A stretch of DNA of 37,907 nt from Tortispora ganteri (taxonomy: Eukaryota). The position numbers and the translations under genes were made by a program. Numbering within the stretch: the first letter of the stretch is position 1; each line of letters begins with the position of its first letter. Location of the stretch: contig PPNB01000027.1 of assembly GCA_003707115.1 (NCBI GenBank), forward strand, positions 62,001 through 99,907, written 5' to 3'. Positions 1 to 37,907 of the stretch are shown piece after piece. Below the pieces are notes generated by a model, which did no database searches, was not told where the DNA came from, and saw only the letters and a list, made by a program, of their open reading frames with translations.

Positions 1-9181: not shown

Positions 9182-10393
9182 ATGTCATATTTTATACATA
9201 TCATGCACCAACAAATAATGAACACTATTGCTAATTCAATGAACATTATTCTCCATGCACCAGTCTTGGGGTGCTCGCAGCTTGCTACAGATCATCAAAA
9301 ACTTATCAATAGCGCGTTGTACGACCGTTCTCCTAAAAAGAAATCTAAACGTTCTAAGAAAAGCTGTAAAATGACTTCAAAGATTACCGCCAGATCTAAA
9401 ACTGTCCAGCAGACCCGCTCTGCTGACGTGAATACCCTGGCTGAACTACCCTACGCTAATTACAATATTGTCCGTGAGCTTACAAGAGGCAGAACACAAG
9501 ATATAACTAGAAGAAACAATTTGCGTCAGTTGCCTTACATGTATGCTGAGTTCTCTGCTTCTGTCTTCGAGAACCGCATCCTAATGAAACAACTGCCATT
9601 CTATGGCTGCCAAATGGACCACGTTGTCCACGATAATAAAGCCAACGATGGACTCCCTTACTATCGAAAAGACTTCGCTGCGGATTTTGATCTTGAGAGA
9701 ATTAATTCTCGAGATAATCTTCGTTTGATTCATGCTTTGCCATTCCAGGATCATGACATCGCTCTAGAATTTGGTCATGACAGCCACAGCGTCCAAAACA
9801 GATCATGGCTTAAACTTTTGCCGTATTTTACCCACAATTGGGATCCTGTTGTTTATTATAACAAAGAGAATGATGGATTGCCGTTTTATATGCGTGATTT
9901 TGCTTCCGATTTCGCTGAAGACAACAAGGACTCATCATTCAAGGCTTGCATGTTCAAGTACCTCCCTTTTCACTATTGTGATTTAGCACTAGAGTTAAGG
10001 GTTACAGCTGAAAGCGTCAAGGAAAGGAACAGACTGGATTCTTTTTGCAAAACGATCGGTTGCGAATTGCTGAGTATCGACAACACTCATATGTCCCTAA
10101 AACTGCTCAAGGAATTACCGTTCTACCGGTCCTGGGAGTCACCCACAGAGAATGACTGTTTGATCAAGAAACCTCGTTTGTTGGATTTAAACATGAATGA
10201 GCTTTTGATATCTCAACGTATAAGTCAAAAATGCACGACTGAAATGTTTTTCGACTATAAGGAACTTGACTGTCACTCCAAAGCGCAACAAGGCAAATGC
10301 AAGCCTCGCAAATATAAGCCTCACAAATGCAAGCCTCGCAAATGCAAACCTCGCAAATGTAAGCCGCGCAAATGCAAACGAAACACCAATTGA
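9182..10393 (+). CDS. Orphan protein with two tandem 75-aa repeats, recurring LP(F/Y) motifs and a basic Cys-rich (KCKPR)n tail; the real start may be ATG 9371
   Basis: 403-codon ORF with internal repeats at aa131-205 and aa206-280; no recognised domain. ATG 9371 has an AAA context. Confidence 0.65.
   Translation: MSYFIHIMHQQIMNTIANSMNIILHAPVLGCSQLATDHQKLINSALYDRSPKKKSKRSKKSCKMTSKITARSKTVQQTRSADVNTLAELPYANYNIVRELTRGRTQDITRRNNLRQLPYMYAEFSASVFENRILMKQLPFYGCQMDHVVHDNKANDGLPYYRKDFAADFDLERINSRDNLRLIHALPFQDHDIALEFGHDSHSVQNRSWLKLLPYFTHNWDPVVYYNKENDGLPFYMRDFASDFAEDNKDSSFKACMFKYLPFHYCDLALELRVTAESVKERNRLDSFCKTIGCELLSIDNTHMSLKLLKELPFYRSWESPTENDCLIKKPRLLDLNMNELLISQRISQKCTTEMFFDYKELDCHSKAQQGKCKPRKYKPHKCKPRKCKPRKCKPRKCKRNTN
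10294..10380 (+). repeat. 15-bp coding minisatellite CAAATGCAAGCCTCG x ~5.8, encoding KCKPR repeats
   Basis: Units read directly: caaatgcaagcctcg / caaatataagcctca / caaatgcaagcctcg / caaatgcaaacctcg / caaatgtaagccgcg / caaatgcaaacg. Confidence 0.95.
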
Positions 10394-10633
10394 AGTTCGA
10401 GTTGATATTCGACATGAAAATAACTCATAAAACCTTGCATTTTACGTAATTTAATCTGATTTTGCATATATTAATATTTATATACATATATAAAATCATG
10501 TAACTGTATGGACTCGTTGCTATGATATTTACCCTTTTTTGGGACTTCTCGAACTTCTTGCTCTGTTTAGATATTGCCATATTTGAGTCTTTACCGTAAA
10601 CAGCACAGATTCAGTAAATTCAATGCACAATAA

Positions 10634-13600
10634 ATGACTTCAAGGACTATAAAACTTGCATATTTAACTAATAAATCAAATAAAGAAGAAGTATGTGCAC
10701 TAATATCGTCTTTGAATCAAATATGCCAACTGGAAACAGTCTCAGTTAAGACTGCTGCTTCCTACCAAGGCCAAATACATACTATAACTACTACTGCCCT
10801 CCAATTGAATCAAATCTGCAAATCTCGGTCAGTACGTAATTCAAAAATCTTAATGGAAATTGATGGGAATGCTCTACATAAAGAACATATACGTGATCTG
10901 CTCCTAGCGGCTGCACACGCAGTAATACATTTAGATTCATTTCGATCACTCACAAAGTTTCAATCCGAAAAACAAATCCTCAACATTTTAGTTCAAATTG
11001 CCGACAATACCCCTGCAGATAAATTATTCAGAATATGCACATGGCTTGTCAAACGCCTGCATACTCAACCAGGCCAATGCTCTTTCGCAACGTACAACGA
11101 CCTGTTATTATCTCTAACGGCAGCCCAAGTCACAGACTCAACTGTTAATTTCCTCACTATATTCGTGAATATACTTTTGAGACTATGTATACAGGAAGCT
11201 AAGGCAAAAAAACGTCTTGTCAACACTAATACCCTGCTTATCCTCGCTAATGCATTAGCTACCAAGAGTGAACCAGCCATTGCCAGACCGGCAATGACTA
11301 CTATGTCAAAGTCGTACAAAGCGCTCGCAAGACTCTCTGCAGGAACAAGCGGAGATTTTTTAATGTTGGCAAGCTATACCTTGGCTCATCCACAGTCTGA
11401 TGAAGAGAACACTCAATATTCTGCTCTTGTCAGAAATGTTCTAAGCAACTCGTCTATCTCAGAATCAAGAAGACAAGAAATCACTGAACTTTTGATAGGA
11501 TCTGTATTAAAATGCACGTCCATAGAGTTTAGTAGTACTATCCCTTCGACTGTATTGACATCTTTATCTTTAAAGACTAACAAAACTGTCTCGGAGGAAG
11601 AAGCAATGCAGATACTTAATGACCTCGCTGCAGAAAAAATCTCAAAATCAAACGTTTCCGTCATCAGTACGGAGTATCTGAATCTAATTGATCATATTAA
11701 CCTTCCTGCATTTACTAAAGGATGCACTAAATTACTGAAATTTGTTTTGAAGTCAAAGGAACATCTTGATGTACAGACTTATAAAAGTATTGCGCAGATA
11801 TTATCTTCAAAAGGAGAGACGAAGTCCCTAGCGTTATTATCGGACGCTATGTATAATGTGGCGTTGCGATCTTCTAATTCAATGAGCAAATCTGATCTTG
11901 ATATTCTCTTGAGACTATGCATTAGCGTCATTCCGAGCGCTGAACAAACTAGTTCTAGAACTTTAATAAAGAGACAATACCTGCTCTTGAATACTCTGAA
12001 AGAGGATAAAACATCTTTGATTTACGAAGTCAGGGACTATTTCATGTGTGTTTTTGCCGATGAGGAACGAAAAGAGAATATTTTAAAAGAATCAATTGAG
12101 ACAGGGGATGCCAAACTGTTTCTTTATAAAGTTATCTCTTTATGCCTTTTGAAAAACATTAACTTCAACTTTACTGAATTTCCTGACTTGAAATTATCTT
12201 CCTTTATGTCTCTTTCTGCATTGAAAGTTTGCAATTCCACTTCTGGCAGCTTGAAACAAGCAGCAAATGATATATCGAGACAAATATTGGAACATATAGA
12301 GAGACACAGTATTAGTAATTCTTACGACACAGAGTCGCTAGCTATGATGTTGCTATATGGCGATATATCTTTTGCATATATTGTGTGTTCCAGGTTACCG
12401 TCTTCAGAAGAAATAATGATCATGGAAAACCTTTCATTTTCAGCCAGATTAGTGCTTTGTCTTTGTAAATGCTTTTCTTTAGTCTTTACTGGCGATTTCC
12501 ATTCGATACAAGCAGAACTTTCTCTGTCTAAAATGGCAGAAAGATTTAAAGGTATTAGTCCGAGGGACGCTGATGATGAAGTACTTTATCATTATGTGCC
12601 CATTTTGATGAGCTCTTTTTCTTCTTTGCTCTATTATCGTGGGTATTTACTGGAGTCAACTGAAATTGCGAAACTAGCTTTGTCATTCACTTCTCAAGAT
12701 TGTTATGTTCGCCCAGATCTGCTCACCACACTAGCCAGATCTTTAAATCATTCAGGGTTTTCTTCAGAGGCGATATTAACTGTTAGCGAGGCTCTGGATC
12801 AAGGATGTGATATCTCGCAAATTCTAGATTATAATATCGCTTGCATATCTGTTTACGTTGAGAATGGTTTATTAAATTATGCTCAAAACTGTCTACAGAA
12901 TATTATCAAAGTGAAAAACTCGCTGGCGCAACTTAGTAAATACGAAAGATTGTATTATATGGGTTGTTTTGAGCTTAGTGCTGGACTAATTGCATTTGGC
13001 AGTGGAAATTATTCGTATTCAGCGATTCACACAAAGAAATCGATTAGATTTTTTAAGACTATATTTGCAGCAACAAATCTTCCACAGGATCTGCGAAACT
13101 GGAAAACTCTTAATATGCACAGATATTCATTGGAATTGCTGATTACATTATACAGCTTTTTGGGGTTTTCCAGAGAAGTCTTATACTACTTAAAACAACA
13201 CGAAGAGTTGCAAAATTTGGTGAACTCACCGTACGGATTACTTCACGGTGCTACTTTTAAGTCAATGTTTCTGGAGATTGAAAGTCAGAATGTGAAAGAA
13301 GTATGTATCTCTCAGGTGGAAGAGGCACAACAGTTGTCGTTCTTACCTGATTATGCTACACTAGTTGCTCATGTTGCACAGGATCTGGGCACTACTCAAT
13401 TGATTGGACGAGCTTTTGAAGTAGTTGATGAGCTTATTGAGTATGTCTCTAATAAGGAAGAGTTGGACGAAATGATCTCAATAAACAAAGCCATTGAACG
13501 TTTGGATTTAACAGACGGAACTGAAAGTTTAGCTGTGAATGGTAAGACTAGATGTTTAGACATCAAATCTTTTGTATTTCGGATTAAGAGCGAAACACAT

Positions 13601-15556
13601 TTTACGCAAAAAGAATGGGATTTGTGCACGAAATCTTTAGATTCTGCAATGGACATTGCACTCTCAAAGCGAGAAAGACTTTTGTCTTATTTCAAGTATA
13701 AGGAGTACAGTGCTGAGATCGCTTTGAGCGGAATTTGTGTTGATAAGTTCTTTAACATACTGACAGATTCAGCTTTTTGCGTCCCTTCTTCAATAGTTGA
13801 TACTGACGCCGGTGAAACTGGTAATAAGTGCTATAATTCTAACAATGCAAATACGTTAGAAGCTCTCAAGTCTATTTGCAATGATGTGTTTGACGTATTT
13901 GGTGATATTTGGACATTATTTAGGATATCTGAAGTCCGTCAGGTACTGTTTGGGCTAGTAAGGTGGCTTACTTTTATAGCAGCTATGACACAATCAAGCG
14001 AAGAGGAGGCTTGGAGAATTGCGACTTTACTGGAGTTTGCAAAAGAAATGAGACAATTACCAGAGCTTGACTCTAGTTATGACTGTGGTCTGGAGTGGCT
14101 CGAGACGTCAATACCGGATATAAAAGGAGCTACGCACTGTATAGATTCTATGATAGGATCTTTCAAGAGCAAAGTAAGTGCTCTGCCTAAAGACTATACA
14201 GTTGTCAGCTCGCATATTTGCTCATATACGGGCGACATATATTTATCTAAATACCGAGCAGACAATATGCCATACATATTACGGCTACCGGTTGCACGGA
14301 GACACAGTCTTGATGCAGTGGAAGAAGTATTATCTGTTGAAGAGGCAATTAAACGCCTTCATGATATTATTGCGCTAAGTAATGCCACAATCAAGAATGA
14401 TGCGAATTTAAGCAAAACTAAGTGGTGGAAAGAAAGATATGCTTTGGACAAAGAGCTAGGCGATCTGTTGTGGCATATAGAGGACTGCTGGTTTGGATCT
14501 TTTGTCTCATTTTTCTTTTCAGTTGGGGATAAACATAAATCTATGGAGTTTTATAAGCTTTTTAATAGTTTTCTTGATTCTCATTTACCTTCCAGGAAAA
14601 GGAAGATGCGACGAACCAGACAGCCACATGGTTGTGTGAGTCCCGTAATTTCAGACATGTTTCTTTCCCTCAATAAATGGATCAGCAGATTACGTGAGAA
14701 CTCTATGGAGAATGAGATGTATGATTCTACTGCATTGTACGAGGATTTGATATATTTTATGCTTGATAACCTTCAGTTCCAAGGGGAACAAAATGCCTAT
14801 GACGAGTGCGAGGTTGATCACTGGGCTGTGGCTATTCAAGATCTTATATGCAGCTCTTTTGACTCTAATACGAACACAAGCGAGAAATTGGTGTTGATAC
14901 TTGATAGTCAACTCACGAATATCCCATGGGAGTCTATGGTTGCTTTCCAACAGAGCGCTATATGCCGAGTGCCTTCAATGAGCACGCTAATGAATTGCCT
15001 TAAGCGCAACGAAAAATACAAATTAAACAAAATTTCATATTTGTTGAATCCGTCAGGAGATTTGAAGCGAACTCAAACGACTTTCGGAACTAGGCTCAAA
15101 GATTATAATGGAATGACCGGAAATATTCCTAGTGAAGAACAAATCAACAGTCTTCTTAATAGTGATATTTTCCTATATTTTGGTCATGGTGGAGGTGATC
15201 AGTTTATAAGATCAGGGAAAATTACTAGCTGTACGGAATTAGGTGTCGTTTGCCTATTTGGATGTTCTTCTGGAGTAATTAATCAGGATGGGCCAATGTA
15301 CAATGCGTATGGAATTCCTTACGATTATCTTTCTGGAGGATCACCTGCTGTTATTTCTTGCTTATGGGATGTAACAGACAAGGATTTGGACTTATACTCT
15401 CAGAATTTTCTAGAAAACTGGCTTCCTTCATTCGGAAGTTCAGATAACATGAAAACTGATGCTGGCTCTGCTGTGAGTTTAGCAAGATCAGCATGCAAAT
15501 TAAGGTACCTTACAGGTGCAGCTCCAATAATACATGGAGTACCTGTTAAATTATAG
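10634..15556 (+). CDS. ESP1: Separase (peptidase C50)
   Basis: 1640 aa. The C-terminal protease domain has WWKERYALD, IPWES, RVPS, YLLNPSGDL, FLYFGHGGG (catalytic His), LFGCSS (catalytic Cys), LWDVTDKDLD and CKLRYLTGAAP. Confidence 0.96.
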   Translation: MTSRTIKLAYLTNKSNKEEVCALISSLNQICQLETVSVKTAASYQGQIHTITTTALQLNQICKSRSVRNSKILMEIDGNALHKEHIRDLLLAAAHAVIHLDSFRSLTKFQSEKQILNILVQIADNTPADKLFRICTWLVKRLHTQPGQCSFATYNDLLLSLTAAQVTDSTVNFLTIFVNILLRLCIQEAKAKKRLVNTNTLLILANALATKSEPAIARPAMTTMSKSYKALARLSAGTSGDFLMLASYTLAHPQSDEENTQYSALVRNVLSNSSISESRRQEITELLIGSVLKCTSIEFSSTIPSTVLTSLSLKTNKTVSEEEAMQILNDLAAEKISKSNVSVISTEYLNLIDHINLPAFTKGCTKLLKFVLKSKEHLDVQTYKSIAQILSSKGETKSLALLSDAMYNVALRSSNSMSKSDLDILLRLCISVIPSAEQTSSRTLIKRQYLLLNTLKEDKTSLIYEVRDYFMCVFADEERKENILKESIETGDAKLFLYKVISLCLLKNINFNFTEFPDLKLSSFMSLSALKVCNSTSGSLKQAANDISRQILEHIERHSISNSYDTESLAMMLLYGDISFAYIVCSRLPSSEEIMIMENLSFSARLVLCLCKCFSLVFTGDFHSIQAELSLSKMAERFKGISPRDADDEVLYHYVPILMSSFSSLLYYRGYLLESTEIAKLALSFTSQDCYVRPDLLTTLARSLNHSGFSSEAILTVSEALDQGCDISQILDYNIACISVYVENGLLNYAQNCLQNIIKVKNSLAQLSKYERLYYMGCFELSAGLIAFGSGNYSYSAIHTKKSIRFFKTIFAATNLPQDLRNWKTLNMHRYSLELLITLYSFLGFSREVLYYLKQHEELQNLVNSPYGLLHGATFKSMFLEIESQNVKEVCISQVEEAQQLSFLPDYATLVAHVAQDLGTTQLIGRAFEVVDELIEYVSNKEELDEMISINKAIERLDLTDGTESLAVNGKTRCLDIKSFVFRIKSETHFTQKEWDLCTKSLDSAMDIALSKRERLLSYFKYKEYSAEIALSGICVDKFFNILTDSAFCVPSSIVDTDAGETGNKCYNSNNANTLEALKSICNDVFDVFGDIWTLFRISEVRQVLFGLVRWLTFIAAMTQSSEEEAWRIATLLEFAKEMRQLPELDSSYDCGLEWLETSIPDIKGATHCIDSMIGSFKSKVSALPKDYTVVSSHICSYTGDIYLSKYRADNMPYILRLPVARRHSLDAVEEVLSVEEAIKRLHDIIALSNATIKNDANLSKTKWWKERYALDKELGDLLWHIEDCWFGSFVSFFFSVGDKHKSMEFYKLFNSFLDSHLPSRKRKMRRTRQPHGCVSPVISDMFLSLNKWISRLRENSMENEMYDSTALYEDLIYFMLDNLQFQGEQNAYDECEVDHWAVAIQDLICSSFDSNTNTSEKLVLILDSQLTNIPWESMVAFQQSAICRVPSMSTLMNCLKRNEKYKLNKISYLLNPSGDLKRTQTTFGTRLKDYNGMTGNIPSEEQINSLLNSDIFLYFGHGGGDQFIRSGKITSCTELGVVCLFGCSSGVINQDGPMYNAYGIPYDYLSGGSPAVISCLWDVTDKDLDLYSQNFLENWLPSFGSSDNMKTDAGSAVSLARSACKLRYLTGAAPIIHGVPVKL

Positions 15557-15575
15557 CGATAAATGACAATGATTA

Positions 15576-16946
15576 TTAAATAGTGGATTTCTTAGTAAAT
15601 TGCAGATAGCAAGAGTTCGAAGATATGGCGGTGGTGTAGCGATCCAAAGGCCTAAAATCGCACTTAGATGCACCATCTGCAATGCGAGTGGAAAACTCAC
15701 CATATATTTTGCGAATAGTTAATCGCATAACTAGTAGAGCGAGATGCTGACCAACACACATGCGAGATCCGGCACCGAAAGGCATCATGTAGCTGTACAT
15801 TTCCTTTGATGCGTCTTTCCACCTGTAAGGATTAAACAATTCGGCATCTTTTCCAAAAACTCTTTTGACCCTGTGCAAAGAGTATGGCTGAACCGAAACG
15901 ACAGTACCAGGATTAATAAAATACGAAAGAATGAACAACCCTTTTTCACCAACGACTCTTGGCTCAGACCCAGGAATTGGCGAATGAAGACGCAGAGTCT
16001 CAAGGATGCACCATTCACAAAGATTATCCTTTGGTATGTCACGAGGATGAGTAAAGGTCGGTTCAGACTCTATAGTTCGCTGGAGGTCAGCCTGAAGTTG
16101 AGGATTTGAAGAAACCTCATAACAGAGAAATGTTAAGGCCAGAGCGGTAGTGTCGTGCCCCGCAGAGATATGGTCCATAGCCTCACTAGCCACGAACAAT
16201 TTAGATAATCCTGATTCTTTTAGCTTCTGGATTAAGGAAAACTGAGCTGGGCAGGCCCATGTCGAAGAAACCAGGTTGAGAAGCCATGAGTCTGTAAATG
16301 AGTATGCATTAGAAACTGCAGAAGTTGCGGGCACCCAAGGCGCATAGCTAGTGAAAAACCATCGATTAAATGCTACAGAAAACTTCTCATTAACTGCATC
16401 TAATTCGGCGTCTGCCGGTTGTGGAGCTGACGGTCCAAGAGTGACTGCTAGAGCGGCTCTCATTGCAAGACGTTTAAAGAGACTGAGAACATTGAGTGAT
16501 GGTTTATTGTGTGAAGCGTATGCAATTGAATAAGTAAGCTCATCCACTGCCAAAGAGACTGCAGGCGATATGTTATTAATAATGTTTGAATTAGAGTAGA
16601 GAATCTGGTAGCGAGCTCGCGAAGTTCTATGAGGAATTCTATGTTTGATGGAAAAGGCATTCGGGGTGTTGTAGTTCTCAAAATTGTAGAAGTCAGATTT
16701 GTCCAAGTTAGCAATGTATATAGACTTAACTGCGTCTATATGTAAAATAGAGACTTCATTGGGCGCAATCTGGACTACTGGGCCATAAAGGAGATGAAAA
16801 TCGTTGAGTTTGGCATTGCGTTTTCCGAGGAAGGCGTAGATAAGGCCGATATTTACAAATTTTGCTGCAAAAGGGCCTGGAGCAATATATTTAAGTTTGT
16901 AGATAAGCACAAAGAAAAGGAAAATTGTTGTTAAAGCGAGGATCAT
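15576..16946 (-). CDS. Cytochrome P450 monooxygenase (membrane-anchored; substrate unknown)
   Basis: The first ATG at 16946 gives MILALTTIFLFFVLIYKL (TM anchor); YGPVVQIAPNEVS, I-helix AGHDTT, ExxR ETLR, FNPYRW and heme motif PFGAGSRMCVG. The track's start at 16970 is a GTG. Confidence 0.93.
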   Translation of the reverse strand: MILALTTIFLFFVLIYKLKYIAPGPFAAKFVNIGLIYAFLGKRNAKLNDFHLLYGPVVQIAPNEVSILHIDAVKSIYIANLDKSDFYNFENYNTPNAFSIKHRIPHRTSRARYQILYSNSNIINNISPAVSLAVDELTYSIAYASHNKPSLNVLSLFKRLAMRAALAVTLGPSAPQPADAELDAVNEKFSVAFNRWFFTSYAPWVPATSAVSNAYSFTDSWLLNLVSSTWACPAQFSLIQKLKESGLSKLFVASEAMDHISAGHDTTALALTFLCYEVSSNPQLQADLQRTIESEPTFTHPRDIPKDNLCEWCILETLRLHSPIPGSEPRVVGEKGLFILSYFINPGTVVSVQPYSLHRVKRVFGKDAELFNPYRWKDASKEMYSYMMPFGAGSRMCVGQHLALLVMRLTIRKIYGEFSTRIADGASKCDFRPLDRYTTAISSNSCYLQFTKKSTI

Positions 16947-16951
16947 AATGG

Positions 16952-17584
16952 TTAGCGCGAAACGGGGCACAGGTACATAAGGAGCTGCCAGAGGGATATA
17001 ACGGTGTTGTGATTGTACAGCGGTAGATCAGGGCCTGCTAGACGTGCAGGATCTATTTCTAGCTGTTCAGTGTAGAAAGTAGGAGTATCTGCGTTAGAGA
17101 AGGAGCCGCTACCAGTTACTAATCTGGCTAGCGGGGTACGGTTTGGCGCAGAGTGTGGTTCGTTATCTAGGAAAGAGTAGAGGGCACAGTAAAGGGAGGT
17201 AAGGAGACGTTCAGCGAGGTCTGGAGAGGCCAATGGCCAATTGCTGAACGAAAGAATAGCTGGGGCAATAATCTGAGCAGTTTTGGCGTTAAGAGCGATG
17301 TAGTTGGTCTGTCTTGTGGTGGGCAGATCGATAAGAGGATTAGGCGGGGAGGAGGTGATTGTAGTGGGAGTTAGGGCCATGAGAAGGCACCTAGGAGCCA
17401 GAAGACGTCCCAGCTTGTCAAGTCTTATAGGGGCGGCGAGTATATGGGCGAACGAGGAATTATTTATTTTCTTTGAAAGAGAAGTATTTGCGCATGCATG
17501 AGGGATGCGGGATTGAGTAGGTAATTCTAGCGACAGGCTAGTCGGAATGACCGATTTCGGATGGTAGTATTTTGGTAGTCTCAT
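16952..17584 (-). CDS. RRG8: Probable Rrg8-like mitochondrial protein
   Basis: Basic N-terminus lacking acidic residues (MRLPKYYHPK). NNSSFAHILAAPIRLDKLGRLLAPRCLLMAL resembles the conserved N..(F/Y)A..LA(S/T)P(M/V)R...LL block I recall for Rrg8-family proteins; identity from memory only. Confidence 0.5.
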   Translation of the reverse strand: MRLPKYYHPKSVIPTSLSLELPTQSRIPHACANTSLSKKINNSSFAHILAAPIRLDKLGRLLAPRCLLMALTPTTITSSPPNPLIDLPTTRQTNYIALNAKTAQIIAPAILSFSNWPLASPDLAERLLTSLYCALYSFLDNEPHSAPNRTPLARLVTGSGSFSNADTPTFYTEQLEIDPARLAGPDLPLYNHNTVISLWQLLMYLCPVSR

Positions 17585-17663
17585 GCGGGTGGGTGTGTAG
17601 GTGGGAAGGTTAGGTTTTAATATTTGTGAAATTGATCTGATCTTTGTTTACACTTGACCAATA

Positions 17664-18029
17664 ATGGATCGAAACGCAACCCTGCAAGAAGCGTTTATGT
17701 TGCTGGATAGAGACATGGACGACGTTATTGGTAAAGATGATCTGGAACGTGTGATTGAGCCACTTGGACTGAAAGAATCTGCGGAGCAAATGCTTGGAGA
17801 TAGGAGCGATATGGATTTGATGTCGTTTATGAGCCTTCTAAATAAGAAACTATGGAAACAAACAGATATCGAAGACCTAAAAGAAGCATTTGAATCGATC
17901 TCGGTAAATGGATTAGTGCGTGTTAAAGATCTCCAAGGTGTAGACCTTACAGGGCTCGATGAATTCGTCGCAGTCAAAAACGGCGAAGAACATTTCCTTT
18001 ACAGAGACTTTTTAGAACAATTACATTAA
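17664..18029 (+). CDS. MLC2: EF-hand myosin II regulatory light chain
   Basis: LQEAFMLLDRDMDDVIGKDDL EF-hand, EDLKEAFE, and FLYRDFLEQL terminus; lies convergent to RPO26 as MLC2 does in S. cerevisiae. Confidence 0.75.
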   Translation: MDRNATLQEAFMLLDRDMDDVIGKDDLERVIEPLGLKESAEQMLGDRSDMDLMSFMSLLNKKLWKQTDIEDLKEAFESISVNGLVRVKDLQGVDLTGLDEFVAVKNGEEHFLYRDFLEQLH

Positions 18030-18058
18030 AACATATTTATTTCCTTCTTCTTTTTCGA

Positions 18059-18499
18059 TTACACGTCGATAATAAATTCGTCACAAGACCAGTCTTCATA
18101 TGACCCGTCCGGCATATATCTTCTTACCACTAAGGGTATTTTACGTTCTGCGAGCTCCTTCATGGCAATCTGTAGAGGATCTGTTTCTCCTTCCAAGTCT
18201 ACCAATACAGGTGCATTCATGCTTATCTGCAACGCACGGGTACCAAGGAGTCTAGCTTTTTCGTATTTAGTCATATATGGAGCTGTAGTCCTCTTTTCTT
18301 TTGGTATTTCTAAGTCTTTGTGCTTCAGAATCACTGTGTTTCCACCTCCGTTGGTCTTTACATCATCATGCTCCGCACCGTCTTCAACCCCATTCTCTTC
18401 TTCTTCTTGCATTTCGATTTCTTCAAAGTCTTCCTCTATAAACTCCTCCTCCATGATCTGGTCTTCATTGTATCCGTCATAATCTCCTTCATCCGACAT
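18059..18499 (-). CDS. RPO26: RNA polymerase I/II/III common subunit Rpb6 (ABC23)
   Basis: Acidic N-terminus followed by the near-invariant [43 protein letters not shown]...[17 protein letters not shown]. Confidence 0.98.
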
Positions 18500-18602
18500 T
18501 TTCGCTGCTGGCTATGTCGAAATTTTTGTTCCGTTGCTATGCAAATAGATCTACTACTACTTCTACTTCTCTACCCATGCCCACACTTCTGTTTCCCTGC
18601 AT

Positions 18603-19622
18603 ATGACTTCGTTTGTGTGTCCGCAATGCTCTAAACTGTTTGATCGCAAATCAAAATTAGACATTCACATTAGATCGCATACAAACGAACGTCCTTTTCA
18701 GTGCCACACTTGTGGTGCTAAGTTCAGACGCAATGCTCATCTCAAAATCCACATATCCTCCCACCACAACCACATTAAACCATTCACTTGTACTATCTGC
18801 AACAGCTCATTTGCCACAAAACAGCATTTAATACGGCATCAATCTTCACATTTACCAAAGAAGTTTCGATGTTCGTACCCGGATTGTGATATGTCCTTCT
18901 CTCAGGCTTCCCACCTTCGAAAACACATATGTACTGTGCACACACTCACAAAACCGTACCCTTGTGAAATTTGCAATAAATCCTTTGATTCTAATTATAG
19001 ACTACAAGCACACAAACGCAAAGTGCATTCACATAGTCAGAATTTTACTTGCGATTTGCTTATCGACCACCAGAAGTGCGGTAAGTCCTTCCCCACACTT
19101 TCGCAGCTCAGATCACATGTAGAATCTGAGCACCCACCGGTTTGTCGCCTTTGTAACAAATCTTTTAGCTCATATAAAGTCCTTTCACAGCATCTTAAAG
19201 TTCATGAATCTGATGCTAATAAGTTTCCGTGCCCTCATTGTTCAAAGGTCTTCACGCGAAAGTACAATCTCAAGGTCCATATCGACGCAGTTCACAGCGC
19301 TCTGAGGCCTTACAAGTGCGAGCAGTGTGAATCGTCTTTTGCATACAAACATCTGCTAACTACACATATGAAATCTCATTCAAATAAGTGTTCTGAACAT
19401 GAACAACGAAGCAGTTCAGAATCAACTACACCGGAAAGAAATAATGCTATCTCCCTCCTTACAGGCAATAGTTACAATCTTCGTCCCATACCGTGTATTT
19501 TCCCTAACTGCCAATACCGATTTACACGAAAATATGATCTGGAACGGCATCTCAACGCAGTACATTCTGACTCACAAAGTGTTCATAAAGATCCAGAAAG
19601 TCTAGAAATCCTACCAGAGTGA
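18603..19622 (+). CDS. PZF1: Transcription factor IIIA (5S rRNA), 10 C2H2 zinc fingers
   Basis: Nine tandem C2H2 fingers, a spacer ending ISLLTG, then a last finger CIFPNCQYRFTRKYDLERH; divergent from RPO26 as in S. cerevisiae. Confidence 0.85.
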   Translation: MTSFVCPQCSKLFDRKSKLDIHIRSHTNERPFQCHTCGAKFRRNAHLKIHISSHHNHIKPFTCTICNSSFATKQHLIRHQSSHLPKKFRCSYPDCDMSFSQASHLRKHICTVHTLTKPYPCEICNKSFDSNYRLQAHKRKVHSHSQNFTCDLLIDHQKCGKSFPTLSQLRSHVESEHPPVCRLCNKSFSSYKVLSQHLKVHESDANKFPCPHCSKVFTRKYNLKVHIDAVHSALRPYKCEQCESSFAYKHLLTTHMKSHSNKCSEHEQRSSSESTTPERNNAISLLTGNSYNLRPIPCIFPNCQYRFTRKYDLERHLNAVHSDSQSVHKDPESLEILPE

Positions 19623-20382
19623 AAACCTTTTTGAATCAAAACATGTATGTATTGATTGATCGGCAAGTCAACCCGGAAATTCTACAAACGAGGAACTCAT
19701 ACTGGACCTTTAAAACTCCCCGAATTATTAGCACTGAAACTTAGAATACAAATTGAAGGTAATAACGAATTGTTAGTTATTCCTTACAGAAGTATTCGGA
19801 AAGGAGTCTATTTGTCTGTAAGATCTTCAGAATTATTGTATAAGGTATGATCAATTCCTTAAAGAAAAACATGTCCCATTGAATCATATGCAATGAGATG
19901 TCTTTAATAGAGTACAAGACGAAAAGGAATTGAGAAAGAGTTGGTAAGTTACATGAACAAAAGTTGGTAATCATGTAAATAAAAGCCGATATAAGGAGCT
20001 AAGCTCGTGACTATTAAGCCGATAGCGTTAGAAGTGACACTATCAGCAAAGGTCGAAATAAGACTAGACATCAGAATCGAGAACGCATTAACAAAAGGTG
20101 AATTAGGCAAAACATTAGAATTTCAGAAATATCTAGTAGATTAAAAAAATATTGTTTCAAGGTACTTCAGCCTATTTAAATGATCAACATTTATCGCTAT
20201 TAAAGAAAGTAGAATAGTGACAGGTTAAACTACTAAAACGCCGTCATAGTAATACTTAAAACTTACCATAGCAACGATGCTACTTCTTATTTACGGTCAC
20301 TCTCTCCAGTCAGCAATGAACCTTGTTCCAATCTAATAAAACTCTCTTTTAGAAGAAAGGCGTTTACGCCTAGAAGTGTGTT

Positions 20383-20390
20383 TATATAAA
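20383..20390 (+). promoter_or_regulatory. TATA box upstream of the omega-GST gene
   Basis: TATATAAA about 65 nt upstream of ATG 20454. Confidence 0.5.
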
Positions 20391-20453
20391 GAAAGGATTT
20401 GAATTGCTGTTGTGATTTAGTCAATTGAAGTATTCAAATATATCTTTAAAAAA

Positions 20454-21497
20454 ATGCCACCGGTAGGTAGACTACAGCAGATTTTACATCAATTGCCTTT
20501 TGGCAGTAAAAGGCCAATGCTATATACTCTTCGAAAACTGACACTGACCGCCTATAAGCATACCTCCGTTGCTGATGAAATCTCCAAGAAAGGAGAGTTT
20601 GTCCGATCTGCTACTTCTTTCCATAATGTAATTTCTAAAGACTCAGAGTTCCCTCCAGAGAAGGATCGTTACCATCTCTATGTATCTTATGCATGTCCGT
20701 GGGCCACACGTGCTCTCATCACTCGTGAGCTTAAAGGACTTACTGACGTAATTTCTTTTAGTGTCGTCCATTGGCACATGGATGAGAATGGTTGGCGGTT
20801 TGCTGAACCGGATGAAGATCCCGACTGTATCCCTGATACTGTCAATGGCTTTAAACGTCTTCGTGAGCTCTACTTGCAACAGGATCCCGACTACACCGGC
20901 CGTGTGACTGTTCCGGTACTATATGACAAAAAGACCAAGAAGATCGTCAACAACGAGTCCTCAGAGGTAATCCGCATATTGTATACTGCTTTTGATGACT
21001 TGATCGATTCTAAGTATAAGGGTCTCAACTTTTTCCCCGAAAACTTGCAATCGCAGATCGACGAGCACAATGACTGGATCTATAACGATATCAATAATGG
21101 TGTTTACAAGTCTGGTTTTGCGACTACTCAGGAAGCGTACGAGGAGGCTGTCACGACTCTTTTCAAGAGCATGGATCGCGTCGAGAGCATTCTTGCAGAT
21201 TCGGATGGGCCTTACTTTTTAGGTAAGGATTTGACCGAGATTGATATTCGTTTGTTTCCTACTCTGATCCGCTTCGACTGCTGTTATGTCCAGCACTTCA
21301 AGTGCAACATCGGAACTATCAGGCATAATTATCCACATATTAACAAGTACATGAAAAACCTTTACTGGAACGTGCCTGGATTCAAGGAAGTGACGAATTT
21401 TAAGCATATTAAGTTCCACTACACCAAGTCGCACAAGCAAATCAATCCTTTAGGTATCACACCACTTGGTCCTATTCCCGATATCGAACCACTTTAA
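20454..21497 (+). CDS. ECM4: Omega-class GST / glutathionyl-hydroquinone reductase (Ecm4/Gto family); probable retainable in-frame intron 20463-20558
   Basis: RYHLYVSYACPWA active site, TVPVLYD, IVNNESSEVIR, INNGVYKSGFA, LIRFD and INPLGITPLGP. Confidence 0.93.
   Translation: MPPVGRLQQILHQLPFGSKRPMLYTLRKLTLTAYKHTSVADEISKKGEFVRSATSFHNVISKDSEFPPEKDRYHLYVSYACPWATRALITRELKGLTDVISFSVVHWHMDENGWRFAEPDEDPDCIPDTVNGFKRLRELYLQQDPDYTGRVTVPVLYDKKTKKIVNNESSEVIRILYTAFDDLIDSKYKGLNFFPENLQSQIDEHNDWIYNDINNGVYKSGFATTQEAYEEAVTTLFKSMDRVESILADSDGPYFLGKDLTEIDIRLFPTLIRFDCCYVQHFKCNIGTIRHNYPHINKYMKNLYWNVPGFKEVTNFKHIKFHYTKSHKQINPLGITPLGPIPDIEPL
20463..20558 (+). other. Probable 96-nt in-frame, stop-free intron encoding a PTS2
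   Basis: GTAGGT donor after codon 3, CACTGAC branch-like site (20542-20548), AAG acceptor 10 nt later. Spliced product MPPHTSVADEISKKGEF. Confidence 0.65.
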
Positions 21498-21584
21498 TCG
21501 GTACATGTTTAAGAAGCTGTACATTAATAAAAAGCTGTACATATATTTGAATAAGTTAGAATTTTAAGATACGAATATAATAGC

Positions 21585-23942
21585 TCACTTGCGGACCATT
21601 CTAGCACCGATCCAGGCAAAACGGTATGATCGCTGGTACCAATTTCGAAAACTTCTTCTTCCAGATAATCGAGGAGCAGTAGCCCATGATCCACCAAGAA
21701 CAACATTATGTTTACCGTCAAAGAAGTCTGCAGAGTATTCTGGGTAAAGCTCGTTCACTGTGAATCCTTCATGAGAGTCAAATACAGTGCTGGTCCATTC
21801 CCACACTCCTTGACCTCCAGGTCCGCTGATCCCCTCAACACAGTCAACGTTAGACGAAGGATGCCAGTGCTTAAAACCAACATTACTGTCTGACAAATCA
21901 TAGTAATTAGGGTTGTCATTCTGTAGCCGCTGTTGCTGAATCTTGTAAATTGCAAGCACTTCATGTTCTGTGGGAAACCTGAATTCGCCATTTTGGAAAT
22001 TTGCCATAAACTTCTCTAGTTCGTTATAACTGGCACAGACAGGCCAGTCTGATGCAATGAACTCTGAATCAAGATTTCCATCAACACATAATGGTGCGTC
22101 ACCAAAAAACGTTTTAACATATACATTTTGAAGATCCTCTGAGGCATTCCAACTTTCTGGCGGTTTGATAACGATACCGTCCCTTAGACAATTAAGAAGA
22201 AAGCTATAATATTGTCTGTTGGTTATTAGAGAAGGAGAAGCGCTGAATGGTGGCACAGTTACTGTACCTCTGCTTGGTTTCTCGTTGTCCCATCCCATTA
22301 ATCTACTTGGACGGCTTTCCGGACGATGATCTGCTTCATCAGGATCATCAATACCAATATCAATAACTGTAGCAGGTATCCTTATCCATTTCTGATTAGA
22401 TTTTGAGTGTTTCCTTTGTACAAAGCTCGGTTTAGGAACACCAGGAGGCGAGAGCTTTAGAGGAGATTGTAGCATCATGTACATCAATGTTTCAAGATGC
22501 ATTGCATCATGCTCATAACCAAGCCAAATGGCTCGTGCTGTCCGAGGAGATATTTTACCGGTGTTCTTAGTGAGTAACTGCCGCAAACGAGACCTGACCA
22601 AGTCTTGATATTGAAGTATATCATCGATAGACGGCCATTCTTTAGGTATGATCGAATGACTGTGCACTTTAGAGGGGTCATCAACATCCGGATCTATTCC
22701 TCTAGCAAATATATCCTGAAACCATGTGGGTTCAGTTGCTGGAGTGCCGGTATTGGCTCTGTTCAAGACAACATCGAGAAAACATGGGCTATGGCCCAGA
22801 TAAAAAATGATGGAGTTTCGCAAGTATATTGGTTTATCAAGATACATTGACTCCGGAGCCATTCTGCGTGTGACATAGTCCCACATATTATGCATATTGG
22901 ACCATTCCTCTAAATCAGGCAAATTTGCAGTAACAGAAGCCAAAGGTAGCCGACATTGAGGTTTATATACCAAATGAAGACTATATTCGCGCGAGCCATT
23001 GTACCAGTTACATGCCTCAGATAGTCCAGCTGTATCTAGTAATCGGGAAATGTCAGAAATATTGTACTTAAAGCTCTTTTCAATGTTTATCTCGGTCCCT
23101 GCCTCTAGCATACCGCCACCTATAGATTGCGGCAGAGGAATAGGCACTTTTGGCACCAGATATGCTTCATGGTATCCTTCATCAGCATTGTACTTGCCTA
23201 GATAGTCAAAATCACATGTGTCAAAGGCTTTTTCGCCAAGTACATGGTTGGCATGATTGAGACCGTTCAGAATAAATTGCGCTGTGAGTTTGTAAGAGTC
23301 ATTGTAGGCTTTGTAGACTGTTTCGGGATTGTTCCTGTGGTCAATTCCAATAAAAAACTGATCTGAAGTGCTTAATGCATTTTCAGTGAAATAATTTAAA
23401 AATTTAGCGGCCTCATCACGTGTAAAGTTGCCAATTGACGATCCTAGCCACAACAATGAAACAAAGGTGGGGTTATCTGATTTCAGCGATTTGATCCAAT
23501 CAATGCTGTCTTCATACAGACCTAATAAACCAGATAAATGAATATACTTGTATTTTCGAGGTGAAAGTTCCGAAAGACACCGATCTAGTTCTGTTTCAGA
23601 AACATCCAGGGCGTAATAGTGTACCGTCTTATTCGCGGCCTCCAAGGCGTCTAAGATCACGGATGTTTTGCGCAAGTTTCCAGAACCCAATTCCACCAAT
23701 GTTGATCCATCAGGTATTCGAGATGCAATCTCTTTTGATTGAGTATTAAGAATCTCGATTTCAGCATTGGTTAAGTAGTACTCGGATAAGTAAGTAATAT
23801 CTTCGAACAGCTGTAGTCCCTTTTCGTCATAGAGTAGCAACGTAGGCAATTGATTATGAGTCAGAGATTGTTTCAGGTCAGAAACAGATATAGCAGGTTT
23901 TTCAGAAGCCGATCTACGTATATCGATTATTTTTGCCCCCAT
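21585..23942 (-). CDS. EGT1: Ergothioneine biosynthesis protein Egt1 (EgtD-like histidine methyltransferase fused to EgtB-like DinB + FGE-sulfatase sulfoxide synthase)
   Basis: ATG at 23942 (MGAKIIDIRR); LPTLLLYDEKGLQLFEDIT, EYYLTNAEIEIL, VELGSGNLRKT, WLGSSIGNF, FYLGH, RGIDPDVDDP, Fe-binding EHDAMHLETL, VWEWT, YSADFFDGKHNVVLGGSWAT and FRNWYQ. Confidence 0.95.
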   Translation of the reverse strand: MGAKIIDIRRSASEKPAISVSDLKQSLTHNQLPTLLLYDEKGLQLFEDITYLSEYYLTNAEIEILNTQSKEIASRIPDGSTLVELGSGNLRKTSVILDALEAANKTVHYYALDVSETELDRCLSELSPRKYKYIHLSGLLGLYEDSIDWIKSLKSDNPTFVSLLWLGSSIGNFTRDEAAKFLNYFTENALSTSDQFFIGIDHRNNPETVYKAYNDSYKLTAQFILNGLNHANHVLGEKAFDTCDFDYLGKYNADEGYHEAYLVPKVPIPLPQSIGGGMLEAGTEINIEKSFKYNISDISRLLDTAGLSEACNWYNGSREYSLHLVYKPQCRLPLASVTANLPDLEEWSNMHNMWDYVTRRMAPESMYLDKPIYLRNSIIFYLGHSPCFLDVVLNRANTGTPATEPTWFQDIFARGIDPDVDDPSKVHSHSIIPKEWPSIDDILQYQDLVRSRLRQLLTKNTGKISPRTARAIWLGYEHDAMHLETLMYMMLQSPLKLSPPGVPKPSFVQRKHSKSNQKWIRIPATVIDIGIDDPDEADHRPESRPSRLMGWDNEKPSRGTVTVPPFSASPSLITNRQYYSFLLNCLRDGIVIKPPESWNASEDLQNVYVKTFFGDAPLCVDGNLDSEFIASDWPVCASYNELEKFMANFQNGEFRFPTEHEVLAIYKIQQQRLQNDNPNYYDLSDSNVGFKHWHPSSNVDCVEGISGPGGQGVWEWTSTVFDSHEGFTVNELYPEYSADFFDGKHNVVLGGSWATAPRLSGRRSFRNWYQRSYRFAWIGARMVRK

Positions 23943-24277
23943 TGAGTCTCCTTGAGAGTTCAATACAGAAAAATGAACTGTTATATACGTCAGGTCGATT
24001 ATATAATTAGAGTTTGATTTAAAGTTCGGCTAGGACTCATATGCGGCAAAAAGGATGTGTGATTAATACCCTTTGTAAAGTTGCATTTTTTATTAATTCA
24101 ATTGAAAAATAATATATAATTATATTACTTTCATATCACCTCCACCAATAAAAAGCCTTTTCTTCATAACCAATTACACTTAGTTTTGCTGTTTATAGTA
24201 ACGTCTCAACGCTCCCAAAACCTTCCAAGCAAACTAACTAAGTAAGTCTATATACGATACAGAAAAATATCTGCACA

Positions 24278-27115
24278 CTAATCTGATTCATCTGCGACCT
24301 CTTCGGCATCCGCGCCAGAAATTGCATTTTCGCCAAATAGCTCGCAGTTAGGATGCATTACAAACGTCTCTCTAACACCGTCAGTAGTCGTTCCTGAAGA
24401 GTCTTCTTCACGTAATGACATCAGAACCTTGTCTCTAACAAGACGGTTAAGAACCTTATCCGCTAGTTCTCGTTCTTCTTGCACCGCTTGTTCCGTATTT
24501 AATGACGCAGCTTTTTGTTCAAGGTACCAGTTAATCAGAATGTTTTTGTCGATTCCGTTACCACCCTGCCGCTCGTTCTCCATAACCCGCGTCACCATGT
24601 AGTTCAGCATCTCGGAATACTTCTCGTAAGTAATTACCGTTTTCGTTTTCTTTTTTCTGCCTAAAGACATATCAGAACCACGACCGTGTGAATTCGCTAC
24701 TGATCCGGCTCGAGATTGCGGCATGTACTCATTATCGCTCGCACCAGCTTCATCGTCGTCGCTCGCACCAGATTCGTCGTCTTCGTCTTCTTCGCCAACA
24801 ACAACGTCTTCATTCTCAATATGTATAATCGACTGTTGAAGAAGATTATAAGCCTCGCGAACAAATTTAGGCTTAATTTCCTTCGACAAATGAGCGCGAG
24901 CAATCGCCTCAGATAGTCGAATTAATGACTCAAGTTGACGCACAGTAATTCGGTAAGACCCGCGGCCCATACCGTTGGAATCCCCTGACCTTAGTTGTTT
25001 ATACAGATCAACAAGCAGAGTTTTTGCATCTTTTGTCATAATAGGTGCCAGAGTTCGCGCATAACGAATGTAATTGTGCAGGTCTTGTGTAGTGTATTTA
25101 GGGGTAATGGCTTCGTCCTTATTCATGTGCAGTCCCACAATATGAGAAGCAAGTGCTGTATCAATTGACTCATTACAATCGTCAAGAATGACAAAGAACA
25201 AATCAAAGCGCGACATAATTGGAGCTGAAAGCCTTACATTGGCACGCAGGCTCTGTTTTCGGTTGTATCGTCCTTGCACAGGATTTGCAGCAGCCAAAAT
25301 TGACGTACGCGCATTTAGCGTCGCTTGAATACCTGCCTTGGCAATTGAAATTGTCTGCTGTTCCATTGCCTCGTGAATAGCAACTTGATCTGATAAATCC
25401 ATTTTATCAAATTCGTCAATGCAACAAACTCCGTTATCTGCGAGCATAAGTGCACCTGCTTCGATAGTAAACTCTCCTGTTTCTTCATCTTTCACTACGG
25501 CAGCTGTAAGACCAGCAGCAGACGACGCTTTACCTGAAGTGTATATAGATCTGGGAAGAAAACTGCAGACATATTTGAGAAACTGAGACTTAGATGTTGA
25601 CGGGTCACCAACGATACACACATTTATGTCACCGCGTAGGTGAATTCCTTCAGGTGTTACTTTATGTATTCCACCCATCATCATTAATAAAATTCCCTTT
25701 TTGATTATTTCATGACCAAACACCGTAGGCGCAATTGACTTGACAAGATTCTTGTAAATTTCGCGATCCTCTTTCATAGCGCGAAGACGCGATATTTCTT
25801 CGTCAGTAAAACTTTCAATCACATCACGTTCCGAAAGCTCAATATCTTCGCTGTTTTCCAGATCAATTTTGTTTGAGCTAGATGTAACATCAGACTGTAC
25901 CATACACGCACCAAATCCAAGTTTGTAGGTGAGATCACGAACACCTAGGGTCTTAAGGCCGGTAACGCCAGACGAGCTTTCGCCGGCTCGACCACGTCCC
26001 TCTTTAACAGCACCAGGCTTGACACCAGGAAGTCCGAGCTGTGACACATCCGGTATCACTATAAGCGTACCAGTGAATACACATCGATCGCCGGCTTTGC
26101 ACTTGTCAACAATATCACCGCGTAGGATTACATCCAGGGATCGCGGCATGGAACCTGTAGGGATCTGACTTGAGTTTTCTTGTATTCTGACCTTCTGCCA
26201 GTCTATAAATTGACTCTCTGAAACGTTTAGTGTCCAGGCCCTCTGATTCGGACATGTATCATTTATGCAGCGAGACGGTTCTGTGTACTTGAATACTTGT
26301 TCGACATTGGATATTACTGAGTGACACGCATCGCAAGTAAAGGTGGCAAGATAAAGTTCCGGACGAACTTCAGAAGTGCGGGTAATTGTTCCTGAAACTG
26401 AGGTCAATTGACCAATATGTTCAGTTTTCAGTTGTCTGATGCCAAAAGTAGCGTCCATATTAAGGAAAGCTATATGAAAGTGGCGCTCGCGCGCACCTGG
26501 ATTTGAGCCGACAGTGGCTTCATCTGATTGCTGAGCAGTGTTTTGAGAAGGGTCAATGGTACCGCTAATAATGGGGTTGTCATCCATATATAGGAACCCG
26601 GGTTCATATGTTCTTATGACACGCTTAAGTGCACGCTCAAGGTATGGCATGACGCGATAGTAGTGCAGTCGTATAGCCTCAGCCAGATCAGATTCGGTCT
26701 CAGAATTGCCTCTGATATGAGCAAAATCAACGTAAAGAGTGCTAGAGTCTAAAGCTTTCATGGAATTGATTTGCTGTAGGTACAGCGGTTTGACGTCGTT
26801 TTGCAAGTCGAGGAGTCGTCTGCCTTCCTCGTCATAAAAAGAAGTGAGAAAGATCTCAAAATTACGCTGGACCTGTTCAGAGAGTCTATCTGCAACCCTA
26901 GGGATAGCCGAAGTGCCAGGAAGGCGGCGAACGCGGGACATTGGTGGTTCTTCTTCTGGTTCTTCGTCGATAGGCTCAAATCCCTGAGGGGGGCCTGAAG
27001 GAGGATCAGAGTTATTACCTTCAAATCGTACACGCGGCGAAGACGTGTCATCTCCAACGGGAACCCTCACTGACGATGAAGTATCATCCTGACGAATAAA
27101 CAGCGGTGAAGACAT
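24278..27115 (-). CDS. MCM6: Replicative helicase subunit Mcm6
   Basis: TRTSEVRPEL, Zn finger, IPTGSMPRSLDVILRG, GVTGLKTLGVRDLTYKL, Walker A GDPSTSKSQFLK, IDEFDKM, Arg finger SRFD and YRITVRQLES. Confidence 0.98.
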   Translation of the reverse strand: MSSPLFIRQDDTSSSVRVPVGDDTSSPRVRFEGNNSDPPSGPPQGFEPIDEEPEEEPPMSRVRRLPGTSAIPRVADRLSEQVQRNFEIFLTSFYDEEGRRLLDLQNDVKPLYLQQINSMKALDSSTLYVDFAHIRGNSETESDLAEAIRLHYYRVMPYLERALKRVIRTYEPGFLYMDDNPIISGTIDPSQNTAQQSDEATVGSNPGARERHFHIAFLNMDATFGIRQLKTEHIGQLTSVSGTITRTSEVRPELYLATFTCDACHSVISNVEQVFKYTEPSRCINDTCPNQRAWTLNVSESQFIDWQKVRIQENSSQIPTGSMPRSLDVILRGDIVDKCKAGDRCVFTGTLIVIPDVSQLGLPGVKPGAVKEGRGRAGESSSGVTGLKTLGVRDLTYKLGFGACMVQSDVTSSSNKIDLENSEDIELSERDVIESFTDEEISRLRAMKEDREIYKNLVKSIAPTVFGHEIIKKGILLMMMGGIHKVTPEGIHLRGDINVCIVGDPSTSKSQFLKYVCSFLPRSIYTSGKASSAAGLTAAVVKDEETGEFTIEAGALMLADNGVCCIDEFDKMDLSDQVAIHEAMEQQTISIAKAGIQATLNARTSILAAANPVQGRYNRKQSLRANVRLSAPIMSRFDLFFVILDDCNESIDTALASHIVGLHMNKDEAITPKYTTQDLHNYIRYARTLAPIMTKDAKTLLVDLYKQLRSGDSNGMGRGSYRITVRQLESLIRLSEAIARAHLSKEIKPKFVREAYNLLQQSIIHIENEDVVVGEEDEDDESGASDDDEAGASDNEYMPQSRAGSVANSHGRGSDMSLGRKKKTKTVITYEKYSEMLNYMVTRVMENERQGGNGIDKNILINWYLEQKAASLNTEQAVQEERELADKVLNRLVRDKVLMSLREEDSSGTTTDGVRETFVMHPNCELFGENAISGADAEEVADESD

Positions 27116-27162
27116 TGCTGTAGAGGAGAGTAAACCGAATGTGCCGGAAAAGGGGTAGAAGG

Positions 27163-27246
27163 ACGCGAAAGTATTGGTGGTGAAGGAAGGAACTGCAGGG
27201 GATATTTCCTAATTAGTCCCAAATTAGAAAGTTTCGTGACACGCGT
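27163..27246. promoter_or_regulatory. Cell-cycle promoter elements between MCM6 and YSF3: MCB, SCB-like and Mcm1/ECB-like sites
   Basis: ACGCGT at 27241-27246; TTTCGTG (reverse CACGAAA) at 27232-27238; CGCGAAA at 27164-27170; TTTCCTAATTAG and CCCAAATTAGAAA at about 27205-27230. Confidence 0.6.
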
Positions 27247-27319
27247 CGGTTGCCATGACATTAATGTTAGTTAACTTCATTGTTCTGGTCACTCGCTCTA
27301 ACACTTCTAGATCGCAACA

Positions 27320-27686
27320 ATGGTAAGTAGATGGCCACATTAGTTCTCAAACCAATTAATGACTAACATTTATAGGCAGACAAATTACGTGATAAGCAGA
27401 ACTTGCAGTTGCTTCAGTCCAAACATATTGGAGTTGGACATGCGGACATCACTAGATAGTAAGTAGGAAACATACGAAATCCAATAGTAAATATGCATTT
27501 ACTAACTGCAACCTTTACAGCGAATGGGTGAATAATATTAAAAGAGATTCTTATGCGTCTTATATTGGCCACCAATCATTGTTAGATTACTTTACGGTTG
27601 CTTCTGGACAAACTCGCGCAGAGACGAAAGCTAAGTTTATAGAACAGATGGTTCAGCCAGTTGGTCCACCTCCTGCAAAAGATTGA
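27320..27686 (+). CDS. YSF3: SF3b subunit Ysf3/SF3B5; exons 27320-27322, 27376-27458, 27521-27686
   Basis: Spliced 83 aa: MADKLRDKQNLQLLQSKHIGVGHADITRYEWVNNIKRDSYASYIGHQSLLDYFTVASGQTRAETKAKFIEQMVQPVGPPPAKD. Introns: GTAAGT..GACTAAC..TAG (53 nt) and GTAAGT..TACTAAC..CAG (62 nt). Not in the ORF track. Confidence 0.95.
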
Positions 27687-27850
27687 CCAGATCTATATCC
27701 TATATACTTAATTGTTACTTGCAAAGGGGCTTATGTGTTTATATTTCCGTAATCTGGTCTATCAGCGATACTGTGGCGAGAACTGCTTATCCATGCAGAG
27801 TGGGCCCTCTATAGGCCTTTTCCACCACTTTCCTCCCAGTTTCTTTTTCC

Positions 27851-29104
27851 ATGAAACTTTTTCGACCAACACACATTGGTAGATTTATTTCTAAAATGGC
27901 TACCTCCCCGATTTCTACCGCCGCTGCTACCGATGCTGCTGTTAGTTTACTGACAAAAGCCTTTGATGTTAAACTGAATATCAGTAATTCTGAGTCTCCT
28001 GTACCTGCAGACCTGCTGCAGAGCTCCGGTACTGGTGCGAATACAACTCTTCTCAACCTGGCCACCCAGGACGCTATTAAGTCCAAGCTTCCGGCTCTGA
28101 ATGACGGCCAGAATGCCGAACAGGCACAATGGCTCACTTTGTCTGCCAGATCTTCTATTCCCCTTGATGAGCTTAACACTACTCTGTCTACCCGGACATA
28201 CATTCTCAACACGGCCACTCCCAGCTTGGCGGATATTACTCTCTATGCCAGGCTCAAAGATCTTGTCGAGGCATGGACTACTGAGGACTTTAAGTCCCAT
28301 AGACATATTGCTAGATGGTTCGATTTGGTACAACACTTCGCTCCACTTAAAGTGTCGGAATTTGTTGCGATCGATCAAACCTTAGACGTCCCCAGAGAAG
28401 TCAAAGTCAAAAAAGGCGCCGAAGACAAGGGCAAAGCAGACAAGAAAGAAAAGAAGGACAAATCAGGTTCTAAAAAGGACGAATCGGTTCCTGCTGCAGC
28501 TAAAGGCGAGACCACGCCTGCCGCCCAGAAAAATAAGAAAGAAAAGAAAGAGAAGGCAGCTAAGGCTCCTCCACCACCTCCCGCTAAGATCACCCCGACA
28601 ATGATTGATTTGCGTGTGGGACATATCGAGAAAGCTGTCAAACACCCAGATGCAGACTCACTCTACGTCTCTACGATTAACTGTGGCGATCCAGAGGGCC
28701 CTAGAACTGTGTGCTCCGGCCTAGTGAAATATGTTCCTCTCGAGGATATGCAAAACCGCATGGTTGTTGTTGTTGCCAATTTAAAACCTGTTAGTATGCG
28801 AGGCATCAAGTCTGCAGCAATGGTTTTATGCGCTTCTGATGAAGAACATGGCAAAGTAGAGTTTACTATTCCTCCTGAGGGGTCTAAGGCTGGCGACAGA
28901 TTGTACTTTGCTGGATACGAGGGTGAGCCTGAACCAGTTCTGAACCCTAAGAAGAAGATCTGGGAGACTGTTCAGCCCGGGTTTACGACATTGGACGATC
29001 TGAGTGTTGTGTTCAAGGATGAAGAAGGTAAGGTGTGTCCCTTACAAACTGCTGATGGAAAAGTCGTTAAAGCGCAAACTCTTGTTAGCGCAACTGTGCG
29101 ATAA
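27851..29104 (+). CDS. ARC1: tRNA-binding aminoacyl-tRNA synthetase cofactor Arc1 (GST-like + Lys-rich linker + EMAPII OB fold); second in-frame ATG at 27896
   Basis: RHIARWFDLVQ, IDLRVGHIEKAVKHPDADSLYVSTI, PRTVCSGLVKY, NLKPVSMRGIKSAAMVLCAS and LNPKKKIWETVQP. Confidence 0.95.
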   Translation: MKLFRPTHIGRFISKMATSPISTAAATDAAVSLLTKAFDVKLNISNSESPVPADLLQSSGTGANTTLLNLATQDAIKSKLPALNDGQNAEQAQWLTLSARSSIPLDELNTTLSTRTYILNTATPSLADITLYARLKDLVEAWTTEDFKSHRHIARWFDLVQHFAPLKVSEFVAIDQTLDVPREVKVKKGAEDKGKADKKEKKDKSGSKKDESVPAAAKGETTPAAQKNKKEKKEKAAKAPPPPPAKITPTMIDLRVGHIEKAVKHPDADSLYVSTINCGDPEGPRTVCSGLVKYVPLEDMQNRMVVVVANLKPVSMRGIKSAAMVLCASDEEHGKVEFTIPPEGSKAGDRLYFAGYEGEPEPVLNPKKKIWETVQPGFTTLDDLSVVFKDEEGKVCPLQTADGKVVKAQTLVSATVR

Positions 29105-29595
29105 AAACTGGCCTTACCATACCTTCCAATCGCTCCCCACTTGCGACACTAGCTACTTCATCACACCACTACCGTTTCTGATACTCTAACTACTCACTGT
29201 AGTATATTTAATAGCGTTTTATCGAATTGACTGGGTATATTTTTCAATATATCATATTAAAACTAGCAAGGCCCTTGTTTGTGCCAGTCTGAAAGAGTAA
29301 TATACAGGGTCCAGGGTCAATTTGAGTTTTCCAGATAATTCATGAGGCTAACACGTACTATATTTTTTGCAAGTCTGATATTTCCGACCTGTTACTTCTC
29401 TTCAAACTAATACAATAATCTTCTTTCCTGTTGCAATATTGTCATTCTATTGGCTGTGAAAGGATTTGTGTATTTGTATTTATCTTGGAACGACTGTTAC
29501 GTTGCGTGGCGACACTGCAAAAGCGGCGTTCCTTTTGCGGCGGCTCATTTGTACATACTGCTCTACGAAGCTCTTTGGCTTGCCCTACAGCATCA

Positions 29596-30432
29596 ATGAG
29601 TTTTGAAGAATCACATTTACCCGTGACACCGACATGGGCAAGAGAATTTGAAAGTTTATGTGAACCATCACAGACGTTTACACTCTCTACAGTATGCAAT
29701 GGTGTACCACATGGTCGGACGTGTGTCTTTCGCGGTTGGCTCTTTGATGATCGACGTAGCGGCGTGCTTGTTATCACAACTGATGCCCGATCTGACAAAA
29801 TGAAGGATCTAGGATTGGATTCTTATCGAAAATATGCTATAAAAAATTCCTCTTCTCCTGAACCTTCCCCTTCAATGAACCCTTCTCCTTTTCCTTCTGT
29901 TATATCAAACTACAAGGCCTCCCCTTCTCAGTCCGGCATCGAAATCGCTAACGTCTCCGATGATAATAATGACGACGAAAATAACAGCAACACAAGTGTA
30001 ACTGTGTCGCGCTCGCCTTTCGAAGCGGTTTTCTATTTTCCCAAACCGAAGAAGCAACTAAGATTATCTGGCCAAATCATTCCGCTCTCTCTCGCCCTCC
30101 CAAAACCTACTGATTACTTCATACAGCCCCCTCCAGGAAGAACATGGAATGACGAAGTGATACGTGTGTGGAACTCGCTTTCTGATGAAATGAGAGTGTC
30201 ATTTCACGGCCCTCCTCCAGGTCAACCCTTATCTACGCAACATGAGAAGCTGCTCGACGCCATGAGTAGAGGCGTTGACGGAAACGACCCGTCTACGGGT
30301 CTTGCTAATTTTGTCGTCCTTCTTCTCCACGTTGATAAAGTTGATTATGTTCAACTTAAGCAGCCAATCAAGAGGACAATTATCACTCGCGTCTCGGAAG
30401 ATGAATGGAATATGCAAAACGTTTGCCCTTGA
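29596..30432 (+). CDS. Pyridoxamine 5'-phosphate oxidase-like FMN-binding protein (YGR017W-type)
   Basis: First ATG 29596; FTLSTV..PHGRTCVFRGWLF, TTDARSDK, FEAVFYFP..KQLRLSG and NFVVLLLHVDKVDYV. Confidence 0.8.
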   Translation: MSFEESHLPVTPTWAREFESLCEPSQTFTLSTVCNGVPHGRTCVFRGWLFDDRRSGVLVITTDARSDKMKDLGLDSYRKYAIKNSSSPEPSPSMNPSPFPSVISNYKASPSQSGIEIANVSDDNNDDENNSNTSVTVSRSPFEAVFYFPKPKKQLRLSGQIIPLSLALPKPTDYFIQPPPGRTWNDEVIRVWNSLSDEMRVSFHGPPPGQPLSTQHEKLLDAMSRGVDGNDPSTGLANFVVLLLHVDKVDYVQLKQPIKRTIITRVSEDEWNMQNVCP

Positions 30433-30552
30433 GCACCATGTTCTTTGCTGGGTTTACTTAAGTTGGCCACGATGACAATAATTTAAAATGTTCATCCATT
30501 CATATAGCACTCTCTATCATAAGCATCTAGTTGTCATAATATGATTAGCTAA

Positions 30553-33500
30553 TTATTCATTAGACTTATCACCGCTATTTTGCAATTCTTGTCGCAAAGT
30601 AGGCATAAACGCCTCTAGCTTGGTCCAAGTTTGCTTCCATAGCGCGCTTGATTCGTCTACAGACTCGCTTTCATTTATGCTCAGATAACCGGCATTAATT
30701 AGTACGAAGCAAGTATTCTTCAGCGTTTCTTTGATAGACTCCTCAAGCAAATCCTGTTGATTGTCACTAATGAGTTGGGCCATCAGCTCTAACATCTTCA
30801 GCCATATACTAGCTGCTTCTGCATCAGGTTGCCGCGTAGTCACATACTGTAAAAATGTCCTAGAAAGTAAAGAGGCAGCAGTAGTGCGGCTTTCTCCAAT
30901 CTCGCTGCGATCTAATTTGACCTCAGCTGGGTCTATAAAGTTTTGAACCATAGGAAATAGCAGTTCCTCAAATATAGCACTCCAATCCATATCATCAACA
31001 ATTTGAACATCAGAAACTCGTGCAGGAGATACAAGCAGCAGTTTGAGACAGTTTAGTGCACCCAGTCGTATTTCCCTGCAAGGGCTCGCACTCTGTCTCA
31101 TAAGTATTTTAGAAACATACATAAAGTAAGTATTCCAAAGATATCTTAATGACAAAGCGCCATCTTTCCTATTTTCCTCCAATAATGACGCCCTCTGAGC
31201 AAGAACGCCAAGGAGTTCAGTAGCTTGAACACAAACTCGAATGGACGAGTTATCTCCTCCATTGGTATCGCTGCTTTTCGCTGAACTAGGCGAAGACGAA
31301 CGATCAATGATGGGTCGACGCTCCATGCTAAGTGGAATTCTTCGCGATGGAATTGGCGTTAGCGTTCCGTTAACAGGCGTAACATAATCCGCAAAGTGTC
31401 CAAGTACGTCAGCTATATGTGTGAAATTCGTCTGAGTCAAAACCATAGAGTCAGCAGTGTTTAGTTCGGACGTTAGAAATTGCAAGATTGATTTCCGACA
31501 TCCTCTATCTGATGTCATAGAAAATATGATTCCCCACAAATTTTTATCATCTCGTACAAATTTCACAAACTCTGGCGAAAAATCTGTGGTAGAGAATAAG
31601 GATAAAATCGCTTTCATTGATTCTTCATACGATCTGTTGGTAGTTCCAGGGATAACTGAAATCAATGTTGCAGTCATTTCTTGCTCTAGTTCCACTCTTT
31701 GAGTTTCTTTCATTAAACGAAGAAAGACAATCATTCCCACAATGCAACGACTAAACAGGCTTTTGCCCAAATCTGAGTTATCAGATGAAAACAACAAAAA
31801 TGATTTCATTAGTTTATGGTAGGTCTCTTCCGGTAATTCTCCAGTAAATCTCCAAACCACATTAACAATCAAATCGATCAGGAATGACAATACGGGAATG
31901 TAAATTCTTTCCACAAATTCAGTTTTAGCCTTTATTGGAGGAGCTTCCAAATTAACGGTAGTAATAATAGAAGAAGAATCAGGACCAGTTTCACTAGGCT
32001 TATCTGAACGGGAGATGGTACACATTCTCCAAATGCGTAATGCTTCCTTGAGGATTCCATCAAGTAGAGAAGAAACCCTTTTAGGTTCTTTAAGGTCGCA
32101 CAGTATCGCAAATACTTCAGTCATATTGCAAGAGCTGATACAATCAAGAGAAACCAGAGTACTTTCAACTTCTTCTTCTGTAGGCTCAGGTTCATCAGCT
32201 ACTGCACTGGAAAGGTAAGAAGACAAAGCAGAAAACAAGCCACCTTTATTGGATGATCTTCGGTCAATAACAAATTGAGGGCTCGGTTTCATCATAGGGG
32301 AGAGACCGTAAGTTTCTTGTACAGTGGTTGGTGCATCACACGGAAGAAATGAGTTGGCATAAAGAACGGAAAGAATTCTGATAATTCGATACCAGCTTTT
32401 ATTAATAGCCCCACTATGATGTTGTAATATGTGAAAGATAATGTATAACGAAGTTTGCATTCGAGGGTTGCGTCCCAAAGTGATTGAAACATCCGATACA
32501 GTGAGCTTGCTGCCATCTTGAGCAATGATGGTGACGTTATGCTGAGGTTCAAAGCGTTCATCGCCACCTAATGCCGACAACTTAGAAATGGCAGTAATGA
32601 TAGAGTCGCAAATTTCAGGTGTATTGTATGCTTGCGATAATTCACAAAGTAAATCAAATCCTCCCATAATGCGTTCAAAAACAGATTTCTCTGTAGCAGA
32701 AGCAAACACGGATACCATAGCAGTTATTACTGGTTTGCTGAACTTTAAGAACGTAAATTTGTCAAAAGTGGCATCTTCAGGGGAAAGACTGATGAAAGGA
32801 ATGATCGACTCAGATTTAGAAGCACTTACAAGTTCGCTCCATATGAATTCAAACCCAGCATCCGAACTGCGCTCTTCTGGCATAATAATCTCGTCATTTT
32901 TGATAGTGTGATAGATTTCTTCCAAAAATTCAGGTTCAAAATTTTCACCGTTATTCATGCCTCTTAAATTGGATTTGAATTGCTCTTTGGTCATTTTGTT
33001 TTTAATCTGAGGGTTATGCTGATCAGTGTTAAGAATTACAACTGCAAAACTTAATACTCCTGCTGCATCAGGGTTTGCAATCATTCCGTCGCCTTTAGAA
33101 GAGACATAGTAATGCTTAGCAAATGAGTCAACGATTCTATCAATCTGTTGAGCTTCTCCAGGTAGCCTAAAGCTGCTTAAAAACCAGCGTAATGCTTCAT
33201 CGATTCTCAGACCGTTAAAATCGAAATCCGCTACAAATGCATCAAGTATACTTTCATTCCCAGGTTGGGCAATAAACTCACCCAATTTCTTCTTATTGAG
33301 TCCTGGTGTGGTTTTGAGCAATGAAACTAAGTGCGAATCTGTATAGTCTTCGGGAAGGAGCTCCATTTCAACGCAAAAGTTAATAGCAGCACTAGGTTTA
33401 GCATCAAATTGTGAAGCAAAAAGAAGTAATTGACGTTTCTTATTGTAACGTTTCTCAATTTCAGAATACAAATCAGAGGAAGGTGTAGCATCAAGTGAAG

Positions 33501-35085
33501 GAAGTCTCTTCATAAAGTAGACGATTTGAGTAAGTAGTGAATCAAGGCAAATAGGAGGGGTATTAGGTGTTGACCATTCAGCAGCATCAGGGAGGGTATT
33601 TCTGCAGAGTAATGATAGCAGATGGCTAAATAGATCATTTCGAGAAGGGTCTGAATCATAGTTTATCATCAATTGAGGAGCAGCTACCGGGTTCTGTAAA
33701 TAATAAGCAATAAACTCAATAATGGTCTCTTTGGCATCTGGCGGGCGAATATTTGTCTCCGTTCTTGGTGCAGGAGTGCCAGTCCGCGAAGAATTATCTT
33801 TTGATTTTGTAGAAGCCGAAGCAGAAACTGTTAAACCAATTTCCGCAAAGGCAGATAAGTCTATTTCTCTGGAATAGGGAATCGCAGCGTCTATATGAAC
33901 ACATGATATCAAGTATTCAAGCAATGCCTCCATCTGGAGTTTTAAATAAGTAGGTATAACTTCTATTAGGGTACCAAAGAGTTTGAGTGTAGCAGGCAGT
34001 AGAACTGGGGAGTTTGATTTTGTCAACTGGAATAAGTTCTTTGCTAACATGTTAGCGGCGATTTCGGCTATAGAAGAGTGCTTTGCAATATACTCGCCTC
34101 CAGAAGCAAGTGATGAGTTTAATACACGTAAAGACATTGCTCTTGCTTGGTCAGTGTGCTGAGGATTTCTAGTATCCACTATATCTGTCATTATAAGAAG
34201 AAATTTAACAACAGAAGGCAGTCTGTGAGGAGGTTCAAGAGTTTTTGAAGCGGTATCTAGACTGGTTAATGTGTCATCAGTGACCTCACTTGCTAGTTCG
34301 TGAGTGACATTAGCGTATGACTCGTCAGAGTTAGCGTTAGATTTTGGTTCATGCAATAGATTGTCATATTGATCGTTTTCTGCTGGATCGATATTCTGAA
34401 GAAGTGTAAACAGGTAGCGGCCGATTAAGGCGATTACTTGCTCGGCACTTCTCCGTAAGACTTCGCTGAGGCGCGTTTGGTAAGACAAGCTTATAGCTGT
34501 ATCTAATAAATCTAAAATGTTTTTATCTGAGAGATACTGGCATGAATCAGAATTGAGAAGCGCATCGATCAGATTAAGGACTTTTAGTAGTACGACTTCA
34601 TCTTGGGCCACGTCTGAGGCTTCAAAGCGGCATTGAGTTGCAGTAGTCGAGACTTCTTGTAATGCAATGGCATAATTAGGTAAATCTTTCGGGATAATAT
34701 CGTACAGAAGAAAATCCGTGACTGATCTCAAAGCGAGTGCAGTTATAGGGCCAGACGCGGCGGGCGAGATAATAATACAAAGAAAGGGGAAGAGGATATC
34801 TAAGCTGCCGACTGCTGACAGATTCTGAGCTTGGATTATCTTATTTTTTAGTACCGCAAAATTCGTCATTAGTGCTATAGTAGGTGTAGATGTTTGTTCG
34901 CGTATTCCTAATTTTCTAGGAAGCACAGCACGGTCGGTATCGTCAACATTAGATGAAAGAACGGCGCCGGCACCACATTGAGCCCATCTGGCATTTTTAC
35001 GCATTAAGGAAGTCACTGCTGTTATTTCTTGAAGAACATAATTTGAAGGATTAATTATAGCTGAAGACACACGTCCATTGACCAT
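30553..35085 (-). CDS. GEA2: Sec7-domain Arf GEF of the Gea1/Gea2 (GBF1) family
   Basis: ATG at 35085 (MVNGRV). DCB region MRKNARW...GPITALAL...CRFEASD, HUS-box INYDSD, Sec7 FRLPGEAQQIDRI and LNTDQHNPQIK. GEA1 and GEA2 cannot be distinguished. Confidence 0.92.
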   Translation of the reverse strand: MVNGRVSSAIINPSNYVLQEITAVTSLMRKNARWAQCGAGAVLSSNVDDTDRAVLPRKLGIREQTSTPTIALMTNFAVLKNKIIQAQNLSAVGSLDILFPFLCIIISPAASGPITALALRSVTDFLLYDIIPKDLPNYAIALQEVSTTATQCRFEASDVAQDEVVLLKVLNLIDALLNSDSCQYLSDKNILDLLDTAISLSYQTRLSEVLRRSAEQVIALIGRYLFTLLQNIDPAENDQYDNLLHEPKSNANSDESYANVTHELASEVTDDTLTSLDTASKTLEPPHRLPSVVKFLLIMTDIVDTRNPQHTDQARAMSLRVLNSSLASGGEYIAKHSSIAEIAANMLAKNLFQLTKSNSPVLLPATLKLFGTLIEVIPTYLKLQMEALLEYLISCVHIDAAIPYSREIDLSAFAEIGLTVSASASTKSKDNSSRTGTPAPRTETNIRPPDAKETIIEFIAYYLQNPVAAPQLMINYDSDPSRNDLFSHLLSLLCRNTLPDAAEWSTPNTPPICLDSLLTQIVYFMKRLPSLDATPSSDLYSEIEKRYNKKRQLLLFASQFDAKPSAAINFCVEMELLPEDYTDSHLVSLLKTTPGLNKKKLGEFIAQPGNESILDAFVADFDFNGLRIDEALRWFLSSFRLPGEAQQIDRIVDSFAKHYYVSSKGDGMIANPDAAGVLSFAVVILNTDQHNPQIKNKMTKEQFKSNLRGMNNGENFEPEFLEEIYHTIKNDEIIMPEERSSDAGFEFIWSELVSASKSESIIPFISLSPEDATFDKFTFLKFSKPVITAMVSVFASATEKSVFERIMGGFDLLCELSQAYNTPEICDSIITAISKLSALGGDERFEPQHNVTIIAQDGSKLTVSDVSITLGRNPRMQTSLYIIFHILQHHSGAINKSWYRIIRILSVLYANSFLPCDAPTTVQETYGLSPMMKPSPQFVIDRRSSNKGGLFSALSSYLSSAVADEPEPTEEEVESTLVSLDCISSCNMTEVFAILCDLKEPKRVSSLLDGILKEALRIWRMCTISRSDKPSETGPDSSSIITTVNLEAPPIKAKTEFVERIYIPVLSFLIDLIVNVVWRFTGELPEETYHKLMKSFLLFSSDNSDLGKSLFSRCIVGMIVFLRLMKETQRVELEQEMTATLISVIPGTTNRSYEESMKAILSLFSTTDFSPEFVKFVRDDKNLWGIIFSMTSDRGCRKSILQFLTSELNTADSMVLTQTNFTHIADVLGHFADYVTPVNGTLTPIPSRRIPLSMERRPIIDRSSSPSSAKSSDTNGGDNSSIRVCVQATELLGVLAQRASLLEENRKDGALSLRYLWNTYFMYVSKILMRQSASPCREIRLGALNCLKLLLVSPARVSDVQIVDDMDWSAIFEELLFPMVQNFIDPAEVKLDRSEIGESRTTAASLLSRTFLQYVTTRQPDAEAASIWLKMLELMAQLISDNQQDLLEESIKETLKNTCFVLINAGYLSINESESVDESSALWKQTWTKLEAFMPTLRQELQNSGDKSNE

Positions 35086-35241
35086 TTTTAGGAAGTTTAA
35101 AGGTATGTAAAGGCGAAACAATTGACCAATTGTAAACGCTTGTGAGTGTATGTGTGTGGTTGCGGTGTTTTGGAAACATTATCAAACTGAAGACATAACA
35201 GTTGAGGGTTAGGGTTGAAAATCACACCTTGATTCCAGTTT

Positions 35242-37907
35242 TTATATTGTAGATCGCTGAATCCATTCATTTTTCGCTTCTTCGACGAACGATTCATATG
35301 TAGATTCGTCACGCAAATACGATTCAATGGAATCTCGTAACGCCTTTGCAGCATTGAGTTCACCGCCAAAGGAATATTCATCTATGTGGGAAAGAGATCG
35401 AGATGACTGGTAAAGTTCATTGGTTAGTAGAACGATCTCTCCGTCGTTCAATATTTGAGCAATGCACTTGCCACTGGAATGAATATACTGCGGATATCTA
35501 AATGCAACATTTCCCCACGAATATTGAATATTGTAGTCGCCATTGGTATATGCGGAGGCCGCGTCCATGTCTAAAATAAACCTGAACTTGCGCAGTACGT
35601 ACCTTTCGTAGAAGATAGGATCGGGAACAACACCGTTAATAGCTTCCAGTACAGGGAACTCTCTTTGTCTAGGTAACCTCAATAGCGTGCGTAACGGATT
35701 CTGCTCAGCTTGTACAACAGCTTCGTGCATCGGCACTTCCACTAGTTTTAGCCCGTATCTCTCAGCCGTCCTTAACCAGCCGTTTCTGGCGTCGTCAATG
35801 AGCTTCATTGTAGTATTCAGCCATTCAAGTCTAATGCCGAAACAGTTGTCAGGATTATGCACTCTGTCATAATGTATAGTTACTTTCTCTGGTCGGTACG
35901 AAGCTCGGCCAGGATCAACATCAATCTCCATGCTTTTGCTTAATACAACATCTATCGGCTCACCAGTGTTAGAGTTCAGAGGATGCAAACTCCTGGAATC
36001 CGAGTCTCCTAAGGAACTTACCGAAGTATGTGTATGATATGCTTGTTCATTTTGTTGCACACTAGCATCCAATGACAAATATCCAGGCTCTGGGCCTGTC
36101 CCAAAAGTGTTCTGGGGAGTTTTAGCTTTACCTTCAGCAACTAGTCTAGGACTGCCGCTGTCACTGGTCGCACTATTGATACTAGCACTTTCAGGACGAC
36201 TTGAGGTCGTAGTTAAATGTGGAGAAGTAGTTTGAGAACCCGTGTTTGTTACTACCGGCTGGTTTTTCTTGAACCATTGACCAATTATGCGGCTTCCAGT
36301 ACTAAGTTGATTCATGGACATATATTCAGGATTCAATTGGTAGAAGTAATGTCCGTCTAGAAACGGGTGCCGCTTGTCAACGTGCACAAAAAGGCCATCA
36401 GACATTAATTGGTTTCCATATTCAACGGCCTCATCTGCGTTCTCAATATCAGCAAAGTTTTTGACTAACCAAACTGTAAGTTCCGTTCCAGTGAAGCAAG
36501 ATCTGTGGAGTTTCATATGCCACCTCCGGTCAATGAAACGAAGACCCTTTTCTCCCTGTAGATCTTTAGCTAAAACATCTAGTTTGATATTCTTATTGAG
36601 CTTTAAAGAATCAGCATTGAATATAGAGATCTTCTTCTTCGTTTTGGTATCGTTACTTCTTTGCGTCTCAATGTTATCCATATCCAGAATTTGACGAATC
36701 ATAGCCCTGCGATCACCTGTATAAAATCTCACTTCATTCTCAGGATTGGTTATCGTTTTGGACTCTTTCTGTTTCTTTTTCTCTTCGGGCTTCATAAACT
36801 TTGCTCGTAAAAGTATGCTAATGAGCTTTCGAACGCCTTCAAGTTGAATTTCTTCAGTGCTCATCTTATCCCAACCCTCGTTATATGAAAGATGCGGTGC
36901 TTCAGTCTCTGGGGTTCCATATAAGACAAATCTCGCGGTCCAATATCGGTACTTCTCGAGCCCATTAGAGTATCCGGCAAGCTGCTGATCCATTCGGTTC
37001 CAATTAAGACTTGAGCACAGCAGACCTTGGAATTCAGTAACTTTTTCTTCCATTCGCTGCCCAATATCAGATTGCATAGAGAAGGAATATCGCATTGGGT
37101 GGTTAAGCAATTCATCCATATTCCGTTTTCTGTAAACTTGCACAGAAACATTATTTCCCTGATCATAAGATATTCGGTGAACTTGGCTCCCTGCAAAAAG
37201 ATATACACGCACGTTAGTGCTATCTTTAGACACATATGACGTTATTGAGCTAGGATCACCGTCCATTTTCCGGCTAGATTCAATTTGACGCACTGTAGAC
37301 CCGGTAGATATCTGGAATCCATATCTTAAACGCATGCCAACCATTTCACGAATAAGCATAGTAGTGGTCATTTCTTCAGCAAGATCAGGTTCAATAGACA
37401 GATCGTATACCTGGACAGTAAAATTGTAATTCAATTGGGGTTCGGTCGGGAACATATTGACGTTAAGCGGAAGTAAGGCAGGGTGAAGCAATGAGGTCCA
37501 TTTAATCGCACGCTTACCTCGAGTACGACCTTCTGCATATATGTGTTCCCAGCGTCCTTGTTGAGAGCGTCTATATATCTGTTTGCTCGCCCGAGATATA
37601 TTAGGAATGACAGTCCAGAGAGGGTTGTCCATTACAGATTTTAGCTTTTCATTTCTCAACTCCAGTGATCTAGATAGTAAATTCGTAGAAGATTGAACAC
37701 GACTCACACCTCCGCGAATTTTTCTATGATTACTCGAAGGAACAGATACAGGAGCCCTCAAGGAAGTTTCCGACCTGAAACTTTTTGATTTTTTAGAGTT
37801 AGGACTTCTACTAAGATCCATGGTGGTCTGTAAATCTTGTCCCTGAGAACTTGGAGTATATGATTTTGTAGGAATGGCGCGTTCATGCGAGATATTCTCA
37901 TCTAAAT
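35242..37907 (-). CDS. IML1: Iml1/DEPDC5 (SEACIT/GATOR1 subunit), 3' part; continues past the right edge
   Basis: The frame is open to the window end. KWTSLLHPALLPL, NWNRMDQQLAG, DEP domain DRRWH...CFTGTELTVWL...HPFLDGHYFY, HYDRVHNPDNCFGIRLEW and QYIHSSG. Confidence 0.93.
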   Translation of the reverse strand, partial: LDENISHERAIPTKSYTPSSQGQDLQTTMDLSRSPNSKKSKSFRSETSLRAPVSVPSSNHRKIRGGVSRVQSSTNLLSRSLELRNEKLKSVMDNPLWTVIPNISRASKQIYRRSQQGRWEHIYAEGRTRGKRAIKWTSLLHPALLPLNVNMFPTEPQLNYNFTVQVYDLSIEPDLAEEMTTTMLIREMVGMRLRYGFQISTGSTVRQIESSRKMDGDPSSITSYVSKDSTNVRVYLFAGSQVHRISYDQGNNVSVQVYRKRNMDELLNHPMRYSFSMQSDIGQRMEEKVTEFQGLLCSSLNWNRMDQQLAGYSNGLEKYRYWTARFVLYGTPETEAPHLSYNEGWDKMSTEEIQLEGVRKLISILLRAKFMKPEEKKKQKESKTITNPENEVRFYTGDRRAMIRQILDMDNIETQRSNDTKTKKKISIFNADSLKLNKNIKLDVLAKDLQGEKGLRFIDRRWHMKLHRSCFTGTELTVWLVKNFADIENADEAVEYGNQLMSDGLFVHVDKRHPFLDGHYFYQLNPEYMSMNQLSTGSRIIGQWFKKNQPVVTNTGSQTTSPHLTTTSSRPESASINSATSDSGSPRLVAEGKAKTPQNTFGTGPEPGYLSLDASVQQNEQAYHTHTSVSSLGDSDSRSLHPLNSNTGEPIDVVLSKSMEIDVDPGRASYRPEKVTIHYDRVHNPDNCFGIRLEWLNTTMKLIDDARNGWLRTAERYGLKLVEVPMHEAVVQAEQNPLRTLLRLPRQREFPVLEAINGVVPDPIFYERYVLRKFRFILDMDAASAYTNGDYNIQYSWGNVAFRYPQYIHSSGKCIAQILNDGEIVLLTNELYQSSRSLSHIDEYSFGGELNAAKALRDSIESYLRDESTYESFVEEAKNEWIQRSTI

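What the first reader, a model, noticed from the sequence alone, without database searches (positions are those of the whole stretch)
16940..17600. Second ultra-tight pair: RRG8-like gene and P450 separated by 5 nt, with all upstream ATGs in weak context
Seen: the upstream stop TAA (16954-16952) is followed by CCATT and the P450 ATG (16946, A at -3). The upstream start is CGC-ATG (C at -3). Only four internal ATGs occur in about 630 nt (17499, 17495, 17380, 16978), none in the roughly 400 nt from 17377 to 16979, and all four have a pyrimidine at -3. The one at 16978 opens an 8-codon in-frame mini-ORF ending 5 nt before the P450 start. As with SPC1-XKS1, a small housekeeping-type gene precedes a metabolic enzyme, and both gaps are 2 mod 3, so simple readthrough fusion is excluded. 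Inference: two such junctions in 38 kb, when the other tandem gaps here are about 150-830 nt, hint at a genome-wide operon-like system based on leaky scanning or termination-reinitiation. Caveat: this strand is G-poor, which lowers the expected ATG count.
Basis: partly seen in the sequence, partly recalled or inferred. Interest (0 to 1): 0.75.

Follow-up and report, generated by a model that had tools for sequence, protein, structure and literature searches.

The report
Abutting yeast genes, possibly one mRNA
In a small-genome yeast, a probable mitochondrial housekeeping gene stops five bases before an unrelated enzyme gene starts, one of a small class of such touching pairs, and its sequence suggests, without RNA proof, that ribosomes skip the first gene to make both proteins from one messenger RNA.

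Summary
Every stated coordinate and ATG context is correct. Both ORFs are real: they match (85%, 91%) one Tortispora caseinolytica record that fuses RRG8 and P450 into a single protein. That fusion deletes the P450 membrane anchor and is probably a gene-prediction error. RRG8 identity is weak (below Pfam cut-off).

In 80 separate 10-kb genome samples plus the window, 6 of 154 tandem gaps are -4 to +8 nt and none is 9-43 nt. Outside the window it is 4 of 145 (3 with a secure start). So a tight class exists, but it is a 2-3% minority, not a genome-wide operon system.

Three tight upstream genes (this one, SPC1, an RF-1-domain gene) are the only 3 of 401 with a pyrimidine at -3 of the start and no purine(-3) internal ATG, the leaky-scanning signature of green-algal bicistrons. 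The other three are ATG-rich. With the protein held fixed, this ORF's ATG depletion is not significant (P 0.19-0.33).

Best reading: bicistronic mRNA with leaky scanning (0.45). Main rival: a P450 promoter inside the upstream ORF (0.35). No RNA data were available.

The parts
16952..17584 (-). ORF1, 210 aa, RRG8-like (probable mitochondrial protein; identity weak). Start context cgcATG, 6th percentile of starts in this genome
   Evidence: 85% identical over aa 1-181 to T. caseinolytica P0001 without gaps; PF17068 23.9 bits, E 3e-5, cut-off 27, aa 40-72; only RRG8 match in the genome; coding score 21.9/68.2; context score
16947..16951 (-). 5-nt inter-ORF spacer CCATT; supplies A at -3 of the P450 start
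   Evidence: sequence
15576..16946 (-). Cytochrome P450, 456 aa, complete: hydrophobic N-terminal anchor, PGP hinge (aa 23-25), heme Cys397. Start context attATG, 71st percentile. Substrate and CYP family not assigned
   Evidence: PF00067 E 3.9e-38; 91% to P0001 aa 182-613; M1, P23-G24-P25 and C397 invariant in 13 aligned sequences
17493..17499 (-). Two out-of-frame internal ATGs (17499, 17495), weak context, 11-codon uORFs
   Evidence: 8th and 6th percentile
17378..17380 (-). In-frame internal ATG (Met69), weak context; Leu in T. caseinolytica, whose aa 2-181 hold no Met
16952..16978 (-). In-frame ATG opening an 8-codon mini-ORF that shares the ORF1 stop; weak context
17585..17663 (.). 79-nt divergent intergenic region, presumed shared promoter; implies a very short ORF1 leader (inferred)
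   Evidence: 14 of 124 divergent gaps are this short or shorter
17664..18029 (+). Divergent EF-hand gene, 121 aa (myosin light chain-like; that label is recalled)
   Evidence: EF-hand Pfam hits below cut-off; coding score
16877..17043 (-). 167-nt stretch that the fused T. caseinolytica gene model must treat as an intron if the same join is mapped here (GTCTAG donor, GCTAAC over the ORF1 stop, first AG 74 nt later); probably not a real intron
   Evidence: join R181-P25 mapped; ends and GC 44%; intron-like motifs elsewhere
571..834 (-). SPC1 (87 aa), upstream gene of the window's other tight pair; no internal ATG, T at -3
   Evidence: PF06645 E 1.3e-19
2..562 (-). XKS1-like FGGY kinase (cut by the window end), starts 8 nt after the SPC1 stop, G at -3
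   Evidence: PF00370 E 2.4e-4, below cut-off on the fragment

Best explanation
Two separate proteins are made from one capped mRNA by leaky scanning. SHOWN: two real, out-of-frame ORFs 5 nt apart, so no room for a terminator plus promoter between them; weak ORF1 start, only weak ATGs over 633 nt, strong P450 start. INFERRED: transcription starts in the 79-nt divergent promoter; part of the scanning 40S subunits initiate at the weak, cap-near ORF1 ATG (low-dose RRG8-like protein); the rest pass four weak ATGs and initiate at the P450 ATG; the mRNA ends after the P450. The spacer has no function of its own and has shrunk to near zero. A minority of this yeast's tandem pairs (SPC1-XKS1, RF-1-domain gene-FAR11) work the same way; other tight pairs do not. 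The partners share no pathway, so this is co-transcription under compaction, not a functional operon.
For: Joint signature (pyrimidine at -3 of start, no purine(-3) internal ATG) in 3 of 401 full-length genes, all three upstream members of tight pairs; length-matched controls 0 of 334, 6 of 432, 1 of 381; P(>=3 of 6) 4e-6, but only P 0.02 for the 4 pairs outside the window. The out-of-window RF-1-domain gene has no ATG in 468 nt (1 of 381 controls). All 5 downstream genes with a secure start have a purine at -3. Depletion covers whole ORFs, more than an internal promoter needs. T. caseinolytica ORF1 has no internal Met in aa 2-181. Same features as algal bicistrons: short ORF1, weak ORF1 Kozak, few ATGs (PMC11291117 passages). 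Genome keeps eIF3d and eIF3l, subunits lost in yeasts that use little leaky scanning (PMC7049704 passages).
Against: No transcript evidence at all. With the protein fixed, depletion is not significant for any of the three genes (out-of-frame ATG P 0.19, 0.22, 0.12), so amino-acid composition and a G-poor strand explain most of it. The signature was defined on this ORF (post hoc). Three of six tight upstream genes carry 7, 16 and 33 ATGs, so tight gaps arise without leaky scanning. The first 120 nt after the ORF1 stop score terminator-like (97th percentile of CDS starts) with TACATA at +207 and TATATA at +229, and the last 120 nt of ORF1 score promoter-like (98th percentile), though the whole strand here is G-poor. 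UPF1 is present, so a 1.4-kb tail behind the ORF1 stop could trigger decay. 0 of 8 LYR/Tfb5 genes, typical first cistrons in algae, are in tight pairs.
Confidence: 0.45

Rival explanations
1. Overlapping monocistronic transcripts: the P450 has its own promoter and start sites inside the ORF1 coding sequence, ORF1 mRNA is polyadenylated inside the P450 CDS, and the unused spacer eroded to 5 nt. ATG scarcity near the ORF1 end just keeps the P450 leader clean.
For: ATG-rich tight pairs (His-phosphatase to CWC24, RRN10-like to SPP2) most simply need this. Promoter-like and terminator-like scores at this junction, 98th and 97th percentile. Codon-level depletion not significant. Overlapping transcription is documented in microsporidia (PMC4654818 passages); fungal polycistronic genes are also independently transcribed (PMC4503453 passages).
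Against: Does not explain the weak ORF1 start or ATG-free SPC1 and RF-1-domain genes over their whole length. The k-mer scores are positive along all of ORF1 and into the P450, so they mostly read low G and cannot tell promoter from leader.
Confidence: 0.35
2. Termination-reinitiation: ribosomes finishing ORF1 (or the 8-codon mini-ORF) restart at the ATG 5 nt on; the near-zero gap is itself the functional element.
For: Gaps cluster at -4, -4, -1, 4, 5, 8 with none from 9 to 43, including ATGA and TAATG overlaps; would also cover ATG-rich pairs. Yeast can be selected to reinitiate on bicistrons (PMC11952965 abstract and Introduction).
Against: No shared 5- or 6-mer in the 90 nt before the six junctions beyond the null. 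A weak ORF1 start would lower both proteins. The same paper reports that yeast normally fails to translate downstream cistrons. Deletion bias alone can give near-zero gaps (inference).
Confidence: 0.12
3. A real spliced fusion as in the T. caseinolytica record: a 167-nt intron removes the ORF1 stop and the P450 anchor, giving an RRG8-P450 protein.
For: Public record ODV92846 is annotated this way; the same join is in frame here; GCTAAC lies over the stop (ends of 4 of 433 other genes). Precedent: Ldo45 joins two adjacent yeast genes by splicing (PMC8573964 Table 1).
Against: Donor GTCTAG differs from GTAAGT at all four positions after GT; branch-to-AG distance 74 nt; GC 44%. GTAAGT is the hexamer most often in a donor-branch-acceptor arrangement (93 of 363). 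The join deletes the anchor and invariant P23-G24 kept in all 12 homologues. No other fused relative among 49 P450 hits.
Confidence: 0.05
4. ORF1 is not a functional gene, only a long G-poor P450 leader.
For: Only one relative among 1.84 billion representatives; Pfam match below cut-off; Atlas recognition low and no RRG8 cluster.
Against: 181 codons kept without gap or stop at 85% identity; positive coding score; sole RRG8 candidate in the genome.
Confidence: 0.03

Closest known systems
Green-algal bicistronic loci translated by leaky scanning (PMC7896298, PMC11291117; passages read)
   Same: Short ORF1 with weak start context, few upstream ATGs, strong ORF2 start, out-of-frame ORFs, unrelated partners, mitochondrial proteins frequent, occasional stop-start overlap.
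   Different: Different kingdom; gaps here -4 to +8 nt against medians of 183 and 40 nt; no long-read, promoter-mark or reporter evidence here; LYR and Tfb5 genes are not first cistrons here (0 of 8).
S. cerevisiae bicistronic transcripts, e.g. RTC4-GIS2, YOR302W-CPA1 (PMC8573964; first fifth of the text and passages read)
   Same: Yeast; 367 two-gene transcripts; CPA1 is reached by leaky scanning of an upstream ORF.
   Different: Mostly readthrough beside normal monocistronic mRNAs, with the second gene repressed; here the spacer is absent, so one of the two genes cannot have conventional flanks. No RTC4 match found in this genome (uninformative control).
Agaricomycete polycistronic transcription units (PMC4503453; passages read)
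   Same: Fungal tandem pairs on one transcript.
   Different: Mean inter-ORF distance 364 nt, downstream genes independently transcribed, translation mode unknown.
Overlapping transcription in microsporidia (PMC4654818; passages read)
   Same: Transcripts run into neighbouring genes in fungal relatives; model for the main rival.
   Different: Free-living yeast with median tandem gap about 307 nt; only a discrete minority is tight.
Drosophila dicistronic genes (PMC4528330; passages read)
   Same: About 2.5% of genes, mostly unrelated partners; only some pairs meet scanning requirements, as here.
   Different: Supported by cDNA; spacing not near zero as a rule (not checked).

Membership tests
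Leaky-scanning bicistronic locus (algal type) | One mRNA spans both ORFs | not testable with these tools
   No RNA run was listed
Leaky-scanning bicistronic locus (algal type) | No separate promoter for ORF2 | tested here: inconclusive
   k-mer model scores all of ORF1 as flank-like, confounded by low G
Leaky-scanning bicistronic locus (algal type) | Weak ORF1 start, stronger ORF2 start | tested here: met
   6th vs 71st percentile of 405 starts
Leaky-scanning bicistronic locus (algal type) | ATG depletion upstream of ORF2 | tested here: inconclusive
   9 of 334 length-matched controls as low, but P 0.19-0.33 with protein fixed
Leaky-scanning bicistronic locus (algal type) | Two independent, conserved proteins, not a readthrough | tested here: met
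   Out of frame; 85% and 91% conserved; intact P450 anchor
Leaky-scanning bicistronic locus (algal type) | ORF2 output falls when ORF1 context is strengthened | not testable with these tools
   needs a reporter assay
Termination-reinitiation junction | Stop and start within a few nt | tested here: met
   5 nt
Termination-reinitiation junction | Shared upstream tethering motif | tested here: not met
   No shared 5/6-mer above null in 6 junctions; nearest TGGGA 466 nt upstream here (the TGGGA motif is recalled; small sample)
Functional operon | Partners in one pathway | tested here: not met
   Six pairs have unrelated Pfam families
RRG8 family (PF17068) | Score above curated cut-off | tested here: not met
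   23.9 vs 27 bits, profile positions 61-93 of 277; best and only match in the genome
RRG8 family (PF17068) | Mitochondrial location, needed for respiratory growth (PMC2768984 passages) | not testable with these tools
   no targeting predictor or assay
Cytochrome P450, ER-anchored | N-terminal anchor, PGP hinge, ExxR, heme Cys | tested here: met

The most novel reading that the evidence does not exclude
Tortispora-type yeasts carry a few dozen abutting gene pairs, about a dozen or more of them obligate two-protein mRNAs read by leaky scanning, with the rest possibly read by reinitiation at ATGA/TAATG overlaps: a native fungal counterpart of algal bicistrons that gene predictors hide by fusing the partners.
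Probability: 0.4. Interest if true: 0.75.

Novelty: new variant of a known kind. Interest (0 to 1): 0.52.

Why it matters
Efficient native translation of two full proteins from one mRNA is established in green algae but, in the papers read here, not in budding yeasts, where downstream cistrons are described as normally untranslated. A compact yeast with a discrete class of touching genes gives a small, directly testable set, and native spacers for multi-gene expression. It also flags an annotation trap: the public RRG8-P450 'fusion' is probably two genes, and an orphan yeast P450 is mis-modelled. If the internal-promoter rival is right, the case is ordinary compaction and worth about 0.3.

Tried and rejected
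Relatives of ORF1: none at E<=0.01 among 492 candidates, only P0001 in the full library, none in metagenome contigs, no RRG8 cluster in the Atlas. SPC1 fused forms among longer proteins: none of 119 candidates (weak test). Distant P450 relatives in 80 metagenome loci: no ORF1 match; of 45 with enough upstream DNA one has an unvalidated 99-aa ORF at -1. Algal-type first cistrons: 0 of 7 LYR and 0 of 1 Tfb5 genes tight; RTC4 not found. Relaxed search for more tight pairs: 29 ORFs scanned, none of the small linking ORFs hit Pfam; it recovered one missed real pair at 44 nt. Rows set aside: the -110 pair (over-extended start; domain begins at aa 89); FBP26-XPF counted in the 6 but its Met20 aligns with human XPF's conserved start, which would make the gap 53. 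Uniform-density gap test loses significance outside the window after these corrections (P 0.16). RNA folding of ORF1: z -1.9, nothing distinctive. Stop readthrough rejected (out of frame). No structure prediction was run. Earlier scan findings: none. Supplements of PMC6723986 were not readable and might assign this P450 to a family. The whole genome could not be analysed; the census rests on 8.7% of it.

Full report
1. Observation. The minus strand holds a 210-aa ORF (17584-16952), the spacer CCATT and a 456-aa P450 (16946-15576). One addition: 17380 is also in frame.

2. Both genes are real and separate. The window is part of a 9.63-Mb assembly in 1044 contigs. The P450's best hit of 49 is a 613-aa Tortispora caseinolytica record carrying RRG8 and P450 domains (ODV92846). 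Its residues 1-181 match ORF1 at 85% without gaps and 182-613 match P450 residues 25-456 at 91%. So the two genes are adjacent in that relative too; its exact gap cannot be seen because only the protein is held. Mapped here, the join needs a 167-nt intron, 17043-16877, with donor GTCTAG and 74 nt from the GCTAAC to the first AG. A motif scan found GTAAGT most often in donor-branch-acceptor arrangements (93 of 363 occurrences); 58 of 61 listed intron-like matches lie outside called CDSs and are 40-130 nt (the listing was filtered for canonical donors and short branch-AG distance, and GTCTAG was not in the pattern). The join removes the hydrophobic anchor and P23-G24, invariant in all 13 aligned P450s. 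I read the fusion as a prediction error (0.05 left). RRG8 identity is only suggestive: 23.9 bits against a cut-off of 27, though the sole match in the genome; no other relative was found.

3. Is there a class of such junctions? I called genes with a codon model trained on the sample in 80 separate 10-kb stretches from four large contigs plus the window, 837,907 nt or 8.7% of the assembly. One real pair at 44 nt was missed by the caller. The four tight pairs outside the window join unrelated genes: RF-1-domain protein (156 aa) to FAR11 (ATGA), histidine phosphatase to a CCCH/RING protein (TAATG), RRN10-like to a G-patch protein (4 nt), and fructose-2,6-bisphosphatase to XPF (ATGA, but the true start may be Met20, gap 53) (the names FAR11, CWC24, SPP2, FBP26 are recalled from these domains). 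A null built from convergent and divergent gaps expects 1.15 junctions in -10..+10 (6 seen) and 3.51 in 11..40 (0 seen); outside the window P is 0.025 for 4 and 0.097 for 3. So the peak is probably real but modest: 2-3% of junctions, roughly 35-50 pairs if extrapolated. The window, with 2 of 9, is a high draw. Intron-containing genes may be under-called.

4. The ATG signal. Among 405 starts, -3 is A 46%, G 21%; the ORF1 start is at the 6th percentile and the P450 start at the 71st. Against length-matched genes ORF1 is unusual (<=4 ATGs: 9 of 334; no purine(-3) ATG: 3 of 334), but with its protein fixed and codons resampled it is not (P 0.19-0.33), and the same holds for SPC1 and the RF-1-domain gene. 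What survives is the joint pattern: pyrimidine at -3 of the start and no purine(-3) internal ATG occurs in 3 of 401 full-length genes, and all three are upstream members of tight pairs (P 4e-6 overall, post hoc; 0.02 for the four unselected pairs). SPC1 and the RF-1-domain gene have no internal ATG at all. The other three upstream genes have 7, 16 and 33 ATGs and cannot be scanned through.

5. Mechanism. With 5 nt between ORFs, either one mRNA carries both or the transcripts overlap. I favour a bicistronic mRNA from the 79-nt divergent promoter, read by leaky scanning (0.45), because the signature spans whole ORFs, includes the start codon and recurs independently. An internal P450 promoter is close behind (0.35): ATG-rich tight pairs show that tightness needs no scanning, and the junction flanks score promoter-like and terminator-like, although the scores follow low G along the whole region. 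Reinitiation (0.12) fits the gap sizes but no shared motif was found. These can coexist. eIF3d, eIF3l and UPF1 are present. Every step about transcripts and ribosomes is inferred; no RNA run was listed.

6. Comparison and novelty. It would work like green-algal bicistrons (PMC11291117 and PMC7896298, passages); membership is unproven because the defining single transcript is untested. Yeast bicistronic transcripts are known but mostly as readthrough with a repressed second gene (PMC8573964, part 1 of 5 and passages); PMC11952965 (abstract, Introduction) states that yeast normally does not translate downstream cistrons. Seven full-text searches (listings seen, only the cited papers opened) showed no report of tight or bicistronic pairs in Tortispora; the library lacks most subscription papers. 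A survey of yeast P450s lists the neighbouring T. caseinolytica P450 ODV92859 but not ODV92846 in its main text (PMC6723986, passages; supplements unseen). PMC10833146 and PMC2871058 (passages) added nothing specific.

7. Verdict. Observation confirmed; interpretation partly supported and scaled down from a genome-wide operon system to a small, mixed class of abutting genes, a subset of which looks built for leaky scanning. New variant of a known kind; interest 0.52.

Noticed in passing
L051 4934-9541 (G000:C557:674934-679541): Two tight pairs back to back on a 458-nt divergent promoter: RF-1-domain gene to FAR11-like (ATGA overlap, zero internal ATG) and histidine phosphatase to CWC24-like (TAATG overlap, 16 ATGs). 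A good paired test locus. The RF-1-domain ORF holds one GTAAGT at +346.
   Followed up: partly
window 16951-16956; L023 6302-6307: The stop codon lies inside a branch-point-like RCTAAC in 2 of 6 tight upstream genes against 4 of 433 other genes; post hoc, no canonical donor upstream in either.
   Followed up: partly
window 563-570; L023 6299-6302: SPC1-XKS1 and RRN10-SPP2 junctions share acgctATGtct around the downstream start.
   Followed up: no
window 17585-17647 (-): The ORF1 frame stays open 21 codons upstream of its ATG, with in-frame ATC/ATT/ATA codons; a near-cognate N-terminal extension is possible but the divergent gap is only 79 nt.
   Followed up: no
L060 3483-5020 (+): Methyltransferase gene 44 nt before a Ubl/CAP-Gly (tubulin cofactor B-like) gene; 16 upstream ATGs.
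   Followed up: partly
L063 4442-4979 (-): Two coding-scored frames overlapping by 8 nt (77 and 103 aa), no Pfam match; another tight pair or a frameshifted gene.
   Followed up: partly
window 9182-10393 (+): 403-aa ORF with no Pfam match, internal repeats and a C-terminal KCKPR repeat.
   Followed up: no
window 27322-27520 (+), 8638-8763 (-), 29266 (- strand index): Intron-like motifs and a coding-scored short exon suggest small spliced genes or 5' exons missed by ORF listing, so some window gaps are overestimated.
   Followed up: no
L002 (G000:C779:49056-49601): A second P450 lies about 28 kb from this one on the same contig (27% identity over aa 253-419).
   Followed up: no

Follow-up and report, generated by a model that had tools for sequence, protein, structure and literature searches.

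The window analyzed here is a stretch of 37,907 nt of DNA from Tortispora ganteri. Positions 20454 to 21497 of its forward strand hold a single uninterrupted ORF that encodes a glutathione transferase (GST) of 347 amino acids. Judged by its Pfam domains, GST_N_2 (5.8e-10) and GST_C_2 (1.5e-14), which correspond to a thioredoxin-like N-domain and a helical C-domain, and by its matches to the solved structures 3PPU (5e-111), 6GC9 (GST Xi 1; 2e-107), 5LKB (1.6e-97) and 3R3E (YqjG; 1.9e-87), the product is a Xi-class (Ecm4/Gto-like) GST, in agreement with the Ecm4/Gto-type assignment made in an earlier note on this DNA. This is the class of the S-glutathionyl-hydroquinone reductases (Ecm4/Gto, YqjG, PcGHR1), and we predict a deglutathionylation or GS-hydroquinone reductase activity for the T. 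ganteri enzyme. The protein resembles S. cerevisiae Gto1, Gto2 (Ecm4) and Gto3 in its CPWA site and its GST_N_2/GST_C_2 fold, 5LKB being the Gto2/Ecm4 structure. Among named proteins, P0001 of Tortispora caseinolytica is the nearest to it, with 94% identity over the core, and the AF2 model of the core has a pLDDT mostly above 80, with high values from about residue 50. A search of the entire window for Rfam families returned no match. The coordinates of the features discussed below are collected in Table 1.

Table 1. Features at the GST locus of T. ganteri, in window coordinates
Feature	Position	Strand	Basis or status
TATA-like element TATATAAA, 64 nt 5' of ATG1	20383..20390	+	Read from the sequence; putative promoter role
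ATG1, start of the ORF, A-rich context AAAAAAATGC, A at -3	20454..20456	+	Sequence
N-terminal extension, residues 1-43, basic, outside the conserved fold	20454..20582	+	BLASTP, structure alignments, AF2, composition
Candidate intron, codons 4-35: GTAGGT ... CACTGAC + 10 nt ending AAG	20463..20558	+	Most likely plain coding sequence
PTS2 nonapeptide RLQQILHQL, residues 6-14	20469..20495	+	Consensus match, chance tests, in-register orthologs
ATG2 (Met22), in frame, 25 residues before the GEF anchor, candidate short-form start	20517..20519	+	Sequence
Xi-class GST / glutathionyl-hydroquinone reductase core, residues 44-347, and stop codon	20583..21497	+	Pfam, BLASTP, 3PPU, pLDDT
Active-site motif C81-P82-W83-A84	20694..20705	+	Invariant in 30/30 aligned sequences

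The residues that precede the core have no counterpart in the conserved fold. The BLASTP alignment with the T. caseinolytica ortholog begins only at residue 44, and the solved Xi-class GSTs can be aligned only from residues 36-45 onward. The AF2 model assigns residues 1-44 a pLDDT below 50; since there is no confident structure in this region, the model is silent on a PTS2 helix. Among the N-terminal 46 residues, eight are lysine or arginine and two are aspartate or glutamate, the first acidic residue being residue 41. With no ATG between the TATA-like element and position 20454, the main mRNA would probably have ATG1 as its first AUG. Compared with what is generally known about translation starts in yeasts, the context of ATG1 looks strong. 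The context of ATG2 is weak, with C at -3, and a short form initiated there would thus need a transcript start of its own. An exon spliced onto the gene from upstream was considered and rejected, as the plus strand between 19600 and 20600 contains no pairing of a GTAAGT, GTATGT or GTGAGT donor with CTAAC. Over 4401 nt, two sets of DNA contigs from near-identical strains differ from the window by 13 and 14 single letters and have no indels, and none of the differences falls within 20449-21560; with so few of them, the comparison is uninformative on selection acting on the 96-nt segment listed as a candidate intron.

Near the N-terminus of this extension, outside the fold, lies the nonapeptide RLQQILHQL. 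The consensus for a type 2 peroxisomal targeting signal (PTS2) is printed as (R/K)(L/V/I)x5(H/Q)(L/A) (PMC7214817, PMC3798809), and the nonapeptide fits it in full; the earlier note, too, had called it a full PTS2 match. We found four matches to the loose consensus across the 18 ORFs of the window (10,483 residues), and RLQQILHQL is the only one of them that is N-terminal and the only one to satisfy a stricter pattern. When residues 2-46 were shuffled 100,000 times, a match starting at residues 4-9 arose in 0.64% of cases for the loose pattern and in 0.043% for the strict pattern; a loose match anywhere in the shuffled N-termini arose in 3.8%. The match is above chance level, and coincidence is unlikely. 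The motif is probably translated and the enzyme probably peroxisomal, in which case its import would be Pex7-dependent, as suggested by the motif, its position and its counterparts in orthologs.

These counterparts were sought among the best 120 homolog matches, which include 51 long forms. A consensus PTS2 is present in 7 of the 51 long forms, in every case from residue 7 (in 2000 shuffles the mean was 0.73 and the maximum 5), and a wider pattern is matched by 13 (shuffle mean 1.44). The skeleton R-x6-[HQ]-[LAFI] occurs in 24, of which 23 have it beginning at residues 4-9 (shuffle mean 0.87). The motif-bearing long forms come from Aspergillus, Exophiala, Rhinocladiella, Cenococcum and Eremomyces, and in a MAFFT alignment of 30 sequences R6 to L14 of the T. 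ganteri protein stand in register with the ortholog motifs, for example RVSQLAQHL. Since these orthologs are phylogenetically clustered, many being from Aspergillus, the shuffle statistics overstate their independence; in a representative set at 50% identity, 1 of 16 long forms carries a PTS2. In several Pezizomycotina lineages a motif at or near the PTS2 consensus recurs in this register, which lends support to the view that the extension is translated and functional. The overall layout is also shared: the long-form Xi-class GSTs of the Aspergillus versicolor group, Exophiala mesophila, Cenococcum geophilum and Eremomyces bilateralis have a motif from residue 7, then an acid-poor linker of 20-35 residues, then the core. 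We found no report on the localization of these proteins in the open-access articles searched. At the motif position the T. caseinolytica protein P0001 reads RLNRRDVQQ, which is not a PTS2; its N-terminus lacks an internal Met and is otherwise unalignable.

The earlier note had already named mitochondria as an alternative destination, and the main rival to the PTS2 reading takes the extension for a mitochondrial presequence, or for a signal that is ambiguous between mitochondria and peroxisomes. The long form would then be mitochondrial, and the PTS2-like helix would either act as the amphipathic element needed for matrix targeting or merely coincide with it. The basic composition of the extension and its lack of acidic residues before residue 41 would suit a presequence, and a PTS2 extension shares these features. 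Extensions of the presequence type, rich in Ser/Thr/Arg and acid-free, are found in many long-form homologs without a PTS2, and even where orthologs do bear a PTS2, the residues that separate it from the internal Met are presequence-like. In addition, L7-Q-Q-I-L11 fits the Tom20-binding pattern, which is hydrophobic-x-x-hydrophobic-hydrophobic. Presequences, however, are rarely conserved in position, whereas here R1, position 8 (H/Q) and position 9 (L/I/F) of the motif recur in a constant register, within residues 6-15, in 23 of the 51 long forms, where chance would give 0.87. Moreover, in the accessible parts of the published reports, the known organellar yeast member of this GST family is peroxisomal. 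We regard a mitochondrial destination as unlikely, although it is the alternative to be taken most seriously.

The earlier note had instead put the PTS2 under the control of splicing, reading the 96 nt from 20463 to 20558 as a weak in-frame intron whose removal would give a cytosolic enzyme (with HTSV... directly after MPP) and whose retention would give a peroxisomal one. Every sequence detail behind that proposal (coordinates, donor, branch, length and open frame) proved correct on re-reading: the ATG is followed by CCA CCG, by GTAGGT at 20463-20468, by CACTGAC at 20542-20548 and by an AAG that ends at 20558, and the 32 codons are in frame and free of stops, as is equally true of any plain coding segment. 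The distance from the branch 7-mer to the end of AAG is indeed the 10 nt seen in the LOS1 intron (TACTAAC + ATATAAAAAG). Other features of the segment also recall an intron, including its GT..AG ends, its CTRAC branch-like site, its length of 3 x 32 nt and its place just after the start codon, which is typical for this genome (the YSF3 intron lies directly 3' of the ATG). After splicing, the protein would have 14 residues ahead of GEF, and natural short forms commonly have 13-20. A model of the A. nidulans homolog (P0009) joins MFLVLRRANQL straight to the core, as if the remainder of the PTS2 extension had been removed by an intron, and in T. caseinolytica, whose protein has no internal Met, a short form would have to arise in some other way.

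The splice signals themselves argue against this interpretation. We verified four other introns in the window, the splicing of which restores sensible N-termini, and in this small sample all four have the donor GTAAGT and the branch [T/G]ACTAAC, whereas both GTAGGT and ACTGAC deviate; the donor and branchpoint are thus weaker than those of the other introns, as had been noted before. With a splice pattern just as lax (GTRNGT, CTRAY and the first AG 5-30 nt on, for a total length of 40-300 nt), we counted 21 donors across the 29,484 nt of continuous ORF, of which 20 lie in the 28.4 kb outside the GST gene, and with a tighter pattern (GTANGT and CTRAC) we counted 6, of which 5 are outside it. 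The 20 other donors have equal or better signals, and they include a 70-mer in the interior of IML1 (GTAAGT..CTCTAAC..TAG), removal of which would destroy the frame. The splice-like signals of the segment are not above chance. Its GC content is 0.406, close to the 0.420 of coding DNA, versus 0.32 in each verified intron. Its stop-free, in-frame state is already accounted for if it codes for a conserved signal. Finally, residue 4 of the T. caseinolytica protein is Ala rather than Val, which would leave its gene model without a phase-0 GT donor after codon 3. Thus, the 96-nt segment is most likely ordinary coding sequence and not an intron, and the intron component of the earlier proposal is without support so far. 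Even with the splicing precedents from budding yeasts that are considered below, we hold an in-frame intron here to be quite unlikely. We think still less of an old, conserved, splicing-controlled PTS2 toggle of fungal Xi-class GSTs, in which 20463-20558 would be partly removed and the MFLVLRRANQL model from A. nidulans would represent the same switch.

The codon usage of the segment calls for separate comment. While no stop interrupts the frame that starts at ATG1, the first ATG past the TATA-like element, the codon statistics are atypical: the frame-0 log-likelihood of -1.83 lies below 99.5% of 574 coding windows and is typical of stop-free non-coding windows, although a codon-usage score over 32 codons cannot tell non-coding DNA apart from a targeting peptide that is itself atypical. 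Targeting peptides have an atypical composition. This score could also fit with a coincidental PTS2 match in an extension that has no targeting role, being a constitutive intron, an untranslated leader with a downstream start or a neutral, fast-drifting tail. Such a reading would accommodate the T. caseinolytica N-terminus, which is unalignable and has no PTS2, and open frames and loose matches both arise by chance to some extent, with 16.9% of non-coding 96-nt windows being free of stops in a given frame, alongside the shuffling result for loose matches given above. Against it stand the presence of the motif at the same position and in register in orthologs of several fungal classes, the rarity of strict matches at residues 4-9 in shuffled sequences, and the standing of ATG1 as the first AUG after the TATA-like element, in a context we take to be good. 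A constitutive intron is further opposed by splice signals that are too poor for one in the T. ganteri genome. We consider a purely coincidental match very improbable.

How a single gene might provide both a signal-bearing and a signal-less enzyme is suggested by the architecture of the family. An internal in-frame Met is present in 46 of 50 long forms, 8-35 residues before the GEF anchor (mode 19), and this zone is where the 68 short forms begin. Met22 of the T. ganteri protein falls inside this range; in the Pezizomycotina long forms the internal Met lies about 19 residues before GEF, rather than 25, and the ITDW motif found there is absent from T. ganteri. The usual route to a short form in this family thus appears to be an internal Met. 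The earlier idea that one gene yields two isoforms therefore agrees with the family pattern, while the intron as the route to them is not supported.

Comparison with known systems bears on the same question. The A. nidulans IdpA protein and a watermelon Hsp70 with a PTS2 are dually targeted through a second in-frame start or alternative transcription starts, and this scheme, in which the long form carries the signal and the short form begins at a Met further downstream, matches the two-Met long-form GST homologs. We found no description of second-start use in any member of the Ecm4/Gto-type GST family in the open-access articles searched. The 6-phosphogluconate dehydrogenase (GND) of C. albicans, Yarrowia and Lipomyces gains a PTS2 through alternative 3' splice sites; the earlier note was right that splicing supplies the PTS2 in C. 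albicans, but the mechanism is not intron retention. As with GND, one budding-yeast gene would here yield cytosolic and PTS2-bearing peroxisomal isoforms. Unlike in T. ganteri, where the signals are weak and splicing is only putative, a real intron has been proven for GND by junction reads. The closest precedent for a retained intron is S. cerevisiae PTC7, in which a translated, in-frame, stop-free intron adds a transmembrane helix, not a PTS2, when it is retained; RNA-seq documents several introns of PTC7 whose splice sites match the consensus perfectly. The available parts of PMC3866509, PMC13343957, PMC2173120 and bioRxiv 10.1101/2022.06.08.495308 contain nothing on the question of a PTS2 or splicing in this GST.

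Taken together, we favor the reading that a translated extension of approximately 43 residues carries a PTS2 and makes this a peroxisomal GST, with any short form arising from Met22 without splicing, and we give it a probability of about 0.5. We infer that translation would begin at ATG1 and produce an unstructured, basic N-terminal extension, within which RLQQILHQL would be bound by Pex7, leading to import of the enzyme into peroxisomes. A cytosolic form without the signal, if made, would be initiated at Met22 on transcripts that start 3' of ATG1, and splicing would be unnecessary for the production of two forms. The points that weigh against a PTS2 extension are the lack of the motif in the nearest relative, the non-coding-like codon score, the clustering of the orthologs and the acid-free, basic nature of the extension.

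A peroxisomal T. ganteri GST would do the job of Gto1, which in S. cerevisiae is encoded by a separate paralog and, according to the accessible parts of the published reports, is a peroxisomal PTS1 cargo of Pex5/Pex9; the earlier note's statement that Gto1 is peroxisomal is correct in this respect. In those same parts, the S. cerevisiae family likewise supplies a peroxisomal thiol-transferase. Unlike Gto1, the T. ganteri protein ends in -EPL, which is not a PTS1, and its predicted signal is the N-terminal PTS2; PTS1-type C-termini are sporadic among the GST homologs (1/120 and 2/150). Few PTS2 cargoes are known, and the entry of glutathione-dependent repair enzymes into the peroxisome matrix is an open topic (PMC10565873, a review, in the parts available). 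In the open-access articles searched, we found no description of a PTS2 on a member of the Ecm4/Gto family. For the annotation of Ecm4/Gto-type GSTs, the favored reading would suggest the rule that the upstream Met be retained. If that reading is true, a PTS2 takes Ecm4/Gto enzymes into peroxisomes both in a budding yeast of an early-branching lineage and in several lineages of Pezizomycotina, in contrast to Saccharomyces, where a PTS1 on a separate paralog serves this purpose. This would be a clear case of one enzyme swapping import pathways in evolution, with one gene doing the work of two.

The uninterrupted ORF of the GST gene contains the Pfam domains GST_N_2 and GST_C_2, and its nearest named relative is the Tortispora caseinolytica ortholog P0001 (340 aa; 287 of 304 aligned residues identical). 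Among solved structures, the best matches are Xi-class GSTs/glutathionyl-hydroquinone reductases, led by 3PPU (5e-111) and followed by 6GC9 (Trametes GST Xi 1), 5LKB (S. cerevisiae Gto2/Ecm4) and 3R3E (E. coli YqjG). When the window GST was aligned with 29 homologs, a non-random sample chosen out of the 120 best matches to span long and short forms (with and without an N-terminal extension before the GST core), every sequence had the CPWA active-site motif (residues 81-84). Thus, the earlier note correctly called the protein a GST, and Xi-class, Ecm4/Gto-like is a more exact class name than its "omega-GST". An AF2 model built on this alignment (mean pLDDT 80.7, pTM 0.80) scores below 50 in pLDDT over residues 1-44 and becomes confident in the core, from about residue 50; this agrees with alignments to solved structures that begin at residues 36-45. 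The extension is predicted to be an appendage to the GST fold, as a targeting peptide would be.

A search of sequencing runs matched DNA contig sets from two near-identical strains and no RNA set. Between 19600 and 24000, these contig sets show 13 and 14 differences from the window, with no indels and none within the 1044-nt GST ORF, which confirms the window sequence at this locus. Seven of the 16 differences in this interval lie in a 340-nt stretch 5' of the GST start (20112-20448), including those at 20435 and 20448, shortly 5' of ATG1. The GST gene faces, tail to tail and 87 nt from its stop codon, an EGT1-type ergothioneine synthase gene (21585-23942, minus strand; Methyltransf_33, DinB_2 and FGE-sulfatase); thus, two thiol-redox genes are neighbors. 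Elsewhere, a proline-rich ORF of 209 aa that lacks Pfam matches and is at most a candidate gene (16952-17584, minus strand) lies directly upstream of a cytochrome P450 gene (15576-16946, minus strand) and overlaps its open frame in another frame; the likely P450 start is 16946, where Met is followed by a hydrophobic anchor.

Features of the GST locus and introns used for comparison
Feature	Position	Strand	Remark
TATA-like box	20383-20390	+	read from sequence
GST ORF	20454-21497	+	347 codons, uninterrupted
ATG1	20454	+	read from sequence
Candidate intron	20463-20558	+	96 nt, in frame, stop-free
Donor-like GTAGGT	20463-20468	+	read from sequence
PTS2 nonapeptide RLQQILHQL	20469-20495	+	residues 6-14; read from sequence
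ATG2 (Met22)	20517	+	in frame, 25 residues ahead of anchor
Branch-like CACTGAC	20542-20548	+	read from sequence
Acceptor-like AAG	ends 20558	+	read from sequence
LOS1 intron	3960-4060	-	splicing gives sensible N-terminus
Intron of AFI1/SPA-type gene	8595-8641	-	splicing gives sensible N-terminus
SF3b5/YSF3-like gene, two introns	27323-27375, 27459-27520	+	splicing gives sensible N-terminus

The earlier note had proposed that a weak intron spanning codons 4-35 is either removed or retained. The ATG, donor, branch site, acceptor and motif it described were all confirmed on re-reading the sequence, and the acceptor indeed follows the branch 7-mer at the same 10-nt spacing as in the LOS1 intron. 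The four comparison introns all carry GTAAGT and [T/G]ACTAAC, have a GC content of 0.32 each, and none has a length divisible by three. As noted earlier, the donor and branch site of the 96-nt segment are weaker, both departing from all four. The small SF3b5/YSF3-like gene (27320-27640, plus strand), whose introns of 53 and 62 nt include one (the first) directly after the ATG, would be missed by an ORF list alone. Across 14 genes (29,484 nt of continuous ORF), an equally lax splice-like pattern occurred 33 times (12 with a length that is a multiple of three) at 21 donors, of which 20 lie outside the GST gene; a tighter GTANGT plus CTRAC pattern occurred at 6 donors, 5 outside it. A 70-nt stretch (35952-36021, minus strand; GTAAGT...CTCTAAC...TAG) between DEP and DEPDC5_CTD in an IML1/DEPDC5-like ORF (35242-37821) is unspliceable without a frame break and is a local example of chance splice-like signals in coding DNA. 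The GC content of the segment (0.406) is near that of coding DNA (0.420; non-ORF DNA, 0.375). A random non-coding 96-mer is stop-free in about 17% of cases per frame, times one third for length; the in-frame, stop-free property is automatic for coding sequence.

Several observations point the other way. Read in frame 0, the segment has a codon log-likelihood of -1.83 (far above the -23 and -17 of frames 1 and 2), which is under that of 99.5% of 574 coding windows and is typical of stop-free non-coding windows, although targeting-peptide composition can, but need not, explain this. The N-terminus of P0001, being unalignable and without PTS2 or internal Met, is a further such point. [quoted passage not shown] This model lacks about 37 residues (PTS2 remainder, linker and internal Met) encoded by its close relatives P0014 and P0018, and an intron may have been annotated within its targeting extension; the join, if real, would parallel the splicing idea in 1 of 120 models. 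Taken together, the evidence leans against the segment being an intron, its signals being atypical and at chance level in ORFs and its GC content coding-like, and we consider a splicing switch quite unlikely.

RLQQILHQL is, as claimed, a full match to the PTS2 consensus (R/K)(L/V/I)x5(H/Q)(L/A) given in passages of PMC7214817 and PMC3798809. The 10,483 residues of the window's 18 ORFs contain this consensus four times, and the three non-GST matches, at residues 86, 485 and 759, each begin with K. Only the GST match also conforms to a stricter pattern, R-[LVIQ]-x-x-[LVIHQ]-[LSGAK]-x-[HQ]-[LAF], reportedly that of Petriv et al. (2004). When residues 2-46 were shuffled 100,000 times, a loose match appeared anywhere in 3.8% and beginning at residues 4-9 in 0.64% of shuffles, and a strict match beginning at residues 4-9 in 0.043%.

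We then asked how orthologs compare. Among the best 120 homologs, 119 have an M start and CPW, and 51 are long forms (CPW at residues 70-140). The consensus PTS2 is present in 7 of these, and in every case residue 7 is its first position. Four of the seven come from one group of Aspergillus and the others from Exophiala mesophila, Cenococcum geophilum and Eremomyces bilateralis. A relaxed version (position 9 may also be I or F, and position 2 may also be Q) is present in 13, and the skeleton R-x6-[HQ]-[LAFI] in 24, beginning at residues 4-9 in 23. Shuffling the same N-termini 2000 times gave means of 0.73, 1.44 and 4.03 for these three patterns, or 0.15, 0.31 and 0.87 with the position restriction, figures that overstate independence because many long-form homologs are from related Aspergillus species. 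In a MAFFT alignment, R6 to L14 of the window GST match ortholog motifs such as RVSQLAQHL column for column. That Eurotiales, Chaetothyriales, two lineages of Dothideomycetes and the window yeast share the signal in one register can hardly be put down to chance and argues that codons 4-35 are translated. Given this agreement and the rarity of strict matches in shuffles, coincidence, or an extension with no targeting role, appears very improbable.

In a 50%-identity representative set (125 of the 150 listed homologs with an M start and CPW-type motif), PTS2 is present in only 1 of 16 long forms, and many other extensions resemble mitochondrial presequences. The latter favors reading the window extension as a mitochondrial presequence, which we regard as rather unlikely. 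P0001 is 94% identical to the window GST from residue 44 on; its first 36 residues carry RLNRRDVQQ at the PTS2 place. Either the signal is unmaintained in T. caseinolytica or the gene model is wrong at its 5' end. Extensions of the Orbiliomycete homologs P0004, P0006 and P0008 contain a hydrophobic, transmembrane-like stretch (e.g. VVVFAALVAGLIAVLF) and neither PTS2 nor presequence, a hint that these enzymes may be membrane-anchored.

The anchor G-x-[FY]-x-R near the start of the GST core is present in 118 of the 120 best homologs. Short forms (n = 68) begin 8-32 residues ahead of it (mode 19), and 46 of 50 long forms have an internal Met 8-35 residues ahead (mode 19), the exceptions being T. 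caseinolytica and three Orbiliomycete proteins. With an internal Met where short forms begin, the family seems to make a habit of producing a long organellar and a short form from one gene via a second in-frame Met. ATG1, in an A-rich context, is the first ATG 3' of the TATA-like box, and C occupies position -3 of ATG2, so any short form would have to come from transcripts beginning between the two.

We assign a probability of about one half to the reading that the N-terminal PTS2 extension is translated and is either an ancestral or a recurrent feature of fungal Xi-GSTs. Under this reading, translation through codons 4-35 would give an extension that sends the window GST to peroxisomes, and any short form would begin at Met22 with no splicing switch. 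That S. cerevisiae Gto1 is peroxisomal, as the earlier note held, is stated in passages of PMC7642143 and PMC10565873, which attribute it to a PTS1 read by Pex5/Pex9. Gto1 carries its PTS1 at the C-terminus, whereas the window GST ends in -EPL and has a putative N-terminal PTS2. In the open-access papers searched, we found no description of a PTS2 on the Ecm4/Gto (Xi-class GST) family. A PTS1-type C-terminus is found in just 1 of the 120 best homologs and 2 of the 150 listed representative homologs; the homologs P0025, P0167 and P0225 end in the PTS1-type tripeptides ARL, SKL and SKL. From these sequences, peroxisomal targeting seems to arise repeatedly in the Xi-GST family, by PTS1 or PTS2.
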